A DNA stretch of 64,000 nt from Eledone cirrhosa (lineage: Eukaryota): the NCBI GenBank assembly GCA_964016885.1, contig OZ024742.1:147250001-147314000 (forward strand), read 5' to 3'. Positions 1 to 64,000 of the stretch are shown one piece after another. The notes under the pieces are model-generated. The model was not told where the DNA came from and searched no databases. It saw only the letters and a program-made list of their open reading frames with translations. The translations under genes and the position numbers were made by a program. Every line of letters begins with the position of its first letter. Positions within the stretch are counted from its first letter, which is position 1.

Positions 1-560
1 CCCCTTTACATAGTGTACTGGGTGCATTTTCATGTGGCATCAGCACTATCACTTTACACAGCTTACTGGGTACATTATTTTGACATACAAAGACAATGGA
101 AAAAAGAACAGTCCCTTCACGTGAGTCAACTTATGGAAATCACTATAGTTTCAGTGCATTAAGGTTGATACCATTTATTCCAGTGTACGTTGGGACGCAA
201 CAAAACAGGGACACAGGACAAGTTATACCTTTCAGTGAATTACACAAATAAAGTAAAAAAAGTGCTACAACCAATGTGATTTAAAGGAAGAGAGAGAAAC
301 GTAGTGCATGGTAGCTTAGCCAAAGAGAGAAAATATATATGTGTGTGTGTGCTTACATGTGCACACACATTTTCATCCATAGTCAGTTACATAGCAGTCC
401 TATTCAGCATATTTTACATATCTACACAATCTAACTGGGTGGCATGGAATATATTTTATCTCTGTCTCTCTCTCTCTCTCCCTCACACACACCTACACAC
501 ATACAAACATACATATATACACTCACACATTCATATACACACATACGCACATATAATAAT

Positions 561-1070
561 AATGGCTGCCCCCTCGTTATCGAGTATGGCCATTGCACGA
601 TATACCATTATTAATAATTATTAATTAATTCTATTGTGCAATGCCTGTGCGTGAAGATACTTTTTAAAGTGAGGAAAGACTGTGCACTGAGCCAATCCCA
701 CTCTCTGAGTGACAGTAGCTATAACCCGAAAAGAAGAAAAGATCAATATCATCGGTAACTACTGAGCCACGGGTTTTGTTATCCCAGTTTGCTGAGTTGC
801 CTTCTCCTAGAAGAAGGCTAGGGGTTCTTCACTGCCAGTGGTTTAACCGCGCGGTACATGTGTATATACATATTTACACACTTTCAGATGTCCGTTGACT
901 CTTATGAGTTCTTCTGCCCTTTGTCAGGTTTTGTTTTTTGTCCTGCAAGATGTCCAAAATCACCCTTCTCACCAAGTAAACTTGGTGGGGTTGCCGGTTT
1001 AGTCACCGATGACCTGACCATGCGACAGGTTGTACTGGGTTACATGTTACCAGTAGCACTCAAGAGTGAC
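561..1070. repeat. Unclassified interspersed repeat (non-autonomous, retroposon-like); further copies at 14967-15566 and 59136-59480
   Basis: The blocks atggctgccccctcgtt...gagtatggcc and ...tacatgttaccagtagca recur in three places, each flanked by (TACA)n/(TA)n. Confidence 0.7.
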
Positions 1071-1314
1071 ATACATACATATACATGCATACACATTCAT
1101 ACATGCATAAACATACATATACAAACATTCTCTCTCCTGCTCTCTGACACACACACACACACACACACAGACAATCCTTTGTAATCTCTTTCTCTCTCTT
1201 TATTTTATCTATACCGTTTCTCTTACTGTCTCTCTTCCCACTCTCTCTCTCTCTTCTCATATCCTCTGTTCATTTCTCTTACATCCTCTTTCTTATTCTC
1301 ATTATCTAGTTTAC

Positions 1315-1437
<123 letters not shown>

Positions 1438-1607
1438 CTTTTTCTTCAACAGGTGTCTATTAACAACAAGCATTACCCCCACCACTATATTTCACACCAC
1501 ATTCAGGCTCACTATCACCACATCACCTTCAGTTGTCTTCACTTACTCCACTACTTCAGACAACAATTTATGGAACTTCATTCATTATAATCATATTTCT
1601 ATATAAC

Positions 1608-1990
1608 ACCATGGTTTATCCCCCTTACAAACATTTAACACTGATGAACTACCAATATCATGAAACATCTGTATTACACCATGGTTTGTCCCCCTTACAA
1701 ACATTTAACATTGATGAATCACCAATATCATGAAACATCTGTTCTATACATATCTTTAAAACAACATGGTTTATCCCCCTTACAAACATTTAACACTAAT
1801 GAACCACCAATATCATGAAACAACTGTTCTTTACATATCTATATAACAGCAGTCTTTAACTCACTCACAAACATTTAACACTGATGAACCAGCAATACCA
1901 TAAAACATGTTTTTTTTTTACATATGTCATACAGCAGTCATTATCTCTCTTACAAGCACATTCAACACTAATAAACCACCATTATCAAAC
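1608..1990. repeat. Minisatellite of about 5 units of 70-90 bp with a hammerhead-like core in each unit
   Basis: Repeated cttacaaacatttaacactgatgaa...aatatcatgaaacatctgt. Confidence 0.8.
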
Positions 1991-2281
1991 ACACATCAAC
2001 ACACACATAATACTGTATATAATTATGAATATGAAGCTGATTTGAAATCAAAATATAATAATCAAAATTAAGAGGAAAATTTTGTATACTTTATAAGACC
2101 TGCATGTGCACATATATACATATATACATATATATATACGAAGGAATTTGTAGTTTACTTGAAGCATTGTATATGGTATAAAGAATTTGAAGTTTGAAAG
2201 CCATGACAATGTGGGTTTATATGAAGAATAATTAAATCATAAGAAACAGGGCTTGTTATTTTACCTTAATTTATTCATATG

Positions 2282-2319
2282 TCCTGATATTTTGAGATTA
2301 ATATCTCTTCTTCTGAGGA
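2282..2319 (-). ncRNA. Decayed minimal type I hammerhead ribozyme in the 3' repeat of a Penelope-like element
   Basis: The minus strand reads UCCU-CAGAAGA-A-GAGAU-AUUA-AUCUC-AAAA-U-AUC-AGGA, then AAUAAA. The stems are intact and there are two core substitutions (U4A, G12A). Confidence 0.6.
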
Positions 2320-2599
2320 AAATAAAGGAACTGTTCCCATGTCCAATGTGGCTTGCTATGCTATGCTAGCTGGAAGTGGTTTGATTATTTTTTTTTTTCT
2401 AACCTCTTTTATTTAAAATTAATGTCTGGACAGGTCAAAGGGGCACAGATTTGTTTCCCATTAAATCCGCTTAGACGCATATATATTAATATGTGCCGAC
2501 ACACACGTGCTTGCATACATGTGTGTGTGTAAGCACGCACGCAAATACATAAAGACACATGGGTAGAATTGTGTAAACACATGAATGCATATACACGAT

Positions 2600-3690
2600 T
2601 TCTCCCGGATGGATAATGTGCTCGTAAGCTGGCTTATGTATAGAGTCCATTGGCCTTCTAAGTTCAGTGTTGTGTTCTGGCTATGATTAATGCTTCCTTA
2701 ATTCTGAGATTGCCAAGGTTTCTTTTGTTTTAACCTTAACTGTTATTTTTTTGGTAGTGTTTTTGCATTTCTCTAAGTTTTTCTTGAATGTGGAAGCGTT
2801 AGTGTTAATGTGTTCCTTAATCCTGATGTGTAGGTGTCTGATGGTGCTACCTATATAGAAGTTGTCGCATTTATCACATTGGACTCTGTACACGACGGAT
2901 GATTGATGGCATATGTCTGTGTTATCAATGGAGCAGTTGGTGAGCGTGCAGCATCTGTTGTGTTCTCTAGGTCATGTCCTAGATAGTTATCTGCGTAGAG
3001 AGGGCCCCGAGGGAGCTAGTTGTAAGTCTAGTCCTTCTCTTCGGATGGCCCTGCAGATGGCTGTTGTTGTGTTATCACTGAAATGTGGGAGCTTCAGAAA
3101 GTAGGTGTTGGTGGAGATCATGCTTTGAATGCAGTGTTTCCTATTTCTAATGCAGTTCCTGGTGGCTGTCGAGTAACCGTTTAACTTAAGCACTTCCAAG
3201 AAGAGTGTGGTGTGTGTGTCTCGATCTCCTGTGGTGCTGTATTTATTCTAGATACATGTCAGTTCATTCCTTATGTATCCAGACTTGGCACCAAGGGTGA
3301 GGGCCAATTTGAAATGGATGAACAGGTCCCTGCTGGCGGCTTTTCTGTAGAAGCTGGTGGAGATGCCGCCTTCTTCCGTTACCTTGAGTTGGAAGTCTAG
3401 CATGGAGAGGGATTCAGTGTCATCAGGATGTTCCATGCTGAACCTTATGTTAACGTCCATGCTGGAGAATGCCATGTATATTTTGTCTCCTTCTTCATGG
3501 GATGGTGTAAGGAAGAGTATGTCATCTACATATCGGGTGAAGAAGGTGTTGAGGGTCCGATATTCCAGCTGGTTCATATAAGTGATGGCCAGCAGGCCTG
3601 ATAGGCTGGATCCCATAGGTAGTCTTGTTGTCTGTCTGTATGTGTGGTGGTGGAAAGTGAAGTAAGTATTATCCACCTTGATATTTAGAA
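2600..3690 (-). mobile_element. Penelope-like element, 5'-truncated and degenerate (RT core/thumb plus GIY-YIG endonuclease)
   Basis: ORF 3248-3727 has LPMGSSLSGLLA, RYVDDI, LDF and YRK. ORF 2687-2893 has YRVQCDKCDNFYIGST...RIKEH. Confidence 0.9.
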
Positions 3691-4079
3691 TATATATACA
3701 TTTCAAACACAGAAAGGTCACACACACATCAAATGATGATGATGATAATATATATATATATCAACATCATCATCATTATGGATTGTACAGGTCCTTCTCC
3801 ACTTGTCGCATTCCTTTGTCATCCCATTCATGAGCTTTAGTGATCTGAAAGCAGCTCTCACCACTTTCATCCAGGTATCATCATAATCATCATCATCACC
3901 GTTTTACGTCTATTCTTCTACGCTAGCATGGGTTGGACGGGTTGTCCTGTTGTGGGCAGTGCCAGGTCGGGTGATCTTGTCTTGCTCATACGGGAACTGA
4001 TTTTGGCTTGATTTCTACAGCTGGATGTCCTTCCTAACACCAACCTCATTTTCAGTGAGTACTAATATATATATATATA

Positions 4080-4795
4080 TATCATCATCATCATCATTTT
4101 ACATCTGCTGTTCCACGCTTGCATAGTTTGGATGGGTCTTTTTCAGCACATCATCTTTCCTCTTGTTGCGTCACTTTGTCATCTCTGTGAGCTTCAGAAA
4201 TTTGGCACTTCTTCATCCAGGATCATCATCCATGTGCATCATGTGCCCACACCACTGCAGTCTCCTATCCTATACACTAAATCTAACTCTTTTTATACCC
4301 AGTTTCTCTCTCAGTCCATCCATGCTTTGTTGTTTCTGCACATTAACATTGCTCATCCATCGAAGCATGTTTGCTTCATTTCTCTCCAGCCATCACATAT
4401 CCTCTGCATTCACTGCCCATGTCTCACTACCATGCTGCATCACACATTTTGCACACAGACGTCATAGAGCTAAACTTTCATTCGTAGGAGAAACCTTTTT
4501 TTATCAACAGAGGTAGTAGATCCCTAAATTTCTTCCATCCTGTCCTTATTCTAGATATTATGTTCTTGGAACACCCTCCTCCACTGCCCATTATATCACT
4601 TAGGTAGTAGAAGCTATCAATCGTTTCTATGGATCCTGCCTGGGATTGGAAAAGCTTTACATTATTGACATTCTTACTATCAATTGACCCTGAATATCTA
4701 TTACATACAAAGTCTTCCTTTCCTGTTAGTCTGCCTGTTTTCCCATTACAGCTCTTGTGTACCAAAGATTTGCATTGTGTACCTCATATAGAGTT
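4080..4795 (-). mobile_element. RTE-clade LINE 3' fragment, degenerate
   Basis: ORF 4478-4765 (GSGGGCSKNIISRIRTGWKKFRDLLPLL) is homologous to 47840-48763; (TGA)n tail. Confidence 0.85.
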
Positions 4796-4869
4796 TGTAT
4801 AGACATAAATATTAAAGAAATATATACTTTAAGATGTTAAAAAAGTTAATGTCCATGTCCTACCCAGAG

Positions 4870-5130
4870 GCTCATCTGGCTTAAGCTTTTTCTGGTTTCA
4901 TTGGTATTTAAGCAACTGAGAGTACAAGACATGCTCCTGCACAGGATGCTAGTCCATCACAGGGTTAACTTACCCTTCCCACCATTTGTTATTGGTACTC
5001 ATTTTCAACTGAGTTGACTGGAGCAATGTCGAATGAAGTGTTTTGATCAAGAACACGATGCACCGCTTGATCCAGCAATTAAATCTACAACATTACAGTC
5101 GTAAGTCCAACACTCTAACCACTAAGCTCA
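4870..5130 (-). mobile_element. tRNA-derived SINE, diverged copy of the 45620-45892 type
   Basis: Shares gagagtacaagac, gtactcattttca and ctctaaccactaag with other copies. Confidence 0.65.
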
Positions 5131-5389
5131 CATACAATTACTTGTAGGAGAGGAAGTATTTCAATTCTGACTTTGTTTTATATTTTTACTCTTTACTGAA
5201 TTTAACAGTAATCAAGTGACTGGTGACTGGAATTATAAAATCTGGTTAATCTTTCAGGTGAACTAAATACATATAGTAAGGAAACTATTATTGATTGGGA
5301 AACATATTTGTTGTTTATTTTTATCAAGCCATTTATTGATGAACACACAAATATACAGTTATTGGAACAATTGTCATTATCATCAATAT

Positions 5390-6030
5390 CATCATCACTG
5401 TTTAATACATATTTTCCATGCTTGCATGGGTTAGTAGGTTGTCAGGTAACGAGGTTAGACAAGTCAGGTAATCCCATCATGCTCATGTGGTTAGGTTTTC
5501 TATAGCTAAATATCCTTCCTTATGCAAACTCCTTTACAGCATGTACTGGGGGGGACAACAACTTTACAGCATGGACTGGGAGCTTTTTGTTGTGACACCA
5601 GCACTACCTCAAAACAGTGTGAATTGGGTGCTTTTTGTCATCTGACAGAGTGGACTGTGTGCTTTTTGTTGTGGTACCTGTACTAACAACTTACAGAGTG
5701 GACTAAGTGCTTTTTGCTGTGGTACCAGTATTACTATCTGACAGAGTGAACTGGGTGATTTTTGTTGTGGTACCAGTACTAACAACTTACAAAGTGGACT
5801 AGGTGCTTTTGGTCATGGTACCAGTATTACCATCTGACAGAGTGAACTGTGTGTTTTTTGTTGTGGTACCAGTACTAACAACTTACAGAGTGGACTAGGT
5901 GCTTTTTGTCATGGCACCAGCCTTACCATTTAATAGAGTGAACTGGGTGTTTTTTGTTGTGGCACCATCACTATTACCTTACAGGGTGGCTTGTCATGAC
6001 ATCAGCCTTACCATCTGACAGAGGGGACTA
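5390..6030 (-). repeat. RTE/SINE 3' tail expanded into a minisatellite of about 43 bp units
   Basis: About 11 units of acagagtggactgggtgctttttgttgtggtaccagtact, continuous with the shared tail sequence. Confidence 0.8.
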
Positions 6031-6042
6031 GGTCAGCAATCC

Positions 6043-6243
6043 TCAAACATTGTTGCAGAAAACAAAATTATTCTCTTTTGAGAAGGAGGCCAGTAAATCC
6101 TTTTCTCTGTCATGATATAACATGATTTTGGTCCCTTGTAACAATAAATATTTTTTTCTCCCAACATTTTTCAAAAGACATAAGTCTCTTATGCTGTTAT
6201 TCAATTCACATTGACTAAAAACTTCTGCAACTGTCAATTTTCC
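6043..6243 (-). pseudogene. Chapaev-like (CMC) DNA transposase remnant, downstream part
   Basis: FSQCELNNSIRDLCL...GTKIMLYHDREKDLLASFSKENNFVFCNNV; family assignment from recalled motifs. Confidence 0.55.
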
Positions 6244-6244
6244 C

Positions 6245-8285
6245 ACATATGCTTTCTTTCTTTGTCTTCCGGAGGCTGGCTGCCAAGGTGATCTGCAAGT
6301 CTGTCACACACGAACTGGGTGAGGAGTTTAGTCCGGTGCAACTGGGTGTCGGCGTGTCCGGTAGCTGTGAGGGAGCCTCTCATACAATCAGGCAGTTCTT
6401 CAGCAGCTGCCCATCGGTACCGGCATCCAGGGACTCCAGGCACCTCATTGTCAAGTTTGACATGAGGAATGCCTTTAACTCTTTATGCTGGGATCATCTG
6501 CTTGAGGCCTGCTTCAGCTGAGCCCCATCTGCCTACCCGCTGGCCTACCTGTCATATGGAGCCCCGAGCATGCTCCTAGCTGCTGATACGGTCATACCCT
6601 CAGCTACTGGGGGTCCAACAGGGCGACCCTTTGGGATCCCTCCTGTTCGCCCTTGGTATTGACCACATCGCCCGGAGTATCATGGCCCCTCTCAACGTTT
6701 GGTATCTGGATGATGCTACGTTGGGCGGCCCGTACGGACGGTCTGCCAAGACCTTCAATCGGTGATTCCTGCCCTGGCGGGAATCGGCCTCCAGGTCAAC
6801 TTGGCCAAGTCGGAGGTGGTGAATGTCAGCCTCGATGTTGCGAGCTTTGCAGCCTCCGTCTTGGACGTGCGGTCCATTCTCTGCCAGGTTCAGGTGACCC
6901 CCAAAGAGGATGTCCTCATCCTCGGGTCACCGATCCACCCGCAGGCCATCCGCTCCACCATCAGGTCCAGGCTTCAACAGCTCTAGACTCTCACGAGCCG
7001 ACTGGGCTTGATTGACGGCCACCCAGCTCTCTTTCTGCTGAGGAACTGCTTCGCCATGCCGAAGCTCCTCTATACACTCCGCAGCGCTCCATGCTACACC
7101 CAGACATCTCTCCTCGCTGACTTCGATACTTGTATCTGAGCAGCAGCCAAGGGAGTATGCAACGTCAAGTTTGACGACATAGGGTGGCAACAGGCCACTT
7201 TACCGGTCAGGTATGGCGGCCTAGGCCTCCGATCCCTGATCTCACTAGCTTTGCTGGCATATCTTTCGTCGGTAACCTCGTGCCGCATCCTCGTCAGCAG
7301 GGTTCTTCAAAACAAAACAGAACCCTCTGTGTTCAGAGAACGGGAGGCCGCCTGTGAGATGTGGGACTGGCTGGGACTTAGCCCAGTAGACGTCCCTCCT
7401 CCTTCTTCCCCTGTTGACGTCAAGTCCCCCCAACGCACTTGGGATGCCATCCAGTGCAGCCTGGCCTCAGACAGGCTCACGCGCCAGCTCGACCAGCACC
7501 ACCTTGCATGTTTTCGTGCGGCCTCTAAACCCCACAGTGGTGCCTGGCTTCATGCTCTGCCCTCCTTCTCCACTGGCACGCAGCTAGATAACTATTGCCT
7601 GCAAATCGGCGTTTCCCTGAGGCTCGGCTTCCGGATCTGCCAGCCACACCAATGTCGCTGCGGTTCCACCGTGGACTCTTTCGGCCTCCACCCGCTTTCC
7701 TGTCGCCACAGTGCCGGCTGCATTCCACGCCATACTGCCCTCAACGAGGTCATTAAGCATGGCTTGGACACTGCAGGCTTCCCTTCCCAGCTCGAGCCGG
7801 TGGGGCTGGATCGAGGGGACGGCAAAAGGCCAGATGGCATGACCATCTTCCCGTTCCGCAGTGGCAAACCCCTCGTCTAGGACGCCACTTTCACCGATAC
7901 TTTCTGCAGCCGCTAACCTGGTGCAGTCTGCGACTGACCCAGCTTCTGCTGCACATCTGGCTGAGGGGGCCAAACCTCTCAAATACCGGTCACTCTCTGA
8001 CAGGTTTGTGGTCGTTCCCCTGGCAGTGGAAACTTCTGGTGTCCTTGGCCCCAGGGCTACCTCCTTACTCACCCCCATAGGCGCTGAGCTGACCAACCGC
8101 AGGTGTGAGCCCCGCGAGTTGGAGTGGCTTTTCCAGCGCGTCTCCCTTGCCGTCCTCCGGGGAAACGCTGTTTCCATTCTGTCCGCCGGGGCTGTGGGTG
8201 GGCCCCATCGCGTACCAATACATTAGTTAAATACCATTCTTTCATCATTACAACTTATATCCATATTAATGACGTATTATCTTTG
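6245..8285 (+). mobile_element. CRE-clade non-LTR retrotransposon, 5'-truncated with frameshifts and stops (RT, zinc knuckle, restriction-like endonuclease)
   Basis: QLGVG, KFDMRNAFNS, QQGDPLG, WYLDD, then CRCG...HPLSC...RH, EPVGLDRGDGKRPDG, PLAVETSG, QRVSLAVLRGNA; much more GC-rich than the flanks. Confidence 0.9.
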
Positions 8286-8289
8286 TTGT

Positions 8290-8670
8290 CACTCTAACTA
8301 GGAAACCGAATGATTCTCGGCTTCAGAGTTAAGAATATCATCTTGAGTGAGCTCAGGAAGATGCCTGAATGATGGAACGGGTATCTCAACAGCATGTGCA
8401 ACAGGCTGTCTAGCTGAGTCTATGATAGGATATGTCCATTTACTCCATTTATGTCTGTTGATGCCCTTTATATTCACCCAACAAAAGTTACAGTCATCAC
8501 TGTGACTCCTCTGTTGGTATACCAAATTTCAGACCCCTCTTTATGCTGGTCCATGGGTTATCTTGGTTTCCTAGTTGTACTTTGAAATAGGCAAAAATAA
8601 GTTCTTTTTACATAATCATTAATAGTTTTTCTCTGTTCAATGAATGTGTACTCTCTGCAGATAAACCTCA
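8290..8670 (-). pseudogene. Chapaev-like (CMC) DNA transposase remnant, N-terminal Cys/His-rich part
   Basis: HSDDCNFCWVNIKGINRHKWSKWTYPIIDSARQPVAH, with QDNPW upstream. Confidence 0.6.
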
Positions 8671-8740
8671 CAAAAAAAGAAAAAAAAGTTCTTCATGATG
8701 AAGCCATGTCAACACCTGTAACTGGAATATATACATATTT

Positions 8741-9165
8741 CCGCCTTGCCTAAGTACAAAGCGAAACCTACAGTCACTAGGCACCTCTTAATCAAATATA
8801 CACCCTCATCCCACTACCCCGACTCCCCCTCCCCCACCCCCATCAACACCACCCCTTTCTCTGTAATGTTATGTTGGTACCACAACATCCAGTCCTAAAT
8901 AAATGAGGTCGTGTAGGTGTCACGACAAAAAAAAACACAGAGTCCACGCTGTAATGTGGCTGTGTAGGTAACATTGTAAAAACCTCCTAGTCCACACTGT
9001 AAACTTGGTTGGTGTTAGGAAGGGCATCCAGCCGTAGAAAACCTGCCAGACAGTCCTATACGAGCGAGACGACCAATCTTGCCTCAAGTGGGACAATTCC
9101 CATCTAAACCCATGCTAGCGTGGAAGATAGACGTTAAACGTTGATGATGATGATGATGATGATGA
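8741..9165 (+). mobile_element. RTE LINE 3' UTR with (TGA)n tail
   Basis: Matches 48750-49160 and 50612-51040, which follow RTE ORFs. Confidence 0.85.
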
Positions 9166-9383
9166 TACATATAAAATATATATATATATTTCTCTATGTA
9201 TGGTTATAGATGTTATGTGTTTAAGGAATTCACTATCTGTTAAGTCCCATGCTGTGACATTATGGACAAGTGTCTTTTACTATAACCTCAAGTTCATGCC
9301 CTATAATTGAAATTTGGTAGATAAAAACTCTGCAGAGATTTCACACACCACACACACACACACACATACACACACACACATGC

Positions 9384-9414
<31 letters not shown>

Positions 9415-9929
9415 TGTGTCTGTCTGTCTCTGTCTGTATTTATGTTTATTCTTTGCTTATGTGCGGTAACTTAATGATTTTATAAAAAGAAATTGATAAA
9501 GTAAGTACTGGGATTGTTATGATTGACTAAATCTCTTCAAGACAATGCACAAGCATGACCACTAGCTAAAGAGACTGAAACCAGTAAAACAATAAATGAA
9601 TAAAAGAATGCACATTTTTTCTTAACCATTATATACATTGCCAAACATTTATTGTTCTATCAAACTCATTTACCACATTCGTTATAACAGCATGTTATTT
9701 TATTCTTTTTTCTTCCCTCTTCCCTGACCACCATTCTTTACTGCTAATTTACAATCATTACTGATCATTTTAGGCGGTATCTATTATTATCAAGGCCTTA
9801 ATTACATCTACTCTTATCGTGGTATTTCTATCACAGTTCAATAAATCTGTCTGTCTTATATTAAACTGGATCCAATCAATCCTAATATAGCTTTGATTTT
9901 CTCGGTAAGTTTATCAATCAACAAAATTT

Positions 9930-11021
9930 AACCCTTTTGATACAAAACTGCCTGAAACTGGCCGTGGTTTTACAATATAAACTGTTTATTTTAAAGTGCT
10001 ATCATCATCATCATTGTTTTAACGTCCATTTTCCATGCTAGCATGGGTAGGACGTGCTGTCCTGTTGTGAGAGATCCAGGTCGGAGGGCCGTGTTTTATT
10101 CACTCAGAACTGATTTTGGCTTGGTTTCTACAGCTGAATGCCCTTCCTAATGACAGCCACATTTACAGTGTGTACTGGATGCTTTTTGTTGTGACACCTA
10201 CATGACCACTTTATAGTGTTGGCTGGGTGCTTTTTATTATGACTCCTATATGACCACTTTACAGTGTGGACTGTGTGCTTTTTGTTGTGACACCTACATG
10301 ACCACTTTACTGTGTGAGCTGGGCACTTTTTGTTGTGGCTCTGATTCTATAATACAAAGCTGTTTATATCTCACTAAAGCCATAATTTTATGTAAGAGCC
10401 TTTGCTAAGTTATATTCCAAACAACAGCTTAATAATGAAAAAGTTAATTATATTACTAAATCCCTCCATATTCTTGATTATTTTCAAAATTATTTGAAAA
10501 TCATAAGCAGTGTCTTTCATTAGAAATGTGATAAGGAAAAGGTTAAAATGTTTATGTTTCATCATAATTTTATATTAGAACCTTATGTTCCAAACACCAG
10601 ATTAATAATGAGAAAGTTACATGATAAGCAGTGTCTTTCACCAGAAACATGGTAACAAAATGGTTAAATAAATTTACTTAACAAGCAATTTATAACACAT
10701 TTAATTTAGTGAAAAATGACCACAAATTCCTACATTATAAGTTCAAATTTTTTGTGGGAATTTTGTTGTATTTCTTGGAATAATATTTAACTCTTTCGAT
10801 ACCAAACCACCTAAAACTGATTATTTTAAAATGCATATGTTTATATCTAAAAACTATCCATCATAATTTTATCTAAGAATTTTTTCAATTATGCTCCAAA
10901 CACCAGCTTAATAATGAGAAAGTTATATTATTAAATCCCTCCAAATTCTTGATTATTTTCAAAATTATTTGAAAATCATAAGCAATGTCTTTCACTTAAA
11001 ATATGATAACAAAAGAGTTAA
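9930..11021. mobile_element. piggyBac-like MITE copies (complete copy 10791-11017; copy at 9933 interrupted by a retroposon tail at about 10000-10340)
   Basis: TTAA|ctctttcgatacca ... tgataacaaaagag|TTAA; the internal sequence recurs at 53117-54415. Confidence 0.6.
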
Positions 11022-11984
11022 TGCTACATATCTCAGTTGATATTGCTGTTAGGTCCAATGTTTGATGTTATGTTATGGATTATAGAATAGAATAGTTAAC
11101 TATTTATGGATGCAGGCATGGAAAATGGTTAAGAAATTCATGTCTCAATTGTGAGATTCTGTATTTTATCCCATGTGGTTTCTCGAAACTGCTTCGAAAT
11201 GCATCAAATAGAGCAAGCTTGTCACACGATGCCACCCTAAGTCTCTCTCAAAAAGGAAGTACTGGAACACATGATTATATGACACTTTCAATGTCATATA
11301 GTCAATTGTGTCTTAAATTAACATTGAATAAGATTCCTTGCCATATTTGATTCTTTGCATTTTGAGTTCAAATCCTGCTGTGACCTACTTGGGTGGTAGG
11401 CTTAATCTGTCATCGAATTTAACACTAACAGCCGACTCTTAAGTACATTTAGTGGAGTATACTCGGTTGCAAGCATTCTGGTTATGTCTTCAGTTTGAGG
11501 ATAACTTCCTACCTTTCTCTCACTAGTCATGAAAGCCCTGAAAAGAGTCATGGGCATAACCATCCTCTCTTGACTAAACAGTAAAAGAAAGCCAGTTCTA
11601 TGATCTCTTTTTAATTCCTGGTTGTAGTAATTTCACTTTGGTTGGCTCTACGTACAACAATACTTTAGGATGACCCTGGCCTCATTGAGCAAGAGCAAGA
11701 AGAGGAAGAATTCCACTTCATTGATATTGTAGTTGTTGTTGTTGCATTTATAAGACCATCAGTTATATTTTTTTTTTGTGTGTTTGTTAGGTGATTTAGA
11801 TGTCCTCTCATGAGACCCCAATAAGGGCTGAAAATCAATTAAAAATGTCTATCAATTGTTTTCAATCTATTGGAAAATACATATATTTGACATGTTTATA
11901 TGCCTAAATACTCAATGTGTATATTGATTTACAGATTCATACAGTCATGGTTAATCCTGAACTGAATATGTATATATATATATA

Positions 11985-12185
11985 AAAATCACAAACCCTC
12001 CATCTCAATTCTACTTTTGAAAAGCACAAGAACTGCAAAACTGGTAAAGGAACCAAATAAATATATTTAAAAAAAAAAAGATTACAGTTGCATTTTCGAT
12101 TTCATCTTTTTTCCTTATACTTTCACTCATGTAGGACACCTCGTTTTTCTTTTCATTTTGTAAAAATACCTCACTTTCTAATATA
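11985..12185 (+). repeat. Penelope pLTR-like fragment with decayed hammerhead; sister of 42420-42615
   Basis: Near-identical ccctccatctcaatt...cctcactttctaatata, sitting in (TA)n. Confidence 0.75.
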
Positions 12186-12209
12186 TATAAATATATATAC
12201 ATATATATA

Positions 12210-12430
<221 letters not shown>

Positions 12431-12917
12431 CGTCATCTGGGGACCTCAGCCAAAATGGACTCAACAATTGATCTCCACGTGAGTCTGTCGTTCGTTCCCG
12501 TTGCCAAATCCTGAATTTCAATACCAGAATCTCTGGAGATGACATCGGTGTAGGGGAGCTTACGCCCCCTGTTATTAGTGACTGCTTGTGGTTTCCAAAG
12601 TACTAATGGGGACACAGCCTCATAGGTGGCATGATGGCAGTGGCCAGCAAATCTTACTCTCCTTTTACGTACAACGACGGATATGTGTGGGAGACCGGCA
12701 TATATTTCTATCAAAGGCAGATGTCGCCAGCTTATGATCTGAATGCCCTAAGGCAGGCAAGTGTAAGTGCCATCAAGGTGCTTTTGTTGTTTGGGTGAAA
12801 GCGTCTATGTTTCACTTCCTTATAGCAAGATTGGTTGAATTGTTACTTGGAAGAGTCTGATCTTGGTGTGGTTGGAAAGATTTGAGCACCAAACTCGTTC
12901 CATCTTGTTGCAAGCTG

Positions 12918-12918
<1 letters not shown>
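12431..12918 (-). mobile_element. RTE-clade LINE 3' fragment, degenerate; related to 16478-17790
   Basis: [25 protein letters not shown]...RGR...DRLTWR. Confidence 0.8.
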
Positions 12919-12983
<65 letters not shown>

Positions 12984-13085
12984 TAAGTTGTTCCGGGTTG
13001 AAACGGAGGTAACTACAGTAAGTAAGGTACTCAATACATAGCAGAGATTCTACAGGACTAGAACTGTTTCATTCTTTAGAAATGA

Positions 13086-13178
<93 letters not shown>

Positions 13179-13217
13179 CATATATATGTATATATATATA
13201 TGTATATATATATACGG

Positions 13218-13250
<33 letters not shown>

Positions 13251-13253
13251 CGG

Positions 13254-13284
<31 letters not shown>

Positions 13285-13287
13285 CGG

Positions 13288-13333
<46 letters not shown>

Positions 13334-13519
13334 ACATATATATACATATATATATACATATATATATACATATATATATATACATATATATATACATATA
13401 TATACATATATATACATATATATATATATACATATATATATACATATATATATACATATACATATATATATACATATATATATATATATACTGTACATAT
13501 ATATATATATATATATATA

Positions 13520-13693
13520 TGTACACTGTAAATGTGGTTGGTGTTAGGAAGGGCATCCAACTGTAGAAAACCCGCCAGACAGTCCTATGCGAGCAAGACA
13601 ACCACTCTTGCCTCAAGTGGGAAAACCCCCGTCCAAACCCATGCAAGCGTGGAACACGGACGCTAAACCTGATGATGATGATGATGATGATGA
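13520..13693 (+). mobile_element. RTE LINE 3' terminal fragment
   Basis: Nearly identical to 47250-47417. Confidence 0.85.
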
Positions 13694-13705
13694 TATATAC
13701 TGTAC

Positions 13706-13810
<105 letters not shown>

Positions 13811-14142
13811 TGGAGGCACATGGCTTAGTGGTTAGAGCATTGGCCTTACAATCGAAAGGTTGTGAGTTCAATTCTCAGACCAGGTGATGTGTTGTTTCCT
13901 TGAGCAAGACACTTTATTTCACATTGCTCAAGTTTACGCAGCTGTAGAAATGAGATGATAGGGACTGGGGTCCCTATCATTCCACTGTAAAGTGGTCGTG
14001 TAGGCGCCACGGAAAAAAAGCACCACACTCACTGTAAATGAGGTTGGTGTTAGGAAGGGCATCCAGCTGTAGAAATCAAGCCAGAATCAGTTCCCGTCCT
14101 ACCCTTGCAAGCAGGGAAAAGCGGACGTAAAATGATGATGAT
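13811..14142 (+). mobile_element. tRNA-derived SINE with an RTE-like 3' tail
   Basis: A box tggcttagtgg, B box gagttcaattc, central ccttgagcaagacact, tail shared with the RTE 3' UTR, (TGA)n. Confidence 0.85.
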
Positions 14143-14172
14143 GATATATATATACATATATATATATCCATA

Positions 14173-14238
<66 letters not shown>

Positions 14239-14321
14239 CATATATATACATATATATACATATATATATATATACATATATATACATATATATACATATA
14301 TATATACATATATATATATAC

Positions 14322-14380
<59 letters not shown>

Positions 14381-14391
14381 CATATATATAC

Positions 14392-14446
<55 letters not shown>

Positions 14447-14528
14447 CATATATATACATACATATATATATATACATATATATACATACATATATATATA
14501 TACATATATATACATATATATACATACA

Positions 14529-14588
<60 letters not shown>

Positions 14589-14743
14589 CATATATATACA
14601 TACATATATACATATATATATATATACATATATATATACATATATATATATATACATATACATATATATATATACATATATATATACATATATATATATA
14701 TACATATACATATATATATACATATATATATATATACATATAG

Positions 14744-14790
<47 letters not shown>

Positions 14791-14831
14791 CATATACATA
14801 TATATATACATATATATATATATACATATAG

Positions 14832-14948
<117 letters not shown>

Positions 14949-14966
14949 CATATATATATATACATA

Positions 14967-15566
14967 TGGTGGCTGCCAACTCGTTTTCGAGTACGGCCAC
15001 TACTTTATATCCATGTAGGAGAACCCCTACCGATGCGCTGAATGAGTGTGGCTTTTTAGTCCAGCCAGCGACTTGAAAACTCTGGTACAAACACTACACT
15101 TGTGACAATTATTGACACATAGTGCTGGGCCATGTGACGACAAGTGCAGAGAGATCTCCAGATATAAAGCAATGCCTGTGCCATGAAGCTTTTATAGTGA
15201 GCAAAGGCACTGCACAACGCCAGTCCCACTCTCTTAACCAAGATGATAGTTACCAAAAAGAAGAACAAGTCAACATCATTGGATACCATCAGGGTTGCAG
15301 GTGTTATATCAGAGTTTTCCTTCTCCTAGAATTCTGCCTTGACAATGGCTAAGGGGTCATCTCTCCCGGTGATTTTGGATGGCCATTGACTCTTAAGAGC
15401 TCCATTGCCCTTTGACAGGTTTTGTTTTTAGTCCTGCAGGATGTCTAAAGTCACCCTCCTCACCAAGAAACCTTGGTGGGGTGGCCAGTTTAGTCGCCAA
15501 CGACCCGACCATCGGACAGGTTGTACTGGGATACATGTTACCAGTAGCACCAACTGGTGACCTGAC
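14967..15566. repeat. Interspersed repeat related to 561-1070
   Basis: Shared termini and internal blocks; inserted in (TA/TACA)n. Confidence 0.7.
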
Positions 15567-15574
15567 ATATATAC

Positions 15575-15607
<33 letters not shown>

Positions 15608-15666
15608 CATATATATATATACATATATATATATACATATATATATATATACATATATATATATAC

Positions 15667-15698
<32 letters not shown>

Positions 15699-15760
15699 GA
15701 AAGACGTAAAATAAGAAAATTTTAAAAATTAAAAATTAACTTACTAAAATTTTCACTCCA

Positions 15761-15835
15761 TCTCATTAGTTTCTGTAAGGGAATAAATATAGTTACGTAA
15801 CGCAACTATAGAGAAGTCCTTACGTCATCAGGGAG
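15761..15835 (-). ncRNA. Decayed hammerhead with extended stem II
   Basis: CUGAUGA-C-GUAAGG...CCUUAC-A-GAAAC-UA-AUG; cleavage triplet and stem I degenerate. Confidence 0.45.
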
Positions 15836-16244
15836 TCTATTCTCAGCTAAGTTCCCAGGCAATGTGCGGACACTAGGAACCCATATAAAAATAATAATTC
15901 AGTGGATGGAATTAAGCTAGCGGGGACTAAATTCCATGGCACTGAAAATATTCACTGCCTACTTGGTCAGTGGCAAATTCTAAAGAATCAATCACGTGAC
16001 ACTGAGGTTAATCAGTGAGGAGTGGGGTGGTATTATGACAAGAGCCTAACTACTACCATGAACCATAGCAGTAACATGTACGGCAACACTCATCTTTTTC
16101 CATTTCTCCGAGGGTTATAAACCCCACTATCAGGCTAGAAATTTCTTTAGTCTAAAATACGGTGAAAGCTTATAATTTCTAATTTCAAACTCGCGCACAG
16201 TTTCAAAAACATACTTGCATGTTTACGTTTATAATTTACTTGTT

Positions 16245-16422
16245 TATCATTATAATAAATGTTCGGTAAATCCATACGTACATATATATATGTGTGCATG
16301 TATGTATATATATACATACTACTGTACGTCTGTATACATATATGTATGTACGTATACATTCTTATATTTAAGTAACAGCCGTACTAAGAGTGAGAAATGA
16401 AATTTTGTTTCATTTTTTCCAT
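16245..16422 (+). repeat. pLTR-like repeat end, reverse-complement homolog of 35660-35845
   Basis: cttatatttaagtaacagccgtactaagagtgagaaatgaaattttgtttcattttttccat is shared. Confidence 0.8.
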
Positions 16423-16432
16423 ATATATATAT

Positions 16433-16476
<44 letters not shown>

Positions 16477-16477
16477 A

Positions 16478-17790
16478 GGTTTACAACTACCGGGGGATCT
16501 CACTGACGTCACTTGTGGCAAAGACCCTCAACAGGATGATTCTTAACAGGATCCAGCCTGAGATGGAGAAGAAGCTCAGGGACAACCAGAACGGCTTCAG
16601 AGAGGGTAGATCAACCACCAGTCACATCCTGATGCTGAGGAGGATATTAGAGGGAGCTAGAGCAAAGTGCCTTCCTGCGGTCATGGTTTTCATTGACTTT
16701 AGGAAGGCCTTTGATTCTGTGGACCGTTACTGCCTGATGAAGATCTTACAGGCTTATGGAATCCCCAAGAGGATAGTGGACCTGATATCACTGCTCTACA
16801 CCAACACCAAAGCCCAAGTCATTACACCTGATGGGATGACAGAGTTCTTTGAGATACTGGCTGGAGTGCTCCAGGGAGATACATTGGCTCCCTACCTTTT
16901 TATCATCGTAGTGGACTATTGTATGCGCCTTGCACTGGAGAAACACCAGGACACTGGCTTTACTGTAGCACCGGCTCAGAGCAGGAGAGTTGGGGCGAAA
17001 AAGGTATCGGATGCTGAATTTGCCGACGACATAGTTTTGGTGACAAATACAGTGAAGGAGGCAGAGGATTTGATGCGGGAGGTTGAGACTGTGTCGATGA
17101 GTGTGGGGCTGAGAATGAATGAGACTAAAACAAAATATCTGGTAGAGAATGTTGAGAAGCCAGAGGGGATCACTAATGTAGGCGGGAAGCCGCTGGAATT
17201 GGTTGAGGACTTCCTGTATTTGGGAGCAAAGATTGGGAATACGGAGGATGATGTGGTTGAGAGGAAGAGCAAGGCCTGGGCGGCGTGTCACAGCTTGAGA
17301 TCGGTGTGGAAGTCGGACCTTCGTAGAGACCTGAAAATCCGCCTCTTCATTGCTGTAGTGGAGTCTGTGCTGCTGTATGGGTCTGAGACTTGGACACTGA
17401 CCAAGAGACTCACTCAGATGGTGGATGGGTGCTACACGAGAATGCTGAGGATGGCTCTGAACATTAATCAGTATACACTGAGGATGAACAACTCAGAGCT
17501 GTATGGGAGCATCCCAAAAGTCAGCTCAAAAGTGACACAGAGGAGACTGAGGTTGGCTGGACATGCTCACCGACATCCAGAGTTGACATTGCACTCAGTG
17601 CTCCTTTGGGAGCCCCTACATGGACACACTAGAAGAGGAAGACCAAGGTTAACATATGTTGATGCCCTAAGGACAGACACTGGTCTGTTGGAGATGCAGG
17701 ATATGGCAGCGATAATGAGGGACAGAGACCGCTGGAGAGAACTCGTCCATGGATCTCGGGAATTTTACCCATCTTAGATAGATAGATATA
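16478..17790 (+). mobile_element. RTE-clade LINE, 5'-truncated, with an uninterrupted RT ORF (420 aa, 16515-17777)
   Basis: NYRGISL, QNGFREGRST, FIDFRKAFDSV, GVLQGDTLAPYLF, FADD, FLYLG, LLYGSETW, RGRP; (TAGA)n tail. Confidence 0.95.
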
Positions 17791-17928
17791 TATATATATA
17801 TATATATATATTAATAAGAGGAATTCCAACTTTGTCTGATTTACTCGTTTTATTTACAATCCTTTAAAATATATATAATGGTATTATAATGAAATAGTAT
17901 GATAGAATATTAAATTCTAAGTGTTAAT

Positions 17929-17967
17929 TGAACAAGTACTTTCATGCTTTCGCAATCTTCAGGTTCA
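17929..17967 (-). ncRNA. Minimal type I hammerhead ribozyme (left arm of the palindrome)
   Basis: UGAAC-CUGAAGA-U-UGC-GAAA-GCA-U-GAAA-GUAC-UU-GUUCA. Confidence 0.8.
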
Positions 17968-18040
17968 TGATATGTGGTGACAGTCGAGTTTGCAATTTTC
18001 AACTGTGGAAAATTGCAAACTCGACTGTCACCACATATCA

Positions 18041-18079
18041 TGAACCTGAAGATTGCGAAAGCATGAAAGTACTTGTTCA
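18041..18079 (+). ncRNA. Minimal type I hammerhead ribozyme (right arm of the palindrome)
   Basis: UGAAC-CUGAAGA-U-UGC-GAAA-GCA-U-GAAA-GUAC-UU-GUUCA; predicted CUU cleavage triplet. Confidence 0.8.
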
Positions 18080-18286
18080 ATTAACACTTAGAATTTAATA
18101 TTCTATCATAGTATTTCATTATAATACCATTATATATATTTTAAAGGATTGTAAATAAAACGAGTAAATCAGACAAAGTTGGAATTCCTCTTATTAATAT
18201 AATCTTCTATACACAATCATACACACCCGTGTATATTTACCTATCTATATCTATATATATATATATATATATACATATACGTGTTT

Positions 18287-18496
18287 TGCAACGGGTCACT
18301 TTGTGGCTCAATGAAAAGTTAATAAATTAAATAATCAGAGCTATATATCATAAAACATGTCTATAGAATCACCAGATAATATATATTTTATCTGGTATAT
18401 ATTTTATCTGGTGATTCTATAGACATGTTTTATGATATATAGCTCTGATTATTTAATTTATTAACTTTTCATTGAGCCACAAAGTGACCCGTTGCA
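18287..18496. repeat. Palindrome with arms of about 93 bp
   Basis: 18287-18379 is the reverse complement of 18404-18496; part recurs directly at 19282-19330. Confidence 0.95.
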
Positions 18497-18518
18497 CACG
18501 TATATGTATATATATATG

Positions 18519-18565
<47 letters not shown>

Positions 18566-18578
18566 GTATATATATATG

Positions 18579-18751
<173 letters not shown>

Positions 18752-18978
18752 CTATATATATATATATATATGTAAACCTTTATATGTAATAATCTCCCGT
18801 TAGGTTGAGATACAAATTTGGCTGTATTGTGCTGTGCTTTCTAGCAAAAAGCCACCAGCCGTAAGCAACTAACCACACTCCTTCCAACCTGACCGCTGTT
18901 ACATCACGATTCTTAGCCATTTTTTAATGTATTCTTGGCGCGATCACTTTGGAAAATTTATTGTCTAGATTTGAGCAA

Positions 18979-19053
18979 ACTCCTGAAGAGTCCGGTGCTC
19001 GAGTTTCCGAAGTTATCGGAAATCTTAAAATGCATACGAAACCATGGTCGGGT
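18979..19053 (+). ncRNA. Type I hammerhead ribozyme with extended stem II
   Basis: ACUC-CUGAAGA-GU...AC-GAAAC-CAUG-GUC-GGGU followed by AAAUAAA. Confidence 0.8.
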
Positions 19054-19323
19054 AAATAAATGTATTCTCTTTTCTCCTAGTTTATTTTACACCTAATTCT
19101 GTTTAATTGACTGTATATCTGGGCGATTACGCTGTCGAAATATTCGATAAATATTCCGTCGTAGCCAGCATGAAGGGCTGGTTTCGGTTATTTGTTGGAG
19201 ATTTCTTCATAGAAGCCTTATTCTTATAGCCTGGTCTATTCAATTTTTTATATGGTTAATTATGCTAATTGGGAGAGGAAATGGTATATATTTTATCTGG
19301 TGATTCTATAGACATGTTTTATG

Positions 19324-19411
<88 letters not shown>

Positions 19412-21983
19412 AAAAGGTAAACAGAAATAACAACACAATTGGTACAGTATATGGAAGGGATATATTAGCTTAACGCTTGATATAGCAGGAAGAGGGTCTA
19501 TATATATATATATATATACACATATATATCAATATCATTATCATCATCATCATCATCATCCTTTTCTCATCATTTTCATCATTTTTACATCCCTTTTCCA
19601 TATAGGCATGGGTTGTATGAATTGTAACAGTTCAAGACCTGTTTTTGCTCATTATGTTTCATAATTGACATGGTTTCTATAGCTGGATGCCCTTCCTAAC
19701 ATCAATATATAATACGTAATATAATTTATACCAGCATGAAAAGCAGACATAAAAGGATGATGATGAATCAGAATATATTTAATGAAGAGAAAGCTTTTAG
19801 TACCACCCAGATATTCTATCAATAAAACTTCCATATTATGTCAGTTGTAAATATTGATTTGGTCAGATGTTTAAACTGGTAACTAAAATTTCATTTGTTT
19901 ATTTGATATATCTATAATAAATAAAAATCTATGCTGTCAAGTCATGACTGCTCATCATCCTGTAGATGATGTATGACACAGGATTTTCTGGAAAAGAAGG
20001 ATAATACATTGTATTAATTTTATGTTATTTCTTCTGAGTAGATACTCAAGATCTGATTCTATTGATTTGTAACCTAGGCACAATACCTCACATTTTATCA
20101 TCATCATCATCCTCATCATCATGTTTTAATGTCTACTTTCCTTGCTAGCAAGGGTTGGATGAGTCTACACAGACCTAGTCAGTACTAAAGTGAGGCTACT
20201 GACCTCAATCCTAGGCTGGCCTGGGATCTGCATCTCATTTAGGTACAGTCTCACAGGAGAGGTTGTCATATCTTTAACATGATTGAAGGTTCTTTCCAAA
20301 CCTGTAGTTAAAAAAGGTTAAAGTTTGTCCCAAGCCCAAAACCTCACCAGGCTGAAGATTATCTTGGTTTCATTGGTGTTTAACCCTTTAGCATTTAAAC
20401 CGGACTTATTCAGCCAGAATTCTCTCACCTCTTTCTGTTCAAACTGGCCATAACTGGCCACTCATACTGATATTAAGGTATTGTTTTCAAAATAAATAAT
20501 ATCAAAATCTCATAGATTCGATATTGTGTGAGATAATTATGTGAATATACCATGAAAATACACTAGTAAATATATACGTAATGTAAATGCTAAAGGGTAA
20601 GCAACTGAGAGTACAAGACTTCTTCCTGAACATGACACCAGCCTTTTGCAGAGTTAAGCCCCAGCTGCCCCACTGGTACTCATCTTCAACTGGTCCGTGA
20701 ATTGAACTCATAGCATTATGATCCTAATCCCAACCCTCTAATCACTAGGCAATGCACCAGATTTGTAGGGTGGGAAATATTAGATTATATTGATACCAGC
20801 ACCAGTACCAGATTTACATATGAACTAAGTGGGTTGCAGCACAAGGCTTCATAGTCCTTGATAAATTATATACATATACACATCATCATCATCATCATCA
20901 TCATCATCAAGCAAATGAAGAGTAGGGGGTGGTGAAGGAGGAGAAGAAGAAGAAGAAGAAGTTTACGTTATAGACTGACTATGAAGGATTGATGCTAGAA
21001 CTGAAATCTTGCATGCATTAATTTCAACTCTTATTAATAACTGCATTGTTTCTTTCCAGGGACTCTGTTAAAAAACAAACCTCATTTGATCATTCCATGA
21101 GAGTATCTTGGTCAACATATGAACTTTTCACTTGACCCTTGTATGTATGTGCATATGTATGTATATGTATGTGTTCATAACTGTGTTTATGTTTGTGTTT
21201 GTGTCTGGGTATATTTCTCATAACTTAGCAGTTCGACAAAAAAAGACTGATAAATTAAGTACCAATAAAAAAAATTAAAAACAAGTATGAGGGTCGATAT
21301 GAATGACTAAATCCCTTTAATCCAGTATGGCTGCAGTCAAATGACTGAAACCAGGAAAATAATAAAAGAATGCATTAAAAAATCTATAGATTTTCAAGAG
21401 AACATAGTATTATTATTATCTGGTTTGATGTCCTAATAGTTATTTCATCAATAACTGTTAAATAACAATGGTGAATGATGACTTGGAAAGACAAGTTTGA
21501 GAATGAAATAAAGCAAGCTTTGAAGTTAGCTGAGAAGTTAAGACTGAATGATAAACAGATACAAAATATAGATTGTTTTTAAACATATCGGGACATCTTT
21601 TGATAGACAGGAAGACCTTTGTTTCTCTCAAACACCAGCCATCCTACTATTGTGTAGGAATGTGTAAGCATGTGTATGTGTGTGTGTAATAGGTTTTCCC
21701 ATACAACTATAAGCATGCACGCACATCATCATCATCATCATCATTTTTGCATCCATTTTTCCACGCTTGCATGGATTGATTTACATAGATATATGTATGT
21801 ATATATATATATATATATAAACGTTTGAATATGTGTAATAAGGCCAAAACAATGCAATCAATATCTTTTACCATTGCATTCTTTTTTCTATGTCCATACC
21901 TGCATTGTTTTGGCCTTATTACACATATTCAAACGTTTATACCTCATTACACAATGCTTCAAGTGAACTATAACCTCCTCCTC

Positions 21984-22022
<39 letters not shown>

Positions 22023-22429
22023 GCCATTTATTCTTGGCTTCTGATGCAGTAACCTATATCTTTAGTGCAGCATCCAGGATGTGGAAAGGAGTAAAACTGT
22101 GATGTCTTAAATGAAATATCTTACTTCTTATCCTGGACAATCCAACTAGCTTCAAAATAGAGGGGATACTTAGGACAACAATCTATGTGGCTGGTAGCTC
22201 TCCTGATCTATAAGTAATCAAGTGATTGTCACTTGTAGGAGTCATAGCAAAAAGCACCCAGCATACACTGTAAATGTGGTTGGTGTTAGGAAGGGCATCC
22301 AGGTGTAGAAATCTAGCCAGAAACAGTTCTGTATGAGCAGGATATGGTCAATTGACTGAACTTGCCTCAAATAGGACAACCCGTCTAACCCATGCTAGCA
22401 TGGAAGGTGGGCGTTAAACGACGATGATG

Positions 22430-22515
<86 letters not shown>

Positions 22516-22643
22516 TATATGTATACACATACATATGTGTGTGTGTGTGTGTATGTGCAAAAAGTAAACAGAAATAATAAATCAAATGACCCAGTACAAT
22601 GAAGAAATATATTAGTTTAAGGCTTGAGGTAGTAGGAAAAGAG

Positions 22644-22679
22644 TCTTTATGTTTCGGGCACTAGTCCTTCATCAGAAGA
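22644..22679 (-). ncRNA. Minimal hammerhead in a pLTR-like repeat (family also at 19410-19500 and 50160-50335)
   Basis: UCUU-CUGAUGA-A-GG..CC-GAAAC-AUA-AAGA; stem II weak. Confidence 0.6.
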
Positions 22680-22766
22680 TAGAATGAGAAATAAAAGATG
22701 AAATAGAGTGAGAAGGGATAGGAAGGGAAATTTTTTTTTTTGAGAAATATGTATATATGTATGTAT

Positions 22767-23046
22767 AGACCAAGTGATGTGTTGTTTCCTTGAGCAAGAC
22801 ACTTTATTTCACATTGCTCCAGTTTACTCAGCTGTAGAAATGAGATGATAGGGACTGGGGTCCCTATCATTCCACTGCAAAGTGGTCGTGCAAGTGCCAC
22901 GGCAAAAAAGCACCCAGCACACACTGTAAACGAGGTTGGTGTTAGGAAGGGCATCCAGCTGTAGAAATCAAGCCAGAATCAGTTCCCGTCCCACCCTTGC
23001 AAGCAGGGAAAAAGTGGATGTAAAATGAAATGATGATGATGATGAT
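22767..23046 (+). mobile_element. SINE, 5'-truncated copy of the 13811 family
   Basis: High similarity to 13878-14142 and 62605-62930. Confidence 0.85.
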
Positions 23047-23192
23047 ATATATGAATAGGTAACAAATTGGAATGTTATTAGAACATTGGATTGAATGTTT
23101 TGTGGTATTCGTTCTGCCTCCCTGTCGAGGTCAACTTTACCTTTTATTCTTTTAAGGTAGATAAGAAAAGTACCAGTCCAGTACTGGAGTCA

Positions 23193-23312
<120 letters not shown>

Positions 23313-24669
23313 GAAAGAAATGAGCTGTGTTCAGACCAGGAGAGTGGATTGGCTTCATCAAGTTTGAGGTGCCCAAGAAATGTTATATGTCACTAAGGTG
23401 CCCCTATGACTCCATCAGGAGTTATGGGTCCATACATACATGTATGTATGTATATATGTATGTATGTATGTGTTTATGTGTGCTGCTACATCCACAAGGT
23501 ACTGTGTTTGGCATGTGCATGCTTGTGTGTATGTGTTTTTTTTTGCATGTATGTGTGTCTTTATGTCCTGTTTCTCCTTCAAGTTTTTGTGAATGTGTGT
23601 GTGTGCATGTGCGTGTGTGTGTGTGCACGTGTGTGTATGGGTGTTTGACTTCCACTCTTTTTTATTATTATTCTCTCTCTCAACTGTCACTAGATAGTTA
23701 TTATTCAATTTCTATATTCTGAGGCTGGGCTTATGTTTGTGTATTCCTTTGTATTTATTCTTATATGTTCTTATATTGTCATCAGTCACTAGGTTGTGGG
23801 GTTGTTGCTATTCTTTTGAGGGTGGGTTTCTCTTATATACATGGCTTTTTTAATGTCTGAGCTTTGCATCTGTTCAACATGTAGATATGATTTTAATCCC
23901 AATGTTTTCTAGTGAGCCACCATGTCCCAGTTTACCATGTTTAAAGAGCACTGACATGTGTTGAGGATTGTTAAATATAATTTTTAGTTCGGTGATTTTT
24001 GGTTCCATAAGTATGAGAACTGGGGTCTACTGATTTGTCAGCCCACCATCATGATTAATATATATGGGTTGAATCTCTATCAGTTCCAACAATGATTGTT
24101 CCAGCTGTTTGAACAACAAAAGGGCAAGTGCCTGAATATTCCACAATCATGTGTCCCTTTGATGTAGCAAAGCTGGGTCTCTTTGAATTACAGACATAAC
24201 TTGTTTTTTTCTAGCTGATTGAATTGGAGCAGCATTAAATAAAGTGTCCTGCTCAAGGACACAATGCATCACCTGGAATTTAACTTATGTCCTTTTGATT
24301 ATAAGCTATATACTCTAAGTACTATGTCACATACCTTCAATTCATCTATATAAACTATGATGAAATAACAAAGATCTTTCACACAACCATATTATGCAAT
24401 ATAAATCTGTAAATATCAGTCGAAGAATTGTAAATAATTAAAAATCTACAGATGACATTTAAATCTGGCATCACCTCCTGGGAATGTTAGTAAACAAGGG
24501 TAAATGGAATTAAAGACATATCTCTGGTTTAATACTAAAGATAATTGTCAGTCATTAAACTAATTAGGTTATTAGATATTACACCATTTCTCAAAGCTGC
24601 ACACACACACACACACATAAGCATCCCCCTCTCTCTTTTTCTCTCTCTTTCTCTCTCTCTATGTGTGTG

Positions 24670-25130
24670 TCATCATCATCATCATCATCAACGTTTAACG
24701 TCCGTGTTCCACGCTTGCATGGGTTTGGACGGGGGTATTCCCACTTGAGGCAAGAGTGATTGTCTTGTTCGCATAGGACTGTCTGGCAGGTTTTCTACAG
24801 CTGGATGCCCTTCCTAACACCAACTACATTTACAGTGTGGGTCTGGGAGGTTTTTACCGTGTTGCCTACACGGCCACATTACAGCGTGGACTGTGTGTTT
24901 TTTTGTCGTGACACCTACACGATCTCATTTGTTTCGGCCTGGATGGTGTGGCACCAACATAACTTTACATAGAAGGGGGTGGGGTGGATGGGGTGGGGGT
25001 GGTGGGACGGGGTGTATTTTGTTAGAGATGCCTACTGGCTGTAGTAGGTTTTACTATGTATTTAGGTAAGGCGGGTCTTCTCTATTACTGAGTACCGCCA
25101 AAGGTCTCGGTCCAGTGACATTGTCTTGAT
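24670..25130 (-). mobile_element. RTE LINE 3' end
   Basis: Reverse complement of 48700-49160. Confidence 0.9.
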
Positions 25131-25246
25131 GTATATATATATATTTACATATGTAAATATATATATTTACATATGTGTATATATATTAAATATGTATATA
25201 TATATGTATATATATATATATTAAATATGTATATATATATATTTAC

Positions 25247-25301
<55 letters not shown>

Positions 25302-25739
25302 TATGTAAAAATATATATATATGTACATATATGTATATATGCATATATATATATATATATATAAATATACACATATGTAAATATATATATATATATGTAC
25401 ATATATGTATGTATGCATATATATATATACTTATATCAAATATGTATATATGTGTTTTCCATTGTACCAATGAACTGACGATACTACAAATCAAATGTGG
25501 ATGAATAAAAGAAAGTATATTCACGAAATACAAACCATATCTAAATTGATTATGAATATTAATGAGATAAGATATTGTGATAAAATGGAAAAATGTGAAA
25601 AATTAAAGGATTTCAAGTACATTTTCAACTTCATTTTCTTTTTTCTCTATTATTCAGTATGTAAACTTACAATAGAACAAGTTAATTAACAAATCAAAAC
25701 AATAAATTGAACACAATCTGTTGTATGATGTTTAGCTGC

Positions 25740-26270
25740 TATTGCATAAAGCCACTCTACACAGCAATGTTAAAGTTCTAAAACTGGCAGGCATAGAAAG
25801 ATCTTTTGTCCATACTATTAGAAAGAGGCAATTGGAATTCTTTGGCGACATAAACAGAAGAGACAATAAAGAGAAGCTGATTTGTTTGTGGCAAGATCGC
25901 TGGAAAGAGGAAGGAGACAAGAAAGACAAAGAATGATATTTACAGACAGCCTGAATAAAGACTTCTTCTTCTTTTCTTTGCCCACTTATTCCTGAGAGTG
26001 TCATAGGGCCAGAGTCCTCAAACACTCCCTCCAACGGGTCTTGTCAGAAGCAACTGTCTCCAACTAATCTGGCATGATCCCCAAGTGTGACCAACCAAAT
26101 TCATGGATGTTATCCAACCATCTTGCTCGGGATCTACCCCTGGGTCCCCCACCTGAACAAATACATCAATGAAAATAGGACGAGAAAGAGCCACCTCATC
26201 CGGAACACTAACCACAGGAAGGACTGGAGAGCCGTGATTGCCAATGTCTAGAACAGACCTGGCACCTGAT
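25740..26270 (+). mobile_element. Two degenerate RTE-like LINE 3' fragments
   Basis: SNVKVLKLAGIERSFVHTIRKRQLEFFGDINRR; the second piece resembles the reverse complement of 55975-56100. Confidence 0.55.
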
Positions 26271-26619
26271 TGTGATCCTGTTTTTCTTTTTGCAGTTACC
26301 TTTGTATAAATTCAGTTAAAAATAACACCAGTTACTTTCAAAACTAATGGCTATTACAAAGTTGTGACATTGATTGGAAAATGTAGGTCATCATTAACTT
26401 CTTGTAATCATACATACATAGATATATATATATACATATATACCTATACACACATACATGTACATACATATATGTGTGTGTGTGTGTATTTATATATATT
26501 TGTTTATTCAATGCATGTAGCTTCTTCCAAAACAATCTTTCATGCTAATATCAAATAATTTGAACACATTCAGCAGACTCAAGATAACAGTGTGTAATCT
26601 GATGCACGATATCACCAGA

Positions 26620-26990
26620 CTATGTTGCCATGAAAAGAGATGGCAAAAATTCCATACTGTGCCTACAAGTAAAAATATAGATGTGATATTTCTCAGTTAA
26701 ACATAAATAGCACCATTGTGAACCATTATTGTATAAGGTTGCTTTATCCAAGATAAACAATAGGATATCAGTAAACTCACCCTTATCTTTCTTTTGCCAA
26801 ACATACTTTGATAACAATGTAAGATTTTATACCTTTATAATGGTGTTTCATAAAGTTGTATACAGTGGTATACTAGGCTTTTACACAAGGTTTACTGTTA
26901 CGCCAAGGAAACATATTGCATTGGTGCCTATTACAATTATATTTCTTTAGTTGTATTGGTCAGATACATTATGCAGTTGCTATGTACATA
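26620..26990 (-). pseudogene. Penelope-like GIY-YIG endonuclease remnant
   Basis: LSKYVWQKK...YNNGSQWCYLCLTEKYHI; same type as 60405-60780. Confidence 0.7.
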
Positions 26991-27994
26991 TATATATGTG
27001 TGTCTACGTGTATGTGTGTGAGTGTGTGTATGTGTGTGTAACCTGATGTCAACAACTGTTACAAAGGGATGTGGGTATGTAGAGACCAAGGGTGGGGGAG
27101 AGACAGAAAGATGATATGAAAGTGTGGAGGATTATAAGTGTAGAAGTAAGTATAGTGTATAGTATGACAAATGGTATGGGAGCAGCTGGTGGAGGGAGTC
27201 ACTGGATCTTATTAGTGTGTAGTGAATATATAGGAGAGGGTGAGAGAGGGGAGTAGAAGAGAGAGAGAGAGGGAGGGAACAAAGTGAGAGTGGGAGTGAC
27301 AGAGTAGGGGAAAGAAAGAAGGAGTGAAAAACAGAGGACTAGTGGATGTGACAAAGAATAAGAGAGAGAGGGGGGACTGAGGGGGTCGGGGAATGGGAGA
27401 AGTGTAACATAAAGAGATCAGAAGTAATGGGGGCAGTTCTAAAGAAGATTTAGAATAAAAACACACACACTTAACAGTATAGCTTTGTTTTCAATTTAGT
27501 AAATAAGGTGTGTAGGTAGTTGTGGTCTGTTGTAGTCTTTCTTTGTTGATGGAGATGAACTGTCTGTCTGAAGGAATTTATTAATGACAGATGAGATGAT
27601 TGAGGGATGGATGGATGGTAGGAAAGAAGAATGAAGGGAAAGAAAACAGAAAGAAAGAATGAATGAAAGGAAAAAAGAAAGAAAGGGAATGGAGAAAGTA
27701 ATATATATATATATATATATATTTCAGGTCACAAGTAATGTCGTGGGTGGTGTATGTTTTGTGATATAAGATTTACTTATGAGTTACGTGGACTACACAC
27801 AAGGGCCTCATAGTCCAGAAGGCCTCATTACATTTTAAATATATATATTAACCCTTTTTTTTTTTAACCATATTTCTAATGAAATAGATTGCTTGTATGT
27901 GTCATTTACTAATTTTGAATGTGATCAAGAATTTGGAAGAATTGAATAAAAATAACTAAGCTGATGTTTGGAGCATTATTCAACAAAATCAGGG

Positions 27995-28185
27995 TAGTGT
28001 ATTGGCAATATCAGCACCTGGGTCGGACGCCATGCTTTGCAGCACAGAGTTACGTTCCTTTACGAACTGAGTTCAAATCCCGCCGGGGTTAACTTTGCCT
28101 TTCATCCTTACGAGGTCAATAAAATAAAGTACCAGTAATGTACTGGGTAATTGCTGGCCTTGTGCCAAAAGTAGAAACAATTATT
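27995..28185 (+). mobile_element. tRNA-derived SINE, second family (MetaSINE-like central domain)
   Basis: tggcaatatcag, gagttcaaatcc, gcctttcatccttac...ataaaataaagtaccag, tail tagaaacaattatt. Confidence 0.85.
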
Positions 28186-28412
28186 TTATCACAGCTCTTT
28201 ACCTTCTGAGTTCAAATCCTGCTGAGGCCAAATTTCCTTTTGTCCTTCTGGGTTCAATATAATTGATTTTCTCTTTCCTTCAAATTACTGGCCTATGATG
28301 ATAAGAACTTTGTTGTCGGTGGCCCAGCTTCCCAAAATGTCTCAAATTCCAAAGGCTAGAAAAATAGTTTAAAACACTATCTTCTAGCCTTTTAGGTTGT
28401 TTAATCACTCAC

Positions 28413-28590
28413 CATTTCCTTCTTGTTTACTTAGCCCTACCCTTTGTCACTTGAATAACACAGGCTTCACTGCTTGTCAGCCAAAGAGGGCAAATTTTCA
28501 AAATTTGGTCACTTTCTGATAGGTTTGTGGTTGAAACAGTGGCAGCGAAATCTTACAGCGCCCATCGTCTGTGTTCCACATCCTTGCCAA
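28413..28590 (-). other. Possible exon of a minus-strand host gene
   Basis: Non-repetitive sequence, acceptor ctgtatagtag, strong donor ATG|GTGAGT; all frames stop inside, the longest being LARMWNTDDGRCKISLPLFQPQTYQKVTKF*. Confidence 0.3.
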
Positions 28591-28950
28591 CTACTATACA
28601 GAATTAGATAGATAGACAAACTAACAGAAACTATTTCCCTCTCAAATTTTTACCCATAATTAGACACTTGCATTTCTCTATCATTTACAGCTTGCATTTC
28701 TTGAAATGAAATCACATTTTTTCAATTTCTCTTTAACTTATAGCCCTAGGTCAGCACCAGACTCATAATTTCATTCTACAACATTAATGTTCAAGCCATC
28801 TGCAAGCTGTATTCATGGTGGCATTAGATTGCAGTCTTTGTTGTGATTGTTAATCTATTTCTGCTGCATTCAGTGCACATTTCTATTTGGCAGTAGAAGA
28901 TGTTGTAGATTGGACATATCTATTCTGTGGCATTATTGATGGAAACAAAA

Positions 28951-29142
28951 GGGCGGTGAATTGGCAGTGTCGGTAGAGGGTTGAACGCCATGCTTTCCAG
29001 CATAGTTACGTCCCTTTACGATCTGAGTTCAAATCCCGCTGAGGTTAACTTTGCCTTTCATCCTTACGGGGTCGATAAAATAAAGTACCAGTAATGTACT
29101 GGGTAATTGCTGGCCTTGTGCCTAAAGTAGAAACAATTATTG
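28951..29142 (+). mobile_element. tRNA-derived SINE, second family; older copies follow at 29155-29525 (+) and 29875-29995 (-)
   Basis: Full-length match to 40072-40262; attattgatggaaacaaa occurs on both sides (TSD). Confidence 0.9.
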
Positions 29143-30174
29143 ATGGAAACAAAGATGGTGGATTGGTTCTATTGGTAGAGTGGTTAACAAAATGATGTGT
29201 GTCATTTAGTTATGACTTTCTACGTTATGAGGTCAAATCCTGCCATGGTCAACTTTGCCTTTTACATTTCCGGGGTTTATAAAATAAAGTACCAGTCAAG
29301 CAGTGGAGTCAATATAATCGACTTTCTCCCCCCCCCCCCCCCCCCAACACAATTTCTGGCCTTGTTAGTGAGTGAGCAGTGTTGTTAGTGTGCTGGATAA
29401 ATGCTTTGAGGGTGTTTGTTTTAACACTTCACTGAATTCAACTTTGTTTTCCATCCTTCCAGTCAATATAATCGACTTTCCCTTCCACTAAATTACTGGC
29501 CTTGTGCTGCTGTTAGAAAGAATTATTGATGGAAAGAAATTATTAAAAAGTCAAGGTATTTCAATAGAAATCAGGGGGGACAATTCAGCAAATGTCCTTT
29601 TCTGATTTGTCATGGTAATATGAAATCTTTGAGGGAAAAACTTTTATAAATGGAAAACAAAAAAGAAGAATCAAGAAGCTACAAAAATATTGATATAAAA
29701 TGAAATTATTAGTCTGATGCTAACCTGAGATTATAAGTTATTGAAAAAAACATAATTTTAAAAAAAAATATATATATATATAAATGAAATGTAAAGAAGA
29801 AGAAGAAGAAGAAGACCGTGTCAGACTAAAATTTCAAATAGATTTATTTATATGTCATTCTAAATGAATAATATGATTGTTTCTACTTTTGGCACAAGGT
29901 CAGCAATTACTCAGTACATTACTGGTACTTTATTTTATCGACCACGTAAGGATGAAAGGCAAAGTTAACCTCAGCAGCATTTGAACTCAGATGATTGAGA
30001 TTTAATTAGAGTTAATTTATTTTATGATAGTATGGCAGGGGGGTGTATATTTTTATGAGCTGAACAATGGTGTGAAATATAAAATTCTTAATTTTGTTAT
30101 TAGTTTTGTCTTTTAATATCCTCAATGAGTAAATGCTGCTGAAGCATATAAACAATATGCCCCCACACCCCCCA

Positions 30175-30440
30175 CCGCAAGGTGGTCGTGGAGGTGCCAC
30201 GGCAAAAAAGCACCCAGCCCACACTGTAAAGTGGACGTGTAGGCGCCACGAAAAAGCACCCAGCACTCACTGTAAATGAGGTTGGTGTTAGGAAGTGCAT
30301 CCAGCTGTAGAAATCAAGCCAGATCAGTTCCTGTATGAGCAAGGCATGGTCAGCCGACCAGACACTGCACACAACAGGACAACCCGTCTAACCCATGCTA
30401 GCGTGGAAGAACGGACGTAAAACGGTGATGATGATGATGA
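30175..30440 (+). mobile_element. SINE/RTE 3' tail fragment
   Basis: Matches 62718-62870 and the RTE tail. Confidence 0.8.
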
Positions 30441-31181
30441 TCTAATATAGATATAAAAAGTCAACTTTGGATATATCGGTCACATTTAGATGAAAGTTGA
30501 ACTGATAAGGAGATAAAATATTCATTGTATAAAAAGTAGATAAAGTAAAGGTAGTCCCTAAAACATAGAAAAGAAGATCAAATTGATATTTAGTCCAATG
30601 TAAATAACTAATATTTGTTTTCTATTTTAGCCCTAGGTCAACCCAAACGGAACATACCTATGATTAAAAGAATTCACCATTCCATTCTTCTCTTGGCTAT
30701 TGCATATCTTAGATTACATTATCCAATATTTTCTTGTTTTAAGATATCATCATCATTGTTTTTATGTATATTTTTCGATGCTTCCATGGGTTGGATGGGT
30801 CCTCACCACAGCATCTCTCTACACTTCACATTCCTTTGTCATCTCCTCTGCAAGTCTCAGTGATTTGAGGTCAATTCTCACCACCTCTGCCTAGTAGAAT
30901 ATAATTTTAATGACATTTGTCTGCTAAGAAGAAAATGCAAAGCTTCTATGAGAAAAATGAGATGGATTTGTTAGTAAAGTCATAAGAGAGAGAAAGAGGG
31001 AGATATAAAAATGACAAATACAGAGAAGGAGCAAATGATAAATGAAAAAGAATGAAGAATAGGAAAAGAACTAAAACACTGAGTCTGAAGTGAGGTAGCA
31101 ATGGAAGAACAAACAATTGTTACAAAATGAGAGAACAAAAGGAAAAACAGACGAACAAATATTTAAAAATATATATTAAGA

Positions 31182-31259
31182 CTAGCAGAAAACCGCCCAC
31201 CGGGTGGTTTTCTGCTAGTATATATATATATTACACACACAGAAATGTATATATATTTC

Positions 31260-31290
<31 letters not shown>

Positions 31291-31700
31291 TACACACACA
31301 GAAATGTATATATATTTCTGTGTGTATATATATATATTTCTGTGTGTGTATATATATATATATATATTACACACACACACAAATGTATATATGTTTCTGT
31401 AGCACTCCTCAATTCCCCCCTCTCTCCCTCCCGCTATCCCCCTCTTGTAGTCTGTCTCTTTCTTTCACTCTCACTCTCTCTCTACGCGTGCGCAAAAAAC
31501 ATTTGCACGCGCGCACGTGTTTTAGCCTCTATTCACTCTCTCTCCCTCCCGCTATCCCCCTCTCGTAGTCTGTCTCTTTCTTTCACTCTCACTCTCTCTC
31601 TACGCGTGCGCAAAAAACATTCGCACGCGCGCACGTGTTTCCACTGTCGGACAGACAGATAGACAAACAGAGAAATTGCTGGTCATATATTATAAGGAGA
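31182..31700 (-). mobile_element. Non-autonomous Helitron
   Basis: The minus strand starts A|TCTCCTTATAATA followed by (CTGT)n and ends with a GC-rich hairpin and CTAG|T; no TSD; internal duplication of about 120 bp. Confidence 0.75.
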
Positions 31701-32044
31701 TGTAACTATGAAACATGACATTTTAAAATCAAAATTTAGAATATCATAATTGTTATTAAATAAATTTCTTTTACTTTGGGTGTTATCTCTGTTTTAGAAG
31801 TTAGTATGGATCGATGCTGGAATGTTAACATCGTTCTATGAGTACATCTATATTGATGTACTTTTAATTTTTATTAAGTTACTTGTGAGCAGGTGCAGGG
31901 AGGCCAAGAGCCTTTAGCTGATTTATTCCAGCTGTATCATGGATTGTTGCTGGAATCCCAGCATAGTAAACTTATATTTCTGTCCTTGGGTCCCTAATTG
32001 CATTAATCCAGCATTGGATAAGGGTTATTTTGAAAAATGATGTA

Positions 32045-32886
32045 TGTTTTATGAAGTAGTGTTGTGTGGAGAGGTGGTTATGTTTTGTGAGGTAAAGCTG
32101 TGTGGAAAGATGGTGTATGGTATATGTGTTGTGAGGTAGAACTATATGGAAGGGTGGTGTATTTATTGTGAGGTAGGGTTGTGTGGAATAGTGGTGTATG
32201 TATTGGGAGGTAACTGTATGAAAAGGTGATGTATAGTGAGTGTATGATTTATGAGTTAAGGCTGTGTTGAAAGGTGGTGTGTGTATTGTGAGGTAGGACT
32301 GTGTGGAAAGGTGGCATTTGTGTTGTGAGTTAAGGCTGTGTTGAAAGGTGATGTATGGTGTATGTATTGTGAGGTAGAACTGTGTGGAAAGGTGGTGTGC
32401 ATGATGTAAGGTGCAGTTGTATAGAAAGATGGTGAATGGTGTATGTGTTGTGAGTTAGGTGCTGTATGTGTTGTGAGGTAATGGCTATGTGGAAAGATGG
32501 TGTATGGTGTATGTGTTGTGAAGTAGAACTGTATAGAAAAGTGGTGTATATGTTGTGAGGTAGAACTGTATGGGAAGGTGGTGCATAGTGCAGATATTGT
32601 GAGATATGACTGTGTGGAAAGATGGTTTATGGTATATATGTTGTGTGGAAAGGTGGTGTTTGTATTGTGAGATATGGCTGTGTGGAAAGATGGTTTATGG
32701 TATATATGTTGTGTGGAAAGATGGTGTTTGTATTGTGAGATATGGCTGTGTGGAAAGATGGTTTATGGTGTATGTGTTGTTAGGTAAGGACTATGGGAAA
32801 TGTGAAGTGCCGTGTATGTATTGTGAGGCAGAACTGTGTGGAAAGATTGCGTATGGTGTATGTGTTGTGAGGTATGGGTGTGTTGA
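32045..32886. repeat. GT-rich degenerate minisatellite (units of about 35-45 bp)
   Basis: Repeated tgtgaggtag..ctgtgtggaaaggtggtgt. Confidence 0.9.
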
Positions 32887-33867
32887 AATCGAAAGGTAAA
32901 TGAAGACTTAGAAACGAAAGTGTTAAAATGAGGTATTATATTATTAAGTGGGAAATTCACTTACTGTTGTTAGACAGCTGGACATGTATGTGCATGTGTA
33001 TATATGCATGTTTGTGTGTGTATGTGTAATTTATTAATGAAGTAGACAACTAGACTTTCTGGTGTGTATTTGCCAAAAGTACACGTAAACATCGAAATAT
33101 GAAAAATTGAGTGAGTCTGCTGGGGAAAACACACACACACACACACAGTAATAATAAATACAAAGACCAAAATCCAAAGAGGACTCGATAAGGGTTTATA
33201 TATATATAAGTATATATAATATATAATATATATAAGTATATATAAACCCATAGAGCAATATTCATTATTAGTCCAATTTAAAAGTTTAACAATAAATTTC
33301 TGCTTTCACTCTAAACAGGATTATCTGAAACTGAGAAAAATCAATCTGAAGACACAGCAGTAAATATTTCAAAAATGTTATGACCAAATATTGCCTCTAG
33401 AAAACAGGAAGACATAATCGTAGTGCGTGAAGATGTTCTCTTGAGATGGGCAAAATGTTTGCAAAGTTAATTACGTCATTATGTGAAACATGAAGAACAA
33501 ATTTTTGCTATGGAAAAAACATATTCTTGCTATGAAAAAATCATATTCTAGCTATGAAATAATCTCGAGAATAATATTCTTTTTAGATAGCCGAATCATT
33601 TCCAGCTACCATATATAGATATTATGTTTCATAATATCCATGTTTCATAATTTAATTCATAATTGTAAGCAACAAAGCCACACAGCCACTTTGAAGTCCC
33701 CCTTATATATGAGGCTAATATAAACCTTACATCCAGTCCTTAAACTAGAGGCATAGAAACATGATAGCTTAATTTCATAATAAGTGGTTACCTATTGACT
33801 GCGGTGCCTGGAGGTAGATGCAGAACAAAGTAACAAATACAAATGAATTGCATTATATCTGAAAAGC

Positions 33868-34094
33868 TAGGGTAGTGGATTGGCAGTGTATCAATAGAGC
33901 ATTGGACACCATGCTTCGCAACATAGCATTACGGCCCTTTGTGTTCTGGGTTCAAATCTCGCCAAGGTTAGCTTTGCCTTTCATCCTTACAGGAGCGATA
34001 AAATAAAGCACCAGTAATGCACTGGGATCGATGTAATCGACTTTCCCCTCACCCTTCAAATTGCTGGCCTTGTGCCTAAAGTAGAAACAATTAT
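33868..34094 (+). mobile_element. tRNA-derived SINE, second family (longer variant)
   Basis: Same head and body; attatatctga flanks both ends (TSD). Confidence 0.85.
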
Positions 34095-34204
34095 ATCTGA
34101 GAAGCTAAACATGTTTGAGTATCTCCGAACTACTGCCAAGCAACTATACATGCTCTCTTCTTTTCAGATTCAAAAAACAAACAAACCACTCTTATCCCAT
34201 CAGG

Positions 34205-34482
34205 TTCAAAGCTTCAGGATTGCAACAAATAATGCTAGTACCATGAAAGTTATGTCTGGAGAAATTATGGAGATGCTAGTGAAGAGGTGTGTAGATGTAT
34301 GCTGTGTGCAAGAAGTAAGATGTTGAGGAGCTCTGGCCAGATTAATCCCTGGTAAGGAACATAGGTACAATTTTTCTGAGTAAGTAGCAGCAAAAGTGTG
34401 GGAGTTGGAGAAATAGTAGTAGCAGAGAAATGGGGGGCTAAGGTAACTGAGGCAGTCAAAGTATGTAATAGTATTATTAACC
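34205..34482 (+). pseudogene. LINE AP-endonuclease N-terminal remnant (RTE-like)
   Basis: FRIATNNASTMK...VDVCCVQEVR. Confidence 0.75.
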
Positions 34483-34483
34483 T

Positions 34484-34540
<57 letters not shown>

Positions 34541-34711
34541 ATAAGGATATTTATATTTATATATGTTTAATACAACTATAAATATGGAGGGTAGTACTAA
34601 GTACTAGCCGGTTACCGGTATGACAAAAGGCTCTATGCAAATTTTCAAGTGTTTTACAGAGCCGAGATACAAAGTGTTAAAACGATCAAATTTTAGTTTA
34701 GAACATTTATT

Positions 34712-34758
34712 TGCTGACAATTGTTTCTTCCAGAGGGAAGTCTGGAATCATCAGAGCA
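34712..34758 (-). ncRNA. Minimal type I hammerhead ribozyme, fully canonical
   Basis: UGCU-CUGAUGA-UUCCAGA-CUUCCC-UCUGGAA-GAAAC-AAUU-GUC-AGCA followed by AAUAAA. Confidence 0.85.
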
Positions 34759-35154
34759 TAGGGAATGTCGAAACATGTGACTAAAATCCTAGTCATTGAA
34801 TGACTATTTAGTCACATGTTTCGACATTCCCTATTTTCTGATGATTCCATACTTCTAAAATTTGATCGTTTTAACACTTTGTATATATATATATATCATC
34901 ATCATCATCCTCATTGTTTAACGTCTATCTTCCACGTTAGCATAGATTAGATGGGTTTGTCCCATTTAGAGGCAAGTTGGCTTGGATGACCATGTCTCAC
35001 TCATATAGGACTGTTTCTGGCTGGTTTTCTATGGCTAGATGCCCTTCTTAATGGCAAATATATATAATATATCTATTGAAATATAGATTAATATGTGAAG
35101 TAATTAATCAAGTTGTCTGACAAAAGTATAGGTTGATCAAAGTGCTACAGATAG

Positions 35155-35196
<42 letters not shown>

Positions 35197-35296
35197 AGAG
35201 AGTGTAACGCAGAGTTACTGTAGGTTCACATGGGTGAGCACTCGATGCTTAGGTTCACGTCAGTATCGAGGTGTAGAGCTAGACAGAGTGTAATAT

Positions 35297-35480
35297 AATA
35301 ATTGTTTCTACTTTTGGCACAAGGCCAGCAATTATCCCAGTGTATTACTGGTACTTTATTTTATCGACCCCGTAAGGATGAAAGGCAAAGTTAACCTCGG
35401 CGGGATTTGAACTCAGACCATAAAGGGCCGTAACTCTTTGCTGCAAAGCATGGCGTCTGACCCTCTACCGATACTGCCAA
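35297..35480 (-). mobile_element. tRNA-derived SINE, second family
   Basis: Reverse complement of 28951-29142. Confidence 0.9.
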
Positions 35481-35932
35481 TACACAAGGACGAATATATT
35501 TCTTCATTACTGCTACAGAGGTCCGACGAGCTTTTGATTCCAGAATCGGGCTAGATCGATACAGATTGAACCTTGAGTTGACCTGTAGCAAAACGCATGT
35601 CACCAACCAATAAACGTAATGAAGGAGTAACCATTCGTCCTTGTATTATTATTATAATATATATATATATAAATGGAAAAAATGAAACAAAATTTCATTT
35701 CTCACTCTTAGTACGGCTGTTACTTAAATATAAGTATGTATACATACATATATGTATACAGACGTACAGTAGTATGTACATATATACATACATGCACACA
35801 TATATATATATGTACGTATGGATTCACCAAACATTTATTATAATGCTCGGTTTGTTTGTAAACAAACATCCCGAATTAAGCCGTACAGTGTTTAGCAACC
35901 ATCGTTGCCCTTTTGTTCAACACTGACAAAGG

Positions 35933-35976
35933 AACGATGTACTAGTTTCAAGCTTATTAGCTATCGTCAGCACCGT
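35933..35976 (-). ncRNA. Minimal type I hammerhead ribozyme (left arm)
   Basis: ACGGUG-CUGACGA-U-AGCU-AAUA-AGCU-U-GAAAC-UA-GUA-CAUCGU. Confidence 0.8.
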
Positions 35977-36114
35977 ATACCTTCCTGCCAGATGATTGAA
36001 CGTCTGAAAGTATATACTTTCCTTATGCATGTTAACAGCTGAGCAGCCTAATTTGCATATCGAGTGAGTTAATCGTATATACTTTCAGACGTTCAATCAT
36101 CTGGCAGGAAGGTA

Positions 36115-36159
36115 AACGGTGCTGACGATAGCTAATAAGCTTGAAACTAGTACATCGTT
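36115..36159 (+). ncRNA. Minimal type I hammerhead ribozyme (right arm)
   Basis: AACGGUG-CUGACGA-U-AGCU-AAUA-AGCU-U-GAAAC-UA-GUA-CAUCGUU; predicted cut after 36152. Confidence 0.85.
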
Positions 36160-36361
36160 CCTTTGTCAGTGTTGAACAAAAGGGCAACGATGGTTGCTAA
36201 ACACTGTACGGCTTAATTCGGGATGTTTGTTTACAAACAAACCGAGCATTATAATAAATGTTCGGTGAATCCATACGTACATATATATATACATGTGCAT
36301 GTATGTATATATGTACATACTACTGTACGTCTGTATACATATATGTATGTACGTATACATA

Positions 36362-36415
<54 letters not shown>

Positions 36416-36569
36416 TATAACAAAGGAATAGTGGAGAGGAACCAGATGGACCATAACGCACTAGAGTACTCAATACTTAAGGTAGTAGAGTGGGAAATAG
36501 CCGTCGAAACGGCTTGAGCTCTGCCGTCGGGGTCATACTTTTTCCTATATATATATAGAACTAACATCC

Positions 36570-39551
36570 CTCCAGCGATGGGAAAAAAAACGTCACCTGG
36601 TTCAACAACTACTACGAAATGGATTTCAAAAATGAACAACATACAGGTAACCCATTTTTAAAACAAACTAAAACTCACACACCACACTCACAACAAATAA
36701 TTTTAAAAAAGTAACAAAAAGTCCAACATAGCCCCACCAAAATTATGACGATAATCCCAGAACCCATAGACAAAAATATAACCCTACTAAAAAAAAAACG
36801 AATGTTCCCCAACACAAGACAGGACCCAATCCGCAGATCACAGCCCACACAAAACCTATTCCAAAACCGTAGACCCCAACCCACACAGAACCTGTTCCAA
36901 AATCGTAGATCCCAACCCACACAAAGGAACAAAATCTACAACCCAGACAATCAACAAACCGAACCTCAATACGTCTGAAACTTCTATACAAGACCACACA
37001 ACAACAGGAGAAATGCCATTAGATATAATAATTGTTTCTACTTTAGGCACAAGGCCAGCAATTACCCAGTGCATTACTGGTACTTTATTTTATCGACCCC
37101 GTAAGGATGAAAGGCAAAGTCAACCTCGGCGGGATTTGAACTCAGATCGTAAAGGGACGTAACTATGCTGGAAAGCATGGCGTCCGACCCTCTACCGATA
37201 CTGCCAATCATTAGATATAATAATACCCATGAAAAACCAATTCAGAAAAATCATTTTTTAGACCAAGGCTACAGGACCCACGACACCCGGTGGCATAAAC
37301 CGATTTTGAAAAACCGAAAATAATCAAGCTTTCAAATACAAACTTCTCAGCCCAACAAATTAAAATTCTCTCCAAAGGACTGAAATTCACACCAACACCA
37401 CAATACTCTAACCTCAATGAGATAAATGTCGATATCTTACACTTCTGTAGAAAATTATGTCTCACAGAGGAATTTTTTGACAAGGAGAATAACGACCAAT
37501 CAATTGTACGGAATAAAAGCAGCTACAACCCAACAAAGGGTAGAAACAGAGTTCTGGACAAATTTTGTGACCACATAGCAACTTTCCCATACCATGAACT
37601 ACCGCAACCTAAACCCAAACCCAACACGAGTCGAAGGGAATGGGAGATTATCCATGAACTAAAAAACAATACCAACATTATAATTAGGGAAACGGACAAG
37701 GGAAGTACTGTACTGTCGTCATTATGGATGCTGAATAATATAAAAATTCTATGTTCTCTCTCTTACAAGATACTAACTACTATGAAATACTACCAGCAAT
37801 CAAAAACGATGACCAGATTAAACACATTTATTTGTCGATACCAGGAAGACTTAACTAAAAAGGAACGCGATTATTTAACACATTTTGAATACAAAACCAG
37901 CAACCTTTACGGACTTCCGAAGATCCACAAGTGTAAAATAATTAACGATGCCTGTAAACAAATCACCACAACCTGTGTGAACACACAATACCCCACAGAC
38001 CTTAAATTAAGACCAATTGTAGCGGGCCCACAATGTGAAATACACAGACTAAGCAACTTTATAGACATACTACTAAAACCAATTCTCAAACACATACCAA
38101 GCCTTGTAAGAGAATATCTGGACCTCTTAAACCACCTCCCCAAACATGTCAACAACGACACTATTATTGTGTCTTTCGATGTAGTGAATCTCTACACAAC
38201 GACCCCACACCAATACGGACTAGAAGCAATAGGATTCTGGCTAGAGAAATATCCCAATGAGATACCTGACAGAATAGAAAAAAGCTTCATCACCGAGGGA
38301 TTAAAATTTATTTTACAGAACAACTTTTTTTATTTCGATGGCTGTACTTACAAGCAAATATCAGGCACTGCGATGAGTACAAAAGTCGCTCCAACTTATG
38401 CCAACTTAATCATGGCATACTTGGAAGTCCAGATATATGAACAGTCCAAATCAAAAATACAGATTGAACTTCCACAAATATTTATCAGAGAATTGGAAAC
38501 GCTACTTGGATGATTGTCTCATTCTTTGGTCTCACACACTCGACCAACTAAATGATTTCAAAAATTTAATTAACGGCATCAATAACCACATCCAATTCAC
38601 AATGGAATACAGCCAAGATCAACTCCCATTTCTGGACATCTTAATCATAAAAAAGACACAAATATTGAAACTGACATACACTACAAACCAACAGATTCCA
38701 AACAACCAAACAATACCTCCAACCATCCAAAGCACACGAAGACGAACATCCCTTTTAACCTAGCAAGAAGAATTTGCACAATTGTCTCCAATTATGAAAC
38801 GTGAAATAAAAGACTTCAAGAATTAAAGGAAATTCTACTCGAAAGACAGTACCCACCATTACTAATAAATAATGGAATAGAAAGGGCTAAAGCAATAGGC
38901 ATTGGTGAATTACGAAAACAGAAACAAATTCAAGGTACGTCCAATATTCTATCATATATCTCAACACACAAGCCAAGAAATGCAGAAGCTTACAACACTA
39001 TTCACAAGAACATCCCACTATTGAAACAAGACCCAAGAATGAAAAAAAGCCCTTGAAACAACAAATAATCAAAAGCAAAAGACAACTGAAATCACTAAAA
39101 ACATTACTCACCAATGCCAAATTACCTACCACAAACCCACAACTAACTGTCAAAAAATGTGGTCGCTCTAATTGTGGAACCTGCACTCACCTCATTGAAG
39201 GCAACACGTATACATTTCAATCAGGACAAAATTTTGCTGTAAAAAAATACTTCACTTGCTCATAAAAAATCTACTTTATGCCATTAAATGTAAAAATGCA
39301 ATGAAGATTATATAGGACAAACTAAACTCACACTCAGAAACAGAATGACAGTTCATCGCCAACAATTACGAGATCCTACCACGAGAAAGATACCACTCAG
39401 TGCACGCCTAGACATATGCGCAAGTAATAAGACACTCAAATTCCAAGTCTTCCCATTTTATCTTGGCGCTGACAATACAACAGAACAAATACGAATAAAA
39501 AAGAAAAATATGTTTATTCAAAAATATAGACCAGCATTAAATATAGTTTAA
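36570..39551 (+). mobile_element. Near full-length Penelope-like element (Neptune-like), frameshifted: N-terminal domain, RT, thumb, Cys linker, GIY-YIG
   Basis: LSKGLKFTPTP, YGLPKIHK, LRPIVAG, SFDVVNLYT, GTAMSTKVAPTYANL, RYLDD, LPFLD, CGRSNCGTC, YIGQT...RMTVHR. Confidence 0.95.
37033..37208 (-). mobile_element. SINE (second family) inserted in the Penelope ORF
   Basis: TSD cattagatataataat at 37017-37032 and 37209-37224. Confidence 0.95.
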
Positions 39552-39864
39552 TATACATTATGTCAACACTATAACATGCTAACCATCCAAACAGACACAT
39601 ACACACACACATAACACCTTCTATTTTAGAAAATAAAAATCAGAACTAAATAAACCTTAACATACGTTAATACTCTAACACCTTAACATGCTAATCACAC
39701 CCCCACACCAAGACACATAACTCCCTTCCCCATTTCTACTAACGGAATCATTTTCCTACACATACACACACAAAAATATATATATATTCTCTCCATCTTA
39801 ACATGCTAATCATACTCCCACACACACACAACACCCATACACACACACACACACACATAACACC

Positions 39865-39907
<43 letters not shown>

Positions 39908-40071
39908 CTCCCTCCTCCATTTCTACTAATAGAATCATCTTCCTACACACATACACTCACACACAAGCACACAAATAAACATACATATCTCTACTTTCTT
40001 TATTTCCAGAACAATTCTCCCCATCCTGTTTTTCTTGACCATTATTTTTTGTTTGGCACACACTTAAAAAT

Positions 40072-40262
40072 TGGCGGTGAATTGGCAGTATCGGTAGAGG
40101 GTCGGACGCCATGCTTTGACGTATAGAGTTACGGCCCTTGCCATTCTGAGTTCAAATCCCGCCGAGGTTAACTTTGTCTTTCATCCTTACGGGGTCGATA
40201 AAATAAAGTACCAGTAATCTACTGGGTAATTGCTGGCCTTGTGCCAAAAGTAGAAACAATTA
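40072..40262 (+). mobile_element. SINE (second family) in the Penelope 3' region
   Basis: Full head, body and tail. Confidence 0.9.
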
Positions 40263-40688
40263 TTTTTTGTTTGGCACAAAATTCTCTAAAAGGCTACAAA
40301 ATAAATTCTCAAATACAGGCGCGAAATTTAATGTACTTGTTCACGTGACAATCATAATTTCATTTATAACCAATCAAATTACATTTCAGCACATCAGTCA
40401 TACTCAGAACAACTCTCTCCATCCCATTTTCTTGACCATTATCTTTTGTTTGGCACAAAATTCTCTAAATGGCTACAAAAAAATTCCAAAATACGGGCGC
40501 GAAATTTAATGTACTTGTTCACGTGACAGTAATAATTTCATTTATAACCAATCAAATTACATTTATAAAAAAAAAAAAGCCTTCGTGAGCCACCTTTTTT
40601 TTAAGTAAAAAGAAATTCAAACACAAACTGGCCTGAAAGCTGATGTGTTTATTCGTGTGACTGCATCAAGCAACCAAACTTCACTCAT

Positions 40689-42218
40689 CATCATCATCAT
40701 CACCATCATCATCATCATCGTTTAAAGTCCATCTTCCACGCTAGCATGGGTCTGGACGGGAATTGTCCCACTTGAGGCAAGATTGGTTGTCTTGCTCAGG
40801 ACTGTCTGGCGGGTTTTCTACGACTGGATGCCCTTCCTAACACCAACCACGTTTACAGTGTGGACTGGGAGGTTTTTACTCTGTTACCTACACGGCCACA
40901 TTACAGCGTGGACTGAGTGTGTTTTTTGTCGTGACACCTACACGACCTCATTTATTTAGGACTGGATGTTGTGGTACCAACATAGCTTTACATCGAAAGG
41001 GGTGGTGTAGATGGCGATGGGGTAGGGGTAGTGGGACAGGGGTGTATTTTGGTTAAGAGGTGCCTACTGACTGTAGGTTTCGCTTTGTACTTAGGCAAGG
41101 CGGGTCTTCTGTATTACTACGTAGCGCCAAAGATCTCGGTCCAGTGACATTGTCTTGGAGAGGTGTAAGTGTGTGAGGTCGGATTTTATCAAGTCGTCCC
41201 AGGTTTTTCTGGGTGTGCCTACTCCGTAGCTACCGTCTATTTTGATCGCCCTGCACTTTTTTTATACAGCTGTCATCTTTCATGCGCATCACGTGACCAT
41301 ACCAACGTAGTCTTCTCTCGCGTAAACAGCATCTAATCCCTCTTATTCCTAATTTCTCACTTAGTTCATTTATGCTTTGCCGTTAGCGTATATTACTATT
41401 ACACATCCAGCGGAGCATGCAAGCTTCGTTCCTCTCCAGTCTGCGTATATCCTCTGTACACAAGGCCCATGTCTCACTGCCATGTAACATCGCTGTTCGT
41501 ATGCAGGCATCATACAGCCTGCCTTTTATTTTTAGAGAGAAACCTTTAGCGGCTAATAGTGGTATAAGCTCTCTGAACTTTTTCCATCCCGTTCGGACTC
41601 TAGCTACAGTACTTTCGGAGCACCCTCCACCACTGCTGATTTTGTCACCCAGGTAACGGAAGGTGTCGACTATTTCTATAGAACAATCTGGGCAATGGAA
41701 TGAGCTAGTATTTTGTGGGCACTTGCTGCTACTTATTGCACCAGAGCACCGGCCACATATAAAATCTATATTCTTAGTTAGCTTACCTGTGATCCCACTA
41801 CATCTTTTATGCACCCATACTTTGCATTTGGGACATAAAGTGGAGTTTCTGCCTACTCCTTTCCTACACACTGAGCATGGCCATTTACCAGATGGGACCA
41901 GTCCCCTATACTCCTTCCTACATATTAGGACTTTAATCTAAGACAAGTTAACTTTAAGACCTTTTGATTCTAGGCCATGCTTCTATGTTTGGAATTTCTT
42001 CTCTAGTTCAGCCATTGATTCGGCTATAAGCGTTAGATCATCTGCATATAGAAGTTCCCATGGGCAGCCGGTCTTGAACTCCTCCGTTATAGCTTGGAGG
42101 GCGATAATAAATAGGAGGAGGCTAAGGACGGAGCCCTGATGAACACTAACTTTTACGCTAAACTCTTCACTATATTCATTGTTAATTCTAACCTTGCTGA
42201 CTGTTTCTTTATACATGG
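40689..42218 (-). mobile_element. RTE-clade LINE, 5'-truncated and slightly degenerate
   Basis: VHQGSVLS, LLYADDL, Cys-rich insert, LHGSETW, 3' UTR and (TGA)n; possible TSD actcat. Confidence 0.95.
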
Positions 42219-42445
42219 ACTCATATATGAAAAAACAACCTGAGCCCCCCTTTTTTTGAAGAGTAATATAATAAGAACTTTGTAACGCGAACTGGCGCGA
42301 AATTTATTATACTTATTCACCAACCAACCAAATTACTTCTCTAAAAACCTAGCATTTCGAGCCACTTTTTCCATATAAAACAGAAGTAACATTCAAAGAC
42401 CAGCCAGATGTGAGAAAAACCACCTAACCCTCCATCTCAATTATA

Positions 42446-42481
42446 CTTTTGAAAAGCAGAAGAACTGCGAAACCGGTAAAG
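42446..42481 (+). ncRNA. Hammerhead-shaped motif with an altered core at the probable 3' end of the Penelope element
   Basis: CUU-UUGAAAA-GCAG-AAGAA-CUGC-GAAAC-CG-GUA-AAG, then AAUAAA. Confidence 0.55.
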
Positions 42482-43442
42482 GAACCAAATAAATATATAT
42501 TTAAAAAAAAAAAAAGACTCCAGTTGCATTTTCGATTTCATCTTTTTTCCTTATACTTTCACTCGTGTAGGACACCTCGTTTTTTTTTCATTTTGTAAAA
42601 AAACCTCACTTTCTAATATATATATATATATATAGTAATAATAATAAAATTGAAGACTAAATCCAAAGAGGGCTCGATAAGGAAAATATATATCAAATAT
42701 ATAAGAACCGTAGAGCAAATATTTATTAAAATAACAGATTCCTCCGGTTGCAACGTTTTTTGAAATATCCAGTTCTGCGTTTACAGATTGACTTTGTTAG
42801 TTTCAGAAGATCCCGTTAAGGGTGAAAGCAGCGATTCTTTGCTTAAATTTTAATCTGTTATTTTAATAAATATATATATATATATTACCTTCCTCCTGCT
42901 ATAATTATAGTCAGCATGTTTTCTCTTTATATGTATGTATATATGTGTATGTGTATATATATATATGTTTGTGTGCATGTGTGTGTATATATATATATGC
43001 CTCCTTAACCTCTGTATTAACTTGCCCATTATTTTGCTACTTTGTTAATGTTGTCTTATACATGTATGTTATTGATGATGAGAAAGCTAGACAACCCTTT
43101 CATCTAATATAGACCACACAAATCTCACTACAGTGATAAATCCTTCATCTGTCAGATAATAACCGACTCTTACGGCCACCTGACCTACATTGTTTAAAGA
43201 CACCAGCTTATCTTTACACTAGATATAATACACCCCATGACAGTTTTTACATGTCAATTTTATACATCTGCCTCATGTCAGCTAGTTTTACACGCTAAAA
43301 TCGTAGATATACTATACTTCCCACCTAGATTGATGTGATTATTTCAAATAATTTATTGCTAGCATTGTTGATATTGTTCTGACTGAATGCCATTACTACT
43401 ACATATAGTAGCCATGCCTGTATATTCTTTTCATTCTCACAA

Positions 43443-43548
43443 GCTCCGATGAACTGACTGGTTATAACTTTGTATTGGCGATCGAGTAACGTGAAAATAA
43501 GCTGATAGCGATCTCTAGACCTACCAGTTCAGAGAAACAATTGTCAGC
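43443..43548 (+). ncRNA. Hammerhead with long stem II and a U4C core change
   Basis: GCU-CCGAUGA-A-CUGA-CUGGU...ACCAG-U-UCAG-A-GAAAC-AAUU-GUC-AGC. Confidence 0.65.
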
Positions 43549-43601
43549 AATGAGATTAAAAACCTTTTTTGTATAGCAAACCGTGTCACTCTTCTTTCCT
43601 G

Positions 43602-43716
<115 letters not shown>

Positions 43717-43927
43717 TAAAATCCTAACCGCAGAACCAAGCGCTTTCAGCTTAGTACCAAGGTTGAGATTTTACATATCTCTATACCCACTCTGCATCTC
43801 CCCATGCATTGAGCACTCCCATGATTAGTGGTCTTCCCATTCTCAACACTGCAGACTCTCTCTATCCATTTCAGAATAATACCCATCAAATACATATTTC
43901 CTAATGGTTGATTAAATGATATACATG

Positions 43928-43970
43928 TCTTCTGATGAGGGTCTAATTAGATTGAAAAATCGATTAAAGG
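43928..43970 (+). ncRNA. Candidate minimal hammerhead
   Basis: UCUU-CUGAUGA-G-GGUCU-AAUU-AGAUU-GAAA-AAUCGA-UUA-AAGG. Confidence 0.55.
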
Positions 43971-44334
43971 TGTTTATCATCTTTTTCAATTTACAGGGAA
44001 ATTTGTATTTTCTGGCATATTTATATGCATACACATTAGATATGTGTATATATTTATATATGCGAGTGCAGTCTTGATTACACACACTGTATTTATACAG
44101 ATATAACTTTATATATATATATATTTCGTTTCTGAATTTGTTTAGCAGGATTCTTTATCTGAAAACGTGTGTTGAAACCGATATTGTTATACTTTGGGAG
44201 GGTCATGTTGCCAATAAGAAACACACGCACCAGTTGCTTTCACTTCAATTTATTATAATAAATTTATAAATTTATGAATTTATAAATTTCCGGTTGGTTG
44301 GTTGGTTCCACAACCAGATGGTTGTTTATATATT

Positions 44335-44377
44335 GTCAAAGTTCTTTCGTCACACATTCTGTGACCTCTTCAGTGAC
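44335..44377 (-). ncRNA. Minimal type I hammerhead ribozyme
   Basis: GUCA-CUGAAGA-G-GUCAC-AGAAUGU-GUGAC-GAAA-GAAC-UU-UGAC. Confidence 0.8.
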
Positions 44378-44499
44378 TGGGGATTCTTTTCTTTGTTTTT
44401 TGTGCCTCTCCTTTGTTCTGTCCTACGCCATCTTGTTTTTGTGTAACCCATGCTAGCGTGGAAGAACGGACGTAAAACGGTGATGATGATGATGATATA

Positions 44500-44500
44500 T

Positions 44501-44533
<33 letters not shown>

Positions 44534-44930
44534 GTTTAACGTCCATCTTCCACGCTAGCATGGGTTTGGACGGTAATTTTCCCACTTGAGGCAAGATTGG
44601 TTGTCTTGCTCGTATAGGACTGTCTGGCGGGTTTTCTACGGCTGGATGCCCTTCCTAACACCAACCACGTTTACAGTGTGGAATGGGAGGTTTTTACCGT
44701 GTTACCTACACAGCCACATTACAGCGTGGACTGTGTGTTTTTTTGTCGTGACACCTACACGACCTCATTTATTTAGGACTGGATGTTGTGGTACCAACAT
44801 AACTTACATCGAAAGGGGGTGGTGTGGATGGAGTGGGGGTAGTGGGACGGGGGTGTAATTTGGTAAGAGGTGCCTACTGACTGTAGGTTTCGCTTTGCAC
44901 TTAAGCAAGGCGGGTCTTCTGTATTACTAA
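44500..44930 (-). mobile_element. RTE LINE 3' UTR
   Basis: Matches 40689-41120. Confidence 0.9.
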
Positions 44931-45478
44931 ATATATATATATATTTATAATATATATGCACACACATACACACACATATATATATGTACATATATATAAC
45001 CCATGCTAGAGTGGAAGTTAGACGTTAAACAATGATGATTATATATATATATATATATATGAAAAACAAGGGGAGAAGAATACTGCATGGTTGCACATGG
45101 ATTACATATTATAAAATTAGTCCCTCATCAGTGATTTGCCAACCATCATTGGTATTTCATTGCATTAAAAATCAGATACCTCAGGTTGGTGCGAGCAATA
45201 ACTAAAATAAGCTATTGGGACAAGTGAAACGCGTAAAGCGAGTGAGACAAGTAAACAACAGAAGGAAAAGCAAACCGAAGGTTGGAAAAACAGCAAGCAA
45301 CATGATAGTTATCTGATCAGCATAAGCTGGGTGAATTTCATGAGCGGTCAGAGAAGCAGACTGTACGCCGTGAATGCGGTGTGAGAAAGAAGGAACCCCA
45401 CTACTAGCGAACGGGAGGAAGTGAGAAGGGGAGAAACAGAGACTGAGTGAGTGGAAGTGCGAGGAAGAGGTCAGTCGA

Positions 45479-45521
<43 letters not shown>

Positions 45522-45619
45522 CACCTTGATCACCTTGACCGACCAGTCTGTCGGGCGCCATATGACGCCGCTGGTCACAGCACGTGCTGTTTTAGCCATA
45601 CGATGACGCCATCCCACTG

Positions 45620-45892
45620 GCTAGGCGGGCAGGCTGTAAGTCTAAAGTCTGTCTTAAGCCAGAAGGCTCATTTGGCCGGTGCTTATCCCGGTTTCATGGC
45701 GTGAAGCGACTGAGAGTACAAGACTCCCCCTAGACAGGACGCCAGTCCATCACTGGGTTAAACCTCCAGCTATTGCTGGTACTCATTTTCAGCTGTGTAA
45801 ACTGGAGCAACGTGAAATAAAGTGTCTTGCTCAAGGAAACAACACATCACCCGGTCCGAGAATTGAACTCACAACCTTTCGATTGCAAGCCA
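45620..45892 (-). mobile_element. tRNA-derived SINE (13811-type head with a different 3' half)
   Basis: Head region matches the reverse complement of 13840-13945; the body resembles 4870-5030. Confidence 0.75.
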
Positions 45893-45986
45893 ATTTAGTG
45901 TTTGGGGTGCTAACTAATCAGTATTTCGTGGATAGCTGGTTGTATTATTTTATATGAGACATAATTAAATATATATCTCTTTCCTT

Positions 45987-46108
45987 CCAGACGATCGTTT
46001 CGTTATAAGATTTCTACAATTTAGGATAAATAATGTCCAGGTTATGTAGAAACTTGTATATAATCCATAGTCTTATACACAAGCGGGCTCTTATAAACTC
46101 ATCAGTGG
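45987..46108 (-). ncRNA. Hammerhead ribozyme with a branched stem II of about 97 nt
   Basis: CCA-CUGAUGA-GUUUAUAAGA-[two hairpins]-UCUUAUAAC-GAAAC-GAUC-GUC-UGG. Confidence 0.8.
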
Positions 46109-46427
46109 CTGCCCAAATAATATTGATATAAAAATTACATCGACATTAATAAATTAGTGATGGTCTCCTTCAGCGCTAAAGAGACTGCTAGATTCGAAAG
46201 GCCAGCAGTCCTTATAAAGATAAGATACACGCTGCCCCCAAGAGGGTTAGGGGAGGTCATCTTAAAATATAAAACAATATACACGCTGGTCATTTAAACC
46301 TGTTAGGTATTATAACCACATGTTTAAGAACTCAATTGGATATTAAAAGAATAAATATATGTATATACGATCGATGCACACATAGAGATATTAAAATATA
46401 ATAAATACATGTATGGACCACCTATAT

Positions 46428-47417
46428 ACAGAGAGCTTATACCACTATTAGCCGCTAGAGGGTTCTCCCTAAAAATGAAAGGCAGGTTATACGATGCCTG
46501 CATACGAACAGCAATGCTGCATGGCAGTGAGACCTGGGCATTGTGTGCAGAGGATATACGCAGACTAGAGAGGAACGAAGCTTGCATGCTCTGCTGGATG
46601 TGCAATAGTAATATACGTGAACGGCAAAGCATAAACGAACTAAGGAAAAAATTAGGAATAAGAGGGATCAGATGTTGTTTACTCGAGAGAAGGCTACGTT
46701 GGTACGGTCACGTGATGCGCATGAAAGACGACAGCTGTATAACAAAGTGCAGGGCAATAAAGATAGACGGTAGCCACGGAGTAGGCAGACCCAGAAAAAC
46801 ATGGGACGAGCTGATAAATTCCGACCTCACACGCTTACACCTCTCCAAGACAATGTCACTGGACCGAGACCTTTGGTGGTACTCAGTAATAGAGAAGACC
46901 CGCCTTACCTAAATACAAAGTAAAAACCTACTACAGTCAGTAGGCACCTCTATCAAAACACACCCCCGTCCCACCACCTCCACCCCACCCACACCGCCCC
47001 TTTCAATGTAAAGTTATGTTGGTCCCACAACATCCAGGCCGAAACAAATGAGATCGTGTAGGTGTCACGACAAAAAACACACAGTCCACGCTGTAAATGT
47101 GGCCGTGTAGGCAACACGGTAAAAACCTCCCAGCCCCACACTGTAAATGTGGTTGGTGTTAGGAAGGGCATCCAGCTGTAGAAAACCCGCCAGACAGTCC
47201 ACGCTGTAATGTGGCCGTGTAGGCAACACGGTAAAAACCTCCCAGCCCCACACTGTAAATGTGGTTGCTGTTAGGAAGGGCATCCAACTGTAGAAAACCC
47301 GCCAGACAGTCCTATGCGAGCAAGACAACCACTCTTGCCTCAAGTGGGAAAACCCCCGTCCAAACCCATGCAAGCGTGGAACACGGACGCTAAACCTGAT
47401 GATGATGATGATGATGA
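46428..47417 (+). mobile_element. RTE LINE 3' part with a tandem duplication of about 116 bp in the 3' UTR
   Basis: ORF 46409-46912 is nearly identical to the C-terminus of 47840-48763. Confidence 0.95.
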
Positions 47418-47735
47418 TTTATTCTCTAAGGCTAAAAAATCAGACATCGGATATAAGGAAAATCAATCAGTATTTCATATAAAAAATAATAATAATAAAG
47501 AAAGTCATACCTTATATCTGGAAATCATATCTGGCCACCAAGAGTATATATTTAATACATTAACAGAGAAAGCCTGAAGCGATACTCTGACCAACTCCAT
47601 CTCACTCAACAAACATTAGGATATACCTAAGTATTCTCCCAATTTAGTGTTTGGGGTGCTAACTAATCAGTATTTCGTGGATAGCTGGTTGTATTATTTT
47701 ATATGAAACATAATTAAATATATATATATATATAT

Positions 47736-49160
47736 CCCTACTATTTATTATTGCCCTTCAGGCTATAACAGAGGAGTTCAAGACAGGCTGCCCATGGGAA
47801 CTCCTATACGCAGACGACCTGACACTCATAGCGGAATCAATGGCCGAGCTAGAGAAGAAATTCCAAACATGGAAGCACGGCCTAGAGTCAAAAGGACTTA
47901 AAATTAACCTGGCTAAGACCAAAGTTCTAGTTTGTAGGAAAGAAAACAAGGCAGCGGTCCCTTCTGGGAAATGGCCGTGCTCGGTGTGTAGGAAAGGCGT
48001 AGGTAGAAACTCCATTTTATGTCCTAAATGCAAAGTATGGGTGCATAAAAGATGTAGTGGGATCACAGGTAAGCTAACTAAGAACATAGATTTTACATGT
48101 GGCCGGTGTTCTGGTGCAATAAGTAGCAGCAAGTGCCCACAAAATACTAGCTCTTTCAATTGCGCAGAGGGTTCTATAGAAATAGTGGACAGCTTCCGTT
48201 ACCTGGGCGATAAAATCAGCAGTGGGGGAGGGTGCTCTGAAAGTACTGTAGCTAGAGTCAGAACTGGTTGGAAAAAGTTCAGAGAGCTTATACCACTATT
48301 AGCTGCTAAAGGGTTCTCCCTAAAAATGAAAGGCAGGTTGTACGATGCCTGCATACGAACAGCAATGCTGCATGGCAGTGAGACCTGGGCATTGTGTGCA
48401 GAGGATATACGCAGACTAGAGAGGAACGAAGCTTGCATGCTCCGCTGGATGTGTAACAGTAATATACGTGAACGGCAAAGCATAAACGAACTAAGGAAAA
48501 AATTAGAGATAAGAGGGATCAGATGTTGTCTACTCGAGAGAAGGCTACGTTGGTATGGACACGTGATGCGCATGAAAGTCGATAGCTGTATAACAAAGTG
48601 CAGGGCAATAAAGATAGACGGTAGTCACGGAATAGGCAGACCTAGAAAAACCTGGGACGAGCTGATAAACTCCGACATCACACACTTACACCTCTCCAAG
48701 ACAATGTCACTGGACCGAGACCTTTGGCGGTACTCAGTAACAGAGAAGACCCGCCTTACCTAAATATATAGTAAAACCTACTCCAACCAGTAGGCATCTC
48801 TAACAAAATACACCCCGTCCCACCACCACCACCCCCACCCCATCCACACCACCCCGTTCTATGTAAAGTTATGTTGGTGCCGCGCCATAGGCCGAAACAA
48901 ATGAGATCGTGTAGGTGTCACGACAAAAAAACACACAGTCCACGCTGTAATGTGGCCGTGTAGGCAACACCGTAAAAACCTCCCAGACCCACACTGTAAA
49001 TGTGGTTGGTGTTAGGAAGGGCATCCAACTGTAGAAAACCTGCCAGACAGTCCTATGCGAGCAAGACAATCACTCTTGCCTCAAGTGGGACTACCCCCGT
49101 CCAAACCCATGCAAGCGTGGAACACGGACGTTAAACGTTGATGATGATGATGATGATGAT
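47736..49160 (+). mobile_element. RTE LINE, 5'-truncated, open frame to the natural stop
   Basis: LLYADDL upstream of ORF 47840-48763, Cys-rich finger, FRYLG, LHGSETW, LRWYGHV, GRPRKTW, (TGA)n tail. Confidence 0.95.
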
Positions 49161-49173
49161 ATAAATAAGTATA

Positions 49174-49729
49174 CAGGATATTTGTTCGCAATTTTCAACT
49201 GCTAATTTTATGCAAATTTTTTATACTTCCGTTGTCACTCTTGTCTTCATAAAAACAGTGACTATATTTCCATTTTTTATTTTCAGAATAATTGATTATG
49301 AATAATTTTGAACCTCCAAATTTGTGGTAGAAACACGGAGTTCTTCTTCGAATCAGCGCCGGGAGGACAAATAAGGAAATTTCAGACTTTCTGAGCGTCA
49401 GCAAGAGAATTGTGGAAAAGGTCAGAAAGGAATTGGAAGATTCAGGATTCGACTACGAAGCAACATCAGAGAGGAAAACACATGATCGACGATATGACGT
49501 CTACAGAATGCCCGAGTTCGTCGCTGAAGTTCAGGATATCATCAACAATGAACCTAGCAAGTTGATGCGTGCCATTGCAAGGGAGAAAGGCGTGGATGAA
49601 AAGCTCATTAGGCTGGTGGTACATGAAGACAAACTGACCCAAGTTTGATAAATATATCTTAAAAAATAAAACTACTGTGTTATTTTTTCCTAGACAGTAA
49701 TCTTGCGAACAAATATCGTCCGCACCCTG
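49174..49729 (+). mobile_element. Tc1/mariner internal-deletion derivative retaining the HTH region
   Basis: Inverted termini cagg..atatttgttcgcaa / ttgcgaacaaatatcgtccgcaccctg; ORF 49412-49648 with MRAIAREKGVDEKLIRLVVHED. Confidence 0.8.
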
Positions 49730-50346
49730 TTTATATATATATATATGTATATATATGCATATGGCCAGAAACATATACTCTTACAGCTAATGCAGACCAA
49801 CACAAAATACACACACTCCACTTTTCCTTTCACAGTTCTGTATACACACACACACCCACATACTTTGCTCATAGCTTCATACTTACAAGCACACACGCAC
49901 TCTTTTACTTACATATACACACACATATCCTCCTAGCTTCGTACGGACACACACTCACATACACACAGACACACACTCACATACACACACGCATGTGCAC
50001 AAGTATAGCTCTATATAGAAAAATTTTTTTTTCCATTTCAAGTAGACGCGCTCCATCATCCACTTTTCTAAAAAAATATATAATATACAAAACGCCAGCA
50101 CCAACAGTTTTCCAAGAGATGGCAACATGAATGGACCTGCTATTTTTCTCTAAGAACTTTTTTTCCAATTCCACCCCACCCATCTCTTCAATCTTTCTAA
50201 TTTCTCATTCTTTCTTCTGATGAAGGACTAGCGCTCGAAAAGACCCTCTTTCTGCCATTTTAAGCGTTAACCTAATATATTCCTTCCACATACTGTACCG
50301 ATTGTGTTATTATTTCTGTTTACCTTTTACATATATATATATATAT

Positions 50347-51040
50347 ATGAACTAAGTGAGAAATTAGGAATAAGAGGGGTTAGATGCTGTTTACTTGAAA
50401 GAAGACTACGTTGGTATGGTCACGTGATGCGCATGAAAGACAACAGCTGTATAAAAAAGTGCAGAGCAATCAAAATTGATGGAAGTTACGGAGTAGGTAG
50501 ACCCAGAAAAACCTGGGACGATTTGATAAATTCCGACCTTACACACTTGCACCTCTCTAAGACAATGTCACTGGACCGAGATCTTTGGTGCCACGCAGTA
50601 ATACAGAAGACCCGCCTTGCCTATGTATAAAGCGAAACCTACAGTCAGTATGCACCTCTTAAGCAAATACACACCCCAATCCACTACCCCTACTCCATCC
50701 TCCCACTCCCACCAACACCACTCTTTCTCTGTAAAGTTGGTACCACAACATCCAATCCAAATAAATGAGATAATGAGATCGAGATCATGTAGGTGTCACA
50801 ACAAAAAAAACACAGTCCACGCTGTAATGTGGCCGTGTAGGTAACACGGTAAAAAGTTCCCAGTCCACACTGTAAATGTGGTTGGTGTTAGGAAGGGCAC
50901 CCAGCCGTAGAAAACCTGCCACATAGTCCTATACGAGCGAGACACGGTCACCCGACCAACCTTGCCTCAAATTGGGACAACTCCCATCTAACCCATGCTA
51001 GCGTGGAAGATAGACGTTAAACGATGATGATGATGATGAT
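50347..51040 (+). mobile_element. RTE LINE 3' fragment
   Basis: ELSEKLGIRGVRCCLLERRLRWYGHV plus 3' UTR. Confidence 0.95.
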
Positions 51041-51404
51041 GATATATATATATAATATATATATTTATATATACTTATATATATTGTGTGAGTGTGTGTG
51101 TATATATATATACATGTCTATATATAAGTATATGTCTATATGCGTGTTCATAAAAATTATATTTAATCTATAAGAAAGAGAAGAATACAATTTTGAAATT
51201 CTGAAAAAAGAATCAAATTAAGAACCATTCTTTATCGGTTGCTGAAGATGGATATTAGAAAGAAGAAACAGAAATTTACAAATATAATCAGACATCAGAA
51301 ATCAAGAATCTCAAATCTCCTTGCACTGAATAGCTCAAGGGTGGTTTGTTTGTTTTTGCTGTTTAGTCATGAAAGGAAGGGCCATACATATAATCCACCA
51401 CTGG

Positions 51405-51579
51405 TACTACTATTGCTGCTGCTACTACTACTACTACTACTACTACTATTACTACTACCACCACCACCACTACCACCACCCTCACCACCACCACCACCAC
51501 AACTACTACTGCTACCCCCACCCTCACCACCACCACTACTACTACCACCACCACCACTACTACTACTGCTACTACTACC

Positions 51580-51623
<44 letters not shown>

Positions 51624-51660
51624 CACTACTACTACCACCACTACCACCATCACCACCACC

Positions 51661-51708
<48 letters not shown>
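51405..51708. repeat. (CTA)n/(CCA)n trinucleotide tract
   Basis: Direct observation. Confidence 0.95.
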
Positions 51709-51709
<1 letters not shown>

Positions 51710-51964
51710 TATAACATCAACCATTAAACCAACACACTCAATGAAAAATAGATGTGAAAATGGTTTTAGTTTTGTTTTATTGTTGTTGTTTGTAATCGAT
51801 TTCCCCAGATAGTATGAGTGGTGCTGTTTTATGTTTTGTTTGTTTAGATGCTACTGTATAGTTGTTTCACAGCTTTCCCATCACTAAACCACTCAAGCAT
51901 GAAGTAGAATTGGTACTGATAGGTACTATCAAGTGGGGTGGGGTCAGCTAATAGAGAAAATGTT

Positions 51965-52290
51965 TTATATTCATGTCTTCAAGGAATATAACATTGGACA
52001 ACTCTCCCATGAGTTTGTAAGTTCATATCTTCCAACCTGTAAAAGTGAATGGTGAATTCTTTGCTTGCAAAGATCAGTGGGAAGAATTGTTCTCCTGCTC
52101 TGTGCGGTGGCATACCCTGAGGTTGCTGTAGAGGCCAATTCTGAAGCCGCAGGCTCTGTTACAGTTGGGGCAAGTGTGTACATGGTCAGTTGATGGTTGG
52201 GTGGTGGTCAGCTTTCTTCTTTGATATTTGTCTTCAGCTGCCACCTTCCTGTCCTCCTCAAAGCTGGCTGCAGCTGCTAAGGATGGCAAT
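51965..52290 (-). mobile_element. RTE/BovB-like LINE 3' end with a C2H2-like finger
   Basis: FEEDRKVAAEDK...CPNCNRACGFRIGLYSNLR. Confidence 0.7.
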
Positions 52291-52364
52291 GCTAAAAGAA
52301 AATGTGACAAGTGATCAAAGATTTCATGGAATGGCAATGTCTCTTTTAAGCTGCAATGAACAAG

Positions 52365-53030
52365 ACAACCTCTCTGGTGTTGGTGCTATGATAGAATACA
52401 CTTTGTAAAGTAGTGAATGAACAAACCACATCGACATATAGTAGAGGGGAACCTTTAGCCTTGTTGATAACTTGACAACCTTTCTAGTGCTGGAGCCATG
52501 ATAAAACACACCCAGTACACCTTGTAAAGTGGTTGATGAATGAACAGACAAAATATAGAGTAGAGAGGAAAATTTGGTCTGGGATGAGTAGAAGATAACC
52601 TCTCTAGTGCTAGTGCCATGATATAACACACTCAGTACATTCTGTAAAGTGGTTGCTGAATGAACCAAGTCATCATAGAGTTGAGAGAAACTTTTGACCT
52701 TGTCGAGAACTTGACCTCTCTATCACTGGTACAATAATATAACACTGCACAAGATACTTGGTGATCGAATGGAGATAATATAGTGAAAGACTTTTCAGTC
52801 TGGTTGAGCACAGGACAACCTATCTTATGCTGGTGCCACAATAAAATTCACCCAATACCCTATAATGAAATAGTTGGCTTTAGGAAGGGCAACAAGCCAT
52901 AGAAAACATGCTAAAATATTGAATGTATTAGCAAGACATGATTATTCATCCATGTATTGTCTCAGACTGTAATAACCTACTCAACCCGTGACAGCATGGA
53001 AAATGGACATAGAATGATGATGATGATATC
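52365..53030 (+). repeat. Old tandem repeat of about 120 bp ending in an RTE/SINE-type tail
   Basis: Repeated gacaacct.tct.gtgct.gtgccatgata...tgtaaagtggttg. Confidence 0.6.
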
Positions 53031-53116
53031 ATACTGCAAGCAATTTGTCTATATAATGGACAGTAGCACCAGATTTAGGCCTAAGCTAAACAAGCTACAG
53101 CTTAGGGCTGCAAAAT

Positions 53117-54415
53117 AACTCTTTTGATACCAAACTGCCTTCATTTTAATAATATTTTACATTATTTTAAAGCATTTGTGTCTATCTAAAAACCTTTTAT
53201 GATACTTTTTTGTAAAAACCATTGTTAATTTATATGCCAAACACCAGCTTAATAATGGTTTCTGATTGGAGCACAGGGCAAACAATTTTGGGGGAGGGGT
53301 AAGTTGATCAAATCAACACTACTGGTACTTTATTTCATCAACCTCGTAAGGATGAAAGGCAAAGCTAACTTCGGTGGGATTTGAAATCAGAATGTAAAAA
53401 GCTGGAACAAATATCTGAATGACAATTCATCTGGTGCTCTATCAATTCACCATCTTACATCACCTTTATAATGAAGAAGTTAGTTATATTACTAAATCCC
53501 TCCAAATTCCAAATTCTTTATTATTTTCAAAATGATTTAAAAATCATAGGCAGTGTCTTTCATTAGAAATACATTAACAAGAGGGTTAAAGTGTTTATAT
53601 TTATCTAAAAACCTTCTATTATAATTTTATGGTGGATTGGCAGTATCGGTAGAGGATCGAACGCCATGCTTTGACATATAGAGTTACGGTCCTTGCCATT
53701 CTGAGTTCAAATTCCGGCGAGGTTAACTTTGCCTTTCATCCTTACAGGGTCATTAAAATAAAGTACCAGTAATGCACTGGGTAATTGCTGGCCTTGTGCC
53801 AAACGTAGAAACAATTATAATTTCATGTAAAAACCACTGTTAAGTTATCTTCCAAACAGCTTAATAATAATTTCAAATTTAGGTACAAGGCCAGCAATTT
53901 GTGTGGATGTGAAAGTTAGTTATTCTAACCCCAGTACTTTACTTTTCATCAACCTCAAAGAGATGAAAGGTAAGGTTGACCTTGGCGAGATTTGAATCCA
54001 GAATATGAAGAGTCTGTCTGACGTCCTAATGATTCTGTCAATCCATTACACCAGCTTAATCATGACAAAGTTAGTTATACTACTAAATCCTTCAAATTCT
54101 TGATTATTTTCAAAATTATTTGAAAATTATAGACAGTGTCTTTCATTAGAAATATGGTAATAAAAGGATTAAAGTGTTTATAGTTATCTAAAAACCTTCC
54201 ATCATAATTCTATGTAAGAACATATGTCAAGTTATGTTCCAAACACCAACTTAGTAATGAGAAAGTTAGTTACAGTGTTGTAGTGCTCTGTACACAATAA
54301 TTTAATTATTATTATCATTATTATTACTAAATCCCTTTGAATTCTTGATTATTTTCAAAATTTCTTGAAGACTATTGGCAGTCTTTCATTAGAAATATAG
54401 TAATGAAATTGTTAA
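53117..54415. mobile_element. Tandem piggyBac-like MITE units with nested SINEs (about 53260-53450 -, 53628-53818 +, 53875-54040 -)
   Basis: Repeated ccaaacaccagcttaataat...actaaatccc...cattagaaat...aa(a)gggttaa. Confidence 0.65.
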
Positions 54416-55794
54416 AAGGCATATATATCTTCAATTCTTTTGAGCCCTTCTAAGGTAAAATTTTTAACATAGGGCCTCCCAAAATTTTATAAATTGGGGC
54501 CTTACAATGTCTAAATCCAACACAGGTTAATATGATGCTTTCTACCTCAAGACTCAATTTACCATGCAGTTCAGAAAGGTACCGTTATGTTTAGTAAAAT
54601 TTATTGATAAAAGACTGGAATAACTGCATAATCAGCCTAATAGTTAATACTTCGGAAACCAAGGTCTACTATTGGCCAAAAGAATTTCTAAGAACCATGA
54701 AACGATTGATTTTTTAAAAACTTCATACCACTAAATCAAATAGATTTATATATTGGGTAAGATTTCTACCACTTTAACCTCATAGCAATTTTACATCATA
54801 CTACGTAGTTTAGTAAGTATAAATCTATATTACTTATATATACACACACATATAGACACACATACCCTCACCACCATCATCATCATCATCATTGCTGTTT
54901 TATATCTATTTTTCATGCCTGCATGTGTTAGATGGGTTGTCGCAAGGTTAGAGAAGTCAGATATACATTCGCTTTTGGCATGGTTCCTATGGCTGGATGC
55001 CCTTCCTAATGCCAACCACTTCACAGTGTGTACTGGGTGCATTTTATTGTGGAACTGCCACTACCATCTGACAGGGTGGACTGGGGGCTTTTTGTTGTGG
55101 CACCAGCACTACTATGTTTCAACTCATACATATACATACATGAACATATACAAACACACACACACATACATACATGTATATATTTGATGACAGGTGGATT
55201 AATATAAATATATATATGTATATATACATATGTGTGTGTATACATATATATGGCATGAAAAATATGCTCCCAGTCCACTCTGTAAGGTGGTCGTGCTGGC
55301 GACACATGGATAAATACCCAGTCTACACTGTAATGTGTTTGGTATTATGAAGAGTATCCAACCATAGAAACCAAGCCAAAATAGAGTTCCATATGAGCAA
55401 GATGTGGTCACCTGACCTAACTTGCCTCATAACATAACAACCCATCTCACCCCATGCAAGTATAGAAAAATGGACAATAAACAATGATGATGATGATGAT
55501 GATGATGATGACATTCTATAATAACAATTCTACTAATTCGTCACCCTAAAATACCAGTTTGGGGGGAGGAGAAAGTCAGTTAAATTAACTCCAGTGTGTT
55601 ACTGGTACTTTATTTTATTGACCCCAAAAGGATGAAAGGCAAAGCTATCCTTGGTGAGATTTGAACTCAGAATGTAGAGGGACATAACTATATGCTGCAA
55701 AGCATGTTGTTCGACCCTCTAATGACTCAACCAATCCACCACCCTCACACCATCTTAATAATGAAAAGATCAGTTATTTTGCTAGAATCTTCCA

Positions 55795-55972
55795 TATTCT
55801 TCTTCTTCTTCTTCTTCTTCTTCTTCTTCTTCTTCTTCTTCTTCTTCTTCTTCTCTGTCGTTCTTGTCTTCATCGCCTTCTCTCCCCCCTCCTTCTTCTT
55901 CTTCTTCTTCTTCTTCTTCTTCTTCTTCTTCTTCTTCTTCTTCTTCTTCTTCTTCTTCTTCTTCTTCTTCTT
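55795..55972. repeat. (CTT)n tract
   Basis: Direct observation. Confidence 0.95.
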
Positions 55973-58047
55973 GCTGAGAGCATTGTTGGGTCAGAGCTGT
56001 CAGACACGTCTTCCAGAGGGTCCTACAAGAAGCAACCATCTCCAAATGACCCAACTGCACCATCAAGTATTACTAAGCAAGATCATGGATGTTATCCAAT
56101 TATCTTGCTCATGGTTTACATCTAGGTTACCTGTCAGTTAACTTTGCCCATAAAATTTGTCCTGCAAGTCTTCCATTAGACATTCTAACAACATGTCTAC
56201 AGTACTGAAGCTGTAATCTCTCGATGCAGAGAAGATATGGCTCTACCTGGAGTGATTCCTTGATCTCTGAGCTATGCACCCTATTGAGTAACATAGGTGC
56301 TATATTTCATTTGAAATATGGTAACAAAAGTGTTAAAGAGATTATTTCTGGGTTAGTCTCCTCCTGTTAACTACTCTTTACATGTAAAGGCATGTGGTTT
56401 AATGGTTAGAATGTTTGGCTCACACCTGTAAGATCATGAATTCGATTCCTGGCTAAAATGAGTTATACCTGTAATTAAAAGAGCCAGCCTTGTTACTCAC
56501 TGGATCATGCTAAATCGCCCATGTCTGTGGAATGCTCAGCCACTTGCTCATTAATATCATTAGCAGACTGTTCCAATATTCAAACAATTGGAACATTCAT
56601 TAAAACAACACAAGTGCTTTAATGTCATTTTACCTGTTAAAGCAAACATTAGCCACGTGGGTCCCATCACAATTATCTCCACTTTCCCCTATTGTCTGCA
56701 TCCTCCCTCACTGGATTTCATTTTTTCCTTTCTCACCTCCAACCATGCCTTTCTGCTCTTCACTTTTCTTTACTCCCTTCCATATTCATTTCCATTACAC
56801 CTTTTGCCCAGTCATTTTCATCCTTAATCAACATATATCCTAATCATCTCAGTCCAAAAGCTTTTTACAAGTATCCTATCTGGGAAATTAACTCTCTCTC
56901 AATTTGCTAGAGATCACACTCTAGCCTTTGTCATGTAATGTAATAATAATCAAAGCAACTGTATATTTTACTTATACTATGAAAAATTAATTTATTTATT
57001 TTATTTAATTATACTAATTGACAGATAAACAAGTTAGACCAAAAATGAGGAAGTTGTGAAGCATACATTCAGAGAAGCCTCCAGCCTACACTGTAAAGTG
57101 GTCATGATGGTGACATGGCAAAAAGCACCCAGTCCACACTGTAAAATGGTTGTGTAGGTGTCACGACAAAAAACACCCAGTATTTACTGTAAATGAGGTT
57201 GGCATCCAGCTGTAGAAACCAAGCCAAAATTGGTTCTGTATGAGCATGACATGGTCACCTCACCTGGCATTGCTCACAACAAGATAACTCGTCTAATAAA
57301 GGCCAGTGTAGAAAAATGGTCGTTAAATGGCGATGATGATAATGATAATGATGTGCATTATATTCAGAGCCAGCACTACCATTAATGCTAACAGAGCAGC
57401 TATCTAGAGAGCAGACCTCAGAGAGAGGTATTACTGAAACTTAATGGATCACAGTAGCATACAAATCTGTATAATTATATGAAATATATAATAATTTCTT
57501 GTGACCAATAAATAAACTCCAACCATCACTGTCACATACCAGTTTCATGGAAATATCCAAAATGGTAATGAGGGTCTTATTGTATTATGGTCTGTCACCG
57601 AGTGTGAACTGTGTAGTAGAGAATGCAGGCTTAGTAATTTTTAGTGTAGTCAAAAGCAAGAAGTGTAAAAAACTACATTTGTCAACTTATTGAAGTTTTA
57701 AATATTTTATTTGAAAGAATGGGGTGTATAACTGGGAGAAGCGAATACAAATAGTAGAGCTAACCAAGTGTGCTAAATATCCAGGCACTGGCTCTGCCTC
57801 TTAATCTGCTAGAGATCTCAGTAGTTCTGACTTGCTACCTACCTTCTTTCATATCAATCAAGTCATATTTATTCATATGATAAGATATAACATTTGCCAG
57901 CTCCATTACTCAATTTTTAAGCCAGATGAGGCCAATCATTAGATAACCTTTCTATCAGATACAGGCAATGAAACTGGATGATTTTAGATCATATAAATAT
58001 ACATACATACATGCATACATACACACAATCATACATACATACATACA

Positions 58048-59087
58048 CCTTCAACAGAGGAAAAAGGTTGGCAACCATCTTGCCCAGGTTTATGAGCATG
58101 AAAAAAAAAATATCATTAGAATAGCGACTGATCTGGAGGAGAGATATGGAATAAAGCCTGATGTAAATCTCTCACCCAGAGAAATCGGAAGATCCTATTC
58201 AATGTTCAAACAAGATAAAAAAATTGACCAATTTACAGAAAAAGTTGTGCATGGATACTTGAGACGTAAAACACAGACCATAGAGGGGATAAACCACTCA
58301 AAGAGCCGGGCATGGAGTTCCGACAAGTTTATGACATCACACCTTGAGGGATATCTCTATGCAATACAGGAACAAGAACTCCCTACCAAATATCTGCTGC
58401 ACAAAAGAGGAGGGCCAACAGCTGACAATAAATGTAGGCTATGTAAAACAAAGATCGAGGATGTAAGCCACATTGTTGCCAGCTGCGAAAGAATGTCATC
58501 TCGCTACTACCTCCCCATGAGACACGATGGGATAGCTAGAACCATCTGGAACGCACTTCGGAAAACAAAATTAACAACAAACGAGGAAGAATATATTGAG
58601 ACAGATGGCACTAAGGAATACTGGTGGAACCTGAAAATAAAAACTGCTACCAAATTAAAGCACAACCGGCCTGATATTGTTGTTTGGGACCACACATTGA
58701 AAACGTGTTCTGTTGTGGAGATCAGCTGCCCACTTGATGTAAACGTTGTCAGAAAAATACAGGAGAAGGAGGACATCTACGGACCATTGATGAGGAGTTT
58801 ACAAATCCAGTATCCAAGATACACCTTTAGCTTCATACCCATCATTATTGGAGCTACGGGTTATATACCAACCCGCTTGGACCAAAGTATAACTAAACTT
58901 GGATTTGCGGACAAAGAGTGCAGCTCCCTAATTCATAGTCTACAAATGGCTGCGATAGCTGGCACCTTCAAAATTTGCAAAACATTCTTGCGATTCAAGG
59001 GATGACAATTTCTTTTCTTTTACAACCTTGCCACCATGAAGGTGGCCGGTCAAAAAAAATATACTCGAAATTAAGAGAAAGAGATAA
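58048..59087 (+). mobile_element. R4/Dong-clade non-LTR retrotransposon 3' part (CCHC knuckle plus restriction-like endonuclease), open frame to 59005
   Basis: AIQEQ, CRLC...HIVASC, RHD, HNRPDIVV, EISCP, EKEDIY, PIIIGATG; flanked on both sides by (CATA)n. Confidence 0.9.
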
Positions 59088-59527
59088 CATACATACATAC
59101 ATACATTCATATGTGCTTGCATTGTATACATACATAATGGCTGCCCCCTCGTTATTGAGTATGGCCACTGCACGATATACCATTATTAATATTAATTATT
59201 AATTAATTCTCTCATACAATGCCTGTGTATGAAGATTTTTTTTGAAAGTGAAGAAAGACTGTGCACTGAGTCAATCCCACTCTCTGAGCAACAGTACATG
59301 TAACCTGAAAAGAAGAAAAGATCAACATCATTGGTAACTACTGAACCACAGGTTTTATGTCGGAGTTATCCGAGTTTCCTGAGTTGCTAGAAAAATGCCC
59401 TGACAAAGGTTAGGGGTCCTTCACTCCCAGTGATTCAACTGCACGATCAAGTATCCAGCCCGACTATTTCTATGTCCCTGTGCATATACATACAGATGCA
59501 CACATGCATATACATATATACATACAT

Positions 59528-59908
59528 CCTGTTGTGGGCAGTGTCCGGTCGGCTGACCTTGTCTTGCTCATACGGGAACTGATTCTGGCTTGATTTCTAC
59601 AGCTGGATGCTCTTCCTAACATCAACCTCATTTACAGTGAGTGCTGGGTGCTTTTTTTCCATGGCGCCTACACGTCTACTTTACAGTGTGGGCTGGGTGC
59701 TTTTTTGCCGTGGAACCTTCACGACCACTTTGCAGTGGAATGATAGGGACCCCAGTCCTATCATCTCATTTCTACAGCTGAGTAAACTGGAGCAATGTGA
59801 AATAAAGTGTCTTGCTCAAGGAAACAACACATCACCCGGTCTGAGAATTGAACTTACAACCTTTCGATTGCAAGCCCAATGCTCTAACCACTAAGCCATG
59901 CGCCTTCA
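59528..59908 (-). mobile_element. tRNA-derived SINE of the 13811 family
   Basis: Reverse complement of 62540-62870. Confidence 0.9.
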
Positions 59909-60154
59909 TATATATATATGTATATATCATGATGATGAAACCTAAATTATGTATTTATGCACAGTTTTGCATCTGCAATTAAGATGGCTAAATTGTCTGA
60001 CCCCTATGACTGCAGAGATGGTGAACGCCACACATACACACATACCCTAATGAATCAAAAGAATAGCAAAACTACTTTCCATTTTCCCTTCACAATTCTT
60101 CAACTCAGCCAAATTCTTGCCTCACTACTACAATATATATTTATATTTATATAT

Positions 60155-61150
60155 AACAGCGGCGGGCAACTGACGGCCATGCGGGGCATGGAGGGCCCCT
60201 TGCAGACAGGGCCTCCAACTACACTCTGATCCCTGCGGCGGCTGCCATGCCCGCGGAAGACAGTGTAATCGAATGCCAGGCAGAACTGAGCAGCAGAGGG
60301 GGGGGGGGGGGCACCGCGCTGACAGAACAGCACCCAGATAATCGGGGGAGTGCCGTGGTAAACCAAGGGCCCAGTGTTGGAAATGAGCAACATAACGACC
60401 GAACTTGCAACTGCAGAGTGGGCACACAATGGGTAGATGCCTAACGAAGGGCCTAGTATATAAATGTGTGGTTAACACGCACAACAGCAAGCACACCTAC
60501 ATCGGCGCAACATCCACAACCTTTAAATCGAGGATGTATAATCACACAAACTCTTTCAAGGACCGGAGCAAGAGACACTCCACTAGACTGGTGGACCTAA
60601 TATGGGACTTGAAAGACAACGGCACCCCGTATGATCTCAACTGGAGTATCGTTCAACATGCAAATGCATATTCGGCCGGAAACAGGAAGTGTAGGCTATG
60701 CCTATCCGAGGCCATGGAGATTCTCCGCATGGACGCAACCGGACGGCCCAAGCTAAACGCATGCGAGGAAGCGGACGCTGGTCTGAGTGGTGCCGCGGGT
60801 CTAAGGAATCAAACAACATACCTGGTTGACTATGTATGCCCTGTGGGGTAAGTCGACGCAACCTATGCTGCCAATCGGACTCCTAATCAACATCACATGA
60901 GCCGAGACACGGTAGCTCAACCTCCACGGATGGTCGGTCCCGTACCATACTTCAATAAGGCACTCTATATCACTCACAGTGACATGCTCCTTTATGGCCT
61001 GTTCACACACTCCCTGCATGTGTATCTTTTCAGTGGTATGTGCATATTCTCCACGCATTCCATTACGTAACACCCCATGTATTTTTCCATGTACAGACCA
61101 ATGTATATCTTTGTATACTTTTCTTATATAATTCAGATGTATGTATATTT

Positions 61151-61195
<45 letters not shown>

Positions 61196-62504
61196 TAATA
61201 TATATATTTTTTGGTATATATATATATATATTTTTTTATATATTTTTTTAATGTATTTTTTATATATTTTTTAATATATTTTTTTTATATATTCTGCATA
61301 CATTCTTTTATATATCATGCATGCATCTACTATATACAGTCTGGGCATACCCTTTACGTTAATACCATGAACTCCCCATATATAGCCTTGCTTGAGGTGT
61401 CTATACGCGGATTTAGCCACGTTGGCAGCATAATATCAACTCCGTCTGCATGTACAACCCAATGTGTATCCCTATATGCCTTTCTTACATGTACTTTTTG
61501 TACATTCTTTTATGTGTGTGTAGATGTGTGTACATTACTATGTGTAAGAATATATGTGCGAGTCTGTGTTCTGTGTGTGTGTGTATGCACACGTGCAGGG
61601 GGGGGATGTATTGTGGTATGTGTGTGTATGTATATGTGTATATATATATGTGTATATATATATATGTGTGTGTGTGTATGTATGTGTATGTATGAGTGCG
61701 TGTATATGTATGTGTATGTATGTGTGTATTATATGCGTGTGTGTGTATGTATATGTAGACGTGTGTGTGTATACGTGTGTGTGGGCGTGTGGGTGGGTGT
61801 ATGTATGTATGTGTATGTATGCATATGTATGTGCAGATGTGCATATGTGTTTGCGTAAATGTATGTATGTGTATATATATATATCTGTGAGTGTATGTGT
61901 ATGTATATATACGGATGCGTATGTGTGTGTGTGTATGTGCATCTATATATACGGGTGCGTGTATGTGTGTGCCTGTGTATATACGTGCGTATATAAACGC
62001 GCGTGTGTGCATGTGTGCCTCTCTGTGGGCATGTATGCATATATTTGTGTGACTATTTATGTGTGTGAACGTAAGCACACACAAGCTACTCTGTATGTAT
62101 ATGTCAGTATCTGTGCGTGTGTGTGTGTGCGAGTGGGAGTGTGAGCTGACAAACAGCAGTAATTTTGGCGATGGGACAGTGGGGGCGCGACAGTGGGGGA
62201 GCGACAGCTCACGCCCTGACGGTCAGCGAGCTGATACAAGTGGTCAGAATAATGATGACGTCACTAACCAGTGACCAACCCAAGGACGCGCAAAGCGGAT
62301 GAAGGTGGTCGGTATAGGCTCGTAGGGCCAAAAAACCCCAGAAAGAGGATATGATCCCAAATCAATAGACGTGTCCCAGGGATCTGCCAGACTAGAGTCA
62401 GGTAGATCCACACACAGATCGCACTTCGAGCTGGTCGCCGGGGAAACAATTGTAACACACAATAAATTGAGTCCCGATGCATCACTGATTTTTCGTTTTC
62501 CATC

Positions 62505-62510
<6 letters not shown>
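60155..62510 (+). mobile_element. Penelope-like element 3' part: GIY-YIG endonuclease remnant plus a probable long microsatellite-rich 3' region
   Basis: CNCR, GLVYKCVV, YIGAT, FKSRMYNH, CRLCLSE; bounded by (TA)n. Confidence 0.75.
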
Positions 62511-62539
<29 letters not shown>

Positions 62540-62542
<3 letters not shown>

Positions 62543-62930
62543 AGGCACATGGCTTAGTGGTTAGAGCATTGGGCTTGCAATCGAAAGGTTGTGAATTCAA
62601 TTCTCAGACCGAGTGATGTGTTGTTTCCTTGAGCAAGACACTTTATTTCACATTACTCCAGTTTACTCAGCTGTAGAAATGAGATGATAGGCCTGGGGTC
62701 CCTATCATTCCACTGTAAAGTGGTCGTGGAGGTGCCATGGCAAAAAAAGGGACCCAGCCCACACTGTAAAGTGGACGTGTAGGCACCACGGAAAAAAAAG
62801 CACCCAGCACTCACTGTAAATGAGGTTGGTGTTAGGAAGGGCATCCAGCTGTATAAATCAAGCCAGAATCAGTTCCCGTCCCACCCTTGCAAGCAGGGAA
62901 AAGCGGACGTAAAATGATGATGATGATGAT
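62540..62930 (+). mobile_element. tRNA-derived SINE of the 13811 family, full length
   Basis: A and B boxes, central domain, RTE-like tail and (TGA)n. Confidence 0.9.
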
Positions 62931-63699
62931 ATGTCATTATCATCATGATGATTTTACAAATGCTTTTCCATGCTCTTGTAGTTGGAACGGTTTTCTTCAG
63001 TACAGTATCTTGCATTACTTTGTCATCCACTCTTAACTGTTTCTTTCCATTTCTTCCTTCATCTGCCTCTCCTACAAGTTCCTTTCACCGGTGTTGCTAG
63101 ACACTTCTATACCCAATTGTTCTCCTCCATAAACAACACGTCTGTACCAGCATAAACCTTTGTCTTGTACACCACATGTGATTGCTCATACATCCAGTTT
63201 TTCCCATAGCTTATTTATACTTTATCATTCATGCACATTAACATTCTAAAGCTGGAACAAATACCTCAAGTCAGCTCATCTGGCACATTAAATGGTTCAA
63301 CAAATCCCCTGCACTTCAGCTGAACTAGACTGGGCTGGTACTTTATTTTATTCACCTCAAAAGGATGAAAGGCAATGTTTGACCTCAGCAGGATTTGAAC
63401 ATAAAGCCTGACTAAATGTCATAAAGAGTTTAGTTGTACACTCTAACCAGGGGCGGTGGAACTGGTGGTGGTAGTGATGATGGTGATCACAATGATGATA
63501 GTGATGATGACATGTAATCCTATTTTAAAGATTTCAGGTAATGTAATGAATGAGATTTGGCTGTGACATAAATCCCTCTCTTGATTATTTCAATGGCAGT
63601 ATCATATCACCATATTGTCAATTTATGTCAACCAAATTATTGTTAGCTTTAACTGTCATAATCAATCTATAGAATAAACAAAGTTTATATTTCAAAGTG

Positions 63700-64000
63700 G
63701 TACTTGTCTGGCAAGTGTCTTGATTTGAAATGCGTGTTGAAGCAAAAGCAATTACATAGTGAAAGAGTCATTTTAGCCACAGTTGTACTTGTTAAGCAAG
63801 TAACTTTATCCAAGACCACATGTTGAAAGGAAAGCATGTGAATCATGTAAGAGTCATTTTAATTACAGTTTTACATGTCTGGTAAGCGATTTGATCCAAG
63901 ACAGCATATTGAAATGAAAGTAATTACACTATGAAAGAGTCATTTTAACCACAGTTGTATTTGTTAAGCAGATAACTTGATCCAAGACTGTGTGTTGAAA
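63700..64000. repeat. Tandem repeat of about 80 bp running off the window end
   Basis: Repeated gaaagagtcattttaaccacagttgta...atccaagac...gttgaaa. Confidence 0.85.

Follow-up and report, generated by a model that had tools for sequence, protein, structure and literature searches.

The 64,000-nucleotide stretch of Eledone cirrhosa DNA analysed here (the window) carries on its minus strand a hammerhead ribozyme motif beside an inverted copy of itself that lacks the cleavage half. The question raised by this locus is whether the asymmetry was built in, arose while the pair was being formed or came afterwards. At 34535-34884 a Penelope-like retroelement (PLE) has inserted inside (TA)n as a 5'-truncated, head-to-head copy, and such a two-armed stub is ordinary anatomy, one decayed remnant among hundreds. 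Positions within the element are given as q numbers, which run along the minus strand from window position 34798 (q1) to 34535 (q264), with negative values denoting sequence further 5' in longer family copies. The features of the locus are the following.

34486-34534, no strand: (TA)n target microsatellite on the tailed side, recognised from the sequence and from family copies ending in TA runs
34535-34666, minus strand: 132-nt tail (q133-q264); the same sequence in long copies enters the coding region directly
34667-34797, minus strand: section of the long arm common with the partner (q2-q132)
34706-34711, minus strand: AAUAAA directly 3' of stem I
34712-34758, minus strand: minimal type I hammerhead, with the predicted cut between 34716 and 34715 and a self-complementary stem III region
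34790-34806, no strand: fold-back apex, 8 nt per arm around the single base 34798, with no spacer
34799-34884, plus strand: inverted arm without the tail (q2-q132), altered by deletions of 4 nt and 41 nt and by 3 substitutions
34838-34849, plus strand: remaining CUGAUGA-UUCCA in the inverted arm
34885-34896, no strand: (TA)n target microsatellite on the tail-less side

The whole long arm (34535-34797, minus strand) carries both the minimal hammerhead and the tail, and its boundary with the (TA)n is ambiguous across 34535-34537. Over 34667-34797 it has the majority sequence of the family, with the T at core position 4 as the sole exception. The short arm ends at the second fixed 3' end of the family (q132). 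Compared with the long arm, it lacks 4 nt after 34806 and 41 nt at 34855, the latter with a 1-nt microhomology, and is substituted at 34835, 34836 and 34850, in stem I and stem II. The missing 41 nt are the counterpart of 34697-34737 and include GAAA, GUC and AAUAAA; alignment of the arms is thus in agreement with the preliminary description, according to which the partner had kept CUGAUGA-UUCCA and lost these three elements. That description also had the partner starting at 34808 after a spacer that was itself a hairpin. The arm actually begins at 34799 and there is no spacer, only the apex, where the arms meet with their opening 8 nt on either side of the 1-nt loop and which the 4-nt deletion in the partner sets off from the remaining arm. 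The window copy has no ORF or promoter region of its own.

The locus had been counted as a third fold-back module, and two further ones with hammerhead-like cores are indeed present at 17807-18201 and 35731-36361. The former is near-perfect and lies in a TA run, with 197-nt arms, a 1-nt loop and a hammerhead-like core in each arm; the latter, which belongs to another family, has 287-nt arms that are 97% complementary, again with a core in each. No BLAST similarity was found between these two fold-backs and the family of 34535-34884. Two type I hammerhead-like motifs at 43928-43970 (plus strand) and 44335-44377 (minus strand) face each other without being head to head. An abundant short interspersed repeat flanks the locus in three copies, one of them inverted (33888-34028, 35293-35481 and 37023-37208), and also occurs inside several family copies, and a degenerate GT-rich tandem array with 37- and 44-nt periods occupies 32026-32878. 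Judged by eye, the open frames at 37299-38513 (plus strand), 3248-3760 (minus strand) and 60396-60851 (minus strand) resemble PLE-type reverse transcriptase (RT) or GIY-YIG fragments of other families.

Read along the minus strand, the hammerhead consists of a 4-bp stem I, CUGAUGA (34754-34748), a 7-bp stem II with a 6-nt loop, GAAA (34727-34724), C-AAUU-G and GUC (34718-34716), followed by AAUAAA. It had been described as perfect. The type I fold is upheld, and with it the short stem I, long stem II and palindromic helix III of minimal PLE hammerheads, but perfection is not: stem II is closed by U-A, leaving the motif without the G10.1-C11.1 pair of the canonical hammerhead, stem III has only 2 bp within a self-complementary 8-mer, and the core is a minority form. 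The stable helix III of the canonical hammerhead is lacking: when the motif is folded in isolation, stem III is predicted to pair with a probability of at most 0.001, and the hammerhead fold is at -7.2 kcal/mol as against a minimum free energy of -12.1 kcal/mol. The fold at 34712-34758 is not due to chance, since a loose hammerhead descriptor finds three motifs in the window, this one included, and gave a single match in 100 shuffled windows. Rfam at gathering scores returned no matches across the window.

The repeat family to which the locus belongs gave 2654 first-look candidates in the 3.0 Gb genome searched, the best copies being 95-98% identical, and one family 29-mer has 549 exact matches genome-wide. 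Three long copies (L063, L068 and L069) connect this 3' end with a broken RT and GIY-YIG ORF, in the fragments of which RT motifs are followed by an IIY...YIG motif. This order of domains is that of EN+ PLEs, as are the hammerhead motif in a terminal repeat and the 5'-truncated insertions, inverted with a one-sided tail in 70 of 73 pairs and partially tandem in L069. The 132-nt tail passes without a break into the coding region in L063 and L069, which identifies it as the start of the next tandem unit; the unit also has a long AT-rich 3' region with internal TA runs. Within the PLEs, the family probably belongs to the Hydra clade, an assignment that rests on motifs. DKG is replaced by DKT in all three long copies, and the position of RWK is occupied by RWR in two and RLR in one. 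A CxCx5C linker is present in L062, L068 and L069, the GIY-YIG nuclease is without CCHH, having at most one Cys within the motif, and CxxC and CxH, around the conserved E and N near the C-terminus, are found in L063 and L068. The (TA)n insertion target is likewise a Hydra clade feature. A Pfam search with four ORF fragments gave no relevant match and a PDB sequence search gave none; among atlas neighbours (score 0.93-0.97), which are leads only, 12-13% of members carry RVT_1 and 18% GIY-YIG.

The architecture of the insertions was surveyed in 248 distinct arms from 206 fetched loci, which were chosen by baits, and the counts are not genome-wide rates. The 3' ends of 115 arms fall at q130-134 and of 108 at q252-265, with 25 elsewhere, and the family has two fixed 3' ends 132 nt apart. 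Adjacent arms are head to head in 73 of 83 pairs, including four duplicates of L147, and in 70 of these 73 a tailed arm is joined to a tail-less one; of the other three, two are copies in three parts and one has an interrupted arm. The asymmetry that recurs is therefore the tail on one arm only, a known form of PLE insertion. Among the first 100 matches of the 29-mer, 24 were counted by eye as lying in such pairs within 10 kb. At L063:4235-4589 and L069:3133-4034 there are three-part insertions in which the short inverted piece is tail sequence only.

The two arms of a pair diverge by 4.9%, compared with 8.0% against random arms, and share 194 derived letters where 47 were expected (45 pairs), an excess which shows that both arms derive from one source. 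In the 37 abutting pairs other than the one studied here for which reach was compared, it is the tail-less arm that has the greater 5' reach in 20 and the tailed arm in 15, with no difference in 2, so the tail-less arm is not generally copied from the tailed one. The junctions of 25 of 40 abutting pairs have a 1-10-nt overlap. A survey for a recurrent fold-back site had been suggested, but the points of these 40 pairs are spread from q-540 to q220. Both points lie within about 80 nt upstream of the stem in 11 pairs, a placement that the baits favour. Near-symmetric apexes (within 10 nt) number 7 of 40 as against 2.1 by permutation (p=0.004), and the apex at 34798 is exactly symmetric; given this excess, snap-back synthesis could account for such pairs. 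At L046:1327-1552 the short inverted arm jumps from q70 to element sequence some 900 nt further upstream, which suggests a template switch.

From the sequence, the 41-nt deletion is likely to be chance damage private to this copy. Its junction has one exact match genome-wide, at this locus, a search that mismatched copies would escape, and the survey of family copies for a recurrent deletion that had been proposed earlier thus returned the junction only once. The module is asymmetric, as first described, in that a hammerhead is joined to a broken partner, but the special design which this implied is not borne out by a deletion of this kind. The rate of deletions of at least 8 nt is 0.57 per kb in paired sequence, as against 0.46 per kb for the unpaired (p=0.38). 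One-arm deletions touching the hammerhead affect 5 of 42 fold-back arms, a slightly higher share than the 3 of 61 among unpaired arms (p=0.27); an excess of deletions driven by the palindrome was accordingly rejected as not significant. For the hammerhead counts, arms were taken whether or not their motif was intact; of nine that were flagged, four (L124+, L189+, L202+ and L202-) were dropped as alignment artefacts of a 60-nt extension, and L198-L201 were counted as duplicates of L147. One divergent L127 arm was also excluded. The unpaired arm of L166 is without GAAA-GUC. Near the ends of contigs C1 and C2 one fold-back recurs, five times in all (L147, L198, L199, L200 and L201), apparently as a result of segment duplication, and in four of the five a 37-nt deletion runs through CUGAUGA in the tail-less arm.

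The CUGAUGA core of 34712-34758 is a minority allele in the family. With the flanks fixed, 114 copies genome-wide have CCGAUGA, 25 have CUGAUGA and 3 have other forms with a changed G5, while the core dinucleotide of unselected arms is CG in 91, TG in 6 and CA in 1, with 9 scored as gaps. In the reads the C form makes up about 98% of the depth in runs X1-X3 and 221 of 244 reads in X7. U4 is found on several sequence backgrounds and is common to both arms in six pairs, including 34535-34884, and confined to one arm in three; its presence in both arms of the six pairs indicates that U4 is often older than the insertion. CpG decay was rejected as a simple origin of U4, as the site shows 25 TG to 1 CA. 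Nor was selection on G5 accepted from this asymmetry, a control CpG being skewed in the opposite direction (8 CA and 0 TG in the first 100 of 549 matches), and a selection test on the core using variants shared within arm pairs gave p=0.68. In a viroid, U4C lowers activity in vitro and infectivity is still possible (PMC3088659). No report of a PLE family with a C4 core was found in the part of the literature covered.

The locus is a two-armed copy of a PLE 3' end in a TA repeat; it was likely made by two reverse-transcription reactions from two cut DNA ends, and the inverted arm likely lost 41 nt later by chance. In such a scheme the GIY-YIG nuclease of the element would cut (TA)n on both strands, and each cut end would prime cDNA synthesis, starting at either of two internal sites on RNA from the same source element. 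Head-to-head joining of the two truncated cDNAs, in many cases across a short overlap, would come next, and the loss of the 41 bases would probably follow as a chance event. Twin priming is proposed for this family by analogy with the Anolis PLE of PMC11167929. In the predicted minus-strand read-through RNA of both arms, a hairpin of about -135 kcal/mol, stems I and II of the ribozyme have a pairing probability of 0 because the partner arm pairs with both. Any host read-through transcript would, on this prediction, be a long hairpin burying the catalytic half, and a dsRNA effect is more likely than an active ribozyme; inverted Penelope copies in Drosophila give siRNAs (PMC3681739).

The damage in the short arm could alternatively be a consensus error, made in assembling a long hairpin at an otherwise genuine insertion. 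All five arm differences fall in one arm, inverted duplicates are mis-called by Nanopore reads (PMC7229812), should such reads underlie the assembly, and read depth is 0 at 34818-34839 in all four runs sampled, although depth holes prove nothing by themselves. Moreover, X1-X3 yielded no contig with the letter of the window at 34634, even though the X1 contigs are identical to both flanks (0 differences) at a depth of about 12. On balance the reads lean against this copy as assembled. Position 34634 is, however, outside the hairpin, and the X1 result may equally reflect an insertion absent from the sample, drop-out of the hairpin beside TA runs or wrong assembled letters. As fold-back arms are also no richer in deletions than other copies, we consider a consensus error unlikely. 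An artefact of the whole locus is unlikely as well, since the arms stop at both family ends inside TA runs. We are a little more doubtful that the first cDNA folded back at 34798 and was copied with slips, so that both deletions were made during insertion. An exactly symmetric apex with a 1-nt loop, the surplus of near-symmetric apexes in the family and the minority T at position 4 in both arms would all be expected from such a snap-back, but one source RNA explains the shared letters equally well, the fixed end at q132 is still where the short arm stops, and no short arm has the tail. As a general route simple snap-back fails, since the tail-less arm is often the longer one in the 5' direction and then has sequence that is absent from the tailed arm; two end-primed cDNAs suffice.

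It is very improbable that the asymmetry is functional, the antisense partner silencing the catalytic half and the looped-out GAAA-GUC acting as a switch or as a substrate for trans-cleavage. In the predicted read-through fold the partner does base-pair with stem I, CUGAUGA and the 5' strand of stem II, leaving the 41-nt cleavage half as a bulge, yet any deletion within a palindrome gives such a fold automatically. The deletion occurs once, there is no sign of conservation, and other one-arm deletions, at L014, L111, L137 and L147, remove the opposite half of the ribozyme, CUGAUGA, in either arm.

The single locus is of little weight, and it is the family that gives two usable facts. The one-tail rule and the shared source variants fit in vitro measurements on another PLE that revealed two internal start sites, and the non-canonical core in most copies bears on what PLE hammerheads are for, their function being described as unclear in PMC8557442 and their cleavage as dispensable in vitro in PMC11167929. 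It is conceivable, though we put it forward only tentatively, that the family is a record of twin priming, on a single source RNA, from two fixed start sites separated by 132 nt, and that it spread to hundreds of loci with a C4-weakened hammerhead, the canonical U4 arising repeatedly in source copies, this one included. Were this true, the family would be a naturally occurring test of whether self-cleavage is needed, tolerated or avoided in PLE retrotransposition.

The motif closely resembles the minimal type I hammerheads of metazoan PLEs (Cervera and de la Pena 2014, PMC4209133), with a 4-bp stem I, a 7-bp stem II and a short palindromic helix III. The animal PLE hammerheads described there share this architecture together with a highly conserved G10.1-C11.1 pair, whereas the present family is without that pair and mostly has C at position 4. 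According to the same source, single motifs show no cleavage and dimers cleave at a low level, and pairs of motifs occur on opposite strands, 100-700 bp apart. The insertions likewise resemble the inverted, 5'-truncated PLE copies with a one-sided tail of PMC8557442 (fig. 2) and those of Anolis Poseidon PAc, in which the tail lies between two internal RT start sites and both strands are cut and extended (PMC11167929): the inverted truncated arm is on the 5' side, the tail is at one end, there are two fixed ends and the target is AT-rich. The tail of 132 nt differs from the 30-40 bp in those systems, and the strict pairing of tailed with tail-less arms (70 of 73) is not stated in the portions of the two papers drawn on here.

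At the level of the element, the comparison is with the Hydra clade of C-terminal EN+ PLEs defined by Craig et al. 2021 (PMC8557442), which shares RT followed by GIY-YIG, RW(R/K), DKT, CxCx5C, the absence of CCHH, CxxC/CxH, (TA)n and a hammerhead near the 3' end. The unit here, at about 4.3-4.9 kb, is longer than the 'generally <3 kb' of that clade, RWR replaces RWK and the majority core is CCGAUGA. Cephalopods are represented in the supplement of PMC8557442 by one Hydra family, Hydra-1_Obim (2507 bp, (TA)n), with which the family is compared here by description. Finally, like the animal non-LTR retrozymes as described in part of bioRxiv 10.64898/2026.07.22.740005, the locus is non-coding, PLE-related and carries a type I hammerhead; unlike them, it is a single head-to-head pair rather than a tandem array, and represents the truncated 3' end of an ORF-bearing family.
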